Virus record (IMG/VR): IMGVR_UViG_3300029288_005816
Location: 26,755-90,754 of that record
DNA: 64,000 bases
Source: a virus
Lineage: Duplodnaviria; Caudoviricetes
Direction: 5' to 3' (one strand)
Shown: one piece after another, positions 1-64,000 of the stretch
How positions within the stretch are numbered: the first letter of the stretch is position 1
Layout: each line of letters starts with the position of its first letter
The notes under the pieces: model-generated
What the model saw: the letters and a program-made list of their open reading frames with translations, nothing else
Told to the model about the DNA's origin: nothing
Database searches by the model: none
Made by a program: the position numbers and the translations under genes

Positions 1-811
1 TATCTTGCATTCTTAATCTTGTTTGTATGTCAAGAGCACCAAACGGTTCGTCTAAGAGTAGCATTTCATTATTTGCAATTAAACTCCTAGCAATTGCAAC
101 CCTTTGGAGCTGCCCTCCACTTAAAATAGGATATTGTGCAAATTTGTGTTCATGTCCTTCAAGATTAACGATTTTTATCATTTCCATAGCTTGTTCTTCT
201 CTTTCTGCCTTTGCAACGCCTTTTAACTCTAATGGTAAAGCAACGTTTTGCAAAACTGTAGACCATGGGAAAGATGAATATTGTTGAAAAACCATTCCTA
301 CTTTGTCGTTGGCCGTTTGTAATTTACCGTCAACTAAAATTTCGCCAGATGTTGGTTTTTGCAAATTTGCAATATATCTTAATAATGTTGATTTGCCACA
401 TCCACTTGCCCCAACAATTACAGTAAACTGCCCAACGCCTTTTATGTCTCTGACCCGAAGATTAAAATTATCAAATATTATATTTTTTTCTCCAGATTTA
501 TCTTTATAAATCTGAGAAATATTCTTTAATTCCAATTTATCAACTGATTCATACTTTGCTTCATTAAAAATAATTTTTGGACTTTCTTCAGACACAGTAT
601 TTATAACTGGAACCTCAATAGTTTCTGTCTTTGTAGTATCAAAATATGTTTTTTTAGATTGAGAAGTTTCTGAAACGTCACTTTGTACAAAAACCTGGGG
701 TTCTTTTTTTTTACTTCTAAAAATGCTTGAGAAAATATTATTTTTCTTTTTTGTTTCATCTGTGGTACTTGAAACAACGGTCTCTATTTTTTTATCGAAA
801 TAGCCTGGCAT
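1..811 (-). CDS. ABC transporter ATP-binding subunit (NitT/TauT-like), runs off the window's left edge
   Basis: Not in the ORF track. ATG at 811 is in frame with Walker A GASGCGKST (386-412), signature LSGGQLQRVAIAR and Walker B LLLDEPFGALD; about 100 aa low-complexity N-terminal extension. Confidence 0.92.
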   Translation of the reverse strand, partial: MPGYFDKKIETVVSSTTDETKKKNNIFSSIFRSKKKEPQVFVQSDVSETSQSKKTYFDTTKTETIEVPVINTVSEESPKIIFNEAKYESVDKLELKNISQIYKDKSGEKNIIFDNFNLRVRDIKGVGQFTVIVGASGCGKSTLLRYIANLQKPTSGEILVDGKLQTANDKVGMVFQQYSSFPWSTVLQNVALPLELKGVAKAEREEQAMEMIKIVNLEGHEHKFAQYPILSGGQLQRVAIARSLIANNEMLLLDEPFGALDIQTRLRMQD

Positions 812-812
812 A

Positions 813-1601
813 TTAAATGTGTTTAAATTTAAATAATTTTTTATCTAACCATTTAAATAAAATATCTTGTAAGAATCCAATAATAATTATAATTACGATA
901 ATTGCAAAAATTTTATCTAACCTACTTTGCTTGGCCGATGTATAAATCATCGCACCAACGCCACCTTCGTTGTTTACCATTTCTGCAACAATAATGTAAG
1001 TCCAAGAAATAGCAGTAATAACCCTAATATCTGATGATAATTTGGATATAACAGAAGGCCAGTATACTTTTACAAATACCTGCCAGCTTTTTGCACCCAA
1101 GGTGTGAATAGTATCAAGATGTATTTTTTCTGTTTCATAAACTCTTTGTACAACAATTGGTAATAGATAAACTATAATACCAAATGCCAAGAAATTAATT
1201 TTCATGCCAGAAGATATTCCAAACCATGCAATAAATACTCCGACTAATCCAGTAAGAGGAACATACCTTAATGCATCAATGTATTTGCTAAACATACTTC
1301 TCATAAATGGAATTAATGCAACTAAAAAACCAATTGGAACAGAAAAAGCAATGGCTTTAATATATCCCGCTACATTTAGTTTAATAGAATATAAAATATT
1401 TGCAATCAAATTTTCTTTTTTCAAGAGTTCGAAAAAAGACAAAACAACGCTTTCTGGACTTGGAATTGTTTGAGGCTTTACCCATCCAGTACCAGTGGTT
1501 ATTAAAAACCAAATTGCTACAAGAAACAGAAAGCCAGCAACCCCTATTATTGTGGATAGTTTATCCGATAATTTTCCGCCTAATTTAAAAAGTGATTTCA
1601 T
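813..1601 (-). CDS. ABC transporter permease (SsuC/TauC-like)
   Basis: Multiple TM segments, EAA-like loop (DTIHTLGAKSWQVFVKVYWP), C-terminal IIVAEM...G.GAMIY; adjacent to the ATPase. Confidence 0.88.
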   Translation of the reverse strand: MKSLFKLGGKLSDKLSTIIGVAGFLFLVAIWFLITTGTGWVKPQTIPSPESVVLSFFELLKKENLIANILYSIKLNVAGYIKAIAFSVPIGFLVALIPFMRSMFSKYIDALRYVPLTGLVGVFIAWFGISSGMKINFLAFGIIVYLLPIVVQRVYETEKIHLDTIHTLGAKSWQVFVKVYWPSVISKLSSDIRVITAISWTYIIVAEMVNNEGGVGAMIYTSAKQSRLDKIFAIIVIIIIIGFLQDILFKWLDKKLFKFKHI

Positions 1602-1620
1602 TTTTTATTTTTAAAGAGTT

Positions 1621-1653
1621 AAAAAAAGCGCTCAAAGCTTGAGCGCTTTTTTT
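1621..1653. terminator. Intrinsic terminator-like hairpin, bidirectional
   Basis: AAAAAAAGCGCTCAA-AGC-TTGAGCGCTTTTTTT perfect inverted repeat with A/T tracts. Confidence 0.8.
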
Positions 1654-1667
1654 ATATTTAAATTTTA

Positions 1668-3182
1668 TTAGTCTTTAATTAGTTCAAAATCTGTGGTTCT
1701 GTATTTTTCATCGCTACCTTTTGAACCTGCATTGATAGCGTTTATTGAGCCATTCCCTTTAACAATAAACCTGTTTGGGTCGAATTTGAATTCTTTAATG
1801 AGGTAATCGGCAACTGATTGTGCTCTTTTTTCTGATAATGTTTTATTAAAAGTTGGGTTTCCAGAATTATCAGTATTTCCTTCGATACGAATTCTGGCAC
1901 CAGCATTTGTTTTAGCGATTTCAACAAATTCTCTGTTGATTTTTGCTTTTGCTTCTCCAGTTAAAGTATATGAACCAGTTGGGAAATTAATTGTAACTTT
2001 TTTTGTTGTATAAGCTGTTTTATTTTTTATATCTTCTGTAACAGGAGTAAATTTCTTATTTACTTCACACAAATGGCCATTTCCAGTAAGAGTAGAACTT
2101 TTTACCAATACAGCATCAGAAACATCTCTCCATAACAAAGGATTTTCAACCATTTTAATTTTTTGATATTCTCCAGACATAGAAGTATATAATAAATCAC
2201 CAGTAACCCAATTGGCATCTCCAAGACCAAAGAAATTTTTATTATCTCCATGAGTTGTGTATCTTACATTTTCCATTGAAGCCAATGCATCTGATTCTGT
2301 CATTTGAAATTTATCTGCTAAAATTTTAGCGGCTTTATCTCTTGCATTGTCTTTGTTTGCATTAAGTTCAGAAGCACCAACCATCCAACCATCATAGAGT
2401 TTTTGCAATTTTTCTAAATTATTTTTTACATATTCTTCTTTTGCGATAAAACCATCTGCAATAATAAATGTGGCTTCTTTTGTACTTGCTAAAACTTTAG
2501 ACCCTGATACTTTTTTCACACAATCTATATCATCTGGAGACCAAACTACAGCTGCAGCAACAGTTCCTTGTTTAAATAAATTAGCAGCATCAATAGCATT
2601 TGGAACAGGTTTAATTTCAATGTCTTCCAATGTCATGTTATTGGCCTTCAATAAATTGATTAAAAACGAATGACTTGGAGTGCCTTCTGCAACAGCTACA
2701 GTTTTACCTTTAAGGTCTGATATTTTTTCTACAGACAAATCAACTACAATAGCATCTCCACCACGAGACCAATCGGCCTGAAATAAAAATTTAGGATTTG
2801 AGAGCGCCATAGTTCCTTGTCTGCTCATCTCTGTTGGAAGAGCATCAACGGTACACCATAACAAATCTACTTCACCAGCTTCAAATGCTTTTCTGGAAGC
2901 AAGGAAATCGTCAAGAACAACAAACTGTACCTGGATACCATAATCTTTATAAAATCTACATTCCATATTTGGCTCAAATCCGTTATTCATATACTGCCCT
3001 GCAGCATATCCTGGCCATGTAACTACGCCAATTTTAATTACACCACCGCTTTTAGTTTTTCCTGCGAATGAATTTATTTTATCCTGGAAGGAAAAATATA
3101 AAACCCCCAAAATTAAAACAACTATTGTAGCAAGTACAATCTTGCCTCTTGTTGTCAAACCACCTGTTTTTGTTGTTGTCAT
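1668..3182 (-). CDS. ABC substrate-binding protein (NMT1/SsuA-like) fused to C-terminal OmpA peptidoglycan-binding domain
   Basis: N-terminal TM anchor; DWSRGGDAIV and DLKGKTVAVAEGTPSH periplasmic-binding motifs; OmpA motifs IEGNTD..G....N..LSEKRAQSV. Confidence 0.85.
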   Translation of the reverse strand: MTTTKTGGLTTRGKIVLATIVVLILGVLYFSFQDKINSFAGKTKSGGVIKIGVVTWPGYAAGQYMNNGFEPNMECRFYKDYGIQVQFVVLDDFLASRKAFEAGEVDLLWCTVDALPTEMSRQGTMALSNPKFLFQADWSRGGDAIVVDLSVEKISDLKGKTVAVAEGTPSHSFLINLLKANNMTLEDIEIKPVPNAIDAANLFKQGTVAAAVVWSPDDIDCVKKVSGSKVLASTKEATFIIADGFIAKEEYVKNNLEKLQKLYDGWMVGASELNANKDNARDKAAKILADKFQMTESDALASMENVRYTTHGDNKNFFGLGDANWVTGDLLYTSMSGEYQKIKMVENPLLWRDVSDAVLVKSSTLTGNGHLCEVNKKFTPVTEDIKNKTAYTTKKVTINFPTGSYTLTGEAKAKINREFVEIAKTNAGARIRIEGNTDNSGNPTFNKTLSEKRAQSVADYLIKEFKFDPNRFIVKGNGSINAINAGSKGSDEKYRTTDFELIKD

Positions 3183-3233
3183 AAAATTTTAATTTTAAAT
3201 TTAAATTAATAATAAATAATGTTTACGCCTAAT

Positions 3234-3261
3234 TATACGCAATTTTGTTTAAAAGGTTACA
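3234..3261 (-). promoter_or_regulatory. WAAC-N16-CGTA promoter motif copy
   Basis: TGTAAC-16nt-CGTATA upstream of the 3182 start. Confidence 0.7.
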
Positions 3262-3992
3262 CCAAATGTTAAATAAATCTTTTCCATTTGTGGATTAACG
3301 CACAGTTGAATATTAGATGGCAGAGTATAAGTTTCATTAAATTTTATTTTATAATTATAAGCTGCGCCTACATTTACAACATTAAATCCATTTAATTTAT
3401 TCAAATAAAAATCGCTTTGCCCAGTAATTGCCCCAACATATATTTCCCAATCTTCACAAAGATATCTTGTTTCAAGATATGTGGTATATTTACTATTTCC
3501 ATTTTCAGATAAATCCCATCCACTATATAATAATGTTGATGCTGTCAATCTAATGGGAATTTTATTTGTACCCATAAATGTTAAATCACACATGATATGA
3601 TGATATCCAGCTGTATCCGAATAATTAAAACAATCTTGGTTATTTCCAGTTAAATCAATATAAAAATCTGTAGCAGAAAGTTTTAAAAACTTATATGTAT
3701 ACGAGGCATATAAATCAGCTTCATAATAATTATTTAAAACACTTACTGAACCAATTGTGCCAACTTCTATGTTTCCAGTTTTAAGTGACAAAATTGGTTG
3801 AATATTTGGTCTATTATCAAGCATTGTTCCCCTCCACACGTATTGGCTAACCACTCCAGCACCCGCAAATGTTTCTATTTTAATTTTGTTCACATCAGTT
3901 TTTGATGTATCTACTGTTTGGCCAGAAGCACGTAATACAAATAATACGGTTAATCCAGCAAGTAATGATATAAAAATAATAAATTTTTTCAT
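3249..3992 (-). CDS. Putative outer-membrane beta-barrel, TorF/Gcw_chp-like porin
   Basis: Signal peptide from MKKFIIF (ATG 3992), SQYVWRG motif, C-terminal Phe (FGVTF). Confidence 0.65.
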   Translation of the reverse strand: MKKFIIFISLLAGLTVLFVLRASGQTVDTSKTDVNKIKIETFAGAGVVSQYVWRGTMLDNRPNIQPILSLKTGNIEVGTIGSVSVLNNYYEADLYASYTYKFLKLSATDFYIDLTGNNQDCFNYSDTAGYHHIMCDLTFMGTNKIPIRLTASTLLYSGWDLSENGNSKYTTYLETRYLCEDWEIYVGAITGQSDFYLNKLNGFNVVNVGAAYNYKIKFNETYTLPSNIQLCVNPQMEKIYLTFGVTF

Positions 3993-4048
3993 TTTAAATC
4001 TTCTTTTAAAGTATTGCATAATTATGTTATTTAATGTTATTTAATTAT

Positions 4049-5071
4049 TTAAAAATATTTACCTGATAAAGGGTCTTTTTGCAAAGTTTTAGCAGTTTCA
4101 TTTAATGTAGGAATTTCAAACTTATTTGATAGTAAAACTTTTTCTTTCCCTGAATTTACATCAAAATCATTAAAGAAAGAATCAAATCCACCCTGTTCAT
4201 ATTCTTCTAGCATACGCATTCCGTCTTCTGCAAAAATACCTTGTTCAATATCAATTCCTTGAACCAATCCTTCAGACATATCCATAAACCTATCCATAGT
4301 GCCAAGTTTTTGAGAGACTTCTTCTTCCATTTTTTCAAGAGCCAACTCAAACATAGCCCTTTCATTTGGGTCGCCATTCAAAATAGACATACTTGAAACT
4401 AATGCCGCATAACCTTGTTTAATAGTTTTGTATTCTATTTCTTTTTGTTCCATTTCATCTTTTAAATCCTCTATTACGATGCCAGAAACTTCATACATTT
4501 TTTTCAAAACAGTATAAATTTTCTGAATTTTTGCAAGTAAATCGGATAATTTAATAGTAGTTTCTCTTCTACGACCAGCTTTCCTAGACTCAAGGTAAAC
4601 TTGCCCTTTTAATTCTTTTTCTTTAGCAGATGATGCAATTTTTAAACTTCTCTCAATATTTTGTTTGTTTTCACTTATTTTTCTTTCTAATCCACGAATT
4701 TCCCCAGAAAGTTTAGCAATATGGTCATTCATTTTTTCATGATTTTTTTCCAAATTTTCAATATGAATTTTAATAATTGCGATTGGATTAAGCTCAACAA
4801 AAATGCCAGTAATATAACGCATAAACATCTTAAATCCGAAAGAAAAAAGGGTTCTTATTTTTTTGTTTGTTACAAGAAAAATAAGTAAAACAATTGCCCC
4901 AAGAAGAAGCATGGCATGGAGAGTATTGGTTAAAAGAACTATAATAAATGGAAGCGCTTTATATAACAAATATGCTCCACCAATTCCCAATAAAACTAAA
5001 ACCCATTTTCCGACTTTACCTTCCGGCTTATCGAAAAATCCTTTAACTCCTTTTTCTAAACTATTTTCCAT
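4049..5071 (-). CDS. Membrane-anchored coiled-coil protein, PspA/IM30-like
   Basis: Two N-terminal TM helices followed by a long heptad-rich region; family call is inference. Confidence 0.55.
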   Translation of the reverse strand: MENSLEKGVKGFFDKPEGKVGKWVLVLLGIGGAYLLYKALPFIIVLLTNTLHAMLLLGAIVLLIFLVTNKKIRTLFSFGFKMFMRYITGIFVELNPIAIIKIHIENLEKNHEKMNDHIAKLSGEIRGLERKISENKQNIERSLKIASSAKEKELKGQVYLESRKAGRRRETTIKLSDLLAKIQKIYTVLKKMYEVSGIVIEDLKDEMEQKEIEYKTIKQGYAALVSSMSILNGDPNERAMFELALEKMEEEVSQKLGTMDRFMDMSEGLVQGIDIEQGIFAEDGMRMLEEYEQGGFDSFFNDFDVNSGKEKVLLSNKFEIPTLNETAKTLQKDPLSGKYF

Positions 5072-5094
5072 TTTTAAATTTTTAAAATTAATAA

Positions 5095-5793
5095 TTATTG
5101 AATATGTTGATTTATTTTTTCCTTGTATCCTAAGATTTGATTTTCCAATTGTTGAATTGTTATATCAAAATCTGCTTGCTTCTGGGCAATTGCAAATTTA
5201 GACTGTTCTACTTCTGCTTTTGTTGTAGCAACAGTATTACTTATCTCTTGAATTTCTTGAGTAAGCTTTTGTATTTGTGCTGCTTTTTCTTGAGCAGTTT
5301 TTGATAACTGTTCAATGTAGCTTTCTTTTTTATCCACCATTTCGACGGTTGCCTTACCCATTTCTTTTTGAAATACTGCCTTTTCATTGTCAATGACATC
5401 AATATAATGGTCAATCGACTCGGTAAGATGCTCTTTGGTCATTCCACCAGACGAATTTGCAAGGGTTGCAAAAACCATATTAAATTTCGTTTTTTCATCA
5501 ACCGACAAACTTGACATCTTGTTAAGAGACTGCATAAATTCAAAAAAATCATTGCCATCAAGATTATTTTCTTCAATAGCAACAGATAGTTTTTCATAAA
5601 TGTCATTATCAATTTTACCAATCACCTGACCAGGTGTAGAATTAACTGCTGAAGTGAAAAAAATTGACGGTTTTTTTGACTCTGTTGCAGAACCTTGTTT
5701 AGTTTCTGTTTTATTTTCAGAAGAATTTTGCTTTGTAGTTTTTTCTTCTACTTCGACCTCTTTTACAAGACCTAATTTGTTTAGTATGTTCAT
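5095..5793 (-). CDS. Hypothetical coiled-coil protein, first gene of the transporter operon
   Basis: 232 aa ORF with Q/E/K-rich C-terminal coiled coil. Confidence 0.75.
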   Translation of the reverse strand: MNILNKLGLVKEVEVEEKTTKQNSSENKTETKQGSATESKKPSIFFTSAVNSTPGQVIGKIDNDIYEKLSVAIEENNLDGNDFFEFMQSLNKMSSLSVDEKTKFNMVFATLANSSGGMTKEHLTESIDHYIDVIDNEKAVFQKEMGKATVEMVDKKESYIEQLSKTAQEKAAQIQKLTQEIQEISNTVATTKAEVEQSKFAIAQKQADFDITIQQLENQILGYKEKINQHIQ

Positions 5794-5827
5794 AATATTA
5801 TTATATTAAATTGTTAATTTTTCAGTT

Positions 5828-5855
5828 TATACGAGAAAATTTGAAATTTGTTATA
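5828..5855 (-). promoter_or_regulatory. WAAC-N16-CGTA promoter motif copy
   Basis: TATAAC-16nt-CGTATA upstream of the 5793 start. Confidence 0.7.
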
Positions 5856-6040
5856 TTTTTTTAAAAATATAATTAAATATCAGATAGAAAATTCAATCTA
5901 TAATATTATATTTCAGCCACAAATCATCCATCTGAATATATTTTTATTACTTTGACTATTTGGCCATTTTCAACTGATAATTGATGTTAACGTCTTTTAT
6001 TACATTAAAAGATACAATTACTTCTACTGTATCTCCAGGA

Positions 6041-6473
6041 TTATACATAAATTAAACTATCTATAAATTGAAATAAACAATTTTCTGAAACATTGAACCA
6101 TTCAGTCCTACCATCACTTTTTTTGTTTATTATATAAGTTGGATGTTTTATTCTGTTTTTTTTAAAATGTTCAAATACTTTGTTTTCAAAAGCCCCCCAT
6201 GTTTTCATAAATCACTCTGCATGTAATAATTTTACCTCCACTATAATATTTTGAGTTCAATTCTCTGCACCTTCTGTTTATATCTATGGAAACACCTACC
6301 TTATATATGTGGTATTTTGAATCATATAAAACATATAAATGTTGCTCTTCTTTGCTATAATATTTTTTGCATTTAGGACATCCGTTTCCACTTAAATGCG
6401 AAGTCGGAGCTTGTTCAAAAACCCCATGAATTGGACAAATTATCTTTACCTTTAATCCATCAACAAAACAAAG
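6041..6473 (-). pseudogene. Truncated, frameshifted DUF723-type Zn repeat + GIY-YIG/T5orf172-like endonuclease
   Basis: Manual translation: KVKIICPIHGVFEQ...GCPKC, YKVGVSIDINRR, then an extra G in a G6 run (about 6193-6198), then ...KSDGRTEWF...; no own start codon. Confidence 0.7.
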
Positions 6474-7361
6474 TTATTTATAAAGATTGTTTTTTAAAAT
6501 ATAATCTATTACTTTTTCGTCTAAAATCTCTTTTAATTTATCTTTAGATGGATTTTTCTCTTTTAAGATATTTCTTGCCATTGTAGAAGAGACAGCAGGT
6601 ATGTGAAATTTTTCCTCATCATGAATATAAATATGCGGTGATTGTAAATACCATTTCACACACTCATCTCTTTTGACGCCATTTCTTGGCACTACTATAA
6701 AAGGAACATCCATTTTTAGTAACTCTTCAAAATTGTACCAATCTTTTATTGTATTGGCTCTATCGATACCCATTACAAAAGAAAATCTATAATTTTCATA
6801 CTCTTTATCATGAATCAATTTATTGAGCATGTGATAGGTTTCACCGTGCAATTGATGTTTTATTTCATAATCGCAGACTTTTATTCTGCCATCATTACTT
6901 GCAGCTATTTTTAGCATTTTAATTCTATGTTCTGAAGAGAGCATTTGCTTTCCATCCATATGTTGAAAAGCTGGCATCATCCAGACTTCATCAGCCCATT
7001 TACTTGCTTTTAAAACAAGATTCGCAATCCCTATATGTGCTTTAGTACAGCAATCAAAAGCACCCCCCAAGATTGCCACTTGAGTCTTTCTTCCTCTACC
7101 TTTATATTGAAGCATTCTTCTTCTAATCTTTGCTTCATTACTTTTGACAAGTTCAGAAATATCCCATCCACTTTCATTGCAAAGCTGAATAAGACTTGCG
7201 AGTAAATCACCTGCTTCTTCTTTTAAATTTGTTAAATCTGTATAATTACAAAGTTCTCTACATTCTCCTGAAATATCTTCCAATCTTTTAGTAAGTGAAG
7301 TATGTACAAAAGCTTCTAAAAATACTTTATTTACAATCTCTTGTAATTCTTTGTGCTCCAT
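6474..7361 (-). CDS. nadD: MazG-like pyrophosphohydrolase fused to nicotinate/nicotinamide-nucleotide adenylyltransferase (NadD family)
   Basis: N-terminal LKEEAGDLL MazG motif; GGAFDCCTKAH (GGxFDPxHxGH variant), FVMGIDRANTIKDW, VSSTMAR. Confidence 0.82.
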   Translation of the reverse strand: MEHKELQEIVNKVFLEAFVHTSLTKRLEDISGECRELCNYTDLTNLKEEAGDLLASLIQLCNESGWDISELVKSNEAKIRRRMLQYKGRGRKTQVAILGGAFDCCTKAHIGIANLVLKASKWADEVWMMPAFQHMDGKQMLSSEHRIKMLKIAASNDGRIKVCDYEIKHQLHGETYHMLNKLIHDKEYENYRFSFVMGIDRANTIKDWYNFEELLKMDVPFIVVPRNGVKRDECVKWYLQSPHIYIHDEEKFHIPAVSSTMARNILKEKNPSKDKLKEILDEKVIDYILKNNLYK

Positions 7362-7362
7362 A

Positions 7363-7563
7363 TTAACCTTTCAAAATTTGTTTTTTTTCTTTATAAGGAA
7401 AGTATCTTCCAACAATTACCCCTAACAAGAAGATTATAATTGCTAAAAGCCCAAGTACTGCTTTAAAAATAAAGACTCCAAACGCAAAAACATAAGAGCC
7501 GACAAAACAAGCAGCAACAATTGCTGCAATAATAAAAATGATAATTAAATATTTTTTTTTCAT
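7363..7563 (-). CDS. Small membrane protein
   Basis: 66 aa, two hydrophobic helices. Confidence 0.6.
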   Translation of the reverse strand: MKKKYLIIIFIIAAIVAACFVGSYVFAFGVFIFKAVLGLLAIIIFLLGVIVGRYFPYKEKKQILKG

Positions 7564-7590
7564 ATTAAATTTGTTTTTAAATTAATATTT

Positions 7591-7618
7591 TATACGTACA
7601 AAATTAAAAAAAGTTTCA
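7591..7618 (-). promoter_or_regulatory. WAAC-N16-CGTA promoter motif copy
   Basis: TGAAAC-16nt-CGTATA. Confidence 0.7.
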
Positions 7619-7670
7619 GATATAAAAAAATCGAAAGACATATTGTTTCTTGAAATGTCCTTCGATTTTT

Positions 7671-7710
7671 TATCGGACATGTCCGATATTTATCGGACAT
7701 GTCCGATATT
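7671..7710. repeat. Tandem 20-bp repeat, each unit containing an 18-bp perfect palindrome
   Basis: TATCGGACATGTCCGATATT x2, beside a terminator-like hairpin at about 7625-7671. Confidence 0.9.
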
Positions 7711-8234
7711 TATAATTTTATTTTTTTTGGAATTCCATTCATAGCAAGATAAAAATTACTATATTCTTGAAGATGTGTGACTTCTTCTCCGAACCATGAT
7801 GGTGCAATAAAAGAATCACAATCTAATTCATTATCAAATTCTACTTCTACAGTATATAGTCCATTTAAATTATTTTTATATACATCCAGATAAGCTCTTT
7901 GTTTATGCCCTTCAAGAGGTAATTCATATCTATATTTATGAACAGATATGTTTTTACATAATGGCCATAATATGTGAAATTGAGGTTTTAAAAGTTCAAC
8001 TTCGTATTCTTCTCTAATTTTAGTTCCAGTCCCTTTAATTGTTTGATAGCATTGCTCTCCAAGATTATAATTTGTTGGAGACATATGCAATACTTGCCTA
8101 AGCCTATATATATAACTACTTCCTAAAAAATTTTGAATATATCCTTGATTAATATCCCTATAAGCTTGCTTTGACAAATCTGGTAAATTTTCAACCAATA
8201 CAATAAATTTTCTTTCAATCTCTATGTTTTTCAT
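7710..8234 (-). CDS. CYTH domain protein (triphosphate tunnel metalloenzyme)
   Basis: EIERKF N-terminal motif, KYRY, YLDVY, VEVEF. Confidence 0.88.
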   Translation of the reverse strand: MKNIEIERKFIVLVENLPDLSKQAYRDINQGYIQNFLGSSYIYRLRQVLHMSPTNYNLGEQCYQTIKGTGTKIREEYEVELLKPQFHILWPLCKNISVHKYRYELPLEGHKQRAYLDVYKNNLNGLYTVEVEFDNELDCDSFIAPSWFGEEVTHLQEYSNFYLAMNGIPKKIKL

Positions 8235-8635
8235 ATCTTTAATTTTTTACATTTTTTTAAAGAAAGGCACGCTATTTCTTTTACTATTTTTTCAAAAATT
8301 TCTTTAATTTCTTTTTCATCATTAGCTTTGTCGATTTTTAATGCTATCTCTTCCTTTTTTTCTATTGACAAATTGCCATAACAAAAAATTTTATTACAGT
8401 AAATTGCTTTTTTATTAAGAAAGCCCATTTCATCTAGTTTCTTTTTCATTTCGAAAACACTATCCATATATTTAGATGATAAGTCATCATTAATATTCTT
8501 AAAAATTTCAAATAATTCTTGCTGTTGATTTTCATCTAAACAACAATTTGCAAAAAATAAGGCAATTTTTTCTTCAGTTTCTTTAGAAAAAACTTCTTTC
8601 AGATTAACTTTTTTTAATTTTTCGATATAATTCAT
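8231..8635 (-). CDS. Hypothetical protein
   Basis: 134 aa ORF overlapping the CYTH start by 4 nt. Confidence 0.65.
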   Translation of the reverse strand: MNYIEKLKKVNLKEVFSKETEEKIALFFANCCLDENQQQELFEIFKNINDDLSSKYMDSVFEMKKKLDEMGFLNKKAIYCNKIFCYGNLSIEKKEEIALKIDKANDEKEIKEIFEKIVKEIACLSLKKCKKLKI

Positions 8636-8690
8636 ATTTTTAATTTTTTTTCTTTTTTATTTATAAAACACTGCTAATATATTTATTATC

Positions 8691-17523: not shown

Positions 17524-17563
17524 GTTTTATTTTTTGACAAATATATAAAAAATTTTTGAATAA

Positions 17564-18070
17564 TCAACAAATTCTACCACAATTTTGATACATCCTCCAG
17601 ACTGCATAATTCCTTTCAAGATAAATAGGAGTCGGCATTCCAAGCGTTAAATGAAGTCCCCATTTTCCATCTTTAGGATACCCCATCTGTTCTCTTAAAT
17701 CCTTTAATTCATCACACCTAACTCTTAACCACACATGCATTCCATTTGTTCTCGGAGAAAGTTCATAAATAAATTTAACATTTTTTTTATGATATAAGTT
17801 CTTAAATTTTTCCCAGTTATCAGCACTTGTTTCTTCCCCCCTAATAACACTAATATGTGAGCCAAACGCTGGTTTTTGTAGTTTTATTCCATGCTGTTTT
17901 TCATAGAACCAAGAATAATATTCACCAAAATTATTATTTTCTCCTAAAGTAACAATAACCCACCATTTTTTAAACATTTTTTCTGATGGGTCAACAAGAG
18001 CTCTGGGGTCAAAAACGATTGTTCCTTCATATTCTACTAATTGTTCATTTTCAAAATCAAGACGATACAT
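17564..18070 (-). CDS. 2H phosphoesterase superfamily protein
   Basis: Two Hx(S/T)-hydrophobic motifs: HISV and HLTL. Confidence 0.65.
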   Translation of the reverse strand: MYRLDFENEQLVEYEGTIVFDPRALVDPSEKMFKKWWVIVTLGENNNFGEYYSWFYEKQHGIKLQKPAFGSHISVIRGEETSADNWEKFKNLYHKKNVKFIYELSPRTNGMHVWLRVRCDELKDLREQMGYPKDGKWGLHLTLGMPTPIYLERNYAVWRMYQNCGRIC

Positions 18071-19007
18071 TTTTACTCAATTCATATAATTGTCTAGCTT
18101 TAGTTTTTATTTCATCAATTTTAATAATTTTATCAACCCATTCTTTAGGAATACCGTTGAGTCCATAGTATGCCCCAGCTATTTGTCCATAAACAGCACC
18201 AGTTGTATCTGCATCGTTCCCAAGATTTACAGCCTTTAGTGCTCCATCTTTAAAATTATCAGTACTTTCAAAAGCCCATAACGCTGATTCCAAGCAACTA
18301 ATAACATATCCACTTCCAACTATTCCCCCAGGTATTCCAGGTTTTCTTTCTTTATATTTCTTATTTATAATATTCCAAACCAACGGATGAGACATCTCTT
18401 CATCCATTTCCCAAGATGCCCACTCTTCAACAGAAGGTCCACCTAAAACATTATCTTTAGATTTTCCATTTAATAAATTAGCTATTATCCATCCCATAAA
18501 AACGGAACATCCTATTGATTGATAAGATGCATGTGTGGTCTTGGAATTTAGCTCACAATACTCTTTACATTTTGTTAAATTATTATAATATACCATAGGA
18601 ATAGGTGCTAATCTCATTATTGCACCATTTCCTGCTGCATATTTGTCATCTGAATAAGGGTTTTTTGTTTTTTCATAATGTTTTATTCCTTTTACTGTAG
18701 CCATGCCTATATCAAAGCAATAACCCATTGGACTATTATATCCATGGTGATACCAGTTGACGAATTTTGTCATAATGTCTTCAGCATCGAACTGCCTTTT
18801 TTCAATTAAACTATCGGCAATACATAATGCCATAGAAGTATCATCTGTCCAGCACCCAACTGGCACTTTAAATGGTCCTCCTCCGACAATATCAGAAACT
18901 GGATTTGCTTGAGCTTCTTCATAAGAAGTAAACTCAAGCGTTGTGCCAAGCGCATCTCCAACAGCAAGACCAACAAAACATCCTAAAAATTTGTCAAGGT
19001 TATCCAT
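18057..19007 (-). CDS. ADP-ribosylglycohydrolase (DraG/ARH family)
   Basis: GLAVGDALG, WTDDTSM, GNGAIMR, GNDADTTGAVYGQIAGA. Confidence 0.93.
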   Translation of the reverse strand: MDNLDKFLGCFVGLAVGDALGTTLEFTSYEEAQANPVSDIVGGGPFKVPVGCWTDDTSMALCIADSLIEKRQFDAEDIMTKFVNWYHHGYNSPMGYCFDIGMATVKGIKHYEKTKNPYSDDKYAAGNGAIMRLAPIPMVYYNNLTKCKEYCELNSKTTHASYQSIGCSVFMGWIIANLLNGKSKDNVLGGPSVEEWASWEMDEEMSHPLVWNIINKKYKERKPGIPGGIVGSGYVISCLESALWAFESTDNFKDGALKAVNLGNDADTTGAVYGQIAGAYYGLNGIPKEWVDKIIKIDEIKTKARQLYELSKNVSS

Positions 19008-19455
19008 TCAATTTATTTTTTACAATTTGAGAAACAATTTTATTGTCAGCTTTTCCTGAAAACTCAGAATTGAATTTTGCCATTACTTTTCCCATATCTT
19101 TCATAGAAGAAGCTCCAAGCTCTTCTATAATATCTGAAATCAACATTTTCATTTGGTCTTCTGACATTTGTTGTGGAAGATAAGTATCAAGAATTTCAAT
19201 CTCTTTGCAAACATTTTCAGGAATTTCTCTTTTACACATTTCACACTCTTCTTTAATAATTTCCTGATTCTTTTTAATTTTTTTCAAAATTGCTGTTATT
19301 CCTTCATCATTAAGGTAGAAATCAGCTTTTCCACGACCTTCTTCTAATGCTACTTCAGATAAAACAACTTTTAATAAATTTTTTTTTATCCCATTATTGG
19401 TTTTAATAGCTATTTTCAAATCGTCTTTCAACCTATCTTTCAATGTTTGCTGCAT
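19000..19455 (-). CDS. GatB/YqeY domain protein
   Basis: YLPQQMSED, SSMKDMGKVM, GKAD. Confidence 0.88.
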   Translation of the reverse strand: MQQTLKDRLKDDLKIAIKTNNGIKKNLLKVVLSEVALEEGRGKADFYLNDEGITAILKKIKKNQEIIKEECEMCKREIPENVCKEIEILDTYLPQQMSEDQMKMLISDIIEELGASSMKDMGKVMAKFNSEFSGKADNKIVSQIVKNKLNG

Positions 19456-19490
19456 AATTTTAAGTTTAAATAAATGTTTATTTTTTTTAA

Positions 19491-19748
19491 TTAATCAATA
19501 AAATTTTCTCTATACCAAGCTTTTGGAGCATGTTCATTAATCCAAGCCAAAGCTTCTGGTTTAATCATGTTGTACAAAAATTCATACATTTCATCTTCAT
19601 AAGCATCCCAATCAGAATCCCAAGTAATTTCAAGTTCCCCTGAAAATTCATTTATTTTTGGAATTGCAATATCCATTACTTTTTGGGCTTGTTGTGCAAA
19701 CATTTCATGTTCACATAACATACTTTCCAATTTTTCTCTAACTGTCAT
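19491..19748 (-). CDS. Hypothetical protein
   Basis: 85 aa ORF. Confidence 0.65.
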   Translation of the reverse strand: MTVREKLESMLCEHEMFAQQAQKVMDIAIPKINEFSGELEITWDSDWDAYEDEMYEFLYNMIKPEALAWINEHAPKAWYRENFID

Positions 19749-19766
19749 ATAAAAAAATTTAAGTTT

Positions 19767-20708
19767 TCAGAGAACCCATTTAGCCATATTATTATCGAGC
19801 ATAAAAAGGCAATCTCTTTCTTCAATATCTTCTTCAAGAATATATTCTTTAAAATTTATATAGTATTTATTTCCAGGACAGCCAAACAATGTTTTGTATC
19901 CATTAACCAGCCCAACCATTGTTTGAGAAAAAATAGTTTTCACATATATATCCTTTGATATTTTTTGCAATTTAAAGATAGTAGGGTTAACATTCATCCA
20001 AGTTTTACTATCACTTAAGCGTTTTTCTTTAATTGTTTTAACTACTTCTATTATCTGTTCAATCCGTTCATGTGCAATTTCTTTATTATCCCCTAAATTC
20101 ATGACCAACTCGTCATGAGAAATAAATATAATATTTTCCGATGGAAAAATTTCTTCCAATTCTTCAACCAGCTTTAGCATATGATAATGTTGAATTTTTT
20201 GAAATCTCTTTGGGTTTAAATTGCCAAATACAACTTGCCTGAAACTTTTACTAGATGAAATCATGGGATGAATCTTAAATGAATCACATAATTCAACCCA
20301 ACTAGACTTTAGTTCATTTTCAGTATCAAATATTTTCATAGATTGAAAATTTGCACTTGAAAAGTCTAAGGATAACATAAAGTTACCTTCATACAATTTT
20401 AAATAGTCTTTCGTAAACAATTTAGTTTTAGAATAATCAAATTCTTGACATCTTTTGTAAGATTCTGATGATTCCAAATGATTTTTAAGTAAACCATATA
20501 CTGTCCCCATTTTATAATGACCTACATTGTTGTATCCACTTTTTTGTAACCATTCTTCAAATTCAGAATAATTATCTACAAGAGAAATAATATCTTTAAA
20601 TTCAAAAGACTTAAAAAGAGTTTGAATATAATATTCGAAATATTTTTCAATCGGAATATTTAATTTAAACATTTTAGCAAATTCAACAATTTCTTTAATT
20701 TTTTTCAT
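19767..20708 (-). CDS. Hypothetical protein with family-A polymerase palm-like motifs
   Basis: SLDFSSANFQ (motif A-like) and FISHDELV (motif C-like); function is inference. Confidence 0.5.
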   Translation of the reverse strand: MKKIKEIVEFAKMFKLNIPIEKYFEYYIQTLFKSFEFKDIISLVDNYSEFEEWLQKSGYNNVGHYKMGTVYGLLKNHLESSESYKRCQEFDYSKTKLFTKDYLKLYEGNFMLSLDFSSANFQSMKIFDTENELKSSWVELCDSFKIHPMISSSKSFRQVVFGNLNPKRFQKIQHYHMLKLVEELEEIFPSENIIFISHDELVMNLGDNKEIAHERIEQIIEVVKTIKEKRLSDSKTWMNVNPTIFKLQKISKDIYVKTIFSQTMVGLVNGYKTLFGCPGNKYYINFKEYILEEDIEERDCLFMLDNNMAKWVL

Positions 20709-20714
20709 GTTTTT

Positions 20715-20960
20715 TTATTTTAAAGACCCATCTGCAGAGAAAACAGAAACATCAATCCATATTTTATCACCAATTTTTAATTGTTCTATACTTTTTGCAA
20801 CTCGACTCTCTGTTAAAAAACTATGAAGGTTACAACAAAATATTTTCTTTTTACTATTCAAAAGTCTAATTTCGAACATCTGATTTGTTCCGCAACTTCT
20901 TATGATAATTTTTTTTATTTCGTCAAGCCCAAAACTTCCGTTATATGCTGTCTGTATCAT
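20715..20960 (-). CDS. Hypothetical protein
   Basis: 81 aa ORF downstream of a promoter motif copy. Confidence 0.6.
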   Translation of the reverse strand: MIQTAYNGSFGLDEIKKIIIRSCGTNQMFEIRLLNSKKKIFCCNLHSFLTESRVAKSIEQLKIGDKIWIDVSVFSADGSLK

Positions 20961-20982
20961 TTTTGTTTAATTTATATTGTTT

Positions 20983-21010
20983 TATACGAAAATAATTTAG
21001 TAAAGTTATA
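20983..21010 (-). promoter_or_regulatory. WAAC-N16-CGTA promoter motif copy
   Basis: TATAAC-16nt-CGTATA. Confidence 0.7.
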
Positions 21011-21070
21011 TATTTTTTTCGAATTTACAAAATTTTTTCATATTTATAATTGTAACACAAAAGCACAAAT

Positions 21071-21226
21071 ATGAAAAAAGAAAGACATTTGACCATTAGA
21101 ATTTCAAACGAATTGTACAATAGTTTAATTAACAAAACTCTTAAAAGAAGCAATAAAGAAAAAAAACTTATTAAACTTTCAGAAACAATAAGAGAAATCT
21201 TAGAAAAACATGAAAATTTAAAATAA
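21071..21226 (+). CDS. Small ribbon-helix-helix protein
   Basis: Not in the ORF track; MKKERHLTIRISNELYNSL...LSETIREILEKHENLK* (51 aa). Confidence 0.65.
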   Translation: MKKERHLTIRISNELYNSLINKTLKRSNKEKKLIKLSETIREILEKHENLK

Positions 21227-21245
21227 ATATAAAACATTATAAATT

Positions 21246-22385
21246 ATGATATTAACTGAAAAAACACAAATAAAGATAAACCCCAAAAATTTTAAGTATT
21301 ATCAAAAATTGCACTATACTCCAATAGTTGGCGAAATGTTGGACGTTTTTGTTAAAGATTTAACAAAGTGTAGTTCTGCATTAGTTAAAATAGAATGTGA
21401 CATTTGCCACTATGTTAAAATCATGAAATATGAAAATTATTACAATAACACCAAAAAATATGGGTATTATTCTTGTAATGGTAAATGTTCAAAAAATAAA
21501 TTAAAAAAAACTTGTAAGGAGCGATATGGTGATGAACATTTTTTTAAATGTAATACTTTTTTAGAAAAAAAAGAAAAAACATGCCGTACAAAATATGATG
21601 TTAATAATTATACAAAAAGTGATATCATTAAAGAAAAGTCAAAGCAAACAAAAAAAAATAAATATAATGATGAAAATTATAACAACAGAGAAAAGGCTAA
21701 AAAAACTTGCATAAAACTATATGGCGTTGACCACCCTTCTAAATTAAGTGACTTTGGCAATAAAGTTAAATGCATTTTGTTGAATAAGTATGGAATTGAA
21801 AACTATAATAATCAAGCTAAAGCTATAAAAACAAGCATAGAAAAGTATGGGGTTGCACACTCATCACAATATTTTAAAGTAAAAGCTAAAAAGGAATCAA
21901 CAAATATAAAAAGATATGGGTTTAAATCTGCTTTACAAAATGAGGATGTAAAAAAGAAAACACTAAAAACGAATATAAAAAGGTATGGTGTTAATTGTCC
22001 AATGCAAAACCCGAATATATTTCTAAAACAGCAAAAGTCATCGTATGTAATCAAAATTCATGCTGAAACTGGTTTATATTACAGAGGTACATATGAAAAA
22101 GATTTTTTAGATATGTGTCATATTAAAAGCATTCCAATACAACAAGGTAAAAGAATAAAGTACATAAACAATAATAAACATCATTATTATTTTTCTGATT
22201 TTTATTTAATGGGGCACAATATGATTATTGAAATTAAATCATCATATACTTTTAAAAAAATGTATGCCCTAAATATAATAAAAAGAGATGCTGCAATAAA
22301 AAAAGGCTATAAATTTATTTTTATAATAAACAAAGATTATACTGAATTTTTAAATATTGTAAAAATTCCTTCTAACATTAATTAG
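21246..22385 (+). CDS. Free-standing PD-(D/E)XK (TnsA-N-like) endonuclease with KYGV-type repeats
   Basis: Repeats KTCxxxYGVxxxSQ; C-terminal YRGTYE...YFSDFYL...IIEIKS. Confidence 0.75.
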   Translation: MILTEKTQIKINPKNFKYYQKLHYTPIVGEMLDVFVKDLTKCSSALVKIECDICHYVKIMKYENYYNNTKKYGYYSCNGKCSKNKLKKTCKERYGDEHFFKCNTFLEKKEKTCRTKYDVNNYTKSDIIKEKSKQTKKNKYNDENYNNREKAKKTCIKLYGVDHPSKLSDFGNKVKCILLNKYGIENYNNQAKAIKTSIEKYGVAHSSQYFKVKAKKESTNIKRYGFKSALQNEDVKKKTLKTNIKRYGVNCPMQNPNIFLKQQKSSYVIKIHAETGLYYRGTYEKDFLDMCHIKSIPIQQGKRIKYINNNKHHYYFSDFYLMGHNMIIEIKSSYTFKKMYALNIIKRDAAIKKGYKFIFIINKDYTEFLNIVKIPSNIN

Positions 22386-23528
22386 CAATTCATTTACAAA
22401 ACACTCATCAACCATATCTGGTAATTTTGAAGTTTTACATAATTCATTTGTTTTTTTTATTTTTTCATCTACAGATTTAAGTATTGAAAATAAATCAACT
22501 TCTCCATTTCTAATATTTAACAACTCTTGTGCATTAGGTCGTCTTACAATTACCCCTTTCCCTTCTAAAATTTCTATAGACATGTCAATTATCCTCACAC
22601 AATGAAGAAGATTCTTTGCATCAATCTTTGAGTTTTTTTCTTTATCAAGTTGTCCATGATTTTTAACATCAATCCATCGTTGAATATTTCTGTTTTTTAT
22701 CCAATTTTTATATTTTTTATAGTCCTTACAATGACTTGAATATGAGTCTTTTTGATATATAAAATTACACAATGAGGATTCTGTCCTAGGAACTGAACTT
22801 AGCCTAATACTATTAGACACACCTTCTTTACTTAGTCCTTTATATCCCAACCCAACTGTTTCCCCTTTGCCTTTGAAAACTTTTTTGTTGTGTTCTTTAT
22901 CATCTTTATCCATTGACTTAGCAAAGCAATTATGAGCTTTCCAATCATAAAAAAGAGAAAAAACATCTTTTGCATTTGGGACATTTACAACGCCGCAGAA
23001 AATTTGCTCCATTCCGTTTTCTTTTAAAAAACTCTTCAAAGGTTTAGACTCACTTCCATTTATTACATAGCAAAAATCAATCAGTCCCTTTCTAATTGTT
23101 TTGGATTTTTCCCAATTCATCATTTTGTCTTGCCCAGATGCTTTTTTGCATTGTGCGTAGGCATATCCGCCAAACGTTGCAGAACATTTTTTTGTAATAA
23201 ATTTCTCTTTTTCTCTTAAAATTAAATCAAAAACGGGGTGTTTATAAACAATAAACTCATCTGGAATATTTAAAATTTCTAAAATATTGGGGTTGTTTAA
23301 TGTTAACAGTTCAAGAAACCTTCCAACTTCATAGTAAACACAATCTCCCTTTTCATCTTGAACTTGTGGAATATATTTATTATACCCCATAATATCTTCT
23401 AATGGTTGAATATATACGCCACACATATCTTTGTCAGATATCCCTTCAATATAAGTCCCATATACAAAAGACCCTCTATATGATTCAAATATAATTAGTT
23501 TTTTATCTTTTAATTCTTGTATATTCAT
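22350..23528 (-). CDS. Pol-beta superfamily nucleotidyltransferase (RlaP/YcgL-like)
   Basis: RGSFVYGT...SDKDMCGVY (GS-x-DxD), LLTLNNPNILEIL, DAKNLLHCVR. Confidence 0.82.
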   Translation of the reverse strand: MNIQELKDKKLIIFESYRGSFVYGTYIEGISDKDMCGVYIQPLEDIMGYNKYIPQVQDEKGDCVYYEVGRFLELLTLNNPNILEILNIPDEFIVYKHPVFDLILREKEKFITKKCSATFGGYAYAQCKKASGQDKMMNWEKSKTIRKGLIDFCYVINGSESKPLKSFLKENGMEQIFCGVVNVPNAKDVFSLFYDWKAHNCFAKSMDKDDKEHNKKVFKGKGETVGLGYKGLSKEGVSNSIRLSSVPRTESSLCNFIYQKDSYSSHCKDYKKYKNWIKNRNIQRWIDVKNHGQLDKEKNSKIDAKNLLHCVRIIDMSIEILEGKGVIVRRPNAQELLNIRNGEVDLFSILKSVDEKIKKTNELCKTSKLPDMVDECFVNELLINVRRNFYNI

Positions 23529-23548
23529 CGTTATTCTTTTTATTCTTT

Positions 23549-23576
23549 TATACGATTTTTTTTACATTTTGTTTCA
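23549..23576 (-). promoter_or_regulatory. WAAC-N16-CGTA promoter motif copy
   Basis: TGAAAC-16nt-CGTATA. Confidence 0.7.
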
Positions 23577-23583
23577 AACATCT

Positions 23584-23964
23584 TTAACTATCTGTGTATA
23601 TACTGCCAATTTGAATATATCCTTTGTCATGCACTAAAATACTATAAAAATCAGCACAATCATGTATCAAATATACGCTTTCCCCTCCACAAAACTCTAA
23701 TATTCCATCTAACACAAATTTTCTAAATTCTTCTGATGTTTCTGTACTTGGCCAATGTGCTTCAAGGGTTAATGATAATAGCTCCTTGTCACTAAAATTA
23801 TACAAAAAAGCATTATTTTCCTCTTCTTCGTCAAGAGTATAATCTGGTAATAATTTTTTCTTTTTTTCTATTTTAAAAATATCAAAATCACCATACCAAT
23901 TGCTTTTCCCCAGTTCATAAAGTGTTTTATTGTCAACTCTTACCAAATAATAAAATGTACTCAT
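23584..23964 (-). CDS. Hypothetical protein, paralog of 23961-24362
   Basis: Shared N-terminus Y.LVR.DNKT.YELGK. Confidence 0.7.
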   Translation of the reverse strand: MSTFYYLVRVDNKTLYELGKSNWYGDFDIFKIEKKKKLLPDYTLDEEEENNAFLYNFSDKELLSLTLEAHWPSTETSEEFRKFVLDGILEFCGGESVYLIHDCADFYSILVHDKGYIQIGSIYTDS

Positions 23965-24362
23965 GGTTTTTTATAATTATATATACTTTCAACAATAGAA
24001 AACCCATAGTCTCTTTTCAACTCCACAAGAGTATCACTTCCTTCATATAACATACAAACTATATTTCCATCACAAAAATTTATTATTGAATTTATTACAT
24101 ATTTAACAAATTCTGTATCTTCTAATGTACCTTTTTCATAATTATTTTCTTTAATATGTTCTTTAAAAACAATTTCGAGCATTTCTGTATCACAAACATT
24201 AAAAGTCTCAATAAATTCTTCTTCTGCATATTTATTATTTGGAATCAATTTCATATTTGTTTTAACTTTAAATATTCCCAAAGTGTCATTCCATCCAGTT
24301 GTTTTCCCAAGTTCATAAATGGTTTTATTATCTGGCCTTACTAAGTACTTATATACACTCAT
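23961..24362 (-). CDS. Hypothetical protein, paralog of 23584-23964
   Basis: Shared N-terminus YLVRPDNKTIYELGK. Confidence 0.7.
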   Translation of the reverse strand: MSVYKYLVRPDNKTIYELGKTTGWNDTLGIFKVKTNMKLIPNNKYAEEEFIETFNVCDTEMLEIVFKEHIKENNYEKGTLEDTEFVKYVINSIINFCDGNIVCMLYEGSDTLVELKRDYGFSIVESIYNYKKP

Positions 24363-24369
24363 ACTTTAA

Positions 24370-25023
24370 TTATTTTGTAATTTTCATCCCTAATTTATTT
24401 TCATTAATTTTTGCAAAAAAACTTAGATTATTTTGGCCATTTCTATTTTTTAAAATTTTTAAATTTAAAATAATGTTATATTTTTTACCAAATATCTTTT
24501 GAATTATTCTTTTAAATTTACTTATAATTTTGTTTGAAGTATGTTTCCTTAATCCAAGAATAAAATCTGCTATATGTGCCATTTTTATGGTATTAGGCAA
24601 ACCATATAAATCTAATTGATTAGGTGAATATTGTTTTATTGTATTAATTCCCATAATAACACAAATATTATTTTCAATTGCAAAATCCCTAATTTTCATA
24701 AAAAATTCTTTATTCTCCATATAATATACATCATAAATAATTATATAATCAAGTTTATTTTTTTCTTTTATTTTAACATTTAAATAATTAAATAAGTCTT
24801 TATTAACATTGGAGATATTTACAATAGTACACTTGCTTTTGAGACTTGAAAAGCCCCAAGGCGATAGAAATAATACATTTTTTCTTTTTTTAGAATATAT
24901 TTCAGCCAGATTTGATAGAAACAATCCTTTGCCATCACCTGCTGCAGAACTCACAATAGATAATCCCGTAAATTGATTACATAGGTCATCTAAGGTGCTA
25001 TTACGATTTAATTTAAATTTCAT
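24370..25023 (-). CDS. Degenerate DnaB/RecA-like ATPase C-terminal domain
   Basis: SAAGDGKG P-loop-like, NVLFLS, ADFILGL, LKNRNG; likely start MKFKL at 25023. Confidence 0.5.
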   Translation of the reverse strand: MKFKLNRNSTLDDLCNQFTGLSIVSSAAGDGKGLFLSNLAEIYSKKRKNVLFLSPWGFSSLKSKCTIVNISNVNKDLFNYLNVKIKEKNKLDYIIIYDVYYMENKEFFMKIRDFAIENNICVIMGINTIKQYSPNQLDLYGLPNTIKMAHIADFILGLRKHTSNKIISKFKRIIQKIFGKKYNIILNLKILKNRNGQNNLSFFAKINENKLGMKITK

Positions 25024-25027
25024 ATAT

Positions 25028-26089
25028 TTATTTTTTAGGTTTAATATTTTCTGAATCTTTAAGAGCTTCAAAAATTTCCTTTTCTTTGTCTGATAATGTT
25101 TTGGGAATAAATACAATTATATCAATATACATATCACCCCTGATATTTGTTCCTGCTTTATACAATCCTTTACCTTCAACTCTAAGTTTAGTTCCACTTT
25201 GTGTTCCTGGAGCAATAGCAATTTTTATAATTCCATTTTCAATTGTTTTCATTTCCAAATCTTTACCAAAAATTGCTTCATATATACTTATTTCATATTT
25301 TGTAAACAAATCAAATTCACGACGAGCTACAAATTCATTAAATTCCTCTTCAATAATAACGAATAAATTACCATTTATCCCGCCATTTTTTGAGACATTT
25401 CCAGCACCAGCAAATGATAATACATCTCCATTTTTTACACTCTTTGGAATTACTAAATCTACTATTTCTTCATGAAAAACTATTTTTTTACCATTGCAAG
25501 AAGGGCAAACTGTTTGAATTATTTTTCCAGTTCCTCCACAACTTGAACATGCTTCTTGAGTTACTACTGTTCCAACTATAGTGTTTTTTACATGTTGTAC
25601 TTGACCAGACCCATTACAAGTTGGACATGTTTTTACAGAGGACTCATTTGCCGCACCAGTTCCATTGCAAGTTTTACATAATACTTCTTTTCTATATTTT
25701 AATTTTTTTGTTATTCCAGTAAAAATTTCTTGTAAAGTTAATTTTAATTTTATTTTTAAATCTGTGCCCTTTTGAGGTTGTGAAGCGTGGTTTCTACGTC
25801 CCCCAAAAAATTGATTAAGTATATCATCCATGCTAAATCCACCGCCAAATCCATTTGGAAATCCTCCTGGAAATCCTTGTCCCATTTCAGAATCACCCAA
25901 ATCATACCTTTTCCTCTTTTCTATATCACCAATAACGGCATATGCTTCCCCTATTTCTTTAAATATTTCTTCATTTCCTCCTTTATCTGGATGATTTTTT
26001 TTAGCTAAAGTTCTATAAGCCTTTTTTATTTCTTCCTGAGATGCATCTTTTGAAACCCCTAAAATTTGATAATAATCTTTTCTTGTCAT
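25028..26089 (-). CDS. dnaJ: Chaperone DnaJ
   Basis: J-domain with HPD, G/F-rich linker, four CxxCxGxG repeats, C-terminal domain. Confidence 0.95.
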
Positions 26090-26168
26090 TTTACTATATT
26101 ATGTTAATTTATACAAAAATAGTATAAAAAAGCCTTAGACAAATCCAAGGCTTTATATTTTTTGATAT

Positions 26169-27095
26169 TTAAACTTCTGCCTCTGGAGAGTTTTGGGTGG
26201 GTTGTTTAAAAACTCTAACTTCTTCAGACATGGATTTCATCCTTAAATAATTTGTAGCCAATGCAACAACATCCTTTTCACAATATATAGCAATTCTCGG
26301 TAAATCTTTTTCTTTCCAAAAAATATCTTTAACTTGACTACCGTCAATATCATCTTTTGATGAAGCCGTTCCAAAAATATCAGAAAGAGAATCAAGACTA
26401 ACTGATGCATCCCATATTCCAAATGACCACGTTTCTTTTGTATCAATAATATGCGTTTGTTCCCACGGTTTCATATGTGCATAATCAAGTGCATATGGTA
26501 ATTTAAATCCATTTATAATTAATCTCTTTGCTATAAAAGGAAAGTCAAATATCTTACCATTATGCGCACAGAATGCCCAAGATTCTTTAGCTTTTTTATC
26601 TAAAATTGCTCCTAATTTTTCATGATTAATGAAATCGCTTAAAAGAATTTTCTCATCTTCATTTGAAAAAGTTATAATTTTAATATTATAAAAATCTTCT
26701 GCTTCATTTTTCCAAATAACTCCTGCAGAAATACAAAGGATTCTACCAAATTCTGGGAATATTGGTGCTTTTATATTATATAACTCATTTCCAACTTCTA
26801 ATTTAATTCCTTTCATAATTTCTTCTGGAGTTAAATCTTGTATACTTACTTTTTTTGTGGATTTTTTCTTTTTACCTCCTTCTGTAACCTCTTCTGTAGC
26901 TAAAACTTCTTTCTTTAGAGATTTGTTGTTAAGAAATTCCAAATATTTTGTATTTATTCTAGGTTCAAAGTCTTTCTTAAATCTCTTAAAAAAAATTTCC
27001 TGTTGACGTTCTGTCAATTCAGAAAAATTTTCTTTTTGACTAGTTGTTTCTATATCTAGAAACAAAATTCTATTTAACGGTTTTTGGTCTAACAT
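26169..27095 (-). CDS. PolB-type 3'-5' exonuclease
   Basis: FLDIET, HNGKIFDFPFI, YCEKDV. Confidence 0.85.
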   Translation of the reverse strand: MLDQKPLNRILFLDIETTSQKENFSELTERQQEIFFKRFKKDFEPRINTKYLEFLNNKSLKKEVLATEEVTEGGKKKKSTKKVSIQDLTPEEIMKGIKLEVGNELYNIKAPIFPEFGRILCISAGVIWKNEAEDFYNIKIITFSNEDEKILLSDFINHEKLGAILDKKAKESWAFCAHNGKIFDFPFIAKRLIINGFKLPYALDYAHMKPWEQTHIIDTKETWSFGIWDASVSLDSLSDIFGTASSKDDIDGSQVKDIFWKEKDLPRIAIYCEKDVVALATNYLRMKSMSEEVRVFKQPTQNSPEAEV

Positions 27096-27106
27096 ATATT
27101 TGATTT

Positions 27107-27634
27107 TTATTTTGTATTATTAAATTCTTTGAACATTCTATCAGATATTTTTTGATATAATCCTGATATTTTGTGTAAAATATATCGATATAGCTTTTTT
27201 ATGGGGTCATTAATTAATGTCCATATTATAGAAAATGGCCAATAACTCATCCAAACTATTACTCTGTTTTTATTTACTGAAAGATTTATATCAATTTCTT
27301 GTCTGTAAAATTTAATACAATTTTCTTTTTTTTCTTTTACTTCTTCTTTTATCGTAGAAAGATAAAAATACCATTTAAAAAATGACCAAACAATGCCCAA
27401 TACTACATATAATGCAAAAAACCCCAATACTGTCCACGGATTAGTTACAGCATAATTAAAAATATTTTTGAAACTTTCAAAATTCCCAAAAATTCCAATT
27501 AAGAAAACTGATATTATAAGAATAATCGTAGCTCCCGTACCACTTTGTTCCTCTTTTTCAACAAACGTAGTTATTAATATGAATGTTAATATAATTAACA
27601 ACCAAAACCATAATGTTCCAAATGCAAATAACAT
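27107..27634 (-). CDS. Membrane protein
   Basis: Several TM segments. Confidence 0.7.
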   Translation of the reverse strand: MLFAFGTLWFWLLIILTFILITTFVEKEEQSGTGATIILIISVFLIGIFGNFESFKNIFNYAVTNPWTVLGFFALYVVLGIVWSFFKWYFYLSTIKEEVKEKKENCIKFYRQEIDINLSVNKNRVIVWMSYWPFSIIWTLINDPIKKLYRYILHKISGLYQKISDRMFKEFNNTK

Positions 27635-27666
27635 AATTCTATTTTTAAATTAATAATTTATTTTAA

Positions 27667-28677
27667 TTAAATTTGACAATCATAAATACTTAACATGGTA
27701 TCATCTGGAATTTCATCAAGTAAATTTTTAAATTCTTTATTCCAATCTTTGGGTTCTTTTTCATTAGATACAAATTTCCACCAGCCCATTTCCCCTTTTT
27801 CATACCATTTTCCGTCTTTTACTACAGCAAAAGTAGAGATAGACGCATGCTTATCTAAAAAAACTTCTCTTCCATCTAATTTTTCTTCTATATAACTATG
27901 ATAAGACTTATTTTGATTCTTTTCTGAATTTTTCTTAAGTTCTTCATATAAATTAATAGCTTCTTCTAATTTTTCTTCATACATTGCATCAAAATCAATG
28001 TTCATTTTAAAAGCCCTATCAGCTGTTCCAGACTTTGCAGAATGTATAATAAAACATTGTGTTCTAAGCATCCCTGGCTTTAATTTAAAATATCCAGAAT
28101 AACTTCCTCCTAAATTGGCACAATTCCATTTTGCATTTTTATTTAAATAATATCCAAATCTGCCATTTTTTTCTTCATATCCTTCATATTTTTTTGCATA
28201 TTCCTCAAATGTTCTATATTTATTTTTAAGTGGGATTTGTTTAGGACATGCTATTCTTTTGATTCTAATTTTGCCTTCAAAACAAACATTCTTATCTGGA
28301 TGTGTTGTTTCTATAATTGATAAAACTTTAAACCAGTAATATCCTTTTATTTCTTTTTTAATGCCTGGAATATAATAATATCCTCTATAACATCCATTTT
28401 TTTTATAATATGAGCCAAGACTTAATCTTTTAATGTCTTGGTCAAACTCATTTCCAATTTTAGTATTTGAAAGTTTTTTATAAAATTCTTTCGTTATTTC
28501 CATTCCTGATTCATTATAAGAGGAACACCAAAATTCTCTAATTTTTTTTGTTTTATAATCTTTTACCGCTTCTTCAGTTTTATCAATGAATTGTATATAT
28601 TTTTTATTCTTTTCATCATATGGTGCAAGTTGCTCTTCAGGATTTTTTCCTATCACTAAAACACTAAAATTTGACAT
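27667..28677 (-). CDS. Hypothetical phage protein
   Basis: 336 aa ORF, FSVLVIG.NPEEQLAPYDE...YDCQI. Confidence 0.7.
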   Translation of the reverse strand: MSNFSVLVIGKNPEEQLAPYDEKNKKYIQFIDKTEEAVKDYKTKKIREFWCSSYNESGMEITKEFYKKLSNTKIGNEFDQDIKRLSLGSYYKKNGCYRGYYYIPGIKKEIKGYYWFKVLSIIETTHPDKNVCFEGKIRIKRIACPKQIPLKNKYRTFEEYAKKYEGYEEKNGRFGYYLNKNAKWNCANLGGSYSGYFKLKPGMLRTQCFIIHSAKSGTADRAFKMNIDFDAMYEEKLEEAINLYEELKKNSEKNQNKSYHSYIEEKLDGREVFLDKHASISTFAVVKDGKWYEKGEMGWWKFVSNEKEPKDWNKEFKNLLDEIPDDTMLSIYDCQI

Positions 28678-28701
28678 ACTAATTAATTTAAATTTCTAAC
28701 T

Positions 28702-28729
28702 AATACGATAAAAAAAACAAAAAGTTTCA
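28702..28729 (-). promoter_or_regulatory. WAAC-N16-CGTA promoter motif copy
   Basis: TGAAAC-16nt-CGTATT. Confidence 0.65.
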
Positions 28730-28828
28730 AAAATAAATATAAATTTTATAAAATAAAAATAGTTTTACAAAACTATTAATTTTTTTTGAAAAAACAAAAT
28801 TTCTTCATATTTATATAAAAATGAAGAA

Positions 28829-28984
28829 ATGAAAAACGAATATTTAACTAAAATAAAAGTAAATTATTCTATTAGTAAAAATGTTATAGAAGAGTTTAAT
28901 AAAGTTGCAAAAGAAAATGCAATAAACAAATCAGGATTAATAGAGTTATTCATAAAAGAATGGACTCAAAATAATAAAAAATAA
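28829..28984 (+). CDS. Small ribbon-helix-helix protein
   Basis: Not in the ORF track; MKNEYLTKIKVNYSISKNVIEEFNKVAKENAINKSGLIELFIKEW... (51 aa); stop is 1 nt before the nuclease ATG. Confidence 0.7.
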   Translation: MKNEYLTKIKVNYSISKNVIEEFNKVAKENAINKSGLIELFIKEWTQNNKK

Positions 28985-28985
28985 T

Positions 28986-30137
28986 ATGGAAAAATTAACA
29001 ACAAAAGAGTTTATTGAAAAAGCTCAAAAAATTCATGGAGATAAATTTGATTACTCATTGGTTAAATATGTAAACAACAAAATAAAAGTAAAAATTATTT
29101 GCAAAGAGCACGGAGAGTTTGAACAACAACCGTCAACTCATTTACTGGGTCGTAGCGGATGTAAAAAATGCCATATAAATTCAATACGTAGCAATACGGA
29201 AGAATTTATACAAAAAGCGAAAGATATTCATGGAGATAAGTGTGATTATTCATTGGTCGAATATGTTGGTAGCAAAGTAAAAGTAAAAATAATTTGTAAA
29301 GAACACGGGATATTTGAGCAAACTCCAGTCATGCACATGGCAGGACAAAATTGCCCCAAATGTTCAATAGCTGCTAAATTTACTCAAAAGAAATTCGTAG
29401 AAAAAGCAAAAGCCATTCACGGAGATAAATATGATTATTCAGAAACTATATATAATGGAGCAGAACATAGTGTAAAAATATTTTGTAAAAAATGTAATAA
29501 TACTTTTGTACAGGTCGCATCTTCCCATATGAAAGGATGGGGATGTAATGAATGTTCAAAAAAAGCCCACACATTATCTGTAGAAGAATTTATTAACAGA
29601 GCCATTAAAAAACATGGTGATAAATATGATTATTCGAGTGTTAACTATAAAAGAATGGATGTTAAAGTTGATATTTTTTGTAAAAAATGCAAAAAATATT
29701 TTCAACAAACTCCGCACAATCATATGTTTTATGGATGTAAGAATTGCTCTTCTTCCGACGAGTCAAAAGGAGAAAAAGAAATAAAAAATTTTTTGGAAAA
29801 ATTAAACATTTCATTTATACAACAAAAAATGTTTGATGATTGTAAAAATATAAATAAATTGCCCTTTGATTTCTACTTACCACATTTTAACACGTGTATA
29901 GAATTTGATGGAAAGCAACACTTTAAACCCATTGGACATTGGGGCGGTGAAGATGGGTTAAAATCTATACAAAAAAGAGATAAAATAAAAACAGAATATT
30001 GTAAATTAAACAATATTCCACTTATTAGGATTTCTTATAAAGATAATATTGAATATATTTTAAATAAGACGCTTCAAAATTTCGGCTGTCATCCTGGCGT
30101 CATCGACTCCACGATGCATAACACCATCAAATTCTAA
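28986..30137 (+). CDS. Free-standing endonuclease: DUF723-type repeats + Vsr/DUF559-like nuclease
   Basis: Repeats HGDKYDYS...KVKIICKEHG; PFDFYL...IEFDGKQHF; paralog of 12091-13209. Confidence 0.82.
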   Translation: MEKLTTKEFIEKAQKIHGDKFDYSLVKYVNNKIKVKIICKEHGEFEQQPSTHLLGRSGCKKCHINSIRSNTEEFIQKAKDIHGDKCDYSLVEYVGSKVKVKIICKEHGIFEQTPVMHMAGQNCPKCSIAAKFTQKKFVEKAKAIHGDKYDYSETIYNGAEHSVKIFCKKCNNTFVQVASSHMKGWGCNECSKKAHTLSVEEFINRAIKKHGDKYDYSSVNYKRMDVKVDIFCKKCKKYFQQTPHNHMFYGCKNCSSSDESKGEKEIKNFLEKLNISFIQQKMFDDCKNINKLPFDFYLPHFNTCIEFDGKQHFKPIGHWGGEDGLKSIQKRDKIKTEYCKLNNIPLIRISYKDNIEYILNKTLQNFGCHPGVIDSTMHNTIKF

Positions 30138-30608
30138 ACCCAACTGCTTAAGTGCATTTGATACACTTGTAGATGTCTTTTCTCCTCTTTTAAAAGCATA
30201 CCATTCTTTAAGGTTAAAATGTGTTTTTCCAAAGGGATATTTTATTTTTTTTTCATAACATTCTGATTCTAAAATAATTCTATCATAGTCTCCCCAACTA
30301 AACCACATGCGTCGGTCACTTTGATACTCATCGACCAAAATTTTGCATGCCTTCTTAAAAGATATTCCTTCTTTATCTACTAATTCTTGGGTGATGGTAG
30401 TTAACTTTGTGCAAAACGGACTTATTTCGGAAAACTGCGGTTTAATAATTATGCTTCTTGACCCTATTGTTTCTTTTGAAAAATAGTCGACTTGTGCGAT
30501 ACCGATTTCAATTATTTCTTTTGACATTCCTACTGGAATTGGCGACATCCAACAGCAAGCCTCGACATCAATTACTAAAACGAAAGTGTTAATTTTTTCT
30601 TTTCTCAT
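30060..30608 (-). CDS. DEDDh 3'-5' exonuclease (KapD/ERI1-like)
   Basis: VIDVEA, EIIEIG, SWGDYD, HRGVDDA. Confidence 0.88.
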   Translation of the reverse strand: MRKEKINTFVLVIDVEACCWMSPIPVGMSKEIIEIGIAQVDYFSKETIGSRSIIIKPQFSEISPFCTKLTTITQELVDKEGISFKKACKILVDEYQSDRRMWFSWGDYDRIILESECYEKKIKYPFGKTHFNLKEWYAFKRGEKTSTSVSNALKQLGLEFDGVMHRGVDDARMTAEILKRLI

Positions 30609-31182
30609 AAACTTTTATATATTTTGGAGGTACTTCATCTGTAAGATAAACATTGTTATCTGTCTTATAAAATTTATATCCCTCATTGCACATTTGTTTT
30701 GCTTCTATCACCAATACTACTGATTCAACACCTTTTTGGTGTCTTGACCCTGTGTCTTTTGCTTTATTCATATTTTCTTCTGAATATAAATGAACATGAT
30801 GTCTATTCATTTTTTTAAGCCCTTCTTTCATAATAGAAGGCATAAATCTTGGAGCTGTGCCATGATATAATTTAAATGGAGGAATAATAGCTGATAATTG
30901 CAAATCCACTTCTATTGAGTGCCCCTGATTTGCTTTTATAAGCTTTTTATCATCACTAAATTTAAATCTTTGTTTATCAGAAGTTTTTACAACTTCTTCT
31001 AAATCTTCAAATGTGAATTCTATTTTGTTTTGAGATTTTTTTATAAGTAAATCTACATCTGCCCATCCATTTTTATCCAATATTATTCCAATAGAAGATG
31101 GATTGTGCCGCAACACATAAGATAAGTGTTTGCTAATTTTTGTTATTTTTTCTTTATAAATCATAATGGCAAAAATACACAA
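30589..31182 (-). CDS. kptA: RNA 2'-phosphotransferase (Tpt1/KptA)
   Basis: SKHLSYVLRH, DKQRF, ANQGHS, LYHGT, RHHVHL; likely start 31164. Confidence 0.93.
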   Translation of the reverse strand: MCIFAIMIYKEKITKISKHLSYVLRHNPSSIGIILDKNGWADVDLLIKKSQNKIEFTFEDLEEVVKTSDKQRFKFSDDKKLIKANQGHSIEVDLQLSAIIPPFKLYHGTAPRFMPSIMKEGLKKMNRHHVHLYSEENMNKAKDTGSRHQKGVESVVLVIEAKQMCNEGYKFYKTDNNVYLTDEVPPKYIKVYEKRKN

Positions 31183-31204
31183 AAATTATTAAATAAAAAA
31201 ATTT

Positions 31205-31432
31205 TTAAGATATAAAATGATTATATAAGCCAATCGGATTTTGATTTGGTGCCAAACCAGAAACTTGCCCAGTTGCATCTTTTTTAGTATTCTTAATAAT
31301 AGAACAGTCAATATTAATATCTTCAGAAATACTCTCTCCATTAATAGAAATTTGTTTATTCTTTAGTCTAGCTTTGATATCCTGGCTAAATAATCCTTGT
31401 TGTTTTAATATTTCTGATAATTTTATTAACAT
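31205..31432 (-). CDS. Small hypothetical protein, weak S4-like N-terminus
   Basis: 75 aa ORF. Confidence 0.45.
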   Translation of the reverse strand: MLIKLSEILKQQGLFSQDIKARLKNKQISINGESISEDINIDCSIIKNTKKDATGQVSGLAPNQNPIGLYNHFIS

Positions 31433-31447
31433 ATATCTTGGTTTAAT

Positions 31448-31633
31448 TTAAAATGGTAACATTTCTTTTTTATAAAAAGTCAATTGTTTCATTTTATTTA
31501 AAGTAATAAATTTTTTATTCATCCAATAACCTTTTGTGTAATTTAAAATAGTTAATTTAATTTGCCTACCAAATTTAGAATATAATTTTTTATTTTCGAA
31601 ATAATACCCTTGAAACTCTTTTATAAAAACCAT
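31448..31633 (-). CDS. Small hypothetical protein
   Basis: 61 aa ORF. Confidence 0.5.
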   Translation of the reverse strand: MVFIKEFQGYYFENKKLYSKFGRQIKLTILNYTKGYWMNKKFITLNKMKQLTFYKKEMLPF

Positions 31634-31710
31634 ATTCTATACTTTAAAATTATGATAATTAACACAATAAGATATAGACTAAAGTGCGATTATCCACGAG
31701 TTATGTGCCA

Positions 31711-31965
31711 TTAACCGATAACATCGTGAATTGACGGCACTCTTGGTAATAGCTTCCGCATCAATGAGAAAAAACTTCTGTATTCCTCAATCTGCTTTTC
31801 CTGTTGTTGAAGTTTGCTTTCCAAATCAACTATGTGTTTGTGTGCCAAAAACCATTCATTCAATTTACCACTTTCGTCTTTTGAAGTAATGTGTTTTTTT
31901 AATTCAGCATACTTGTCGGCACACTCTTTTTTCCCCATTGCTGCTCCGTGGTCATAATAAGCCAT
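31711..31965 (-). CDS. Cassette-borne hypothetical protein
   Basis: 84 aa; flanked by GTTATGTGCCGTTAA and TTAATGGCACATAAC. Confidence 0.65.
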   Translation of the reverse strand: MAYYDHGAAMGKKECADKYAELKKHITSKDESGKLNEWFLAHKHIVDLESKLQQQEKQIEEYRSFFSLMRKLLPRVPSIHDVIG

Positions 31966-31985
31966 ATCTTTCTAAGTTTAACGGC

Positions 31986-32082
31986 ACATAACAAGGTATA
32001 TATGTTATACGCCAATGAAGTGTCGTACTTAATTTTAAAACTTTATGGTCAGGCGTACAACACATATACCCAACCGTTATAG
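31986..32082 (-). repeat. attC-like site
   Basis: CTATAAC-GGTT-GGGTATATGTG...CATATATACC-TT-GTTATGT. Confidence 0.75.
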
Positions 32083-32099
32083 GTAATAAAATTTACTAC

Positions 32100-32324
32100 C
32101 TACATTCCAATACTTTCATCATATTTAAAGCTAATCAATATAATCGGTAAAAAAACAATTATTATTACCGTCCAAAAAATTAACAATATACCCATCATCC
32201 CACCAATGAAATATTTACCAAATAACGTAAATTCCATTTCATCAATGAACTCAAAAAACATACTTTTCCAATAATGTTTGATAATGTTCCAACTTCGTAA
32301 TAATTGTTTTTTTATAAATTTCAT
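32100..32324 (-). CDS. Cassette-borne small membrane protein
   Basis: 74 aa with one TM segment. Confidence 0.6.
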   Translation of the reverse strand: MKFIKKQLLRSWNIIKHYWKSMFFEFIDEMEFTLFGKYFIGGMMGILLIFWTVIIIVFLPIILISFKYDESIGM

Positions 32325-32344
32325 AACCCGTAAATTTTACATAC

Positions 32345-32440
32345 CTATAACAAAGTGTATAAGTAATGTGGCTAAATTAATTTATCTATAAGTTGAAAGT
32401 ATGTGCAAAGCCACACTACTCATACACTCAACCGTTAGTA
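32345..32440 (-). repeat. attC-like site
   Basis: TACTAAC-GGTT-GAGTGTATGAGTAGTGTGGCT...AGCCACATTACTTATACACTT-T-GTTATAG. Confidence 0.78.
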
Positions 32441-32446
32441 GTAATT

Positions 32447-32653
32447 TTATTTACAATCAAATTTACTATCAAACCACTTATTAAAGTCCTCATATACGCT
32501 ATTTTCGCCATCCTCACCATAATCAGCGCCTAATTGAACTCCTGCTGAAAATGCTCTTTGCAAATCATCCTTAGTAAAACTACTACTAACATCAGATATA
32601 TTCAATTTTTTATCTGAGTCATCAACTCCTATGTTTTTATTTACATCTTTCAT
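32447..32653 (-). CDS. Cassette-borne hypothetical protein, starts inside the upstream attC-like loop
   Basis: 68 aa; LNISDVSSS is encoded across the GTTAGTA box. Confidence 0.6.
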   Translation of the reverse strand: MKDVNKNIGVDDSDKKLNISDVSSSFTKDDLQRAFSAGVQLGADYGEDGENSVYEDFNKWFDSKFDCK

Positions 32654-32710
32654 TTTATTTAATTTTTGTGTTATTAATTAAGAAAACTGAATATATCTGT
32701 AACCGTTATA
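32584..32710 (-). repeat. attC-like site containing a gene start
   Basis: TATAAC-GGTTA-CAGATATATTCAGTTTT...AAAATTGAATATATCTG-AT-GTTAGTA (17-bp arm). Confidence 0.78.
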
Positions 32711-32726
32711 AAACATTAAAACGATT

Positions 32727-32860
32727 TTATAACAAAGTATATAAATAATGGTGATGTGGAGTCGAACCACCTACTCGAAGTCTCACCTGAAATTTAGGAC
32801 TCGAACCTACTACTCGAAGTCTCACCGAACCACCACTATTCATATACTCAACCGTTATAA
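32727..32860 (-). repeat. attC-like site with internal 26-bp direct repeats
   Basis: TATAAC-GGTT-GAGTATATGAATAGTGGTG...CACCATTATTTATATACTT-T-GTTATAA; repeats at 32762-32787 and 32801-32826. Confidence 0.78.
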
Positions 32861-33169
32861 TCAAAACTTCCTCCAGTCTAAATATTGTAGCTTTATCTCA
32901 TTTGAGAAAAATTTAATGTCATTATCATAATCTTTTCGATTTCTTGAATCCCAAATTAAAACACCACCAGTTATAATAATACCATTTACCATTAATCTAT
33001 CTCCCTTAACAATTTCAATCTGTAAGCCATTAAATTTTTCTCTTAAACGAGTTCGTATTTCCAATTGATATTCCGTCAATTTATCCGTACTGATTATAAC
33101 ATCAGATATAACCAATTTAGGTTTCTGTGATTTAATCAAGTTAAGTTTTTCTAATAATCTTTTTATCAT
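32861..33169 (-). CDS. Cassette-borne hypothetical protein, starts inside the attC-like loop
   Basis: 102 aa; LVISDVII crosses the GTTATAATCA box. Confidence 0.62.
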   Translation of the reverse strand: MIKRLLEKLNLIKSQKPKLVISDVIISTDKLTEYQLEIRTRLREKFNGLQIEIVKGDRLMVNGIIITGGVLIWDSRNRKDYDNDIKFFSNEIKLQYLDWRKF

Positions 33170-33225
33170 ATTTTAAGTTTTTGTATTTCAATTCCTAAAC
33201 TGGTTATATCTGAGAACCGTTAGCA
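33094..33225 (-). repeat. attC-like site containing a gene start
   Basis: GCTAAC-GGTTCT-CAGATATAACCAGTTTAGG...CCTAAATTGGTTATATCTG-AT-GTTATAA (19-bp arm). Confidence 0.78.
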
Positions 33226-33459
33226 ACAATGTTTTATGACCATAACACTTCCATATAAACCAACCGCCTCAGTAAGCATACTTTTAAAAAGCCTACATTC
33301 GTTGCTATTATAGCCTTTTTTTGCTACATAATTATCTAGTTTTTGTTGAAAGTCATCAGGCAATTGACTTTTTAAAAATTCCTGTGCATCTTTCCAAAAA
33401 TCAACACTGTTGCTAACATCACGTATAGCACATTGCTGTTTGTTCTTCGTATTTTTCAT
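33220..33459 (-). CDS. Cassette-borne hypothetical protein, starts inside the attC-like loop
   Basis: 79 aa; CAIRDVSNS crosses the GTTAGCA box. Confidence 0.6.
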   Translation of the reverse strand: MKNTKNKQQCAIRDVSNSVDFWKDAQEFLKSQLPDDFQQKLDNYVAKKGYNSNECRLFKSMLTEAVGLYGSVMVIKHCC

Positions 33460-33535
33460 CGTAAATAATTTTTAAGTTTGTAATTCTAATTAAGTTATAC
33501 ATAAACAACGTTCCATACACGCAGCCATTATAGGT
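33411..33535 (-). repeat. Degenerate attC-like site containing a gene start
   Basis: CTATAAT-GGCT-GCGTGTATGG...CTATACGTG-AT-GTTAGCA. Confidence 0.6.
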
Positions 33536-33543
33536 AATAAAAT

Positions 33544-33735
33544 TTACTTGCCATAAATCTTTGTTAAACCTTCTTGTTCTCTTTTAGATTTACATTTATC
33601 ACAATATTTCATCGTCCAAGCAGTTCCCTTGCTTTGAATAAGCCATTCACTTGTTGCTTTTTTTCCACAATTACATTTTCCGTGCATCATATCCGTAAAT
33701 TTTACATACCTATTACGACCAACCGTTATAAACAA
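33544..33735 (-). CDS. Cassette-borne small Cys-containing protein
   Basis: CNCG...YCDKC; true start probably the internal MMHGK. Confidence 0.55.
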   Translation of the reverse strand: MFITVGRNRYVKFTDMMHGKCNCGKKATSEWLIQSKGTAWTMKYCDKCKSKREQEGLTKIYGK

Positions 33736-33998
33736 GTTTGTTTAATTCTTTCAATTTCACTTTTCATCATTTGTTGTGGCGTATGATATTTTTCACAAAT
33801 TTCACATTGCCAAGTGCCAGACCCAACAAAAGCAACTGGAATACCACAGCAAATTCCAGCGAAAAAATCTAATTTATCATTCGTGTCACAAACCTGGTTT
33901 ATAATACCAAATAAACTCAATAAAAAGTTTTGTGCTTCTATTTCAGTTATACAACCTTGTTCAAGGTCTTTTGCTATTTTTAATATTTGTTCTTTCAT
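33726..33998 (-). CDS. Cassette-borne hypothetical protein, starts inside the attC-like loop
   Basis: 90 aa, CC...CEIC. Confidence 0.6.
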   Translation of the reverse strand: MKEQILKIAKDLEQGCITEIEAQNFLLSLFGIINQVCDTNDKLDFFAGICCGIPVAFVGSGTWQCEICEKYHTPQQMMKSEIERIKQTCL

Positions 33999-34031
33999 AT
34001 CTTTTACTGTGTTTATTTGTAACTATTAGAC
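33898..34031 (-). repeat. Degenerate attC-like site containing a gene start
   Basis: GTCTAAT-AGTT-ACAAATAAACACAGTAAAAG...CTTTTTATTGAGTTTATTTG-GT-ATTATAA. Confidence 0.6.
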
Positions 34032-34040
34032 ACAATACTA

Positions 34041-34223
34041 CTATACTTTTTTATAGATTGAGTTAAAATCCCTATCAGAAATGAATTGTCTTTTGCCTCT
34101 GTATAAGTAAAATATCAAATCAGTTCCTCTTTGTTTATTAGTTCCCTTTTTTATGTTATATTCATTTCCTGTTTGGATATTTTTATATCTTCCAAATTCT
34201 CTGATGTTACTAAGTTTTTCCAT
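34041..34223 (-). CDS. Small hypothetical protein
   Basis: 60 aa ORF. Confidence 0.55.
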   Translation of the reverse strand: MEKLSNIREFGRYKNIQTGNEYNIKKGTNKQRGTDLIFYLYRGKRQFISDRDFNSIYKKV

Positions 34224-34265
34224 AATTTACAGTATTGCGCCAATTAATATAAATATCAAAAATGC

Positions 34266-34442
34266 TTATAATACACTTTTTTTAAATTTATACATTTCAT
34301 GGTTATGAAATTCATATTCCATTCTTTTATAGTCTTTAAATAAACTTTTTACTTCTCTTACTTCTAAACACTTGAATTTCCTAATACAATTTCCATAATA
34401 GTAAAATTGCCCTATTTCTAAATCATTTATAGTTAAACCCAT
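34266..34442 (-). CDS. Small hypothetical protein
   Basis: Not in the ORF track; MGLTINDLEIGQFYYYG... 58 aa, fills the gap. Confidence 0.5.
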   Translation of the reverse strand: MGLTINDLEIGQFYYYGNCIRKFKCLEVREVKSLFKDYKRMEYEFHNHEMYKFKKSVL

Positions 34443-34474
34443 ATATTTAAGTATTTTAAAATTTTCTAGTATAA

Positions 34475-34756
34475 TTATAGCATTACTTTATATACCAACA
34501 TTGTGTCTGAAAAATGAGACCTGTTTCCATCTATTAGCCTGAAAGCATTTTCAAAGACGCCTTCCCACTCTGTTGGAATTGGTTCTGTCTTTTTAAAAAC
34601 ATAAGCTCCCTTACGAAATCCTCCATGTCCACTATCATCTCCATCTATTGGAAAATCTACAAAATGTTCGTATACTTTTAATTCTCCGAACGTTAATGGC
34701 TTCGACATTGTAGTTCTAGCCAGCACATTTTTATTGGACTCTTTATTTTTTTTCAT
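34475..34756 (-). CDS. Hypothetical protein
   Basis: 93 aa ORF. Confidence 0.6.
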   Translation of the reverse strand: MKKNKESNKNVLARTTMSKPLTFGELKVYEHFVDFPIDGDDSGHGGFRKGAYVFKKTEPIPTEWEGVFENAFRLIDGNRSHFSDTMLVYKVML

Positions 34757-34779
34757 TGTTATATTTTATAATAATTTTA

Positions 34780-34965
34780 TTAAATATATCGTACAATTTT
34801 ATCTTTTTCTCCATTAAGAGCATTTTTGGCATATTCTTCAGCTTGTACAACCATCCTGTCCATGCAAGTTTTTTTATCTTCGCATCCATATGTGTTTGAG
34901 ACCAGCCTTAATGCTTCTTTTATGGATTCAAGTTGAAATTTATAAATAGTTATTTTTTCCATCAT
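34780..34965 (-). CDS. Small hypothetical protein
   Basis: 61 aa ORF. Confidence 0.55.
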   Translation of the reverse strand: MMEKITIYKFQLESIKEALRLVSNTYGCEDKKTCMDRMVVQAEEYAKNALNGEKDKIVRYI

Positions 34966-34973
34966 TATTTATT

Positions 34974-35291
34974 TTATGCAAGCAATTCAAAATCGTACAT
35001 GACCCCATTTCCAACGTATGACAAACAAACATAATCATTATCATTCCAGATGTCAATTTCATATCTCAACTCTTCATCATTCCAATCAAATGACCCAATT
35101 AATTCTTTGTGTTCATGAAGTTCTCTCATAAATTTAAATTTGAAACGTTGCCCTTCCTTTATTGACTTTCCATTTTTGTCTTCCCTTACAATGGTAAGTT
35201 GTTCTATTTTTGTCTCTAAATCATTAATTGTTTCAGTGCATTCGATGTATTTTCCACCGATTTTTGCATATACTTTACCTTTGTATTCCAT
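34974..35291 (-). CDS. Hypothetical protein
   Basis: 105 aa ORF. Confidence 0.6.
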   Translation of the reverse strand: MEYKGKVYAKIGGKYIECTETINDLETKIEQLTIVREDKNGKSIKEGQRFKFKFMRELHEHKELIGSFDWNDEELRYEIDIWNDNDYVCLSYVGNGVMYDFELLA

Positions 35292-35316
35292 TTTATTGTG
35301 TAAATTTTTATTTAAT

Positions 35317-35344
35317 TATACGTATTTTTTGGCTATTTGTTACA
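35317..35344 (-). promoter_or_regulatory. WAAC-N16-CGTA promoter motif copy
   Basis: TGTAAC-16nt-CGTATA; heads the small-gene/cassette run. Confidence 0.7.
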
Positions 35345-35554
35345 AATTGCATATGTGTTTAAAAACCATTTTGGGTTATTTATTACTTCCTCTTTTGTAA
35401 AATTATACATTTTTAATTTACCTTCAATGACTTCTTCATCAGTCATTGAGTAATAAAAATTGCCATTAATATCTTCTTTAAATATTCTGCCTTTAGGACA
35501 ATTTGGTAACTTCTTTATTAATATTAATTTTCTTTGTTTTTCCATATATTTCAA
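35333..35554 (-). CDS. Small hypothetical protein
   Basis: 73 aa ORF. Confidence 0.55.
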   Translation of the reverse strand: MKYMEKQRKLILIKKLPNCPKGRIFKEDINGNFYYSMTDEEVIEGKLKMYNFTKEEVINNPKWFLNTYAICNK

Positions 35555-35577
35555 AATAAAGTTTATATTACATATTT

Positions 35578-35605
35578 TATACGAAAAATATAAAAAAAAG
35601 TTAAT
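35578..35605 (-). promoter_or_regulatory. WAAC-N16-CGTA promoter motif copy
   Basis: ATTAAC-16nt-CGTATA. Confidence 0.6.
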
Positions 35606-35626
35606 ATTTATAGTAAAGATATTCCC

Positions 35627-35908
35627 ATGAAAAAATTTTTAGAAATAATTAAAAAATATAAAGAAAGAAACTGCAAAACGTTTTTTGGAACTGCATTGCA
35701 AATGCTGATTTTCCACCATATAACCAGATTAATATTCTTTATGATTTTAGCAATAACAGGTGCCTTGGGTATTCAATATGGTGATAGTAGTGCAGTAATA
35801 TGGAATATTCTATTTTATTCTGGATTAATATATTTAGCCATATTTGCTCTATTCGTAATTATTTTCGTTTGCATAATAAATCCAATAAGAAGTTTAAAAG
35901 AAAAATGA
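35627..35908 (+). CDS. Membrane protein
   Basis: 93 aa, two TM segments. Confidence 0.6.
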   Translation: MKKFLEIIKKYKERNCKTFFGTALQMLIFHHITRLIFFMILAITGALGIQYGDSSAVIWNILFYSGLIYLAIFALFVIIFVCIINPIRSLKEK

Positions 35909-36330
35909 TAACTTGTATTATTATTGCCATTTTATTAATAATCGCAGCTATAAGTGATGCTGTAATGGATGTAATATCTTTTAAATTCTATCAGTCAGTA
36001 TTCTCTAAATTTAAAAAACATGAAAATTGGTTTAATCCTTTAATAAGTTGGAAAAATAAATACAAAAATTGTGACCCATCAAAAGGTCCAGCATTCTTAG
36101 GAAGCACAACAGTCTTTTCATGGTTAACAGATGCCTGGCATTTTTTTCAAATGATTATGCTATCATGTTTTAATATTGCCATAGTACTTGGAATAAATTA
36201 TATCTTTTTCTTAAATTACACAATTTGGAGCCTATTTATTATAGATATAATTATGTTTATAATTATAAAATTTTTATATGGATTAATATTTGAAATATTT
36301 TGGAAAAAGATTTTTATAAAAAAGAAATAA
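35905..36330 (+). CDS. Membrane protein
   Basis: Likely start MITCII at 35905 (ATGA overlap); TM-rich. Confidence 0.65.
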   Translation: MITCIIIAILLIIAAISDAVMDVISFKFYQSVFSKFKKHENWFNPLISWKNKYKNCDPSKGPAFLGSTTVFSWLTDAWHFFQMIMLSCFNIAIVLGINYIFFLNYTIWSLFIIDIIMFIIIKFLYGLIFEIFWKKIFIKKK

Positions 36331-36334
36331 AATT

Positions 36335-36883
36335 ATGAAAGAAGATTTAACAAGCGAAAAAGATGCTAAAAAATTAGCAGATAACTTTGAGTCTACAACT
36401 CCTCCAAAAACGACTTACAATATAAAAGATAGATTGGAATACTATAAAGATAGAAAAAATAAAGCATCCGATTTAAATAAAAATCTAATAGATAAAATTA
36501 AAATTAAACATATTGGTAAATTTATTGGCTTGTATAATGTATATGAAGTAAATGGAGATTTAATAAGAACAGACATAGATATTGATTTTGTCAGTGGTGG
36601 TAACCCAGGAAGATATGCTTATGTCCCAGAAGGAGAAATATGGATTGATAGTAATCTTTTGCCAAATGATTTTGCTGCAACAGTTATTCATGAGTTTGTA
36701 GAATGCATGATAATGGAATATAAAGAAAAAAGCTATAATCATTCTCATGATAAAGCTTCTGCACTCGAATTACGATTTAGAAAAAAACATATTAAAGAAG
36801 AAAATCAATCTATAAAAGTAGAATTTGAAAAAGCTAGTGAATTTGTTGTGAATTTTTTAAAGAATAAAAGCTCCAGAAACTAA
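36335..36883 (+). CDS. Hypothetical protein with HExxE...H metal-binding-like motif
   Basis: EIWID...IHEFVE...HSHDKA. Confidence 0.65.
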   Translation: MKEDLTSEKDAKKLADNFESTTPPKTTYNIKDRLEYYKDRKNKASDLNKNLIDKIKIKHIGKFIGLYNVYEVNGDLIRTDIDIDFVSGGNPGRYAYVPEGEIWIDSNLLPNDFAATVIHEFVECMIMEYKEKSYNHSHDKASALELRFRKKHIKEENQSIKVEFEKASEFVVNFLKNKSSRN

Positions 36884-36900
36884 TTTCTGAAGCTTTTTAT

Positions 36901-37173
36901 TTATAAACCTTCTCCTCTATCTAGAACTGGCTCCCATCTCAAATTATTATTTTTAATAGCTTTATTAATCCATCTCATCAAAGTTATTACCTTTTCTTTT
37001 TTATGAAATACCCCATCACCAACATCAGCTCTATCACTAGCATCAATACAAATTGTATACTTTTTATTCTCAACAATATAATTATAAATTAAATTGGAGC
37101 CAATGCAACATTCGTACTCTGCCATATTGTCGTTCCTTATCATTTCTGCCACGGTGTGCTTTAAATTTTCCAT
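36901..37173 (-). CDS. Hypothetical protein
   Basis: 90 aa ORF. Confidence 0.6.
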   Translation of the reverse strand: MENLKHTVAEMIRNDNMAEYECCIGSNLIYNYIVENKKYTICIDASDRADVGDGVFHKKEKVITLMRWINKAIKNNNLRWEPVLDRGEGL

Positions 37174-37233
37174 AATATATAATTTTTGATTTGTTGTAAT
37201 AGGAAGCAGGGAGTTGGAGTATGTAAAATAATT

Positions 37234-37746
37234 TTACCAATTATCTGATTTTTTACCATTTTTAATATCAGTTTTAATACTTTCTAAAAGCTCTTTTGCT
37301 TTAGTTTCAGACTGTGTTTTTATATCAGCCCACATTTTTTTAGTCATTAAACAATCGGACTTTTCATCATTTAAAGAGCCCCCAACATAAGAATTGGATT
37401 TTCCTCCACAATATGAATAGGTATTCCAAAAATCAGACAATGTTACCTTTGTTTTATAATCTTTTATTTGAATCGTTAATTTAAAATCAATCACATACTC
37501 ACATTTACTTAAGCCACTTTGAATCCATGTACTCAAATTTCCTTTAACAATAATCAATCCCGCATCTTTGTCTTCCATTTGTAAAGCTGCGTTTGTTTTA
37601 AAATTATTAATGACCCATGTTTTACACACAGTAAAACATTCTGATTTTGTTAATTTGGTTGAATCTATGCTTGTAAATTCAAATGTTTGTGCATTTATAT
37701 TTAATGCCAAAAATGCGAAAACGACAGCAATTAATAATTTTTTCAT
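37234..37746 (-). CDS. Secreted protein, DUF4468-like
   Basis: Signal peptide MKKLLIAVVFAFLALNINA; DKDAGLIIVKG. Confidence 0.6.
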   Translation of the reverse strand: MKKLLIAVVFAFLALNINAQTFEFTSIDSTKLTKSECFTVCKTWVINNFKTNAALQMEDKDAGLIIVKGNLSTWIQSGLSKCEYVIDFKLTIQIKDYKTKVTLSDFWNTYSYCGGKSNSYVGGSLNDEKSDCLMTKKMWADIKTQSETKAKELLESIKTDIKNGKKSDNW

Positions 37747-37762
37747 AGTTTTTTGTTTATTT

Positions 37763-38467
37763 TTAATAATCCAAATTCTTTTCTTGTACTTCTTTGTCTT
37801 TAGCACCTTTACTTAATTCGGCATCTTGATATAATATTTTTATATACATATCAGATGTAATCTCTAATATTACAAAGTTAATATTTTCTCCAAATTGCTC
37901 AGAAGAATTTTCAAACCAATATGTTATGAAAGTTGCTTTACCAAGTGAAATTGCATTTTCTGTAAATCCATCACCTTTTTCATATGGATATTTGTATTGT
38001 TCAAAAGTAACATCAGATTCATAATATTTTTTGTTTAATTCATTTTTTATAACATTATATAAATTTGTCGTATTACTTTCTAAATCAGCTTTCATATATA
38101 TTACACATTCACATAATTTATCATTAGTAAAATGACACGCAACAAAACTCGTTTTTCTTGTAGCAAATTTTATATTATCATAAATTAAGACATCTGGTTT
38201 CGAGTATTTAGTGTCCAATATACCGCCTTTAGATGTCATTATTTGTTTTACTTTACTTTTTGATTGACCAAAAATTAATCCCATACAACCATTAATAGTT
38301 GTTGTATCAAATAATTTTTTAATAGGCTCTTTTGGCTCTTCTTTTTGGGGCTCTTTTAGTGTTTTTGAACTATCTTTATTGGTTTTCGATGAAACATCTG
38401 CTTTTGCTTGAGCAAATGTTACAGCAACTGTGAACAAACAAACAATAATGATAATAAACTTTTTCAT
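37763..38467 (-). CDS. Secreted hypothetical protein
   Basis: Signal peptide MKKFIIIIVCLFTVAVTFA-Q. Confidence 0.7.
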   Translation of the reverse strand: MKKFIIIIVCLFTVAVTFAQAKADVSSKTNKDSSKTLKEPQKEEPKEPIKKLFDTTTINGCMGLIFGQSKSKVKQIMTSKGGILDTKYSKPDVLIYDNIKFATRKTSFVACHFTNDKLCECVIYMKADLESNTTNLYNVIKNELNKKYYESDVTFEQYKYPYEKGDGFTENAISLGKATFITYWFENSSEQFGENINFVILEITSDMYIKILYQDAELSKGAKDKEVQEKNLDY

Positions 38468-38500
38468 AATACTTAATTTTAATTAATAATTTTATTATTG

Positions 38501-38528
38501 TATACGAAAAATATTTAAAAAAGTTACA
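38501..38528 (-). promoter_or_regulatory. WAAC-N16-CGTA promoter motif copy
   Basis: TGTAAC-16nt-CGTATA. Confidence 0.7.
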
Positions 38529-38542
38529 TAAAAAACAAAAAA

Positions 38543-38612
38543 CAGGGAGTTGGAGGAATTCTCATACCTAGTGTGTACACCACGTTCACAGCTTTCGCTG
38601 CTATCCAACTTT
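38543..38612 (-). ncRNA. Unidentified tRNA-sized structured element
   Basis: Closing stem AGTTGG/CCAACT, GCAGC-GAAA-GCTGT hairpin, T-arm-like AGG...CCT. Confidence 0.35.
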
Positions 38613-38621
38613 GCTTCTTTG

Positions 38622-38697
38622 TAGAAATGATTGGATTCAAACCAACGACCCTTGCCCTGTCAAAGCAATGCTTTAAATCAGACTGAGCTACACTTCT
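38622..38697 (-). tRNA. tRNA-Val(GAC)
   Basis: Acceptor AGAAGTG/CATTTCT, anticodon arm TTGCT-TTGACAG-GGCAA; no encoded CCA. Confidence 0.85.
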
Positions 38698-38698
38698 G

Positions 38699-38773
38699 TG
38701 GGAATAGAGGGATTTGGACCCCCGATAACCAGAATGTAAATCTGGTGCCTTAAACCTACTAGACGATATTCCC
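38699..38773 (-). tRNA. tRNA-Val(TAC), Glu-like D-arm
   Basis: GGGAATA/TATTCCC, CCAGA-TTTACAT-TCTGG. Confidence 0.8.
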
Positions 38774-38780
38774 GAAAATA

Positions 38781-39140
38781 AAAAGATAAGGTGAGCGTAG
38801 CCAGAGTTCTGTTTTATTTTAGCATTTATCTGAAGTACTTGACACGTCAACACTCCGTTAGCCTCTACCCGATTATCATAGAATTGAAGGTTCCCATTCT
38901 AAATCCGTTTGAGTTATACGCCGCCCATTGGCTGCCTATTATTGATAGACGTTGCACCAGTAATAACGATTATAATTCGGGTCTTGCAAGGTTTCTGGTT
39001 TACTTAGCTTAGTACAAACCTTTTTTATCTTTTTGCCAAATCTAACAGCTTTAACATTTATAATCTCCTGATTCCTTCTTTATGACGTACTCTGAACTTC
39101 CTCACATTTTACTGTGCGCTAAATCCTCTTTCTTATCTTT
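38781..39140 (-). ncRNA. rnpB: RNase P RNA (bacterial type)
   Basis: GAGGAAGTTCAGAG (GAGGAAAGUCC-like) near the 5' end; AGATAAAT...ACAGAACTCTGGCTAC near the 3' end; P1 AAAGATAAG/CTTATCTTT, P2 TTTAGC/GCTAAA, P4 with bulged U; AGTAAACC...GCAAG core; about 360 nt. Confidence 0.82.
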
Positions 39141-40007
39141 AATAATTTTCCAATGTTTTTTTTGACAATTATCTGAACAATATTTTTTGTGATTATGTTT
39201 GGCATCAAACTTGATTTCGCAAAATTTACAAACTCTTCCATAATAACTTTCATGAACTTTTGAATCCCATTTATGATTGTAACAAACTACTGGACTTTCA
39301 CCTATAAAATTAAAAAATTCAAAAACACTCTTGTTTGGAATAACAATTCTATTTTTGTCTTTTTTTAAATATGCATCAAATCCCATTTTTTTTAATTTAT
39401 CAATTAAATACATATTATCTGTTTCAGTAAAAGAATCACTGCAAAATATCACTCCATCTTGATTATCTAGTGTTCCATCTCCTAAAAACCAATGCAAAAG
39501 CACTGTTCTATTTAATTCAACATCTTTTGGAACAATTTTTTTCCCATTTGGATACCATTTATTTCTTAATCCTGTAAATACGCTATTTGCTTGCGAATAT
39601 ATAGTAAAATACTCTTTTCCTTTATTGTATTTACCATAGCCAAACACTTTGTTTTTTTTAACTTTAAAATCTAACTCTGATATTAAAAAATCAATATATT
39701 CTTCAAATTTACAAAGATGTGTAAAAGAGGAGTTTTGGTTGTTTTTTGTTTTTCTATAACTACCATCAGAAAGTAGTGAACCAGTCAAAACATCAAGGGT
39801 ATTGCTTGAAAAAATTTCTACAATGTCGTTTTTCTTCCCTTCATCAGAGCACTTGTGAGAACAAAATTTGTTTGGCTTATGCTTTCTTTTAAAAAATTCT
39901 TGCCCACACGTCTCGCAAACTCCTTTAAGGAAATATTCATACCCATTCTTATTTTTTCTTAGTTTTTTGTATGAACCATCTTTTACTAATTCAAAATCTC
40001 CTGTCAT
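39102..40007 (-). CDS. LAGLIDADG-family homing endonuclease with Cys-rich ends
   Basis: LTGSLLSDGS and LHWFLGDG motifs; CxxC...FCS..C at both ends. Confidence 0.8.
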   Translation of the reverse strand: MTGDFELVKDGSYKKLRKNKNGYEYFLKGVCETCGQEFFKRKHKPNKFCSHKCSDEGKKNDIVEIFSSNTLDVLTGSLLSDGSYRKTKNNQNSSFTHLCKFEEYIDFLISELDFKVKKNKVFGYGKYNKGKEYFTIYSQANSVFTGLRNKWYPNGKKIVPKDVELNRTVLLHWFLGDGTLDNQDGVIFCSDSFTETDNMYLIDKLKKMGFDAYLKKDKNRIVIPNKSVFEFFNFIGESPVVCYNHKWDSKVHESYYGRVCKFCEIKFDAKHNHKKYCSDNCQKKHWKIIKDKKEDLAHSKM

Positions 40008-40075
40008 ATATTTATAATTTTATATAAATATATATAAAAAAGGAGAAAAACAAAAATAATAAATTATTTTAATTT

Positions 40076-40318
40076 TTATTTTCTCATTGCCTTCCCCCCT
40101 TCGTCTGTCAATCCTCCTACCCAATAGCATTTTCCATCTTTGTTCATTGACCAAACATCGATAATTTCTCTTACATATAAAGGAAGCCTTTCAAATTGCC
40201 CCATAGAAATTTTAGTTTTTGTTCTTTTTCTAAATATTCTATTGGCTGCTCTTTTATCTTTTTTTTCAGACCCTGATGCAATGCCAAAGATTGGGGTCTT
40301 TTTTCTTGAGTGACTCAT
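40076..40318 (-). CDS. Small basic hypothetical protein
   Basis: 80 aa, K/R-rich. Confidence 0.7.
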   Translation of the reverse strand: MSHSRKKTPIFGIASGSEKKDKRAANRIFRKRTKTKISMGQFERLPLYVREIIDVWSMNKDGKCYWVGGLTDEGGKAMRK

Positions 40319-40434
40319 TGTTTCTAAGTTTAAAATTAAAACTTAAAAAACTGCTGAGCCCCTTTCTTTTACCATTTTCATAATACAACTATTTTTTAGT
40401 AAATATACTAATTTTTTTTAATATAACAAAATTG

Positions 40435-40507
40435 ATGTCCTGCAGGGACTCGAACCCCGACTTAACTGAACCAGAATCAGCTGTGTTGCCAATTACACCA
40501 CAGGACA
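40435..40507 (-). tRNA. tRNA-Gln(CTG)
   Basis: TGTCCTG/CAGGACA, GCTGA-TTCTGGT-TCAGT, TTCGAGT T-loop. Confidence 0.92.
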
Positions 40508-40522
40508 AAATGTTTAGCTAGA

Positions 40523-40601
40523 ACCACCAACAGGACTCGAACCCGCAATTTCAGCTCCAGTTACAAGTACAAAGTTCGTATCTTTGCTTGGCTATGGTGG
40601 T
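40523..40601 (-). pseudogene. tRNA-like element with intact acceptor and T arms but rearranged D/anticodon region
   Basis: ACCACCA/TGGTGGT, GCGGG-TTCGAGT-CCTGT; anticodon not assignable. Confidence 0.55.
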
Positions 40602-40607
40602 AAAATG

Positions 40608-40681
40608 TGACTCTTGAGGGATTCAAACCCCCAACCCCAACATCCGTAGTGTTGAGCTCTATTCAGTTGAGCTAAAGAGCC
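40608..40681 (-). tRNA. tRNA-Arg(ACG)
   Basis: GGCTCTT/AAGAGTC, CAACA-CTACGGA-TGTTG. Confidence 0.9.
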
Positions 40682-40687
40682 GTTTTG

Positions 40688-40760
40688 TGGAAGCACCAGG
40701 GGTTAAACACTGGAACACACGGGAATTCAATCCGCTGCTCTGTCGCTGAGCTATACTTCC
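40688..40760 (-). tRNA. Degenerate tRNA-Phe(GAA), possibly a pseudogene
   Basis: GGAAGTA/TGCTTCC, GCGGA-TTGAATT-CCCGT; aberrant T arm. Confidence 0.55.
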
Positions 40761-41692
40761 TTGCTGTATTTTACTTTTGTCCAATATCCTAATTTATTTT
40801 CAAGTTGTAGTCCATATTTTTTTGCTCTTTTTTTAATTGAGTTCCCGCTAACTCCAAACATTTCTCCTATTTTTGTATATGGATATTTCTGTATTAACTC
40901 TTCAAGTTCGTCTTTGGTTATTTTAAACCTTTCTATTTTTATACCACGTTCGATATTTGGATTAATTCCATTTAACTTATTTCGCTTGTCTCCTTTAAAT
41001 GTATTTTTTTTTCTTTCCATACATTCTGAATAATTATTTATAAGTTTTCTTTTGAAATCTGCCCCCAAATTTAAAACAAAAACTCTTTCCTTTTTTTTGA
41101 CATCAAACTCAATATTATATTTTATTTTTATCTGATTTAAAAATGATTCACACCCACAGTACAACTCACAAGAATTCGCATCCCCATCACCATCATAATA
41201 TCCAGACAAAAAGGATAAATTTAACAGTTCATCTTTGAATTCTGGTAAATTTATTATTTTACTTTTTGCATTTATACAACCTTTATCAACTATATGACGC
41301 ACAAATTCCTTATTAGTTATTCTTATAGATATTGATTTGCTTCCACAGGGGTGAGTTCTTTTCCTTATCTTATCTTTATTTGCACCAACAACTTCACAAA
41401 ATTTTTCAACTTGATTGTAGTCTTTTTCCGATAAATCTATAACTGCCCTACTATTAGTTGGAGAAATATATCCATCTGCATATAAAAACCCAAGCCAATA
41501 TGCTTTTTCTTTAGAATCTATACTCTTAAAAAAATTAACTTTTAAATTTGGATGTGCCTTTTTTGTTTCTCTACAAATATTGAATTTTTTTAATCTTCTA
41601 GCAATAGTGTTTCTATTAACATTATAGATTATTCCAATTTGTGTATTATTTAAACCACTAATAACAAATTTTTCCAATTCTTCTTTTTCCAT
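40751..41692 (-). CDS. LAGLIDADG-family homing endonuclease with terminal HTH segments
   Basis: AYWLGFLYADGYI and FLSGYYDGDG. Confidence 0.85.
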   Translation of the reverse strand: MEKEELEKFVISGLNNTQIGIIYNVNRNTIARRLKKFNICRETKKAHPNLKVNFFKSIDSKEKAYWLGFLYADGYISPTNSRAVIDLSEKDYNQVEKFCEVVGANKDKIRKRTHPCGSKSISIRITNKEFVRHIVDKGCINAKSKIINLPEFKDELLNLSFLSGYYDGDGDANSCELYCGCESFLNQIKIKYNIEFDVKKKERVFVLNLGADFKRKLINNYSECMERKKNTFKGDKRNKLNGINPNIERGIKIERFKITKDELEELIQKYPYTKIGEMFGVSGNSIKKRAKKYGLQLENKLGYWTKVKYSKEV

Positions 41693-41764
41693 ACTTTTTT
41701 ATTATAAATAGTATAAAAAAATAGAATTGAACCTTTTTTATTTATTCAGTCACATGTTAAATTG

Positions 41765-41837
41765 TGGAGACTCCAGGTTTCGGGCCTGACTCTTATCCTC
41801 TTCAGGGATACGCTTTCACCAGATTAGCTTAGCCTCC
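41765..41837 (-). tRNA. tRNA-Phe(GAA)
   Basis: GGAGGCT/AGTCTCC, TATCC-CTGAAGA-GGATA; non-canonical T-loop CCCGAAA. Confidence 0.78.
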
Positions 41838-41933
41838 ATAATATTCTCAATCTAGGAAGCAGGGGTAGGTTTATATACACCTCCCAAACTTGAGAATATT
41901 TTTTAAACAACAGTATGTCAAAGAACATTTATG

Positions 41934-42008
41934 CTACTCTGAAAGGACTTGAACCTTTAGTCTTCTCAGTCAAAGTGAGACGTGTTAAACCAATTGCACT
42001 ACAGAGTA
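41934..42008 (-). tRNA. tRNA-Gln(TTG)
   Basis: TACTCTG/CAGAGTA, TCTCA-CTTTGAC-TGAGA. Confidence 0.9.
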
Positions 42009-42012
42009 ATAT

Positions 42013-42070
42013 ATTAAAGAACTTCACAAAATAAAAAACCCCCACAATCTTTTTCTATGACCTGGGGGTT
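42013..42070 (-). promoter_or_regulatory. tRNA-cluster leader: hairpin + U tract + boxA-like element
   Basis: AAACCCC...GGGGTTTTTATTTT then GTTCTTTAA; a second boxA-like GTTCTTTGACA at about 41916-41926. Confidence 0.55.
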
Positions 42071-42227
42071 TAGTATTAAATGTATATTTTTATTTAACTA
42101 CATAGCACGCCCAAGGTCCTTTGTTGCACAAAAAACTGAAAGAAAAATTGGCGAAATATGTAAGATAAATTTTTCATTATATTGTTTCTTTTATTTAAAT
42201 AGTTAAAAATTTTCTTTTTTTATAATT

Positions 42228-42255
42228 TATACGCAAATGTATAAAAAAAGTTACA
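42228..42255 (-). promoter_or_regulatory. WAAC-N16-CGTA motif with nested TAnnTTTG
   Basis: TGTAAC...TACATTTG-CGTATA. Confidence 0.72.
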
Positions 42256-42277
42256 GAAAAACAAATATTTTTTAAAA

Positions 42278-42574
42278 TTATTTTGAATAAATCTTTTTTA
42301 ACCAATCTTCTCTAATAATATCATAATAATGAAGAGTTTCTTCCGTGGTAGGTTCCTGCCCAATATACTCAAGATAGGATTTTACCCAATGAGGCGAGAA
42401 CTTATCCAATCTCAAAAATATACCAGGAGCACCTTTTTTGCCATCATATCCACTAAACTCAGTTTTAAACCATTCATTAAATTCATCAATATTGAAATCT
42501 TTTTTTACTTTAACCTCAATAGCTGCTTCTTGTGGCTTTTTTCTTGAGAAAAACTTTTTAATTTTTGAAATCAT
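42278..42574 (-). CDS. Hypothetical protein
   Basis: 98 aa ORF. Confidence 0.6.
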   Translation of the reverse strand: MISKIKKFFSRKKPQEAAIEVKVKKDFNIDEFNEWFKTEFSGYDGKKGAPGIFLRLDKFSPHWVKSYLEYIGQEPTTEETLHYYDIIREDWLKKIYSK

Positions 42575-43023
42575 GATTTTTCCTCTGGTTTTTTGTTGAT
42601 AATTGATTTGAATTTTGTTTCAAACTCAACGCTCTTCTTCCAAAACATTACATCATTGGCTATATCCCACCAAAAACTAACATCTTTGTTTTTGCTATAC
42701 TCAGTTGGATTAATCCAATTGTCAAAGTCAGAATATTCTTGCAAATGCCACTTACCCTCAGAAAGCTCGGTTAAATATAATTTAATATCGCTTTTTTGAC
42801 TTTCTTTGCAAAATACCGACACTACTTTATCTTTAATGGGAACATCCAGGTAGGTATATTCATTTATGTTTTTGCGTATTCTATCCAATGAGTCTGGAAG
42901 CGCGCCCCACTCAAATTCTGAACTTCCCATATAATCAAACTTAACAATAGAATCTATTCCTGTCTTATAATCCCTATCATTAAATTTTCCTCGTTGTATT
43001 AAAGTTGTTTCCATATTATTCAA
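42571..43023 (-). CDS. Hypothetical phage protein
   Basis: 150 aa, FDYMGSSEFEWGALP. Confidence 0.7.
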   Translation of the reverse strand: MNNMETTLIQRGKFNDRDYKTGIDSIVKFDYMGSSEFEWGALPDSLDRIRKNINEYTYLDVPIKDKVVSVFCKESQKSDIKLYLTELSEGKWHLQEYSDFDNWINPTEYSKNKDVSFWWDIANDVMFWKKSVEFETKFKSIINKKPEEKS

Positions 43024-43195
43024 ATATTATTTGTCCACTTAAGATTTTTGCTCTAATTTCATCCTTTTCATCAAATATCTCTTGGCTGAAATGAATGCCA
43101 TTTGGGTCTGTAAGCTCTTCCAATTCTGCGATTAATGAATCAATACTGTTTTGTTTATTGATATCAATTACTTTGCAATCTTTTTCGTTTTCCAT
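43016..43195 (-). CDS. Small hypothetical protein
   Basis: Not in the ORF track; MENEKDCKVIDINK... 59 aa. Confidence 0.5.
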   Translation of the reverse strand: MENEKDCKVIDINKQNSIDSLIAELEELTDPNGIHFSQEIFDEKDEIRAKILSGQIIFE

Positions 43196-43208
43196 GATAT
43201 AAATCTAT

Positions 43209-43610
43209 TTAAGTTGTTTTTATTAAATAATCGACACAAGCATTATAAGCCGCCCTATGAGAAACTTGCAATATTGCGTCATGATAAATCTCTTTGCTAA
43301 CTTCTTCTTTTTTTAATTCACAAACCTCTTTACAATGCACTATGTTAATGTATCCATCTCGTTTTGATGTATCATGCCACTGCTGGATAAAAACCTCAGA
43401 TTCGTCATCTCTCATAGTTAGAATCACCTTCATCTTATATCCTTCTTTTGGGTTATGATTTATCTTGTGAAACATCCATCTTAGAATTTCAAATCCGAGT
43501 GTTGGGTCGTGGGGGCAAAAATCTTTATAATCAACATCTTTACCATCATATCCCATATATTTGTAAAGCATTTTGTTATATTTTTTGCTATTTGCCAGGT
43601 AGTTTTCCAT
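43209..43610 (-). CDS. Hypothetical protein
   Basis: 133 aa ORF. Confidence 0.65.
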   Translation of the reverse strand: MENYLANSKKYNKMLYKYMGYDGKDVDYKDFCPHDPTLGFEILRWMFHKINHNPKEGYKMKVILTMRDDESEVFIQQWHDTSKRDGYINIVHCKEVCELKKEEVSKEIYHDAILQVSHRAAYNACVDYLIKTT

Positions 43611-43612
43611 AT

Positions 43613-44344
43613 TTAAAACATTTTTGGGTTGTTAACATATGACAACAATCTTGTCCCTAATCTTGCGCGGGTTGTTTCTGAAACTGTTTCAATTATTTCA
43701 CCTGTGGACTCATTGACCAAATCACAATCATACCAGTTCCCGTCTATTATAATTTCTTTTTTTATGACCCAGCATTTATGCACAAAACTGTAAAATCTTT
43801 GTGGTACTCTAGTAAAAACTATCCGTTCTTCAGGAATTCCGTTTTTTGACTTTTTTTTCTTCTTTTCTGGAACCTTCTTTTCTTCTAAAGTTATTTTTTC
43901 GTTTTTAAGCAACCATATTAAAAGTTTTGCTAGGGCATTGACCAGCATTTCATCTGATTTTGAAACCAAAGTTTCATCTGGCCCAAACAAATCATTATCT
44001 TCGTACCACACAACTGGAATATTGTCTACTGAGCTATATCCCATGCACAAATAGTAAGAAGAATGGTTATTATGATTATGCTTTATTTCTTTTGGAAGAA
44101 TTTTTAATAGCTCTTCTGCTGTAAAAGTAGATATAAAAAACCATTGATTTTCCTTGACATTTCTGTAACGCAAAATTCCATCAAGCTCTTCATTTAATTT
44201 TGAAAATAATGCAGGAGAATTGCTAAACCCTTTCTCCGTTCCTTGTTTTGTTGGATATACAAAAATACTTGATACTTGTTCAACCCCAAGTTTTTTTAGT
44301 GCTTTAGAAAACCTTAAACTACAGACTATATCTTTAACTTCCAT
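43613..44344 (-). CDS. Hypothetical protein
   Basis: 243 aa ORF. Confidence 0.65.
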   Translation of the reverse strand: MEVKDIVCSLRFSKALKKLGVEQVSSIFVYPTKQGTEKGFSNSPALFSKLNEELDGILRYRNVKENQWFFISTFTAEELLKILPKEIKHNHNNHSSYYLCMGYSSVDNIPVVWYEDNDLFGPDETLVSKSDEMLVNALAKLLIWLLKNEKITLEEKKVPEKKKKKSKNGIPEERIVFTRVPQRFYSFVHKCWVIKKEIIIDGNWYDCDLVNESTGEIIETVSETTRARLGTRLLSYVNNPKMF

Positions 44345-44345
44345 T

Positions 44346-44858
44346 TTATTGACCTTTCATTAATTCATCAAGCTCTTTCCACATAGATTCTATGTGACCA
44401 AGAACATACAGTTCTTCTTTAAAATGGGGATATTCCTTTATATACTTTTCTCCCATTGAATGCTTATTCTTTATAGAACGTCTAGCATTAGCAAGTCTAT
44501 CTGCAACTTTTATTTTTGTTGCCTGAAGTCTTAATTCACTTTGTTTTATTTCATCATAAAATCTTTGGTCTTTTCTGTCATCTCTAGTTCTACCTTTGTT
44601 ATCTGTACATAAATAAACCACCTCAGCAATAACAAATCCAAACAGTTTTTTAATGGTTCCATAAGACAAATCGGTTCCTTCAAGTACGTCATGCAAATTA
44701 AATTGTATTGCTGATTCCTCATCATATTCATTGTGGTCTCTCAAAACCTGTTCGCCATCTTTAAAATGACTATAATAAGGCCTGCCATCATATTCCGCCA
44801 AAGCATGTTGCCAGGCTGCAAATCTAATTGCTTCTAAATATTTTTCGCTACATTCCAT
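44346..44858 (-). CDS. HD-domain hydrolase, small alarmone hydrolase/Mesh1-like
   Basis: AAWQH...PYYSH...LHDVLEGT...KVADRLAN. Confidence 0.8.
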   Translation of the reverse strand: MECSEKYLEAIRFAAWQHALAEYDGRPYYSHFKDGEQVLRDHNEYDEESAIQFNLHDVLEGTDLSYGTIKKLFGFVIAEVVYLCTDNKGRTRDDRKDQRFYDEIKQSELRLQATKIKVADRLANARRSIKNKHSMGEKYIKEYPHFKEELYVLGHIESMWKELDELMKGQ

Positions 44859-44860
44859 AA

Positions 44861-46288
44861 TTAACGATTTTTTTGTTTTAATTCTCTGGCCGCTTGTCTT
44901 TCATTGTTTCTCTTTTTTTCTTCTTTGCGTTCTTTAAAAGAAGGACCAGAGTTCTTGTCTTTAATATTTAAAATAGGCACCAGTCGGTCAATAACCGTAG
45001 CAGTATCAAAATTTAACCTTTCAATTGTATTAACATTTTTATACGCATTTGGGGCCTCATCAAGCGTTGATTTTACAACAGAAGTCGAGTAAATTCCCTC
45101 CATCTGCTTTCTAAATTCATCTAAATCCAAATTTTCTTTTGCAGCGGAACGACTCATTTTTCTACCAGCCCCATGTCCACAACTGTAATTCCATTCAGCA
45201 CTTGACTTCCCTTCGCAAACAAGAGAACCATCTCTCATATTAAGTGCCACAATCATTTTTTCTCCAATATATGAACGAATAGCACCCTTGCGAATAATAA
45301 AATCTCTAAAATCAATATAATTATGAACACTTTCAATTGAGTCAACTGGATTAATCCCTCCTAATATTTGGCACACTATATTCAACATCATTTTTCTATT
45401 AAATTGTGCATATTTTTGGGCAACTACCATATCCAAAAGATATTCAAAGGCACATTTATCTTCTAAAAATTCCATACCTTTAACATCAAAATTAAAATCA
45501 AGACCAAGCTCTTTTTTTGCATTTTCCGTTAGTAAAGGAATTGTTGTTTTATCTTGTGTGTTTTTGTTTATAAATTCTATCTTATCTTTTAATTTTACAT
45601 TTCTTTTGTCACTTAAAGTATCTTTTGCTATATTTTGATGAAATTCACAAACCATCTTGCCAAAATTTCTTGACCCAGAGTGAATTGTTACCCAAACATT
45701 TCCATAAACACTTGATTTTGAAACTTCTATAAAATGATTGCCGCCACCGAGCGTACCAATAGACATTTCTGCTCGATTTGGTTTCATTCCAATTTTTTGG
45801 CATAATTCTCCAAAATTTTTATATTCATATTTACTATATAAATAATCTGTTCCAAATTTAGCATTATAAGCCCTTATAAAAGCCAGCATTTCATTATTTA
45901 ACTCATCCCATGGAAAGTGTTTATCAAATGAAAATTTATCAATAGAATTAATCTTAAATGATTTTTCATGAGTATCAGTCCCCATAGGAATATCTCTTCT
46001 AATTCTATCATCCAATTCTTTTAAAGTGATAGGTAGTTTATCGCCGATATTAGCAGATAGAACAGCGCATCCTATATCAACACCTATTGTTTGAGGTATT
46101 ACTTTAGTTCCAAGTGGCATCGTAAACCCTACAACAGAACCTTTCCCAGCGTGAGCATCAACTTGAATTACAACAGGATTATCAAATGCAACATGGTTTA
46201 TCATGCTGTTTATTTGATTAATACATTGTTCTTCAATTTCATCATTTGTAATTAATGCGCTTGTGTATTTTCCTTTAATTGTATACAT
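44861..46288 (-). CDS. rtcB: RNA ligase RtcB
   Basis: DAHAGKG, GVDIGC, GTLGGGNHFIE, HSGSR, HNY, RKGA, HGAGR, DEAP.AYK. Confidence 0.95.
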   Translation of the reverse strand: MYTIKGKYTSALITNDEIEEQCINQINSMINHVAFDNPVVIQVDAHAGKGSVVGFTMPLGTKVIPQTIGVDIGCAVLSANIGDKLPITLKELDDRIRRDIPMGTDTHEKSFKINSIDKFSFDKHFPWDELNNEMLAFIRAYNAKFGTDYLYSKYEYKNFGELCQKIGMKPNRAEMSIGTLGGGNHFIEVSKSSVYGNVWVTIHSGSRNFGKMVCEFHQNIAKDTLSDKRNVKLKDKIEFINKNTQDKTTIPLLTENAKKELGLDFNFDVKGMEFLEDKCAFEYLLDMVVAQKYAQFNRKMMLNIVCQILGGINPVDSIESVHNYIDFRDFIIRKGAIRSYIGEKMIVALNMRDGSLVCEGKSSAEWNYSCGHGAGRKMSRSAAKENLDLDEFRKQMEGIYSTSVVKSTLDEAPNAYKNVNTIERLNFDTATVIDRLVPILNIKDKNSGPSFKERKEEKKRNNERQAARELKQKNR

Positions 46289-46306
46289 AAATCTATTTTT
46301 TTAATT

Positions 46307-46334
46307 TGTACGCAAATATACATAAAAAGTTTCA
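46307..46334 (-). promoter_or_regulatory. WAAC-N16-CGTA motif with nested TAnnTTTG
   Basis: TGAAAC...TATATTTG-CGTACA upstream of rtcB. Confidence 0.68.
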
Positions 46335-46391
46335 AAAAAGTGCTATTTTTGTTTTTTTTTACTATTTATAATAAAGTAAAAATAAAGTAAC

Positions 46392-46541
46392 ATGAAAATA
46401 AAAAAAGGATTTAAATTATGCAATTTCCAAATTCCCATTGAGATGTATGAATATTTGCAAAATATTTCAAATAATGAATATATGTCAATGACTCAATATA
46501 TAATACAATTAATCAAACACGATAAACAAAATAAAAAATAA
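46392..46541 (+). CDS. Small ribbon-helix-helix protein
   Basis: Not in the ORF track; MKIKKGFKLCNFQIPIEMYEYLQNISNNEYMSMTQYIIQLIKHD... (49 aa); stop is 1 nt before the nuclease ATG. Confidence 0.68.
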   Translation: MKIKKGFKLCNFQIPIEMYEYLQNISNNEYMSMTQYIIQLIKHDKQNKK

Positions 46542-46542
46542 C

Positions 46543-47628
46543 ATGTTATTAACGACACACGTTCAGGTTACAATTTGGTCGAGTGAAATACGAGACTATT
46601 ATACAAAACTAGGATATATATGCAAAATACATGAAAAAATTTTTGTGCAAATAAATCATGTGCCAAATAAAGTAAAAAACGCCGTTGTTGCCAAATGCGA
46701 TTATTGTGGGGAAATTCAAAGCATACGTTATTCTAAATATTTGCGCAGTACCAAACACAATACATGTAAATATTCTTGTTCTAATGTATGTGGAAGACTA
46801 AAAGCAACAGAATATTTATTAGAAAACTTTAATGTCATTAATGTAAGTCAAATCCCATTGGTGAAAGAAAATAAAAAAGCAAAAGTACAGGCAATATATG
46901 GAGTTGATAATGTAAGTCAATCAAAAGAAGTGCAAGAGAAAGTTAAGCAAACTAAAAAAAATAAATATAATGACCCGCATTATAATAATCCTCAAAAAAA
47001 CAAAGAAACTTTGATTAAAAACCACGGAGACTGTAACTATGGGTTATATGGTAGCGAATCATATAATGAAAAAATAAAAAATAAATATGGGGATATAAAC
47101 CCAAGTAGCACACCAGAAGCCATACAAAAGAAACAAAACACATCAATTAAAAACTTTGGAGTTAAACACCCTTCTCAAAGTGAAACAATAAAAGATAAAA
47201 TCTCAGAAACAAATTTTAAAAAATACAAAGTCAAGGCGCCATTGCAAAACTTTGAAATTTTCGAAAAAAATCAAAAAAGTGCCTTTAAAATAAAATTACA
47301 TGAAAAAACAAATTTATTTTATAGAGGAACATATGAAAATCATTTTTTAGATTATTGCTTCACTAACAATATTGAAGTTTTAAAAGGTATATCTATACCA
47401 TATTTTTATGAAAATAAAGCACGAGTTTATCATTCTGACTTTTATTTTAAAAATTATAATTTAATAATAGAAATAAAAAGTGAATATTATTATAAAAAGT
47501 ATTTATCTCAAAATTTATCAAAACAAAAGTCATGCATTGAACACGGGTACAATTTTATTTTTATATTAGATAAAAAATATGAAGAATTTTGTAATCTTGT
47601 AAACCAAAGCATCAATAAAGTTTCATGA
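46543..47628 (+). CDS. Free-standing PD-(D/E)XK (TnsA-N-like) endonuclease with KYGV-type repeats
   Basis: YRGTYE...YHSDFYF...IIEIKS; paralog of 21246-22385. Confidence 0.75.
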   Translation: MLLTTHVQVTIWSSEIRDYYTKLGYICKIHEKIFVQINHVPNKVKNAVVAKCDYCGEIQSIRYSKYLRSTKHNTCKYSCSNVCGRLKATEYLLENFNVINVSQIPLVKENKKAKVQAIYGVDNVSQSKEVQEKVKQTKKNKYNDPHYNNPQKNKETLIKNHGDCNYGLYGSESYNEKIKNKYGDINPSSTPEAIQKKQNTSIKNFGVKHPSQSETIKDKISETNFKKYKVKAPLQNFEIFEKNQKSAFKIKLHEKTNLFYRGTYENHFLDYCFTNNIEVLKGISIPYFYENKARVYHSDFYFKNYNLIIEIKSEYYYKKYLSQNLSKQKSCIEHGYNFIFILDKKYEEFCNLVNQSINKVS

Positions 47629-48342
47629 AAAAACTACTATGGTATTGAAATAATTAAATGCCACTGAAATTTTAATATTACTATTTTCATTAAGCTCACT
47701 TCCCCACACGCTCATATTATCTGGAAACTTTCTTTCACAAACAGGAATTACATTTTCATATGTACAATACATTTTTTCATTTAAAATATAATTCACCCCT
47801 TCTTTTACCATAAGTAAATCATGAAGTCTTTTTTCTTTGTTTAAGCTGTATTTTGCCAGAAATGTATTATTATGAATTTCACCAACACAATTTAATTCAC
47901 TGTGACAAACATTTTTAGAAACAAGAATTATTTCTTTAATATTTTTAGATGATAAAGCATTTAAAGCACTATCAATATCCATATTAAAATTATAAGTTCG
48001 AACTTTTTCTTTGTTTTTAAATTTGTTTAAAACATTTTCTTTTTTGACAATATTAATACCCGCAAATCCTCCATTTACAACCAGCAAATCAATTTCATTC
48101 GTTTCTACAAATTTGCTAATTTTTGTTAATGCACCACCGCAGAACAAAATTTTTGTGTTTTCTGGAATTTCTTCCTTAAAAGTAACACCAATTTTTTCTA
48201 ATTCTTTTTCTCGAACCAAATCTCTACTTTTACCGTCAAGAACAACACATTTTAGCATATTCGCCAATGCCAAGAATTCTATTGCTATAACATCATCTAT
48301 GTCATTTGCAATATCTGCCACAAAAACTATTTCTTTATTCAT
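47623..48342 (-). CDS. Putative nucleoside hydrolase-like protein
   Basis: N-terminal DIANDIDDVIAI (DxxxDxDD), GGALT, NFNMD. Confidence 0.5.
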   Translation of the reverse strand: MNKEIVFVADIANDIDDVIAIEFLALANMLKCVVLDGKSRDLVREKELEKIGVTFKEEIPENTKILFCGGALTKISKFVETNEIDLLVVNGGFAGINIVKKENVLNKFKNKEKVRTYNFNMDIDSALNALSSKNIKEIILVSKNVCHSELNCVGEIHNNTFLAKYSLNKEKRLHDLLMVKEGVNYILNEKMYCTYENVIPVCERKFPDNMSVWGSELNENSNIKISVAFNYFNTIVVFS

Positions 48343-48349
48343 ACTATTA

Positions 48350-48377
48350 TATACGAATTTTTTTTATAAAAGTTTCT
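48350..48377 (-). promoter_or_regulatory. WAAC-N16-CGTA promoter motif copy
   Basis: AGAAAC-16nt-CGTATA. Confidence 0.68.
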
Positions 48378-48388
48378 AAATTATAAAA

Positions 48389-48679
48389 TTATTCAGTATA
48401 TAATTTATCTAACATGTCCAGAGCTCTATTAAAATCTCCAAATATTGGCTCTATATCAGAACCACAACTTTTCCCATTTAGAAAAAATTCAGTTTCTATA
48501 TTTTTTTCTTTACCAACATATTTTATTGTAGAAACAAAATCTGAGCTATTGCTATATACTTCAACCAAATCTTTATTCAATTCTAGAACTCCTACGGCTT
48601 TAACCACTTCTGAAACAGGATGTAATTGCTTATCGCATTTAATTTGAACTGTTTCTCCACAATATACTATTACTTTCAT
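48389..48679 (-). CDS. Hypothetical protein
   Basis: 96 aa ORF. Confidence 0.6.
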   Translation of the reverse strand: MKVIVYCGETVQIKCDKQLHPVSEVVKAVGVLELNKDLVEVYSNSSDFVSTIKYVGKEKNIETEFFLNGKSCGSDIEPIFGDFNRALDMLDKLYTE

Positions 48680-48691
48680 GTTATTTAAATA

Positions 48692-49525
48692 TTAATAATT
48701 AGTGTCAGGTTTAAAAATATACCAATTTGTACTTCTTAGTGCTTGTAAATAAGTATCAGCTTCAGCATATCCAATTCTTTCTAACCATTGTGGATAACTT
48801 TCTCCCTTTTTCATTGGAGTTGATTTTAATTTATAATCTTGCCATAATTTGTAATCATATAAAGAATAAACCCAATGCCTGAATTTTGCATGTCCTAGCA
48901 GTTCGCCAATAGCTGTCGTTTCACGTTTACCAGGGAATTTCATTCCAAACAAATTATATCCTTTTGTACAAGATTCAGAAGTAAATCCTGTCTCTACAAT
49001 GATTTGTTTTCTTACATAATACCAATATTTTATATCCATTTCAGATGCAAAATAGTCTAAATTATCTTTTGTAAAAAACGACCTTTCTGCTGGAATAAAA
49101 ATAGTATCTGTATTAATTATTAAGTCATCAACATTTTTCTTTTTAATTTCATAATATACAATTTTAGGCTTCTGTGTATATAAATTATATAGCTTATAAA
49201 TCCCAATAACCATTGCCACAATAATACATATTACGAAAAGCCTAAAAAGAAATTTTTTTAATTTATATCTAAAAAAAATCATAATTTTTTCTTTAATTAT
49301 GAAATTAACTAAAGGCCATACATGTTCCATTTCGAATGATAATTCTTCTATTGCATTATCAAGCTTTGTATCAGTAGGAACTTTATTATCATGTACTGTT
49401 TTTTTAAGTAATCCATTAAGCACATTTTTAACTTTTATCCAGCCAAACATTTTAAAAAATGTGCCAAATAGAGCTATAAAAAACTTAGGATGCTTCTTTT
49501 TATTGTAATTCATGTTATCGTTCAT
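48692..49525 (-). CDS. Membrane-anchored glucosaminidase-like (lysozyme-fold) protein
   Basis: Central TM helix; QIIVETG...YNLFGMK...SLYDY. Confidence 0.65.
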   Translation of the reverse strand: MNDNMNYNKKKHPKFFIALFGTFFKMFGWIKVKNVLNGLLKKTVHDNKVPTDTKLDNAIEELSFEMEHVWPLVNFIIKEKIMIFFRYKLKKFLFRLFVICIIVAMVIGIYKLYNLYTQKPKIVYYEIKKKNVDDLIINTDTIFIPAERSFFTKDNLDYFASEMDIKYWYYVRKQIIVETGFTSESCTKGYNLFGMKFPGKRETTAIGELLGHAKFRHWVYSLYDYKLWQDYKLKSTPMKKGESYPQWLERIGYAEADTYLQALRSTNWYIFKPDTNY

Positions 49526-49551
49526 AAAATTATTTTTTTGTTTAACATTAA

Positions 49552-49854
49552 TTAATTTACTTTTGCGTTATTCTTAATATCTTTTAAAATGTGTTCATCT
49601 TTATAATAAAAAAAATCTTTTAATCCCATACAAGGTCCTTTCTCTTTATCAAAAGCAGTCCCCATTTTAGTATAATTAAAAAGTATCTGCGTAAATCTTT
49701 CTTTAGAATGTGTCATCCATAGTTTTTTTAATTCAGACAAAAAATTTTCTATTTCTTTTTCTCTTTTTTTTAAAGAAAATTTAGAATCTTCTTTATTAAA
49801 GTGTTTTAACATTTCATCAGTTATTTTATTAAATTTATCACAATGTTTTTCCAT
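49552..49854 (-). CDS. Hypothetical protein
   Basis: 100 aa ORF. Confidence 0.6.
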   Translation of the reverse strand: MEKHCDKFNKITDEMLKHFNKEDSKFSLKKREKEIENFLSELKKLWMTHSKERFTQILFNYTKMGTAFDKEKGPCMGLKDFFYYKDEHILKDIKNNAKVN

Positions 49855-49921
49855 AATATTTTAAATTACTAATTTATTTCTTTCTATATAGCATTTTTTG
49901 TCTTTATAATATCTTTTAACT

Positions 49922-49949
49922 TATACGATTTTAATTAAAAAAAGTTATA
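49922..49949 (-). promoter_or_regulatory. WAAC-N16-CGTA promoter motif copy
   Basis: TATAAC-16nt-CGTATA. Confidence 0.7.
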
Positions 49950-50055
49950 AAACATAAAATTTGATACTTATGAATTAAAACTATAAAAATACAAATTTTT
50001 TTTCATATTCCTACACAATTTGATAAAAAAAAATATATTTATTATAAAAAAGTAT

Positions 50056-50748
50056 ATGGAAAATGAAGTTTTAATATCAGTTATAGGCGCAACAGCCGCA
50101 ATTACTTCAACAATAGTTGCAGGAATTTTTAAAATTCTAGAAATAAGAAAGAGAAAAGCTCAAGAGGCTTATAAAAAAGAACCTTTAACACAAATAAAAT
50201 TATTTGAAAAGGATTTGTTTAGCAAATCTGAATATTTAATAAATTACACAATAAAAAGACTTGGATTTGAACAGGGTGATAGAAATTGGATTTATGAAAC
50301 CATTATGAAAGTAAAAATAGAAACTATTGCTAAAAAATCTAAAGATTTTCTTGAAGAATATGACCTGATGAGTTTGTCTAATACAAAATTTGAAAACTTA
50401 ATATTTGCATTAATATCTGATATAATAGAGGAATATAATAGGCTAATAGAAGAAGAATTTAAAAAAAAATTTGGTAAAAACAAAGGTGAAAAAATATATG
50501 CCCTTGTTATGGATAAACAACCAACAAAAGAAAGTCAATCAGTTGGATTTAATGTGTGGCATGCTCCAACAGTAACATATATGGAAAAATCAATAGCTGA
50601 CCATTGTGCTGCTTATTATCCAAATAACGTAGAAAAGATGGATATGATTTTAGATGAGTTTAAAACTGCTATTGGTGCAGCACATACACATTTATTTAAA
50701 ACATTTAGCAATTTTAATGGGGAATTAAACTACCTGTTATTACTATAA
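50056..50748 (+). CDS. Membrane-anchored hypothetical protein
   Basis: Likely ATG 50056; N-terminal TM helix. Confidence 0.65.
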   Translation: MENEVLISVIGATAAITSTIVAGIFKILEIRKRKAQEAYKKEPLTQIKLFEKDLFSKSEYLINYTIKRLGFEQGDRNWIYETIMKVKIETIAKKSKDFLEEYDLMSLSNTKFENLIFALISDIIEEYNRLIEEEFKKKFGKNKGEKIYALVMDKQPTKESQSVGFNVWHAPTVTYMEKSIADHCAAYYPNNVEKMDMILDEFKTAIGAAHTHLFKTFSNFNGELNYLLLL

Positions 50749-50749
50749 T

Positions 50750-50777
50750 AAAGAAAAGGAGCAAAAGCTCCTTTTTT
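50750..50777. terminator. Bidirectional terminator
   Basis: AAAAGGAGC-AAAA-GCTCCTTTT between convergent genes. Confidence 0.75.
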
Positions 50778-51057
50778 ATTTTTCTAATTCAAGATTTAAA
50801 AACATTTTATTAATTCTTTTTTGCTGTGGTCTATCATATTTAAGATAGGCACACATTGAACAACTACATACTGTTGACATTGTTTTCAATTTTTTACATA
50901 TTCCATCAAATTCTCTTATTTCAATCCAGGTTGGATTATAAATTCGATTATCTTTATCTATATAAAGAACATCTATCCCAGATGCCCATCTTTTAATACG
51001 TGCAATATATTTTACGTTTTTTTGATGTCTTCTTAAAGCTCTCTTCATGTTTTTCAT
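50776..51057 (-). CDS. Small basic protein with CSCSMC motif
   Basis: Likely ATG 51057 after an AAGGAGGT Shine-Dalgarno. Confidence 0.65.
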   Translation of the reverse strand: MKNMKRALRRHQKNVKYIARIKRWASGIDVLYIDKDNRIYNPTWIEIREFDGICKKLKTMSTVCSCSMCAYLKYDRPQQKRINKMFLNLELEK

Positions 51058-51171
51058 ATTACCTCCTTTTGTTATGGCCAATTTCAATAGAGCTTTGAAA
51101 TCGGCTTAGTTTATGGAGGTAATACTATTTCCTTTTCTCATGATTTATTTTCTTATAAATAATTAACAATT

Positions 51172-51381
51172 TTATTTCCATTGCCACTTTCTGTATTTTT
51201 TCCAATTCCTTTTTATAGTTCTCGAAGTATTATTACAAGTTTTGCAATGTGGTCTTTTTCTATGTGGACAAAAACAGCATTCATGATTGTAAGGTACCTC
51301 AATTTTATGATTTAAATTATATTCACGCCTGCTTACTGTTGTTTCTAAGAGTTTTTTACATTTTCTAGCATCTTTTTTCAT
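51172..51381 (-). CDS. Small basic Cys-rich protein
   Basis: CCFCP...HCKTC, C-terminal WKKYRKWQWK. Confidence 0.6.
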   Translation of the reverse strand: MKKDARKCKKLLETTVSRREYNLNHKIEVPYNHECCFCPHRKRPHCKTCNNTSRTIKRNWKKYRKWQWK

Positions 51382-51447
51382 TTAATTTTGGATTTTTAGG
51401 TTATTAAACCTAATAAAACCAAAACCGTTCTAAATATTTTTTCATTT

Positions 51448-51843
51448 TTAATTCAATTTTTTAATTTTTTGCATTTCTAAACATTTTTTTCTTGTTTTTT
51501 GTAATTCCCCTTTCTTATATGTACCAAGGATTTTTATATTCTTGTATTTATGTTCCAATATTAATTCATCATTTTTGTATAATTTCCAAAAAAGAAACCA
51601 ATTGAATTGTATGATTTTTTCATTTTTCATATCCAATTTTAAAACTGGATAATAAAAATTATCATGTCGTTCTATGTTCCGTTTGGATGTATTCATAAAA
51701 CAAATATCATCTAAAAAAACTTCTTCTTTTTGTTCTGCTTGAAGGCAATGTACAGAATCATCTCTTGATTCCAATACGTGTATTGTCACCAAATCTCCTT
51801 TTTTACAGTTAAATTTTTTAAGAAATGATTTTTCTTTTTTCAT
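51448..51843 (-). CDS. Hypothetical protein
   Basis: 131 aa ORF. Confidence 0.6.
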   Translation of the reverse strand: MKKEKSFLKKFNCKKGDLVTIHVLESRDDSVHCLQAEQKEEVFLDDICFMNTSKRNIERHDNFYYPVLKLDMKNEKIIQFNWFLFWKLYKNDELILEHKYKNIKILGTYKKGELQKTRKKCLEMQKIKKLN

Positions 51844-51902
51844 ATTTTTATAAATTCTAATCTTGATTCTCCATTTGTCGGAATAAATATCTCTTTTACA
51901 TT

Positions 51903-52787
51903 TTATTCAAAATTTAATATTTTTATTAATACATAGTTTTCTTTTTTTTCTTTTTCTTTTTGTATTTTTTTTAATTCTTCATCGTCATGTGTTATGGCAG
52001 TAGAATATATGCGTCTTCTATCATAATAAACAACAATTTCGTCTTTTGGAATATTATTATCAATAATTATATCATATCTAGTTCCTAGGCTCATTGTAGA
52101 TTTATCAAAATATTCAAAACTTTGAATTATTGAAAATATTTCTTTTCCACATCTTACTTTATTTGCTCCACATCTCATATTCTTTTGGTGAATATTTGCC
52201 CCAGCTTGATTTAATTTTGTAAGTAATGTTTGATTCCAGTTTTCTTGTTTAGTATCTTCTGATAAAAAATGAGCAAAATCTGATGGAACTTTATAATCCC
52301 ACTCAAGTTTTAAACAATATTCCAACTCTTTATAAAATTCATCATATTCATCAGAAAATATTATAACATTGACCCCACATTCTTTAAACATTTCATACGC
52401 AATTTTAAATGACTCACCCCATCTTTCATGCTCAAAGTCTGGTTCATATGTAATAAGCGTTTTAATCCCAGAATTAATTATTGCTCTAGCACAATCTATA
52501 CAAGGAAAAAATGGTACATACATTTTACTTCCCTTAAGCGAAGTTCCAGACCTCACAGCATTATATATACAATTACGCTCAGCATGTTCTGTATAAAGAT
52601 ATTTTTGTGGTCTTTCGTATCTTTCTTTTAATTCATCATTTGCACATCTGCAAAATCCATTATATCCAACACTTAATATAGTATTATCATCATCAACAAC
52701 AACAGCACCAAGTTTAGTACTTGTATCTTTACTCCAAGTAGAAATGTGCCTAGCAAGGTCCATAAACCTTTTATCCCAATTTGCCAT
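51903..52787 (-). CDS. dCMP deaminase with C-terminal extension
   Basis: HAERN...PCIDCARAII zinc-deaminase motifs; SVGYNG. Confidence 0.9.
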   Translation of the reverse strand: MANWDKRFMDLARHISTWSKDTSTKLGAVVVDDDNTILSVGYNGFCRCANDELKERYERPQKYLYTEHAERNCIYNAVRSGTSLKGSKMYVPFFPCIDCARAIINSGIKTLITYEPDFEHERWGESFKIAYEMFKECGVNVIIFSDEYDEFYKELEYCLKLEWDYKVPSDFAHFLSEDTKQENWNQTLLTKLNQAGANIHQKNMRCGANKVRCGKEIFSIIQSFEYFDKSTMSLGTRYDIIIDNNIPKDEIVVYYDRRRIYSTAITHDDEELKKIQKEKEKKENYVLIKILNFE

Positions 52788-52810
52788 AATTATTTTTATA
52801 ATTTTATTTG

Positions 52811-53149
52811 TTAAGAAACAAAATTTATTTTTTCACTATTGTCATCCCAAATTCCACAAATTATTTCTTCATGAGTTTCTAACAATTCTCCTTCACTAGA
52901 ATAATGTAAACACTTTGCCTTCACACTATATGGATAAGCACTGTTAGGTGTTTTTATTGGCGGCTCCAAAAATATAAGTCCATCCCATCCAAAAATTTCT
53001 CCTTCTTCTAAATTATATCTTGACCATGTTCCAAGATTATCAAACCATATTTCTGAAACAAAAGAACCATCTTTTTTCCTTTGAAGGTTCCATTTAAGTG
53101 TTATTTCATCTTGAAATCTTTTTAATGAAGAATTTTCTGAATATGACAT
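52811..53149 (-). CDS. Hypothetical protein
   Basis: 112 aa ORF. Confidence 0.6.
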   Translation of the reverse strand: MSYSENSSLKRFQDEITLKWNLQRKKDGSFVSEIWFDNLGTWSRYNLEEGEIFGWDGLIFLEPPIKTPNSAYPYSVKAKCLHYSSEGELLETHEEIICGIWDDNSEKINFVS

Positions 53150-53151
53150 AA

Positions 53152-53481
53152 TTATTTGTTTTTATTATATTCTTTTACAATATCATCTACTATTTTCTGA
53201 TTTTCTTCAAGTTGTTTTGTTATGATATCAAAAAATTTTCCATTTATTCTAACTGGGTTCAAACATTCTATCCTCGTTTCCTGGTCTCTTACTGGAATAA
53301 GGTAATGTATGAATTCTCTTGTCATTTTTTTATTTGGGGTTAGTATGTTCATCATTTTTTGCATATATTTTTTAACATCTTCATAAGGCATATTGCCAAC
53401 ATTCACATAACAAGTGAAAATCAATGGTTGTGCTTTCTTTAAACATTTTTTTTGTTTTCTTGGAATTTTATTTTTTTTCAT
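53152..53481 (-). CDS. Hypothetical protein
   Basis: 109 aa ORF; TTTG-19nt-TATATTTG promoter at 53499-53529. Confidence 0.65.
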   Translation of the reverse strand: MKKNKIPRKQKKCLKKAQPLIFTCYVNVGNMPYEDVKKYMQKMMNILTPNKKMTREFIHYLIPVRDQETRIECLNPVRINGKFFDIITKQLEENQKIVDDIVKEYNKNK

Positions 53482-53580
53482 ATATTTTATTTTTTTTACA
53501 AATATACAAATAAATCTAATAAAAACAAAACCCCTCCATTTTATGAAGGGGCTATTTATTTTGAGTCTCGTTTCGTTATG

Positions 53581-54507
53581 CTATTTAAGTGGTTCCCCAC
53601 ATATTGGGCACATATTCCAAGCTGGTTCTACATCAGTTTTGCATCTTGGGCACTTACTTTCATTATTAATTGGATTACCACAAATAGGGCAAATTTTCCA
53701 ATTACTCTTTATTTTTGCACTACATTTTTTGCATTTTAATTTAAGGTCATTAAATTCTACGGGTTTTGTTGAAATTGGCATTAGCTTATATTCAATTGTA
53801 TGAAATGGAAAATATTCAAATTCCATATCTATTCTTTTGAAATATTGGTCAGACTCTGAGCCTTTTTCCACTCTTCCAGTTTCAATTGATTTGCTCATTT
53901 TCATTTTTCTATTAAGACCAGCATCAAGATTTCCTACAAAACCCCTTGTCATTTCTTCACTATTAAAGCTTAAAGAATTTTCTTCTTCGTATTCAGAGCT
54001 TGCGCTACAACGATGTAAAGAATTTGGAATTACTTTATCTGATAATTTTGAATTAGCAGAATAGTCAATGTTAGAACTACAATAGTCTGTTGAGCTACGA
54101 TATTTAGGCAATTTATTCATATTTAGCATATTTGTAATTGCCCAATTTACAGGGACTATTTTTGCTTTTTCTTTGAAAAACTCTATTTTAATATTGCCAT
54201 TATCTTCTATGGCTTTTTTTACTGTTTCTGAATTTCCACCTACAGTATAGGTTTCAAATAAGAATTTACGATTTTCATCAATATATCTTTCAACCCATCC
54301 ACGAACACCTGGCCTTAATACCAATCCATTATTGGAAATAGGTTTTCCATTGATGGATATTCTTACCATAAGATTGTCTTTTGTCGGGTTGAAAAATTCG
54401 AATTCGAATTCTTGATTGTTTGTTAGGTATACGGTGTTTCCGTAAATTTTTTGTCTGTTTTTATTAATACTAATAAAAGCTTCAGGTCTTACTGAATTTG
54501 TTTTCAT
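53581..54507 (-). CDS. Hypothetical protein with C-terminal double zinc ribbon
   Basis: CKKC...CPICG...CPRC...CPICG. Confidence 0.75.
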   Translation of the reverse strand: MKTNSVRPEAFISINKNRQKIYGNTVYLTNNQEFEFEFFNPTKDNLMVRISINGKPISNNGLVLRPGVRGWVERYIDENRKFLFETYTVGGNSETVKKAIEDNGNIKIEFFKEKAKIVPVNWAITNMLNMNKLPKYRSSTDYCSSNIDYSANSKLSDKVIPNSLHRCSASSEYEEENSLSFNSEEMTRGFVGNLDAGLNRKMKMSKSIETGRVEKGSESDQYFKRIDMEFEYFPFHTIEYKLMPISTKPVEFNDLKLKCKKCSAKIKSNWKICPICGNPINNESKCPRCKTDVEPAWNMCPICGEPLK

Positions 54508-54741
54508 AATTTTAATCTCCTTTTTTTAAATTATTAATTTTTTAATTTTCATACTACAAACATAATCACTGCCATTTAAACAGCTCAAAAGTCAAATTTT
54601 GACTCAATGCTCATAGAACGAGACTCAAAAATAAATATAAACAAAAAAATATTTTATATCAATAGAAAACGAAAATATTTTCAATTATTTTATAATTTAT
54701 AAAATTTTATTATATTTATGTATAACACTAATTATACAAAC

Positions 54742-54903
54742 ATGAAAACAAAACTACAAGCAGAAAAAGATGTTGTATGGCCAATACGAATGAAACGAAG
54801 TTTAAAAGAACAGTTTAAATTATTTTGTGATAGTAATGGATATTCAATGAACAAAAGAATAAGAATTCTTATGGAATTAGATATGAAAAGTATCAGTAAA
54901 TAA
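54742..54903 (+). CDS. Small ribbon-helix-helix-like protein
   Basis: VVWPIRMKRSLKEQFKLFCDSNGYSMNKRIRILME; likely ATG 54742. Confidence 0.62.
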   Translation: MKTKLQAEKDVVWPIRMKRSLKEQFKLFCDSNGYSMNKRIRILMELDMKSISK

Positions 54904-54910
54904 AAAAGCT

Positions 54911-55492
54911 ATGAAAACAGAAGAGGAAAAAAGAGAATATCGGAAGATATATAGAGAATCTCACAAAGAAAAAATAAAAGAATATTTTAAAACATACCTA
55001 AAAGAATATAGAAAGAAAAATAGAGAAAAAATTAATGAAAGTAGAAGACAATATAATAAAGAGTACTATGCAAAAAACAAAGAGAAGAAAGCAAAATACA
55101 AAAAAGACAACAAAGATATTTTTAATAAAAAAATAAGAGACAGAAAATTGTCTGACCCATTGTTTAAATTAAAGTGTGATACTAGACGCTCTATACAAAT
55201 GTCATTCAAATATAAAAACAATAAAAAATGTGGTAAAACATCTGAAATATTAGGATGTTCTTTTGAATATTTTAAACAATACTTGGAATCTAAATTTGAA
55301 TCGTGGATGACTTGGCAAAATAAAGGATTATATAATGGACAATTTAATTACGGATGGGATGTAGACCACATCATTCCAATATCATCAGCAAAATCTATAG
55401 ATGATATAATAAAATTAAATCATTATACTAATTTACAACCTTTAGATTCTCATATAAACAGAGACATAAAAAATAGTAAACTTATTTATTAA
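54911..55492 (+). CDS. HNH-like endonuclease with K/R/Y-rich N-terminus
   Basis: WDVDHIIPIS...LNHYTNLQPL...N. Confidence 0.75.
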   Translation: MKTEEEKREYRKIYRESHKEKIKEYFKTYLKEYRKKNREKINESRRQYNKEYYAKNKEKKAKYKKDNKDIFNKKIRDRKLSDPLFKLKCDTRRSIQMSFKYKNNKKCGKTSEILGCSFEYFKQYLESKFESWMTWQNKGLYNGQFNYGWDVDHIIPISSAKSIDDIIKLNHYTNLQPLDSHINRDIKNSKLIY

Positions 55493-55839
55493 AGTAATTC
55501 GTCCTCTATTACTTTTTTTAACGCACTAGCTGGCATCATTCCAATCTTTATAAAGAAATTTTTTCCTATTGGAAAAAATACCATAGTTGGTACGCTTCTA
55601 ATATTAAATACCATAGGTAATTCTAATTCATCATCAGTATCTACTTCATAAATTTTAATTTTATTTTCATATTCTTTTTGAATTTCTTCTAGTATTGGAG
55701 TTAGCATTTTGCATGGTACACACCATTTTGCAGAAAATTTTATAATTATAGGTTTTTCACCTTCAAATTTCCAATTTGGGTCATTACTGAAGTTTGTAAC
55801 TTTCTGTTCAAATTCTTCTTTTGTTAAATGTTTTATCAT
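55489..55839 (-). CDS. trxA: Thioredoxin
   Basis: WCVPC, IRSVPT; likely ATG 55839. Confidence 0.9.
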   Translation of the reverse strand: MIKHLTKEEFEQKVTNFSNDPNWKFEGEKPIIIKFSAKWCVPCKMLTPILEEIQKEYENKIKIYEVDTDDELELPMVFNIRSVPTMVFFPIGKNFFIKIGMMPASALKKVIEDELL

Positions 55840-55945
55840 AGTTGTTTTGTTTTTTATATAAATATATAAAACATAAAATTTAAAATAAACAAAAAACACC
55901 ACAAAAAGTGATGTTTTATTTAAATTATATATGTTTAATGTTATC

Positions 55946-56455
55946 TTAAATATTTTCTTTTAATATTTTTAATTCATTTTCAATTTGTATCTTTTTTAAT
56001 TCTAATAATGTTTTTTGATGAAATTTTAAAATTTCTTCTTGGATATATTCTTTAATTCCTTTTTTCCTATTAACATCTACAGCTAAATTTTCATCTAAAT
56101 TATCTAGATTTAATTCATTCCCTTGATTTTCGTAGCTATCTGCTTGCTTATTAAGTTTATTCTCTAATTCATCAAAAATTACTTTCCAATCATCTTTTGT
56201 AAAAATTTCATCCATTTCAGGTACATTTGTAATAACTGCACCATCATTTGATACAATTTTATATACTTTAACAGACCTTCCACTACCTTCTGAAAATTCA
56301 TCTGGTGATTCATAGTTCATTATTCCATATACTATATAATCTTTACCTGTTTTTTCACTATAAGCATTAACATCTGCTTCAAAAGTTTTTTCAGAAAGTA
56401 TTGACTCTTTTATAATATTACTGATTTTTTTACGAACAATTTTATCTAAATCCAT
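55946..56455 (-). CDS. Hypothetical protein
   Basis: 169 aa ORF. Confidence 0.65.
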   Translation of the reverse strand: MDLDKIVRKKISNIIKESILSEKTFEADVNAYSEKTGKDYIVYGIMNYESPDEFSEGSGRSVKVYKIVSNDGAVITNVPEMDEIFTKDDWKVIFDELENKLNKQADSYENQGNELNLDNLDENLAVDVNRKKGIKEYIQEEILKFHQKTLLELKKIQIENELKILKENI

Positions 56456-56503
56456 GATATTTATTTTCTATATAAATAGAAGAAAAAACCTAATTATTGC
56501 TTT

Positions 56504-57313
56504 TTATCTTGGAGAATTATATGCTCTTATACAAGAAGCACAATTTAATATGAATGTTTTATAAAAAACTTTATTAAAATATTTAAACCGTTCTCTGAAA
56601 CCTCCATTTATATAATCATTTATATTAGCGTAGTTCCAAACACCCATTCCACATTTGTAAATTTCACCCAATTCATCAATAAGAAAATTATAAAAATGTT
56701 CTGGATTATGACAATAACAACCCATGGAAGAGTAAACGCTATATTCAAATTCAGCCCTTCCTATGGGAACAATAGAATCTTCATTAACAACATCTTTGCA
56801 AGGCACAATATGTAGCACCCTTTTTTCTTTTAATATTTTTTGAGCTTTACCAACATATTTGTTTGTATGGTATTTGTCATTTGACAAGGCCAAGTGAATA
56901 TTTTTGAATTTAGAAATAAACTCGGCAAAAGATTTATCGTGTTTCACCCAGTCTGAATTTGTTACTAACCTAGCTCTTTCTGCTGATGGAATTAATATAG
57001 AAAGAATTTCTTTATAATCAGGATTACAAAATATTTCTCCTCCCATTAAATTTATATTAGAAATACCATTGTTTTTAATAAATAAAGCAATATTTTTTGC
57101 TGTTTCTATTGTCATCATGTCTTTTGAATCTGGAGAACATGAAAAACAACAATGAGTACATTTTTGAGTACATTTTGTTGTAATCCTTATAGTAGCATAA
57201 AGCCCCCGATATTTTTGACATTCACCTTTATTTTTACAAGTTTTACAATTACATTTTCCATTTGTTGGACATTTCTTATCTACACAAATATCGCAGGGGC
57301 TGAATTTTTTCAT
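56504..57313 (-). CDS. Radical SAM protein with Cys-rich N-terminus and SPASM-like C-terminus
   Basis: CTQKCTHC (CxxxCxxC), MGGEIF, C-terminal C...GEIYKC...CASC. Confidence 0.88.
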   Translation of the reverse strand: MKKFSPCDICVDKKCPTNGKCNCKTCKNKGECQKYRGLYATIRITTKCTQKCTHCCFSCSPDSKDMMTIETAKNIALFIKNNGISNINLMGGEIFCNPDYKEILSILIPSAERARLVTNSDWVKHDKSFAEFISKFKNIHLALSNDKYHTNKYVGKAQKILKEKRVLHIVPCKDVVNEDSIVPIGRAEFEYSVYSSMGCYCHNPEHFYNFLIDELGEIYKCGMGVWNYANINDYINGGFRERFKYFNKVFYKTFILNCASCIRAYNSPR

Positions 57314-57525
57314 TTTATTATTTTTCGTTTAAAAAAAACCCCCGTGTATCTCGTATACGGGGGACTTTCGTTTTGTCGTGGCCAAATAACGCTGCGCATT
57401 TTCTTTCATCCACTAAAAATTAATTCCCATCTATGACGCACGTATAAAATTAATTCTAAACTTATCTGAATGGTGATTCGAGAAACCCACGGAATAATCT
57501 TATAACGGAACTAAATTTGTAATTA

Positions 57526-57553
57526 TATACGTAAAACTTTTAAAAAAGTTACA
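57526..57553 (-). promoter_or_regulatory. WAAC-N16-CGTA promoter motif copy
   Basis: TGTAAC-16nt-CGTATA. Confidence 0.7.
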
Positions 57554-57554
57554 T

Positions 57555-58292
57555 TTATTCTAAAACAGCAAGAACCTCTTTTAGTGATTTTTTTAATTCT
57601 TCCTTATAATCCTTAGATTGTATTGACATATCATTCATTAAAGTCTTCATGGTTGCTTCAATATTCTTCATTTTCAATTCTTCTGACTTAGAAAAGTCTT
57701 TAACACTATCAAAAATAAATAATGGTTTTAATAATGCGTCAATTTCTGGAATAATATAATCTGGGTTTCTTGGAATTGGATTTGTTGTAATCCAAGACCC
57801 ATCTCCGTTATGTAATGTAATTGTTACAGTCTCTGAAAGTTTATCATCACAAGCCCCATAGTCTAGACCGTCAACAGAAATACATATTTCTTCTCTTTTC
57901 CCTTGATAAATTGTTTTTCTTTTTAATGTAAAAAATATAGCATTTGTAAAAAAACCAGAAGAACTAGGTTCAAAACCAAATTTTCTCATATAATCAATAA
58001 CAACCATTCGTTCAAAATATCCTTTCCTAAATCTAGGGTTATAAAATTCAGTATTATATTTTAATGATTTTGTATAATTACTAATATTTTCTAGTAATAT
58101 TTCAAGATTATTTGTTGGGTCAAATCCAGGAACTTTATAAACTCCAGATTTTATTTTTATAATGTGTGATAAATATTTATCAACATTATAAGTCCCTAAT
58201 TCTGATAGTGAACTAAGAATTTGAGTCTTACCTCTGTCCAAAGAACAAACTTTATAAAGTTTTTGTAATTCTTCAATTAAAATTTTTGACAT
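57555..58292 (-). CDS. Hypothetical protein
   Basis: 245 aa ORF. Confidence 0.65.
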   Translation of the reverse strand: MSKILIEELQKLYKVCSLDRGKTQILSSLSELGTYNVDKYLSHIIKIKSGVYKVPGFDPTNNLEILLENISNYTKSLKYNTEFYNPRFRKGYFERMVVIDYMRKFGFEPSSSGFFTNAIFFTLKRKTIYQGKREEICISVDGLDYGACDDKLSETVTITLHNGDGSWITTNPIPRNPDYIIPEIDALLKPLFIFDSVKDFSKSEELKMKNIEATMKTLMNDMSIQSKDYKEELKKSLKEVLAVLE

Positions 58293-58310
58293 AATAAACT
58301 TTTTCTATGT

Positions 58311-58338
58311 TATACGAGAAATTTATGTTTTTGTTTCA
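58311..58338 (-). promoter_or_regulatory. WAAC-N16-CGTA promoter motif copy
   Basis: TGAAAC-16nt-CGTATA. Confidence 0.7.
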
Positions 58339-58499
58339 AAAAATTTTTAAAAAAGTTACAAAAAATTCATCTGGATTCTCCAGATAAAAAATACTATATA
58401 TTGGCAGCATTCAGATTTTAATGCCAATAATCAAAAAAATCACCTGGATATTTCAAGCTTGGACATAGTGTCCAAGTTTTTGTCCAAGTTAAATATTTG

Positions 58500-58582
58500 T
58501 GACATCGGGGGAAGTCGAATCCCCATGAGTTTCCTCGATACCCCCTCAAAGTATTGCGTCTAACCAATTTCGCCACGATGCC
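58500..58582 (-). tRNA. tRNA-Leu(GAG)
   Basis: GGCATCG/CGATGTC, ATACT-TTGAGGG-GGTAT, long variable arm. Confidence 0.88.
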
Positions 58583-58632
58583 ATTTTTTTATTAGTATGG
58601 ACATTCTACTTGTGCATTTGCCCATGCTGTAC

Positions 58633-59715
58633 TTATTTTATTTCTTTTTCATAATTTTTTATCCACTTTCTTATTGCATTATCTGATACTCCATATTTTT
58701 CTCCAACAGCGACATAAGATGTTCCTTTTATTTCCTGAAGTAATTGTTCGTATGGGGGGCGCTCAACTCTTCTTTGCTTTATTTGAGAGCATTTTACACA
58801 CACATTACTTCTTTTTTTTGTTTCTTTTTTGCATCTTGAACAATAATATATAACTTTATTTTCTTTTATTAATAAATTTTTGTTTATCTTTTGGGTATCG
58901 CTTCCTTTATAAAATAAATTTAATTCTGTTTTAATCCCAATCTCCATCTTATGAATTTCTTCAAAAACATCATCTTTGTTTTTAGTTTTATATACATTTT
59001 CAAATATTTTAATTTTTTCTAATAATTTCTCTAAAGAAATAGAAGATTTAGCATTTTTTTTTGAATTCATTTGTTGTGGCATAAGTTCGCAATTTGCTGG
59101 ATGACTAATTATTATAGGATGTATTCCGTTTAAAAATCCATCATTTATTGAATACATATGGTCTCTGCTTACTCCATTTAAATTGTTCCCATTGTTTTTT
59201 GCTTTGTACCATCCATAATTTTCTATTAATTTAAAATTAAAATATTCTGGAAAATTTTTAATCCCAAACTTAAATTCACATAGTTGCCTATATCTTTCTA
59301 TTCCCGTTTTTTTAGAAGTACGCCACAACATTTTTCCTTGTTTTATTGCAAGTATAATTGCTTCGTAATTATTCCTAAATTTTATTTTTTCATTATCTTT
59401 ACCCCACTTTAGTGCTTGATATGGTAGTTTGTATTTTATCATTAAATCTCTTTGCGACATTCCATTTTCATAATCTTTACATATACTTTCCCACTCTAAA
59501 TACTTATACTTACATTTGCAATTATTTTCTAAGTCAACGTTTTTTGTTTCTCTATCAATAACTGCATCATCGTCCCAATATTTATAACCAAGACGATTAA
59601 GTTTTTTTGTAACTGCCCCTTGTGATTTCCCAATTAATTTTCCTATTTGTTTAAAATTTTTACCATTTTCAAACAAATTTATTGCAACTTCAATTTCTTC
59701 TTTTTTCCACACCAT
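58633..59715 (-). CDS. Putative HNH-like homing endonuclease with terminal HTH domains
   Basis: SRDHMYS...HPANCELM...NSKKN; HTH-like ends; likely ATG 59715. Confidence 0.6.
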   Translation of the reverse strand: MVWKKEEIEVAINLFENGKNFKQIGKLIGKSQGAVTKKLNRLGYKYWDDDAVIDRETKNVDLENNCKCKYKYLEWESICKDYENGMSQRDLMIKYKLPYQALKWGKDNEKIKFRNNYEAIILAIKQGKMLWRTSKKTGIERYRQLCEFKFGIKNFPEYFNFKLIENYGWYKAKNNGNNLNGVSRDHMYSINDGFLNGIHPIIISHPANCELMPQQMNSKKNAKSSISLEKLLEKIKIFENVYKTKNKDDVFEEIHKMEIGIKTELNLFYKGSDTQKINKNLLIKENKVIYYCSRCKKETKKRSNVCVKCSQIKQRRVERPPYEQLLQEIKGTSYVAVGEKYGVSDNAIRKWIKNYEKEIK

Positions 59716-59799
59716 ATTTATAATTTTATTATAAATATGTAAAAAAAAACAAATGTCCGACAAAATTTAGGCAACTTAATTTTAAAGGACTTATTTTAG

Positions 59800-59882
59800 T
59801 AGCTCAGGTCGGACTTGAACCGACATGGATTTCTCCACAACATTTTGAATGTTGCATGTACTGCCAATTTCATCACTGAGCC
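59800..59882 (-). tRNA. tRNA-Leu(CAA)
   Basis: GGCTCAG/CTGAGCT, CAACA-TTCAAAA-TGTTG. Confidence 0.9.
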
Positions 59883-59886
59883 ATTG

Positions 59887-59968
59887 TGCGGATGGGGGGA
59901 TTCGAACCCCCATGTCTCTCGACACAAGTTTCTAGGACTTGCGTGTCTACCAATTCCACCACATCCGC
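59887..59968 (-). tRNA. tRNA-Leu(TAG)
   Basis: GCGGATG/CATCCGC, CAAGT-CCTAGAA-ACTTG. Confidence 0.9.
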
Positions 59969-59974
59969 ATTTTG

Positions 59975-60060
59975 AGGTTAGAGTGGGATTTGAACCCACG
60001 CTCTTTTCAGAATAATAGTTTTGCAGACTATCCCTTTAGACCAGACTCAGGCATCTAACC
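59975..60060 (-). tRNA. tRNA-Cys(GCA) with long variable arm
   Basis: GGTTAGA/TCTAACC, U73, ATAGT-CTGCAAA-ACTAT. Confidence 0.85.
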
Positions 60061-60067
60061 AAATTTG

Positions 60068-60154
60068 TACCTCTGGCGAGAGTCGAACTCGCACGCCCCT
60101 CACGGTGCAAAGGGTTTTAAGCCCTTCATGTACTACCAGTTTCATCACAGAGGC
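60068..60154 (-). tRNA. tRNA-Leu(TAA)
   Basis: GCCTCTG/CAGAGGT, AAGGG-CTTAAAA-CCCTT. Confidence 0.9.
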
Positions 60155-60198
60155 ATATAAAAAATTAGGGGAAAAGCAAAAAGAGTGTCGGATATTTC

Positions 60199-60281
60199 TC
60201 TCCTGGAGGATTTGAACCTCTTTTCCTATTAGGGAAGATTGTTTTTGAGACAATTGCGTAAACCAGTTTCGCCACGATGAA
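60199..60281 (-). pseudogene. tRNA-Leu(CAA) pseudogene
   Basis: D, anticodon (ATTGT-CTCAAAA-ACAAT) and T arms present, acceptor stem unpaired. Confidence 0.65.
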
Positions 60282-60317
60282 ACTCTTTTAATGGCCACCT
60301 AAATTATATTTTCAAAA

Positions 60318-60369
60318 TGTTAAAGAACAAAAAAAACGGGAGCAAGTTTTTTAAGACCGCTCCCGTTTT
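60318..60369 (-). promoter_or_regulatory. tRNA-cluster leader: hairpin + U tract + boxA-like element
   Basis: AAAACGGGAGC...GCTCCCGTTTTTTTTT followed directly by GTTCTTTAACA. Confidence 0.6.
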
Positions 60370-60527
60370 AGGAATTTATGAGTTATTTTATCATTTATGC
60401 AAAAATATCCCATTCAACCTGCTTTGAGAGCAACCTGGTAGTAAGAGACATAAACACAATGACATTTTTTTCATTTTTTATTGTTATTTAATAGTAAATA
60501 GTTAAAAAAAATCTTTATTTTGTAATT

Positions 60528-60555
60528 TATACGCAAAGGTACGAAAAAAGTTACA
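60528..60555 (-). promoter_or_regulatory. WAAC-N16-CGTA motif with nested TAnnTTTG
   Basis: TGTAAC...TACCTTTG-CGTATA. Confidence 0.72.
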
Positions 60556-60575
60556 TAAAAACCAAATTTTTTTAA

Positions 60576-61181
60576 TTATTTTTTTTTATTTACAATCTCA
60601 TTTATTATTTTCTTAACAGATTTTCTTACTATTTCTTCAACATTATTATTCCTTTCAACATTTGTAATCTCTACAATTTCTGGATTATAAACAATACAAT
60701 GATATACCTTATCAACATCATTGAACTCAAAATCTTTTTTATATAATAATGTAGCATCGTAACCAAGCTTCGACATTGCTCTCATAAATTGTTGAGGTGC
60801 TCCGTTATATTGCTCTGCTCTTAATGAATGCCATGCTTCATATTCTGTATCAGAATAATCAATAGCTGCATTTATAGCCATTATTTTGTCAGTTTTTATA
60901 TTTGGGCTACGGTTATTTACATAATCTTCATTATTTATCATATCCAAAAACTTCTTCATGTCTTTTCTGTTTGCTTGCGAAGCTGTTTTTGTATTGGAAA
61001 TAACTTTTCTTGGTCTTAAATATACGGTATATGTAAGTTTGCCCCACATTGCTGCATTCTTTTTTGAATTTGTAAAATATATTCCAGGACCTTCAGCATT
61101 AATTGCTCCAATTTTCCCAGCAAACTCATCTGAAAATTTTTGTATTTTAGAATCTGAACCGTGATAAAAAACCCCTTCCAT
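60576..61181 (-). CDS. Putative ADP-ribosyltransferase-fold protein
   Basis: FYHGS...GPGIYFT...A..WG...YTVYL N-terminal ART-like motifs. Confidence 0.55.
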   Translation of the reverse strand: MEGVFYHGSDSKIQKFSDEFAGKIGAINAEGPGIYFTNSKKNAAMWGKLTYTVYLRPRKVISNTKTASQANRKDMKKFLDMINNEDYVNNRSPNIKTDKIMAINAAIDYSDTEYEAWHSLRAEQYNGAPQQFMRAMSKLGYDATLLYKKDFEFNDVDKVYHCIVYNPEIVEITNVERNNNVEEIVRKSVKKIINEIVNKKK

Positions 61182-61266
61182 ATAAATTTAATTTTAATAT
61201 AAATATTTCAAAGAAATATAAAAAACAATTTATTTAATATTTATATAAAAGTGCAAAATTAGAGTT

Positions 61267-63699
61267 ATGCTAATAAAAAACAACAAAACAAAAGGACATT
61301 ATTTTCATTATAAAGTTGAAGGTAAAAATTTTAAATATTTTATACCAGCATTAGCAACCGTTGAAATAATTGACTTAATCAATATATTTCAAATTGTATC
61401 CAACACATATGACCGCAGAATAAGACATATTGAAGATAAATTTGGCTATAATTTTGATACTGTATTCGAAATCCCTGGAGACCCAGATTTTCCTAGCTTT
61501 TCTATAGTTTCATCGACTTCAGCATTTGGAACAATTAGTCCACTTGGAATTACAAAAATAGCAAAAGGAGAAAATTTAAAATATACAATGACTCCAAATG
61601 AAGATGCCAATTTTATAATAACTGCGCACACAACAAACCCCATCTATGGAACTATTTCACCAAGTGGAAATTCAATAAGCTCTTATGTATTTCATTATTT
61701 AGACACATTTTTAATAGATGGAATTAATTTTGTTAGTGCTGTAACTGGAAATATTAGTTCCTCAACAATATATGAATTTTTTAATATATCAGCGCCGCAT
61801 ACTGTTGTTCCTAATTTTGCAACAAGCGCTTCTACCCCAAGCCAATTATTTACAATGACAGCAAGTGCTGCTACAATTACTTTAACAGCATTAACTCAAG
61901 GTAATTCTGGAGGAACAATATCTCCAAGCGGAACTTCAATTGATTCTGGTTCATATAATTATCTGTCAAGTTTTTTAATTGATTCTATAGAAAATATAAA
62001 TAATGTTTCAGGAGAAACGAGTGCAACATCTACTTATAATTTGTCTATTTCTGGAAACCACGATATAAATCCAATATTTAGCTCGATAAAAGGAAATAAA
62101 ACTTTTACTATGTCGGCGATTTCTGGATATCATCTTAATAAATTACTTATAAATTCCATAGATAGAATCGCAGATGTTTCTGGAAATGTTACAGGAATTT
62201 CAACATATAATATGGCAGAAATTACTACAGAAGCAATTATTGAAAGTCTATTTAAAATTAATAACTTTAAAATTTCTTTTAATAATATTTCAAATAGCCC
62301 AGTAACCCCAGCTTCTTCTGTTACTGGGTGGAATACATATTTTGATGCAACAAATCCTGCGATTTCAGATAAATCATTTGATAATATAGAAATTGATAAC
62401 AATTCTGTAATATTTTATGGTCCCGCTTCTTTAAAACTTAAAACAGAACTATTTTATGGAAATACAGATATTATATCTGCCATTGATAGTCCTTTCGTTA
62501 CAGAAATTGGTGCAGACGCATTTGACTCTTGCAGTTCTTTAACTGGAGTTTCTTTCCCATCAGTAGTAACGCTTAAAGAATACGCTTTCTTTTTATGCAG
62601 TTCCTTGTCTAATACATTTTTTCCAAAAACAACAACAATAGAAGCCAATACGTTTTATGGATGTGAAAATTTAACCAACATTTCATTACCAATGGCAACA
62701 ACATTTGGAAATCAAGTCTTTAAAAATTGTACATCTTTAAAAAGTATTTCATTACCAATGGCAACAACATTTGGAAATGAAATATTTAATAGTTGTACGT
62801 CTTTAAAAAATATTTCATTACCAGTAACAACAATATTTGGTACCAGTATGTTTCATTCTTGTACATCTTTAACTGGTGTATCATTTCCATTAATTACAGC
62901 ATTTACAAATAGTCAATTCTATGGATGTACTTCTTTGATAAATGTATCATCTCCTATATTAGTAGAAATAAAAGATTTTGCATTTTACGGATGTACTTCA
63001 TTGCCTGAAATGCCATCATTATCTTCAACAACAATTATAGGAGAAAATTCATTTAACAGCTGTACTTCATTAAAAAATGTAGCATCTCAATCAGTAATAA
63101 CAATTGGTGGAGCATCATTTCAGGGATGTGCATCTTTGGTTACGGCATTATTTCCAATGGTAACGGCATCAACTACAAGCCAATTTACTAATTGTATCTC
63201 TTTGTCAGCTGTATCGTTTCCACTTATAACAAGAGTTGAAGATAATATGTTTTATAATTGTGCATCTTTGACTAACATATTTTTTCCATTAGTAGAAACT
63301 ATCGGGCAAAATGCATTTTTGGGATGTACAAATTTGTCAACTATGACTATTCCAAAAACAACAACAATTGGAAATAGCGCCTTCTTTAATTGCTCATCTT
63401 TAAATAATGTATCATTGCAAAATGTTACATCAATAGATATTCAGGCATTTAATGGGTGTACATCTTTGACCAATATATCATTTCCATCAGCAACAGTAAT
63501 TGGAAATTTTGCATTTGGCGATTGTACTGCATTAACAAATATATCATTGTCATCAGTAACAACAATGGGAACTAATGTTTTTTATAATATATCAGGTAAT
63601 ATAATAACATTAACAATACCGCAAATTCTTCTTGCTAGCGGGAATTCTAGTATAATGTCATTAACTGGCAACAATACAGTTACAATAATTGCCACTTAA
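61267..63699 (+). CDS. BspA-type leucine-rich repeat (LRR_5) surface/virion protein
   Basis: C-terminal 23-aa repeats (TTIG..AF.GC.SL..ISFP); N-terminal T/S-rich beta-repeat domains. Confidence 0.88.
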   Translation: MLIKNNKTKGHYFHYKVEGKNFKYFIPALATVEIIDLINIFQIVSNTYDRRIRHIEDKFGYNFDTVFEIPGDPDFPSFSIVSSTSAFGTISPLGITKIAKGENLKYTMTPNEDANFIITAHTTNPIYGTISPSGNSISSYVFHYLDTFLIDGINFVSAVTGNISSSTIYEFFNISAPHTVVPNFATSASTPSQLFTMTASAATITLTALTQGNSGGTISPSGTSIDSGSYNYLSSFLIDSIENINNVSGETSATSTYNLSISGNHDINPIFSSIKGNKTFTMSAISGYHLNKLLINSIDRIADVSGNVTGISTYNMAEITTEAIIESLFKINNFKISFNNISNSPVTPASSVTGWNTYFDATNPAISDKSFDNIEIDNNSVIFYGPASLKLKTELFYGNTDIISAIDSPFVTEIGADAFDSCSSLTGVSFPSVVTLKEYAFFLCSSLSNTFFPKTTTIEANTFYGCENLTNISLPMATTFGNQVFKNCTSLKSISLPMATTFGNEIFNSCTSLKNISLPVTTIFGTSMFHSCTSLTGVSFPLITAFTNSQFYGCTSLINVSSPILVEIKDFAFYGCTSLPEMPSLSSTTIIGENSFNSCTSLKNVASQSVITIGGASFQGCASLVTALFPMVTASTTSQFTNCISLSAVSFPLITRVEDNMFYNCASLTNIFFPLVETIGQNAFLGCTNLSTMTIPKTTTIGNSAFFNCSSLNNVSLQNVTSIDIQAFNGCTSLTNISFPSATVIGNFAFGDCTALTNISLSSVTTMGTNVFYNISGNIITLTIPQILLASGNSSIMSLTGNNTVTIIAT

Positions 63700-63788
63700 A
63701 TATTTCAATTGCTTTTATTTTCTTTATAAATAATTTAAATAAAGATAAAAAAACAATTTATTTAATATTTATATAAAAATGTAAAATC

Positions 63789-64000
63789 ATGTTAATAAAA
63801 AATAATAAAACAAAAGGCTATTACTTTCACTATAAAGTTGGAGGCAAAATTTTTAAGCATTTCATTCCAGCATTAACTACTGTTGAAATTGCAAATTTAA
63901 CAAATACATCTCAAATTGTATCTAGTGCATATGACCGCAGAATAAGACATATTGAGGATAAATTTGGTTATAATTTTGATACTGTGTTCGAAATCCCTGG
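63789..64000 (+). CDS. Paralog of 61267-63699, truncated by the window end
   Basis: MLIKNNKTKGYYFHYKV...YDRRIRHIEDKFGYNFDTVFEIP near-identical to the upstream N-terminus; upstream region also duplicated. Confidence 0.85.
   Translation, partial: MLIKNNKTKGYYFHYKVGGKIFKHFIPALTTVEIANLTNTSQIVSSAYDRRIRHIEDKFGYNFDTVFEIP

Follow-up and report, generated by a model that had tools for sequence, protein, structure and literature searches.

An array of probable integron-like mobile cassettes in a phage, built on a site family common to Bacteroidota and their phages

Introduction

Integrons are regarded as bacterial devices and are defined by their integrase, IntI. In the sedentary chromosomal integrons, the Vibrio cholerae repeats (VCR) are one conserved site type of ~120 nt that accompanies many unrelated ORFs. 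Two earlier reports are related to the locus described here. One concerns CALINs (clusters of attC sites that lack an integrase) in phages, for which service by a host IntI has been proposed (Qi et al. 2023, PMC9892861), and the other describes rAID-1, the recombinase-associated acquired interbacterial defence clusters of gut Bacteroidales, recognized by an XerD-like recombinase with >44% identity to BF9343_RS08045 that lies 5' of at least two co-directional low-GC genes (Ross 2019, preprint 10.1101/471110). For the PeSL (promoter-early stem-loop) hairpins of T4-type phages, mini-circles have been proposed as the vehicles of cassettes (PMC2839356, PMC4122927).

Here we analyse a chain of small genes and hairpins in the window, by which we mean the whole 64,000-nucleotide stretch taken from the 90.7-kb record of a large uncultured phage. 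We propose that these are probably eight mobile cassettes in a row, belonging to an integron-like system common to Bacteroidota (Flavobacteriia-type) and their phages.

Results

Anatomy of the array

Eight mobile-cassette-like units are chained in the window with their genes on the minus strand (Table 1), which confirms the observation from which this work departed. Five of the hairpin sites are intact (~90-128 nt) and three are decayed. On the minus strand the intact sites read xxxxxxTAAC-GGTT(N)-stem of 19-25 pairs-loop-stem'-T(T)-GTTAxxxxxx. Folded as single-stranded DNA, they reach z of -2.2 to -4.2 on the minus strand, which always does better than the plus strand, and folding thus bears out the five intact sites that the earlier note had listed. 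When all 90.7 kb of the record were scanned for such structures, strong sites proved to be confined to the array and to its minus strand, and AACCGTTA has 6 copies inside the array against 1.04 expected across the whole window. Within the window, S1 and S2 are the only sites detected by a covariance model (R1) that was built from sites of ~90 nt; because this model misses sites with long loops, it is not a general detector. The array region is non-syntenic with the nearest relative, and its sites appear as conserved ~90-nt repeats between small early-type genes.

Table 1. Coordinates of the array and its units within the window
Feature	Position	Strand	Site	ORF and remarks
Whole cassette array	31700-34031	minus		eight units, read from 34031 down to 31700
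Cassette H	33725-34031	minus	decayed	33726-33998 (90 aa), begins in loop
Cassette G	33527-33724	minus	hairpin deleted	33544-33693 (49 aa), Cys-rich
Cassette F	33219-33526	minus	33414-33530	33220-33459 (79 aa)
Cassette E	32854-33218	minus	intact, 33097-33222, 24-pair stem	32861-33169 (102 aa)
Cassette D	32705-32853	minus	intact, 32730-32857	no ORF
Cassette C	32434-32704	minus	intact, 32587-32708	32447-32653 (68 aa), begins in loop
Cassette B	32076-32433	minus	intact, ~90 nt, 32348-32437	32100-32324, hydrophobic 74-aa protein
Cassette A	31700-32075	minus	intact, ~90 nt, 31989-32079	31711-31965 (84 aa)
Array end, last TAAC^ junction	31657-31703	minus	no convincing hairpin	

Four further sites had been called degenerate, and they are of unequal quality. 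The site of cassette F (33411-33533) keeps its cores and has lost its folding (z 0.08), and the site of cassette H (33898-34031) retains 25-nt arms, at 34002-34026 and 33901-33925, that are 80% complementary, with cores mutated to TAAT/ATTA. The proposed site at 33710 is a stemless junction of cassette G (33713-33728; TAAC^GGTTGG-TC-GTAA, where the caret marks the joint), and the one at 31657-31705 consists only of the last TAAC^ junction and lacks a convincing hairpin. Three decayed sites among eight fit a partly fossil array.

The earlier note had also held that the two ends of each cassette are complementary to one another and differ between cassettes, and this stands: the bases beyond the GTTA/TAAC core pair within their own unit at 6-10 of 11 positions (mean 8.6), against a mean of 4.1 of 11 for the 56 non-cognate combinations. 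In cassette A the pairing covers 15 nt, including one G.T. Cassettes G and B share an end framework of ~22 nt, with decayed cores in G, and the ~22-nt inverted-repeat ends of cassette B surround unrelated ORFs in at least eight other contigs.

The expectation of one small co-oriented ORF per unit holds for orientation, since all ORFs lie on the minus strand, but fails for cassette D, whose body of 29 nt (32705-32733) forms a mini-hairpin with the family-wide loop TCGTTTTAATG at its tip. The loop of its site contains two tRNA T-arm-like repeats; ARAGORN made no call on this tRNA-like loop (S4). Nor do the sites merely separate ORFs, as had been supposed, because the ORFs of four units start inside a site loop. 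That of cassette E starts there and continues across the 3' arm and GTTA (..ISDV..), that of cassette F begins in the former loop, and in both F and H the stop codon TAA falls within the TAAC core. Ribosome-binding sites sit in the loops of four units together with the start codons. The promoter postulated at 35317 was not recovered: the Bacteroidota -7 motif TAnnTTTG is absent from the minus strand near that position, and the minus-strand search for it found no site in the site loops either. Pfam and PHROGs gave no match above noise for any cassette protein, megablast of the region against cultured phages found none, and the flank protein 36335-36883 has no relatives in IMG/VR.

A site family of Bacteroidota and their phages

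The site family is widespread and represents a little-described integron-like system common to Bacteroidota (Flavobacteriia-type) bacteria and phages. Its 17-mer core is present in at least 118 IMG/VR stretches, and 394 structured sites lie in 1.05 Mb of other phage contigs. In the pattern scan of genome contigs, chance matches dominate at that database size, and only loci with the full structure were used. The rule of complementary ends holds across the family: the bases after GTTA of one site (Y) pair with those before TAAC of the next (X) at ≥5/6 positions in 188 of 275 pairs, and in 110 of 114 where the sites are <300 nt apart, whereas the two flanks of a single site pair in 12 of 393 cases. 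Hairpin type is tied to the downstream flank in 16% and to the upstream flank in 2.9%, with a baseline of 2.0%. The hairpin therefore belongs with the downstream gene, which places the site 5' of its ORF. In the usual integron layout attC follows, on the 3' side, a promoterless ORF whose transcription comes from the platform promoter; here sites are 5' of the gene and the crossover is at TAAC^ on the coding strand, which is a reversed orientation of the cargo.

All 50 aligned sites have TAAC and GTTA without exception; compensatory changes occur at 18 of 25 stem pairs, and one stem G.U is fixed in 49 of 50 sequences. Non-Watson-Crick stem pairs comprise 267 G.T and 5 A.C, a strict strand specificity. 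The consensus stem has no extrahelical or bulged bases, and its strand asymmetry comes from the fixed G.T pairs and an asymmetric internal loop of 4-5 versus 1-2 nt.

A structure selected on the sense strand, with G.U-compatible pairs and stems of ~20 pairs, the size of an RNase III substrate, could also belong to elements that act purely as RNA, namely RNase III-type processing or stability hairpins in which the ends pair in the mRNA and mobility is incidental. T7 processing sites are a precedent for substrates of this size. However, an Rfam search returned no family match at E up to 1, and such hairpins explain neither the exact gain, loss and replacement of units in DNA described below, nor the different ORFs within identical end frameworks, nor the linkage to a recombinase. 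We consider this explanation very improbable.

Gain, loss and replacement of units

Differences between cultured Flavobacterium phages involve complete units, with the cuts lying precisely at TAAC^. The genomes of mumin6-1 and mumin6-3 are distinguished by a 506-bp unit that starts with a hairpin and is cut TAAC^...TAAC^, the joints sharing only 7 nt of identity, while a single pair of TAAC^ points encloses a different methyltransferase unit in each of mumin, tooticki and filifjonk. Indel and swap alike end exactly at TAAC^, with 4-7 nt of identity. DNA methyltransferases, the cargo in these cultured relatives, are tied to host range (PMC7077304).

Exchange is not confined to TAAC^, because a homologue of cassette E in contig L273 has a different hairpin and leader and those in L275 and L277 have no site at all. 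The joining of the cassette E body to another hairpin type in L273 would suit PeSL-like regulatory hairpins, serving as terminator or processing signals together with expression signals, between which general homologous recombination shuffles genes with no dedicated enzyme. So would the ~90-nt repeats between small early-type genes in a non-syntenic region and the ribosome-binding sites and start codons in the loops of four units, and the mini-circles of T4-type phages are a precedent (PMC2839356). Yet PeSL crossover positions vary, whereas indel and swap ends here lie precisely at TAAC^ and share only 4-7 nt; homologous recombination does not account for complementary ends specific to each unit, and the fixed G.T positions and the adjacent recombinase gene are likewise left unexplained. 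We therefore judge this alternative improbable, and continue to read the units as cassettes of a site-specific system.

For the array in the window, contigs of four runs were compared over 29500-36500. In contig pieces of three further samples these stretches recur without change, and the X2 and X3 pieces are identical to the window and cover most of the array. No clean excision joint, circle or order variant of this array was found in the contigs of the four runs, which break at the repeated hairpins S1 and S2, where depth rises several-fold. With short sides of 20-28 nt, the joints listed in these contigs are compatible with repeats or with other organisms. A joint 35428>32090 is present in all four runs. 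The polymorphism in order or content to which the earlier note had looked is thus seen as whole-unit differences among cultured Flavobacterium phages, but not for this array in the contig pieces. The array may be active in this phage at present.

The recombinase linked to the arrays

In 15 of 29 array-bearing phage contigs the array is followed closely by one gene for a PF00589 tyrosine recombinase of 264-289 aa, and in all 15 the sites are upstream of this gene on the same strand. The enzyme scores 151-168 bits against the integron-integrase profile TIGR02249 (cut-off 265), matching in two stretches that skip profile positions ~205-239; its best profile match is XerA_Arch, and its alignment to VchIntIA (PDB 2a3v) ends at residue 181. 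Judged by these profiles, the array-linked enzyme is best described as Xer/XerA-like, without the IntI-specific insertion. Of 12 relatives examined, 9 have a conserved junction resembling TAAC^TATNATATAT, placed 50-70 nt before the start of the recombinase. This junction looks like an attI site, which in integrons adjoins the integrase gene at the head of the array, and it may function as one. No attI-like site is present in the window, and the junction at 31657-31703 does not match TAAC^TATNATATAT.

Phage G001, the closest relative, encodes a member of this recombinase family (63-70% identity) and has no array at the syntenic place; another member lies beside an array of at least 21 kb in the chromosome of Flavobacterium cheonanense. 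As the earlier note observed, the window holds no integrase; the 90.7-kb record, which is 57% complete, contains no recombinase gene either. Complete cultured array-bearing phages also carry none. The enzyme may therefore act in trans and would presumably be supplied in that way, and the earlier wording that the recombinase could be the phage's own or the host's was fair for the same reason. For this phage the source could be the unsequenced 43% of the genome, the host chromosome or a co-infecting phage.

These properties bear on the possibility that the host supplies a true IntI integrase and that the sites are its classical attC substrates (a CALIN), as the earlier note implied and as has been proposed for phage CALINs (PMC9892861). 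The AAC/GTT cores, the size range and the complementary ends do match attC cassettes, and in Polaribacter phage P12002L a short member of this family was classed as an attC by HattCI (PMC9892861 supplement). That site, P12002L_attC1, is the single member of the family assayed with IntI1, and it was the sole site without a verified junction (PMC9892861). The array-adjacent recombinases fall below the integron-integrase cut-off, skip the profile positions given above and align to VchIntIA no further than residue 181; the sites have no bulged extrahelical bases, and the cargo orientation is reversed. To us this makes service by IntI as improbable as PeSL-like shuffling. The description of the units as integron-type cassettes consequently holds for their anatomy, for exact gain, loss and replacement within the family and for a dedicated tyrosine recombinase, but the enzyme is Xer/XerA-like and not IntI.

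Strand-specific hairpins next to a fixed 4-nt motif adjacent to cleavage also recall single-strand transposition by an IS200/IS605-type HUH (Y1) transposase, which recognises hairpins and cuts beside a tetranucleotide. However, the record has no match to Y1_Tnp (PF01797), the gene that recurs beside arrays encodes a tyrosine recombinase, and the units are chained head to tail and do not each have their own left and right ends. We regard this as the least probable of the alternatives, scarcely credible.

Discussion

Read on the coding (minus) strand, each cassette consists of a short spacer, a long hairpin, GTTA followed by Y, the ORF, and X followed by TAAC. Since X and Y are complementary, a circle released by excision would have a single long folded site, in which an X/Y stem would be followed by an asymmetric internal loop and then by a 20-pair stem with fixed G.T wobbles. 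Units are exchanged at TAAC^, which flanks the hairpin on its 5' side in the folding strand, corresponding to the bottom strand of an integron attC, and the catalyst would be a tyrosine recombinase of ~265 aa of the Xer/XerA-like kind. We infer that recombination involves a single strand and that cleavage lies at this position within TAAC.

On balance, we favor the broader hypothesis that Bacteroidota and their phages, lytic and giant ones included, share a second class of integron with an organisation of its own, with a XerA-like enzyme that lacks the IntI insertion and acts in trans between host and virus genomes, upstream sites that supply start codons, and a minimal 'empty' unit capped by a fixed 11-nt loop. 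The window array would then be a phage-borne store of accessory genes exchangeable with host chromosomes. If true, a working counterpart of this kind would widen the definition of the integron so that it takes in an ordinary Xer-type enzyme, cargo in the opposite orientation and the arrays of lytic and jumbo phages, and would provide a site-specific route of gene flow between Bacteroidota chromosomes and viruses. Muminvirus phages with Flavobacterium sp. LMO6/LMO9 offer a tractable test bed, and the many ORFs found within identical end frameworks bear on the question of how cassettes arise. Taken alone, the window is of modest value, as another partly decayed array without an enzyme and with cargo of unassigned function.

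Comparison with known systems

Like integrons and CALINs, the array chains single-gene units between imperfect hairpins with AAC/GTT cores, and the core-adjacent bases at the two ends of a unit can pair with each other, which is the classical mark of a circular cassette. One folded strand is under selection, the 5'-side AAC of the folding strand is the point of crossover, and in relatives a tyrosine recombinase with a SAM-like N-terminal domain stands at one end of the array; arrays without an enzyme occur in both. In contrast to integrons, the recombinase here lacks the IntI-specific insertion and is best classed as XerA-like, extrahelical bases, which in the L box of integron sites set strand choice, are replaced by two fixed G.T wobbles and an internal loop of 4-5 versus 1-2 nt, and the pairing of unit ends extends over 10-22 nt, where integrons have 7. 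Because the ORF is on the folding strand, which it is not in integrons, the site precedes the gene on its 5' side and can include its start codon. The S2-type site resembles the VCR, taken here from established knowledge, in that its 22-nt end framework surrounds at least eight different ORFs; enzyme and cargo orientation differ as they do from integrons generally.

In rAID-1 the recombinase lies 5' of co-directional genes, whereas in the phages here it is 3' of the array, and the cargo consists of immunity genes in chromosomes of gut Bacteroidales. The comparison is by description, as that report gives no site anatomy, cassette boundaries or phage arrays (10.1101/471110). PeSL differ in relying on general homologous recombination with variable crossovers and no recombinase gene, and they have no complementary ends specific to a unit. 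What the PeSL of T4-type phages share with the present array is a set of repeated hairpins flanking orphan genes in the hyperplastic regions of large lytic phages (PMC2839356, PMC4122927).

Structure of the array

This region is confirmed as an integron-like cassette array, belonging to a family in Bacteroidota and their phages. The earlier note's reading therefore stands as to a cassette array, but the family departs from classical integrons in enzyme and polarity. In this record the array lacks an enzyme gene and has decayed in part.

The source is a 90.7-kb IMG/VR virus record (estimated completeness 57%), of which the window forms the right-hand 64 kb. The phage is large and AT-rich, and encodes 11 tRNAs and several homing endonucleases. 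An HNH homing-endonuclease gene (28986-30137) and an adjacent ORF (27667-28677) break an exonuclease gene block that is unbroken in the nearest relative (L008). From 34031 to 31700 every plausible gene lies on the minus strand, where the array forms a chain of units split by sites of the form xxxxxxTAAC - GGTT(N) - stem - loop - stem' - T(T) - GTTAxxxxxx. About nine hairpin sites had been claimed; the five intact ones are as named, and the four called degenerate are decayed.

Recombination sites of the array in window coordinates
Feature	Position	Strand	State
Intact site S1	31989-32079	minus	stem of 19-25 pairs across S1-S5, G.T allowed
Intact site S2	32348-32437	minus	as S1
Intact site S3	32587-32708	minus	as S1
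Intact site S4	32730-32857	minus	as S1
Intact site S5	33097-33222	minus	as S1
Decayed site	33411-33533	minus	cores kept; no folding, z 0.08
Decayed site	33713-33728	minus	junction with hairpin deleted
Decayed site	33898-34031	minus	25-nt arms, 80% complementary; cores mutated
Array end	31657-31705	minus	nothing more than the last TAAC junction

Folded as single-stranded DNA, S1-S5 have minus-strand z-scores of -2.2 to -4.2, and the plus strand of each is less stable by 1.8 to 5.1 kcal/mol. The motif AACCGTTA occurs six times in the array, against 1.04 copies expected in the window. A structural scan of the whole record found no strong site outside the array, weak matches being at the shuffled background. 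The TAA of a TAAC core is the stop codon of ORFs F (33220-33222) and H (33726-33728), the recombination core serving also as translation stop for both.

A family of strand-specific sites

At least 118 stretches of IMG/VR contigs carry the 17-mer TAACGGTTGRGTRTATG, and the 1.05 Mb of contigs analysed contain 394 structured sites, with as many as 18 in one array. In four metagenomes, hairpins S1-S4 (window 31840-32775) stand out by a several-fold rise in depth (for example, 197 versus ~30 in sample X2); therefore, the same site types occur in many other genomes of those samples.

Among 50 distinct, aligned ~90-nt sites, TAACG...TGTTA is invariant, 18 of 25 stem pairs have compensatory changes, and one G.U pair is fixed in 49. 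With site orientation set by the GGTT spacer, non-Watson-Crick stem positions across the family number 267 G.T, 5 A.C and 44 other, clustering at stem positions 8 and 13. By the covariation, the fixed G.U and the excess of G.T over A.C, it is the single-stranded form of one strand, the coding strand, that is under selection.

A fixed 11-mer loop, TCGTTTTAATG (88 copies in 63 loci, including window 32705-32733, L145, L146, L022, L268 (P12002L) and many others), caps the stem in minimal sites of ~48 nt and, in ORF-less units such as cassette D (window 32705-32733), the stem formed by the unit ends (Y, after GTTA, and X, before the next TAAC); thus, an empty unit is GTTA-stem-TCGTTTTAATG-stem'-TAAC. 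The loop of S4 (window 32760-32830, minus) holds two tRNA T-arm-like repeats (GGTTCGAGTCC; GGTTCGACTCCAC..CACCA), for which neither ARAGORN nor Rfam gave a call. In two other phages (L145 and L146), ORF-less units with S4-like loops and the same 29-nt body as cassette D lie directly beside the recombinase gene, upstream of it.

The unit and its boundary

The bases after each GTTA pair across the gene with those before the next TAAC; the flank on the other side of the hairpin is not their partner. Outside the 4-nt core, window units pair at 6-10 of 11 positions (mean 8.6; n=8), versus a mean of 4.1 for non-cognate combinations (n=56), which bears out the claim that each cassette's own ends are complementary and differ among cassettes. 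The pairing spans 15 nt in cassette A and ~22 nt, with one bulge, in cassette B. Across the 1.05 Mb of contigs, 188 of 275 consecutive site pairs follow this own-end rule (at least 5/6), as do 110 of 114 when the sites are less than 300 nt apart; the two flanks of one site meet it in 12 of 393 cases.

Where different contigs have a common downstream flank, the hairpin type is also common in 16% of site pairs; with a common upstream flank the figure is 2.9%, versus a 2.0% baseline. Four window units have their ORF start within the site loop, the reading frame crossing the 3' arm and GTTA (peptides ..ISDV.. and ..IRDV..), and a methyltransferase of Flavobacterium phage mumin6-1 likewise starts in the loop and reads through GTTA (..KTDV..). 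The phages mumin6-1 and mumin6-3 differ by a 506-bp unit running from just after one TAAC through the next, with joints that have only TAACGTT in common, and the interval bounded by one pair of TAAC| points (| marks the crossover) holds a different methyltransferase unit in each of mumin6-1, tooticki6-1 and filifjonk9-1. This comparison of cultured phages directly proves the unit boundary at TAAC. Flank linkage, loop-starting ORFs and these exact indels and swaps together define a unit of the form spacer-hairpin-GTTA-Y-ORF-X-TAAC, with the crossover probably at AAC on the 5' side of the strand that folds. This is the geometry of the integron attC bottom strand.

Cargo

No cassette product of the array belongs to a recognisable family. 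Homologues of cassette E (61-90% identity) occur in other settings. In L273/L274 the homologue sits in another array among other neighbours, with an S3-type hairpin and leader. In L275/L277 (3001-3276) an RNase T gene immediately precedes it and only half a site is present, the 3' arm, GTTA and leader peptide being kept and the 5' arm absent; this is either a fossil cassette or a glimpse of unit origin. The L279 homologue is joined with another ORF and has a mutated GTTA. These homologues demonstrate movement and decay, and also that TAAC| is not in every case the point of exchange. In at least eight other contigs, unrelated ORFs stand between ends with the ~22-nt framework of cassette B, recalling the uniform sites (VCR) of Vibrio arrays.

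Source of the recombinase

The absence of an integrase gene, first stated for the window, extends to the whole 90.7-kb record: it has no tyrosine recombinase, not even a tblastn trace, and no Y1 transposase. Among 29 array-bearing IMG/VR contigs, mostly fragments, 15 have exactly one PF00589 gene (264-289 aa), in every case with sites upstream on the same strand within 1.5 kb. In 9 of 12 examined, the last junction is TAAC|TAT.ATATAT, 50-70 nt before the recombinase start codon, which by inference is an attI-like site.

These recombinases share 34-91% identity. Their best NCBIfam match is XerA_Arch (169-207 bits, under its 220-bit cut-off), and among solved structures Pyrococcus XerA (4a8e) is closest. 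They score only 151-168 bits with the integron-integrase model (cut-off 265), the match falling into two segments that leave out profile positions ~205-239, and alignment with VchIntIA (2a3v) stops at residue 181; by both observations, the IntI-defining insertion is absent. In metagenomes the family exceeds 5,000 clusters at E <= 1e-30.

The nearest relative phage (G001), whose neighbouring Tpt1 protein is 85% identical to that of this phage, has a member of the family (63-70% identity) behind GAAC|TAGTATATAT. The isolate Flavobacterium cheonanense JCM 17069 has a recombinase of the family 1.2 kb from a chromosomal array of at least eight sites over at least 21 kb that obeys the own-end rule. 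There (C3:253531-276404; L281-L283) the recombinase is convergent with the cassette ORFs, which are co-oriented with it in phages. Two of its sites 13 kb apart still obey the rule, which means that the unit is very large or that sites between them were missed.

Five cultured phages whose complete genomes contain arrays (three Muminvirus and one Lillamyvirus, all Flavobacterium phages, and Polaribacter phage P12002L) have no tyrosine recombinase, yet in the Flavobacterium ones among them whole units are gained, lost and replaced exactly. Thus, in some phages the enzyme would as a rule be supplied in trans, which is plausible for this one too.

Variation of the array

Assembled contigs, which cannot reveal rare forms, yielded no circles, excision joints or order variants of this array; pieces from one groundwater and two landfill samples repeat stretches of it unchanged. 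In the nearest relative, unrelated genes occupy the corresponding place, synteny stopping at window 31270; the region is thus variable on a longer time scale. The promoter proposed at 35317 is unsupported, having no Bacteroidota-type motif. A joint of 35428 to 32090 with one extra T, present in contigs of all four sequencing runs compared, could be a circle, a duplication junction or an artefact of the common AATTTAC.

Comparison with known systems

Clusters of attC sites without integrase have been described in 17 phages (Qi et al. 2023, PMC9892861). One of these sites, P12002L_attC1, belongs to exactly this family as a short member (TAAC-GGCTAC-stem-TCGTTTTAATG-stem-AT-TGTTA), and it was the sole site among six without a verified IntI1 junction (PMC9892861). 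Our literature search found no account of how the sites are built, where the boundary lies, the reversed orientation of the cargo or the link of phage arrays to a Xer-like enzyme. The 'rAID-1' clusters of gut Bacteroidales combine a XerD-family recombinase with integron-like intergenic repeats (Ross et al. 2019, 10.1101/471110). The PeSL cassettes of T4-type phages are an analogue exchanged by homologous recombination, with variable crossover points (PMC2839356) in contrast to the exact boundaries here. Unlike in integrons, the cargo of these arrays is encoded on the folding strand, so each site lies upstream of its gene.

Follow-up and report, generated by a model that had tools for sequence, protein, structure and literature searches.

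Does the N-terminus of a small phage protein belong to its own gene, or is it supplied by whichever recombination site happens to stand in front of it? The question is raised by a 64,000-nt stretch of a Caudoviricetes genome (the window; positions 26,755-90,754 of the record IMGVR_UViG_3300029288_005816), which forms part of a 90.7-kb contig estimated by CheckV to be 57% complete. On the minus strand of the window, called the gene strand below, small genes alternate with hairpins, and some of the reading frames begin inside a hairpin loop. A preliminary description likened these hairpins to the attC sites of integrons and proposed that recombination at a G/TT box swaps N-termini and translation signals, the position in the array deciding how a cassette is translated.

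Array Structure in the Window

Eight hairpin sites of the form TAAC-bulge-stem-loop-stem-GTTA alternate with small co-oriented ORFs on the gene strand of 31989-34028 (all features below are on the minus strand). Two sites are of medium length, each with 14/14 stem pairs: s1 (31989..32079, 91 nt), whose loop is non-coding, and s2 (32348..32437, 90 nt), a site type with wide reuse across metagenomes, seen as a peak in depth. Among the long sites, s3 (32587..32708, 122 nt) contains the 5' UTR, ATG and leader of gene B, and s5 (33097..33222, 126 nt) contains the start and leader of gene D. Site s4 (32730..32857, 128 nt) has no spanning ORF and carries two tRNA T-arm-like repeats in its loop, despite which a tRNA scan of 31000-35000 found none. 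All 14 stem positions are paired in each of these five intact sites. The other three of the eight are decayed: s6 (33414..33530) is a long site in which the stem is weak and the 5' box has decayed (TAAT on the gene strand; ATTA), s7 (33713..33728) is almost deleted, only the two boxes and 8 nt being left, and s8 (33902..34028), a long site of the leader-G type, has decay in both boxes (TAAT / ATTA). The array ends in a terminal TAAC box (31700..31703; GTTA on the plus strand), beyond which the DNA here is unrelated. Sites were accepted as evidence at 13/14 pairs or more, a level reached by 0-3 sites in each of ten shuffles of the 90.7-kb contig; those with 12/14 were dropped (8 found vs. 9-16 in shuffles, that is, no better). 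TAAC...GTTA boxes close stems of 14 bp or more in the five intact window sites and in about 140 sites of the related arrays described below.

Three of the seven cassette genes lie outside the loops. The last gene (31711..31965, 84 aa; body GTTATGTGCC ... GGCACATAAC) has its own start 3' of the GTTA box of s1, gene A (32100..32324, 74 aa, hydrophobic) is located wholly between sites, with 20-bp inverted repeats on either side, and gene F (33544..33690, 48 aa, Cys-rich) has its own start and shares its 20-bp ends with cassette A. An ORF-less body of only 29 bp (GTTATAAAA-TCGTTTTAATG-TTTTATAAC, 32705..32733) stands between s4 and s3. The ends of a body are complementary in a body-specific manner, as seen in the window from inverted repeats of 9-20 bp and across arrays from a GTTA-NNNN / NNNN-TAAC rule.

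The remaining four genes begin in the loops of s3, s5, s6 and s8, where we found, as previously described, an A-rich stretch, an ATG and a leader, of 15-32 codons. Gene B (32447..32653, 68 aa; mobile unit 32435-32705) starts at 32653 in s3 with the leader MKDVNKNIGVDDSDKKLNISDV, 22 codons up to the GTT, after which the R'' box contributes V-S-S-S. Gene D (32861..33169, 102 aa; mobile unit 32855-33219) starts at 33169 in s5 with the 24-codon leader MIKRLLEKLNLIKSQKPKLVISDV (leader A). Gene E (33220..33459, 79 aa) starts in s6 with the 15-codon leader MKNTKNKQQCAIRDV and stops at the TAA of the s5 TAAC box. Gene G (33726..33998, 90 aa) starts in s8 and stops at the TAA of the s7 box; its 32-codon leader, which belongs to a very widespread family, ends in ...LLSLFGI, the GTT being mutated to ATT. 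Pfam and PHROGs searches with the seven window cassette proteins, together with Pfam searches of eight leader-sharing proteins, yielded only two weak PHROG matches of unknown function.

Loop-Borne Starts in Related Arrays

The comparison set comprised 19 array loci in 18 records, namely this window, 16 IMG/VR contigs and LR756500.1. The array totals are lower bounds, obtained from two motif scans of viral contigs in which most matches were due to chance. Arrays in the 18 records have up to 18 sites each. A blastn search of the window array against 50,697 phage records gave a single match, of 89 nt, to LR756500.1, and literature searches returned no description of either loop-borne starts or the phage system.

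The 14-nt arms are highly diverse (104 distinct among 136 sites), while stem positions 1-13 are paired in 93-100% of these sites, which had been selected for pairing. Non-Watson-Crick stem positions, read on the gene strand, are G-T or T-G in 193 cases vs. A-C or C-A in 14, the detection procedure having given no credit to G-T. The unpaired spacers on the 5' and 3' sides, counted in 142 sites, are most often 5 and 2 nt (52 sites), followed by 4 and 0 (28), 3 and 0 (24), and 6 and 3 (8). The G-T excess as such is as compatible with folding of RNA as with folding of single-stranded DNA.

An ORF of at least 40 aa that starts from an ATG inside the site and spans the GTTA box is present in 37/64 long sites (at least 105 nt), in 4/53 medium sites and in 3/28 short ones. 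In 31 of the 37 spanning ORFs of long sites the GTT is in codon phase (phase 0; binomial P = 3.6e-10 vs. 1/3), so that the passage of the frame through the right arm and the GTT box, noted earlier for the window, where GTT is read as a codon (ATT in s8), extends to the other records. Positions -15..-1 before the loop ATGs are 60% A, and the A-rich 13 nt ahead of the leader-G ATG are nearly invariant. The predicted probability of being unpaired over -15..+9 is 0.70, compared with 0.57 in loop-shuffled controls, and is higher than in the controls in 29/31 sites.

Recombinase and Array Ends

No match to the PF00589 profile was found in the 90.7-kb contig of the window, and a recombinase gene is also absent from two other array-bearing records, LR756500.1 (462 kb) and G004 (266 kb, 100% complete). 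In five relatives (L198, L127, L137, L142, and L178), TAAC closes the last body of the array; next come a junction of conserved sequence, TA(T/G)ATTATATAT(G)TAA, and a co-oriented gene for a tyrosine recombinase of 266-273 aa. In L125, the recombinase (270 aa, 5257-6069) lies behind a 188-nt hairpin, which makes six arrays with the enzyme at the array end. The window array likewise ends as body-TAAC, and its terminal TAAC (31700..31703) is on the side where the relatives have the attI-like junction and the recombinase.

The array-adjacent recombinases score 151-170 bits with TIGR02249, whose cut-off is 265, and match VchIntIA (2a3v) in two separate blocks, lacking some 48 residues in between that correspond to the IntI-specific segment; among solved structures, the XerA-like 4a8e is the best match. 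By these comparisons, the enzyme of the relatives is a predicted Xer-like recombinase and no integron integrase is present; the sites, likened to attC in the preliminary description, are not classical attC sites. Two other enzyme types were considered as candidates: the Y1 HUH transposase profile (PF01797) matched 0/5 records, and the serine recombinase profile (PF00239) gave one sub-threshold match in five records. A Xer/dif site is a double-stranded 28-bp element with two inverted 11-bp arms around a centre of 6-8 bp; inspection of the array sites by eye found no dif-like double-stranded core. The Xer-like recombinase presumably makes the crossovers in the related arrays. Recombination activity of the window array itself is putative, as the contig has no recombinase and 3/8 sites are decayed.

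Several of the above features would also agree with purely regulatory hairpins (terminators, processing sites or insulators of the start region) resembling the PeSL of T4-type phages, with shuffling left to general homologous or illegitimate recombination and with the recombinase unrelated to it. The G-U-type wobble is confined to the transcribed strand, the loops leave the start regions open, three array-bearing records lack the recombinase, and breakpoints occur also inside loops, past the 12-nt box and at ORF edges; moreover, PeSL, as presented by Arbiol et al. (2010, PMC2839356) and Comeau et al. (2014, PMC4122927), are a known case of modules being shuffled with no recombinase dedicated to the task. 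We nevertheless regard this explanation as unlikely. The body-specific complementarity of cassette ends (GTTA-NNNN... / ...NNNN-TAAC) is predicted by a circularising site-specific system and left unexplained by general recombination, six arrays have the tyrosine recombinase immediately at their end, past a conserved junction, and the homology common at swap junctions may be as short as about 7 nt. A promoter scan limited to the sigma-70 type, with Bacteroidota-type promoters outside its range, found 9 candidates vs. 15.5 expected, and the number of intrinsic terminator-like sites was 0.

Boundaries of the Mobile Unit

The crossover position was deduced from comparisons of the same cassettes in different surroundings. 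Cassette D was found in seven DNA contexts, in which identity is 0.59 in the 60 nt upstream, 0.92 in the site, 0.87 in the body and 0.65 in the 80 nt downstream; on both sides, the flanks are at the background level. The block common to L125 and L129 (480 bp, 94% identical) spans from TAAC to TAAC, and the bodies of L136_0 and L203_0, which are 97.8% identical, have upstream sites that are 98% identical and downstream sites that are 64% identical. In the all-against-all comparison of bodies, co-conservation of at least 0.8 was observed for the upstream site in 9/44 pairs vs. 1/44 for the downstream site, a modest difference given that the 90th percentile of the background is 0.83. Finally, the leader of ORF E co-diverges with its body in 10/14 fetched homologues.

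Taken together, the array ends, the geometry of the recombinase and the seven contexts of cassette D place the main predicted crossover at TAA|C, 5' of the start codon. With the crossover upstream of the gene start, the mobile unit would consist of a hairpin and the gene downstream of it, each hairpin standing in front of the gene it belongs to, and leader and body would normally move together. Each gene then has its own start, and its N-terminus is independent of its place in the array. This argues against the earlier proposal that a frame beginning in one cassette's hairpin enters the next cassette, and also against the related idea that array position decides the N-terminus. The strand folded during recombination would be the gene strand, as suggested by the excess of G-T pairs on it; this strand also folds better than the opposite one.

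On the model of the preliminary description, the regular crossover is at G|TT, within the valine codon; the hairpin of the cassette before would supply each ORF with its start, and each move, by excision or insertion, would bring a new leader. Such a scheme would account for the phase of GTT in 31/37 spanning ORFs, for bodies that stand behind several leaders and leaders that stand on many bodies, for junctions at the V codon in spite of differing arms, and for short leader-only ORFs that stop just past the box, as expected of leaders meeting non-matching bodies; by position, the surplus bases that the gene strand has on its 5' arm also resemble the top strand of classical attC sites. However, cassette D keeps its upstream hairpin together with the body in seven contexts, the downstream hairpin being at background, and the co-divergence of the ORF E leader with its body points the same way. 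The arrays end as body-TAAC beside the recombinase and not as hairpin-G|TT, and the position of the recombinase fits the classical integron geometry only with the gene strand taken as the bottom one. The gene strand is also the better-folding of the two. A regular crossover at G|TT thus appears quite improbable.

Some breakpoints fall off the boxes: L142_2 and L230_0 have different ORFs between a common 5' UTR and a common 3' tail, and in L260 and L258 homology breaks off within the loop or the leader. Contigs from four metagenome runs, compared with window positions 30500-35500, break at hairpins and combine arms, loops and bodies in many ways. These joints show reuse of the modules by other phages; they do not locate the crossover. 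Two metagenome records matched the window without differences (X2 record 7, 32712-34010; X3 record 15, 32822-35373), and no rearrangement of the phage's own array was seen.

Leader Re-assortment and Constraint

The same body was found behind different leaders, which was the check suggested in the preliminary description. The body of ORF D is found, at 75-90% identity, with its own leader, with a leader of the ORF B type (P0012, P0014, and P0020; DNA in L267/L268) and with others, and the ORF B body has three different leaders. Conversely, leader A heads three unrelated bodies, and the leader of ORF G about 35 otherwise unrelated proteins. The leader-body junctions are at the V codon even when the arms differ (ISDV, ILDV, LFGV). 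In evolution, leaders have been re-assorted at the GTT box, with at least three leader types for one body. The proposed swapping of N-termini at G/TT is therefore retained as an evolutionary process, while the main crossover is assigned to TAA|C.

A dN/dS of 0.12 indicates that the bodies are real proteins. For the loop codons of leader A and for leader G, dN/dS is 0.58 and 0.74, respectively, and dS is 0.137 in the loop codons of leader A, 0.552 in the body and 0.036 in the arm and box. The leaders are thus under weak constraint as peptides and seem to act mostly as modules at the nucleic acid level; their start regions being predicted to be open, they can be read as portable translation-start modules. 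That the in-loop ATGs are unused chance frames and the real starts lie 3' of the GTT boxes is compatible with the weak peptide constraint but highly improbable, as an in-frame ATG is missing from the early part of bodies B, D, E, and G (the next one is at least 36 to 45 codons away, at residue 60 in D, 62 in E, and 77 in G, with none in B), the phase is 0 in 31/37 ORFs, the frames stay open through different leaders in homologues, the A-rich stretch preceding the ATG of leader G hardly varies, and 29/31 sites have a more open start region than shuffled loops do.

Since leader swaps at the GTT box are common, a second crossover there deserves consideration. We tentatively suggest that the in-frame GTT box may be a rarer crossover point of the same Xer-like recombinase, acting via a weaker antisense hairpin, although the odds are against it. 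Classical integrases occasionally recombine the top strand, which would be a comparable event. Leaders end with the G of the codon and the bodies fused to them start with TT-A in the same phase; hence, any hairpin-borne start could be joined in frame to any body. If the in-frame box does recombine in this way, it would constitute a new way to generate protein diversity, a natural, site-specific swapping of N-terminal modules among small phage proteins, comparable to exon shuffling between exons of the same phase.

Proposed Organization of the Cassettes

The array belongs to an integron-like cassette system of Bacteroidota-type huge phages. The window probably contains a decaying, recombinase-less copy of such an array, in which each cassette consists of a hairpin and one gene on the same strand, the crossover is at TAA|C, and the loop serves as a portable start module. 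On the gene strand, the elements of a cassette follow one another as C, a bulge of 3-4 nt (GGT or a variant of it), the 5' arm, the loop, the 3' arm, GTTA-NNNN-YAGT, the body, and ATTR-NNNN-TAA. Crossover at TAA|C would leave every gene preceded by its own recombination hairpin. In long sites, the loop has been co-opted by that gene, for which it provides the 5' UTR, the start codon and the first 15-32 codons, so the loop-borne start would be the cassette's own portable translation-start module. The frame passes out across the 3' arm and the 12-nt box, read as V-x-x-S, in one fixed phase, many frames ending in the TAA of the next box. In the folded transcript, the start region would be displayed unpaired in the loop, an arrangement likely to serve translation. 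Over evolutionary time, hairpin-plus-leader modules and bodies have also been re-assorted, with junctions at or just past the GTT box, which places the same leader in front of many bodies.

Comparison with Known Systems

An integron (in the sense of IntegronFinder) consists of intI, attI and attC cassettes, and a CALIN is defined as two or more attC sites with no integrase nearby. Integron cassette genes are promoterless, lie on the top strand with the site at the 3' end of the gene, and are read from the Pc promoter beside attI. With its eight sites and a 90.7-kb contig free of recombinase genes, the window array would count, by anatomy, as an analogue of a CALIN; CALINs are reported in phages in the account by Qi et al. 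(2023, PMC9892861). The phage arrays share with integrons and CALINs small co-oriented cassettes between imperfect hairpins closed by AAC...GTT, as far as these are outlined in PMC9892861 and PMC5027507, and also a site length of 48-188 nt with a variable loop and complementary cassette ends. In the relatives, a tyrosine recombinase and a conserved junction at one end repeat the intI-attI geometry relative to the folded strand.

In contrast to integrons, the recombinase of the phage arrays is Xer-like and below the integron-integrase cut-offs, and the window has none at all. The attC sites, in the description given by Nivina et al. (2016, PMC5027507), have extrahelical bases close to L'' and, in each arm, a central spacer of 5-6 unpaired nt, whereas here the surplus is a bulge of 3-4 nt beside the 5' box (TAAC), the stems are free of bulges, and the spacers are 5 vs. 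2 nt. The phage R boxes are 12 nt long, 4 bases being cassette-specific. Unlike integron cassettes, the phage genes lie on the folded strand and read toward the recombinase, with the site 5' of the gene, where it can hold the start codon and the N-terminus. The preliminary description contrasted these cassettes with classical ones as lacking starts of their own; each gene here has its own start too, and what holds of the contrast is that this start lies in a recombination-type hairpin. The orientation and expression logic of the phage system is thereby fixed, the recombination hairpin being at the front of the gene and not behind it, which would provide a working start for cassettes reading away from any platform promoter.

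T4 internal proteins are encoded by variable genes with a common short N-terminal leader for capsid targeting. The sharing of one short leader by many unrelated small proteins is a likeness to these, offered only as a lead, and the weak peptide constraint found here (dN/dS 0.58-0.74) leads us to set a capsid-targeting role aside. The leaders may be of use as portable expression modules for AT-rich hosts that lack Shine-Dalgarno sequences. With dozens of unrelated small phage proteins having common starts, gene callers and family databases can be expected to truncate them or to mis-cluster them by leader.

As portrayed in two papers (Arbiol et al., 2010, PMC2839356; Comeau et al., 2014, PMC4122927), the PeSL of T4-type phages bring together a terminator hairpin, a promoter of the sigma-70 type, a Shine-Dalgarno sequence and, at the 3' edge, a start codon, and are shuffled by homologous recombination. 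Both kinds of element are stem-loops with G-T pairs among small orphan genes in a plastic region of a phage genome, carry expression signals for the downstream gene and mark shuffling points. The phage arrays differ from the PeSL so portrayed in having the start codon and 15-32 codons inside the loop, in the AAC/GTT boxes and cassette-specific complementarity, and in the recombinase of the relatives.

In class 1 integrons, translation can similarly rely on starts from a recombination site or a neighbouring cassette, as in fused cassettes and ORF-11 of attI1 (PMC4670013; PMC8876359); these cases are rare accidents or a single short ORF borne by attI, while the phage start is in the cassette's own site and systematic. 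A parallel in design is offered by the synthetic attC sites placed in protein-coding sequence and recombined by IntI1 (Nivina et al., 2020, PMC7439510), in which a folded site and a reading frame likewise occupy the same DNA and the arm and box become a short peptide linker. Those sites keep the classical attC structure in the design outlined there, while the phage overlap is natural, family-wide and includes the translation start; a folded recombination site, a translation start and coding sequence would thus share the same 120 nt in nature, a combination so far only engineered.

Start codons inside hairpin loops

The contig that holds the window (90.7 kb, ~28% G+C, 57% complete according to CheckV) contains a gene set typical of very large phages: genes for a sigma factor, ClpP, DnaJ, RtcB, Tpt1, LAGLIDADG endonucleases and a terminase-like ORF. 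Most of the contig genes, and all array genes discussed here, are located on the minus strand. The array (31700-34028, minus strand) is formed by small co-oriented ORFs separated by imperfect hairpins with the following layout on the gene strand: TAAC, a short bulge, a stem of at least 14 bp, a loop, the return stem and GTTA. Five of the hairpin sites s1-s8 are intact, each with 14/14 stem pairs, and three (s6, s7, and s8) are decayed; the shuffled contig yields 0-3 sites per 90.7 kb at 13/14 pairs or more. The preliminary description reported translation starts in four of the loops, and this was confirmed from sequence: s3, s5, s6, and s8, where ORFs B, D, E, and G begin, hold an A-rich stretch, ATG and 15 to 32 codons in the loop, and the reading frames leave via the 3' arm, cross the GTT box (ISDVSS, ISDVII, IRDVSN, and FGIIN) and continue into the rest of the gene, hereafter the body, as opposed to the hairpin-encoded leader. 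None of these four bodies has an in-frame ATG of its own close by.

Related arrays were reached via one arm motif, which led to LR756500.1, a 462-kb uncultured huge phage, and then by two motif scans of viral contigs. A simple site finder revealed arrays in at least 18 records, the largest array comprising 18 sites. The sites fall into three size classes: short (48 nt, conserved loop ATCGTTTTAATG), medium (~74-102 nt), and long (~105-188 nt). In the arrays among the matches listed, an in-site ATG opens an ORF of at least 40 aa that crosses the GTTA box in 37 of 64 long, 4 of 53 medium, and 3 of 28 short sites, GTT being read as a codon in 31 of the 37 spanning ORFs of long sites (P = 3.6e-10). 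The boxes are actually 12 nt long (ATTR-NNNN-TAAC and GTTA-NNNN-YAGT), and therefore the fused proteins show V-x-x-S after the arm; the four variable bases are body-specific, as the start of every body complements its own end. The upstream gene terminates at the TAA provided by the TAAC crossover box both in the window (33220-33222 for E, 33726-33728 for G) and in many cassettes of ten related loci (L125, L126, L127, L129, L137, L157, L186, L203, L209, and L230), so that some genes fill their cassette from the start in one hairpin loop to the next box. Some long sites carry leader-only short uORFs, in phase and with a stop 2-12 codons past the GTTA box, ahead of a body that has a separate start (L125 9162-9233 in gene-strand coordinates, L126 12158-12208 and 13085-13159, L208 4928-5011, L198 3694-3798).

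The stems show covariation: among 136 sites, selected for pairing, 104 distinct 14-nt arms were observed, and each stem position shows all four Watson-Crick pair types. In the stem scan, where G-T pairs earned no score and spacers could be symmetric, the non-Watson-Crick positions were G-T/T-G in 193 cases vs. A-C/C-A in 14. Most sites have 3-4 nt more in the 5' spacer than in the 3' one, and the gene strand is the better-folding one in every window site. These features place selection of the structure on the gene strand, the selected form being single-stranded DNA, RNA, or both.

Boundaries of the mobile unit

According to the preliminary description, crossover at G/TT would let array position set the N-terminus and the translation of a cassette. 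The homology limits place the regular crossover at the other box, TAA|C. The cassette D protein was used as a query for DNA contexts, seven of which carry the 24-codon leader of ORF D (leader A) together with body D. Mean pairwise identity in these seven contexts is 0.59 in the 60 nt before the TAAC box, 0.92 in the hairpin, 0.87 in the body, and 0.65 in the 80 nt after the body's TAAC, the last value being at the background level for unrelated sites (0.69). A 480-bp block, 94% identical in two phages, spans exactly from TAAC to the next TAAC, and a pair of bodies 97.8% identical keeps the upstream site (98%) and not the downstream one (64%). Thus, the mobile unit is a hairpin plus the downstream gene, with TAA|C at both ends. 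An all-against-all comparison of 123 bodies gave 44 homologous pairs with the site at least 0.8 identical upstream in nine and downstream in one, a result that is only suggestive because the 90th percentile of the background is 0.83. A loop start codon and the body read from it belong to one cassette; every cassette comes with a start of its own.

Re-assortment of leaders and bodies

Leader and body do not always co-occur, as is seen for the ORF B and ORF D bodies, each found behind different leaders, and for leader A and the 32-codon leader of ORF G (leader G). The ORF B body occurs behind three different leaders at 75-78% overall identity. The ORF D body matched 32 proteins, 19 of which were fetched: it stands behind leader A in some homologs, behind an ORF-B-type leader in P0012, P0014, and P0020 (DNA in L267 and L268), behind other short leaders in P0018 and P0025, and behind longer N-terminal parts in P0016, P0023, P0024, P0027, and P0028. 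Leader A was also found on three unrelated bodies (P0029, P0031, and P0034). The 32 residues of leader G are common to 35 of 39 otherwise different matches; only one match extends over the body, and the sequences diverge right after LFGV in 15 of the 16 proteins that were fetched. The ORF E leader mostly co-diverges with its body (10 of 14 fetched homologs). The junctions lie at the GTT codon or just past the 12-nt box, with some breakpoints elsewhere. The many pairings indicate repeated re-assortment, in rarer events, over a unit that normally holds leader and body together. Hence, hairpin-encoded N-termini have indeed been swapped in evolution, as proposed earlier, while the regular crossover is at the other box and the start travels with the cassette.

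Two cassettes (L142 4963-5460 and L230 263-750, in gene-strand orientation) are identical in a 48-nt site, a 47-nt 5' UTR to ATG and a 3' tail (SKQIND-stop), around unrelated ORF interiors; cargo has been replaced within a conserved frame. Hybrid sites were also observed: in L260 (1380-1460) leader A with its 3' arm follows the 5' arm of another site type, with which it is unable to pair, and in L258 (640-720) a leader-A arm is enclosed by an ORF whose start follows a medium site.

Nature of the leaders

The loop-borne codons of leader A have dN/dS 0.58 at a low dS (0.137), and its arm and box are near-frozen (dS 0.036); the body behind it has dN/dS 0.12 and dS 0.552. For leader G, dN/dS is 0.74. 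In sites of the leader-G type, ATG follows the 5' arm after only 13 A-rich and nearly invariant nucleotides, which leaves no room for an in-cassette promoter upstream of the start. The predicted unpaired probability around ATG is 0.70 vs. 0.57 in loop-shuffled sequences, and is higher in 29 of 31 leader-bearing sites. Searches of the seven window cassette proteins against Pfam and PHROG, and of eight leader-sharing proteins against Pfam, yielded no family, apart from two weak PHROG matches that have no assigned function. In our reading, the leaders are portable start modules preserved chiefly at the nucleic-acid level, which would stand open in the loop once the polycistronic transcript folds.

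The window copy of the array

The window copy is a decaying, recombinase-less relic. Its end is a body-TAAC (31700-31703) with unrelated DNA beyond, and its cassette order is identical in two other metagenomes. In the 77-nt loop of the ORF-less long site s4 (32730-32857), a tRNA T-arm-like motif (GGTTCGAGTCC / GGTTCGACTCC) occurs twice inside a direct repeat; ARAGORN called zero tRNAs there. Between s4 and s3 lies an ORF-less 29-bp body (32705-32733), which has at its centre TCGTTTTAATG, known as the conserved loop of 48-nt short sites in numerous related phages; one and the same small hairpin thus occurs in both site and body positions. Cassettes A and F, with unrelated ORFs, have common ~20-bp terminal inverted repeats (32079-32099 / 32328-32347 and 33530-33550 / 33694-33715), and these ends are joined around other contents in metagenome contigs (joints 32095>32331, 32097>33688, and similar). 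Contig depth over 30500-35500 in metagenome runs X2-X6 shows several-fold peaks at hairpin sites (bin 32337-32503, 248 in X2 vs. ~30 alongside), so the same site types are present in many other genomes of these landfill and groundwater samples. Two plus-strand ORFs (12091-13209 and 28986-30137) with repeated treble-clef zinc-finger / DUF723-like modules break the minus-strand gene flow; together with LAGLIDADG genes (39102-40007 and 40751-41692) they suggest several homing-type insertions.

Recombinase and array ends

No tyrosine recombinase was found in the window's contig, in LR756500.1, or in a complete 266-kb relative (G004), while in three other related phage genomes (G001, G002, and G003) such a gene directly adjoins the array. 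On the gene strand, the array ends with the last body, ATTR-NNNN-TAAC, and a conserved hairpin-free TA(T/G)ATTATATAT(G)TAA stretch, after which a co-oriented recombinase gene of 266-273 aa is located in L198, L127, L137, L142, and L178; in L125 the recombinase gene comes after a 188-nt hairpin. The array-side recombinase contains PF00589 and PF13495, and scores under the cut-offs for both integron integrase (151-170 vs. 265 bits) and XerA (176-194 vs. 220). Its nearest structure is the XerA-like 4a8e, and its alignment with the Vibrio integron integrase falls into two parts, ~48 residues being absent at the integron-specific segment. A second tyrosine recombinase gene is present in the 246-kb relative, distant from the array (G003:C1:233753-234181).

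Comparison with known systems

In a classical integron, on the bottom strand read 5' to 3', intI comes after attI. The phage arrays match the classical geometry provided that their gene strand corresponds to the classical bottom strand, on which, in the AAC geometry outlined by Nivina et al. (2016), cassettes are followed by AA|C-attI. In the literature on attC and integrons in jumbo or huge phages and on integron-like tyrosine-recombinase cassettes we found no published account of the system or of starts located in loops. Clusters of attC sites without integrase (CALINs) have been reported in phages, the descriptions seen in that source including neither Xer-like recombinases nor in-site starts (PMC9892861), and attC sites within coding sequence have an engineered precedent (PMC7439510). 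The nearest phage analog of hairpin-start cassettes is the PeSL cassettes of T4-type phages, described as elements that combine promoter and terminator, have the start at their edge, and recombine by homology (PMC2839356, PMC4122927); unlike in PeSL, promoter (scanned as sigma-70-type) and terminator signals are not enriched in the phage arrays. The phage array works like an integron, yet it fails several defining integron tests.

Follow-up and report, generated by a model that had tools for sequence, protein, structure and literature searches.

Does a phage carry its own gene for RNase P RNA? RNase P RNA is among the few ribozymes that occur in all three cellular domains, and the literature we found treats it as a strictly cellular or organellar gene. 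In the full-text literature (subscription-only work lay outside the scope of the search), we found neither an RNase P RNA encoded by a phage nor a naturally permuted one described. Phages are never mentioned in the P finder paper (PMC7191817), and in a 2024 review phage tRNAs are the only phage item mentioned. A preliminary description of a 64-kb stretch of DNA from a large uncultured phage (the window, part of a 90.7-kb IMG/VR record) had proposed an RNase P RNA with a divergent core in a tRNA cluster, directly upstream of two tRNA-Val genes. Here, we asked what this locus encodes and what its product might do.

Structure of the predicted RNA

The RNase P-like RNA comprises 359 nt and is located on the minus strand at 38782-39140 (n1 = 39140, n359 = 38782). 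Its boundaries were taken from P1, and its G+C content is 37% compared with 28% for the window. P1, P2, P3, P4, the bulged U and the conserved segments, all of which had been listed in the preliminary description, are present at 38782-39140 on the minus strand, and the pairings covary across 13 homologs.

P1 is a 9-bp helix formed by n1-9 (39132-39140) and n351-359 (38782-38790). P2 joins n18-23 (39118-39123) to n318-323 (38818-38823), and the P3 hairpin occupies n25-38 (39103-39116). A CR-I-like GAGGAAG and the 5' strand of P4 follow at n38-51 (39090-39103). P4 consists of 8 bp with one bulged U (n46), and its 3' strand lies within n326-342, after ACAGAA. Together with J2/4 (ACAGAA) and a subsequent AC, this strand makes up a CR-V-like block (n326-344; 38797-38815). 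P2 and P4 cross in the manner of RNase P and thus form a pseudoknot, and P1, P2 and P3 are nested. P5 is formed by n52-56 (39085-39089) and n220-224 (38917-38921).

From P5 onward, the order is J5/15 with two invariant adenosines, P15, J15/16, P16, a P17-like hairpin, a CGGGUA loop that contains GGU, and the 3' strand of P15 (n225-280 in all; 38861-38916), followed by a P18-like hairpin (n285-309; 38832-38856) and J18/2 (n310-317; 38824-38831). The sequence of J18/2, AGAUAAAU, fits the Rfam type A consensus AGAUgAAUG. The 3' strand of P2, J2/4, the 3' strand of P4 and the 3' strand of P1 complete the molecule.

The core blocks of the phage RNA are GAGGAAGUUC, ACAGAA...UGGCUAC and AGAUAAAU, to be compared with GAGGAAAGUCC for bacterial CR-I and ACAGAA..GGCUUA for CR-V. 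Thus, the CR-I, CR-V and J18/2 blocks are present with deviations, and in the relatives they align to the Rfam consensus. The divergence of the core that had been noticed before is real: CR-I departs from the bacterial consensus by one A fewer and by GUUC in place of GUCC. A pattern that unites both core motifs matched once in the 64-kb window and in none of 100 shuffled sequences.

P5 encloses a reduced, lineage-specific S-region (n58-219; 38922-39083), in which a 5-bp stem (n69-73/n181-185) is arranged around an invariant GAG and is accompanied by further hairpins. This S-stem closes a hairpin that is about 85 nt longer in the window copy than in its twin in a related phage (G002, see below), and two extra hairpins of the S-region are specific to the lineage of these two copies. 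A block resembling CR-II/CR-III of the S-domain was not recognisable in the window copy. At the position of P18, other family members have hairpins capped by GAAA or UUCG, and some members lack it. With its 359 nt, the window copy is the largest family member examined. Its extra length is confined to the tips of hairpins, as would be expected of a real fold. Taken by element, the RNA keeps the catalytic (C) domain of type A (P1-P5, the P4 pseudoknot, J3/4, J2/4, J18/2, J5/15 and P15-P17), and lineage-specific hairpins have replaced its S-domain.

Searches with the window copy alone

When the window was scanned with Rfam at gathering thresholds, only tRNAs and no RNase P model were returned. 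Nothing relevant appeared at E<=10 in 901 nt around the RNA, and in 371 nt the best match was a partial one to RNaseP_arch (RF00373; 7.7 bits, E=4.4), which covered the 3' part only; no match in this segment reached E=1. Scans of the entire 90.7-kb record with RF00010 and RF00011 were negative as well. The Infernal check with RNaseP_bact_a/b that had been suggested for this locus is therefore negative for the window copy, an outcome that is reversed by the comparative evidence given below. With blastn against a collection of phage GenBank entries we obtained a tRNA-Pro match but no homolog of the RNA. Since Rfam is negative on the window copy, the copy by itself gives no assignment, and its link to RNase P is transitive, via its relatives.

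The minimum free energy of the RNA was no better than that of shuffled sequences (z=-0.06) and is uninformative. This value and the lack of an Rfam match for the window copy would be expected if the resemblance to RNase P RNA were due to chance, or if the locus were a decaying captured fragment without function. The following two sections bear on this explanation.

Relatives of the RNA and their link to RNase P

The neighbouring RtcB gene was used as anchor for a homolog search, which led to G002, a phage contig that is complete at 372 kb and contains a twin of the RNA. The twin is 82-86% identical at both ends and about 83 nt shorter in the middle. When viral contigs were scanned for exact 15-mers and 17-mers, almost all matches were due to chance, and the only real one was a third copy (L003). 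A pattern built from the blocks that the first two copies share with this one retrieved 14 viral loci (12 distinct), most of them on contigs of 250-490 kb. AGGAAG(U/C)UC was found 118-197 nt upstream in each of these loci. The RNAs retrieved by this pattern measure 206-282 nt, each genome has one copy, and 12 of the 14 loci lie within or beside tRNA arrays of the same strand. Relaxing the pattern yielded 24 more loci, and 15 of them had the CR-I motif together with a complementary P4 triplet.

For comparison with Rfam, loci of about 395 nt, each containing one family member, were excised and searched with the laxest filters. Here, we found that 8 of 14 excised members matched models of the RNase P clan; the sole other family matched was one tRNA. 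The best matches were to RF00010 (53.2 bits, E=1.4e-14; L127, model positions 1-367), RF00373 (46.8 bits, E=3.8e-11) and RF00011 (45.6 bits), and five further relatives matched RF00373 with E-values between 2e-7 and 1e-4. All seven matches to RF00010 and RF00373 span the whole model. In L127, the Rfam alignment reproduces the type A layout of the J5/15-P17 module. In the alignments of L127 and L129, most S-domain columns of the models are deleted, for instance a block of 110 columns. The remaining six of the 14 excised members, including the window copy and its twin in G002, had no match to the RNase P clan.

No relative attained a gathering score (26-53 bits compared with thresholds of 84-100), so that current covariance models miss the phage family (0 of 14 excised copies). 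Whole-genome scans with RF00011 missed all 13 compact copies, and excision plus lax filters were needed to see them.

To connect the window copy with these relatives, we used an nhmmer profile built from 11 other phage copies, from which the window copy and its G002 twin had been left out. Searched against the whole 64-kb window, it gave a single significant match, at 39135-38787 on the minus strand (profile positions 8-242, E=1.6e-19). The window copy is thus homologous to RNase P RNA by way of its relatives. Such a match, and the retention of a single copy per genome in at least 27 viral contigs, speak against chance resemblance and against decay.

Covariation of the predicted helices

We aligned 13 sequences with MAFFT and evaluated 38 base pairs that had been set on the window sequence (P2, P4, P5, S-stem, P15, P16 and P17). 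In this alignment, 88.6% of the cells were paired, compared with 70.3 ± 1.4% in shuffled alignments, none of which (0/500) reached the observed value. When the partners were slid by 1-3 columns, pairing fell to 29-41%. Changes on both sides were seen for 26 of the 38 pairs.

The two crossing helices were inspected separately. P4 was paired in 100% of the cells; three of its pairs had changed on both sides and one on one side in the 13 sequences. It contains a variable triplet whose register is fixed by invariant flanks. Pairing of this triplet is seen in 14/14 sequences, among which there are 11 distinct triplet pairs, as against 18/110 combinations of mismatched partners. For P2, an average of 5.92 out of 6 positions were paired (93% of the cells in the alignment) as opposed to 3.14 out of 6 for mismatched partners; all six pairs covary, the family contains 12 distinct P2 helices, and in 12 of 14 sequences GC comes after the 5' strand. 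For P5, 86% of the cells were paired and four of five pairs covary. The S-stem was paired in 97% of the cells, and P15, P16 and P17 were paired at 75-80% and covary. P1 is present in all family members. RNAalifold, which draws no pseudoknots, independently returned P3 (with covariation), P4 and the S-stem.

Similar information comes from the pair of copies in the window and in G002. Between them, we counted one compensatory double change in P1 (U-A to C-G), one compensatory change in P3, three in P4 and two in P5. Further changes concern a helix of the P15-P16 module and the P18-like hairpin, in which the outer 5 bp stay paired.

It can be seen that the invariant columns are the known functional blocks: GAGGAAG, the J5/15 AA, GGU, AGAUAAAU, ACA.AA and UGGCUA. 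Across the 13 sequences, GAGGAAG.TCA, J18/2, A226 and A227 (J5/15) as well as G272 and T274 (GGU) do not vary. Within GGU, the first G and the U are invariant in alignment A2, as is the middle G in alignment A1.

These compensatory changes are spread over phages in which the mean column identity is as low as 43%. We rejected chance resemblance because it is contradicted by covariation, and we assign next to no probability to it or to a functionless, decaying fragment. The proposal of a phage-encoded RNase P RNA in a tRNA cluster is supported by both homology, including the leave-out match, and covariation.

Comparison with cellular RNase P RNAs

The phage RNA shares order and topology with bacterial type A RNA (RF00010; E. 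coli M1 RNA, rnpB): P1, P2, P3, the P4 pseudoknot, P5, the P15/J15-16/P16/P17 module with GGU, P18 and J18/2. The CR-I, CR-IV and CR-V blocks are present. It differs from type A in that CR-I is one A shorter and has GUUC for GUCC, and in that the S-domain is devoid of P7-P14 and of CR-II/CR-III. Moreover, the family stays below the Rfam threshold (100 bits for RF00010), its best member scoring 53.2 bits and the window copy having no match, and it is encoded by phages with no cognate rnpA in the same genome.

Like the phage RNA, the archaeal type T RNA of Thermoproteaceae (RF02357; Lai et al., 2010, as cited in PMC7191817) lacks nearly the whole S-domain and keeps the C-domain, and in the account given there this S-domain-poor RNA is active with protein. 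Unlike the phage RNA, type T is described there as cellular and archaeal, works with archaeal proteins and has no counterpart of the bacterial P15-P17/GGU module. RF02357 was never among the Rfam matches of the phage family, which were to RF00010, RF00011 and RF00373.

Genomic setting

All tRNA genes of the window are on the minus strand, and the RNA sits between an open reading frame of 301 codons and tRNA-Val(tac). The two tRNA-Val genes adjoin each other (tac, 38698-38773; gac, 38621-38697; minus strand) and were called by ARAGORN and by Rfam (60.2 and 51 bits). The position directly upstream of them could be confirmed, and the gap between the 3' end of the RNA and tRNA-Val(tac) amounts to 8 nt.

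Directly after tRNA-Val(gac), at 38500-38620 on the minus strand, there are about 90 nt of higher G+C content with a long-range stem and then a U run, which may form a large terminator hairpin or encode a small RNA. For some other tRNAs the two callers disagreed. An 81-nt tRNA-Gln(ttg) at 40521-40601 with an odd position of the anticodon was called by ARAGORN alone, and tRNAs at 40688-40760 (34 bits) and 41765-41837 (45 bits) were called by Rfam alone, all three on the minus strand. These tRNAs may be atypical.

The reading frame on the other side of the RNA (39102-40007, minus strand; 301 aa) encodes a LAGLIDADG homing endonuclease according to Pfam (LAGLIDADG_2, 1.7e-26) and PHROG (homing endonuclease). 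Its last 13 codons and the TGA stop overlap n1-39 of the RNA (39102-39140), that is the 5' strands of P1 and P2 and P3. In G002, the overlap, the frame and the stop are conserved and the endonuclease ortholog is intact (297 aa, 67% identity). The compensatory change in P1 of G002 is at the same time a synonymous codon change in the endonuclease gene, and the last three codons differ where P3 covaries. It is unusual for a coding frame to share sequence with helices of a structured RNA gene in this way. RNase P RNA loci may be the homing sites of the endonuclease.

LAGLIDADG reading frames often reside in group I introns, and in the window a LAGLIDADG_2 frame ends inside the element. Consequently, we considered whether the locus, instead of being RNase P, belongs to the endonuclease, either as the 3' portion of a group I intron or as some other element. 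Rfam did not return a group I intron (RF00028) at E<=10 in the segments of 371 nt or 901 nt, and on this ground the intron reading was rejected. Nor is there an interrupted host gene beside the element. Among the 13 aligned homologs, an endonuclease frame running into P1-P3 was found in the window and in G002, the two members whose flanks were searched for such genes, and the covarying pseudoknot and the motifs fit RNase P. We consider this origin very improbable.

Two more endonuclease-like frames lie between tRNA genes of the same array: 40751-41692 (LAGLIDADG_3/HTH) and 58633-59763 (HTH with an HNH-like PHROG), both on the minus strand. At a distance of 6 kb from the RNA, there is a gene for an RtcB tRNA-splicing/repair ligase (44861-46288, minus strand; Pfam 1.3e-57), which has a 72%-identical ortholog in G002.

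The setting as such resembles that of huge phages, which have dozens of tRNA genes and tRNA repair (RtcB in our case). In their survey, Al-Shayeb et al. (2020; PMC7162821) list tRNAs and tmRNAs and never mention RNase P. The phage RNA would add a processing ribozyme to the repertoire of phages.

The atypical tmRNA that had been ascribed to this phage found no support: ARAGORN called no tmRNA, Rfam found none in the window at E<=0.05, and the RF00023 matches obtained from the whole record were rejected because they fall on tRNA-Leu genes. The search for rnpA that had been advised gave no gene in this phage or in related phages; more specifically, a six-frame search for RnpA (PF00825) was without match in the phage and five relatives (G000, G001, G002, G004, G008 and G009), three of which are at least 98% complete.

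Proposed function

Judging from the sequence and from the comparison with relatives, we consider it likely that the phage encodes a divergent RNase P RNA at 38782-39140 (minus strand), which would work with host RnpA on phage pre-tRNAs. We infer that the RNA is expressed, assembles with host RnpA and is catalytic, and its substrates would be those named below. The public sequencing runs that contain the stretch are all DNA metagenomes, and the phage occurs in landfill and in groundwater. A scan for sigma-70 promoters gave no excess over shuffled sequences. Most likely, one transcript covers the endonuclease gene upstream, the RNA and both tRNA-Val genes downstream. The RNA would then fold and borrow host RnpA, since the phage has no RnpA of its own. 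The resulting complex would cleave the 5' leaders of phage pre-tRNAs, and the GGU loop would read the 3' end of the tRNA (RCCA). The cut at tRNA-Val, 8 nt beyond the RNA, would at the same time generate the 3' end of the RNA itself. Bacterial C-domain constructs retain activity when protein is present.

The partner protein may also be viewed as the target. The RNA might act as a decoy: with little or no catalytic activity of its own, it would bind host RnpA and in this way block host tRNA maturation or redirect the protein. Loss of the S-domain, the altered CR-I and the lack of an RnpA gene in the phage are compatible with such a role, and conservation is highest in the blocks near J18/2 and J2/4, which contact the protein. 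However, a decoy could do without three features that are invariant or strictly kept: the U bulge in P4, the adenosines of J5/15 and the GGU loop. Their conservation favours substrate binding and catalysis. In addition, the gene is located within tRNA arrays, and phage tRNAs themselves require 5' processing, so that a block of RNase P would harm the phage. For these reasons, a decoy function is in our opinion unlikely.

A catalytic RNA derived from RNase P might still have another main substrate, such as polycistronic mRNA, tRNA-like structures or the endonuclease transcript. Bacterial RNase P cuts some non-tRNA substrates. In the phage RNA, the reader of the tRNA elbow is gone, with no CR-II/CR-III found and the S-domain columns deleted in L127 and L129, and its 5' end is embedded in an mRNA. 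On the other hand, the GGU loop for the RCCA 3' end has been kept, family members are consistently associated with tRNA arrays, and no alternative substrate was identified. We regard another main substrate as improbable.

With a virus-encoded RNase P RNA, the takeover of translation by phages, which includes tRNAs, tmRNA and tRNA repair, would extend to the maturation of tRNAs. The family would also supply dozens of natural minimal C-domain ribozymes, with which the contributions of the S-domain and of P1 can be studied.

Circularly permuted relatives

The third copy, on a 127-kb viral contig (L003; RNA at 2500-2732), has its CR-V/P4-3' block 26 nt upstream of CR-I. This block is enclosed in a hairpin formed by P2, a 6-nt linker replaces P1, and an 11-bp helix joins the two ends of the gene at the position of P18. 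This copy matches RF00011 (RNaseP_bact_b) with E=3.9e-11. A pattern for the permuted order retrieved 11 metagenome contigs. Two of them (L136 and L137) were rejected as chance matches in coding sequence, and one (L141) has the same sequence as L003.

The permuted copies fall into two groups. Group A, which is opened at P18, consists of L003 (= L141), L139 (about 7717-8060, minus strand) and L146 (about 1-326, minus strand). Its order is J18/2, P2-3', J2/4, P4-3', a linker of 5-6 nt in place of P1, P2-5', P3, CR-I and the rest, and L139 matches RF00011 with 51.1 bits (E=2.6e-11). Group B (L138, L140, L142, L143, L144 and L145) is opened between the S-region and P5-3'. Here, a strand of a terminal helix is followed by P5-3', J5/15, P15-P17, J18/2, P2-3', CR-V, a linker, P2-5', P3, CR-I, P5-5', the S-region and the second strand of the terminal helix. 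P5 is thus formed between the extremities of the gene, which are closed by a terminal helix of 5-7 bp, and P2 covaries within the group. Rfam did not recognise the copies of group B at E<=0.01. Leaving aside the two chance matches, the loci of the permuted copies contain tRNA genes oriented like the RNA; L142 and L145 each have a tRNA-Ala gene that begins within a few bases after the terminal helix.

If confirmed, these relatives would be, as far as we found, the first natural circular permutations of the RNase P ribozyme. What is new here, in addition to them, is the largest member examined and the endonuclease frame over its 5' end. A wider scenario may be drawn from all this, which we offer tentatively and hold to be rather doubtful. 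Large phages might seize the 5' processing of tRNAs at the level of the ribozyme. A stripped P RNA would capture host RnpA, the missing S-domain would shift the substrates to phage tRNA arrays, and the gene would mature itself by cuts at flanking tRNAs. The fold would be modular, having been permuted at least twice in relatives and having taken an endonuclease frame into P1-P3 in the window.

Two minor observations were made in the loci of related phages. A tRNA with the anticodon CUA, which ARAGORN names tRNA-Pyl, is present at L003:3475-3550, L112:3664-3735, L116:4992-5065 and L118:7677-7748; it is an amber suppressor and suggests recoding of stop codons in this phage group. Between the permuted RNA of L003 and a tRNA-Met gene, there is a 300-nt stretch of higher G+C content (L003:2790-3095, plus strand) with a T-arm-like end and a weak match to the 3' end of tmRNA (10 bits), which may represent a further structured RNA.
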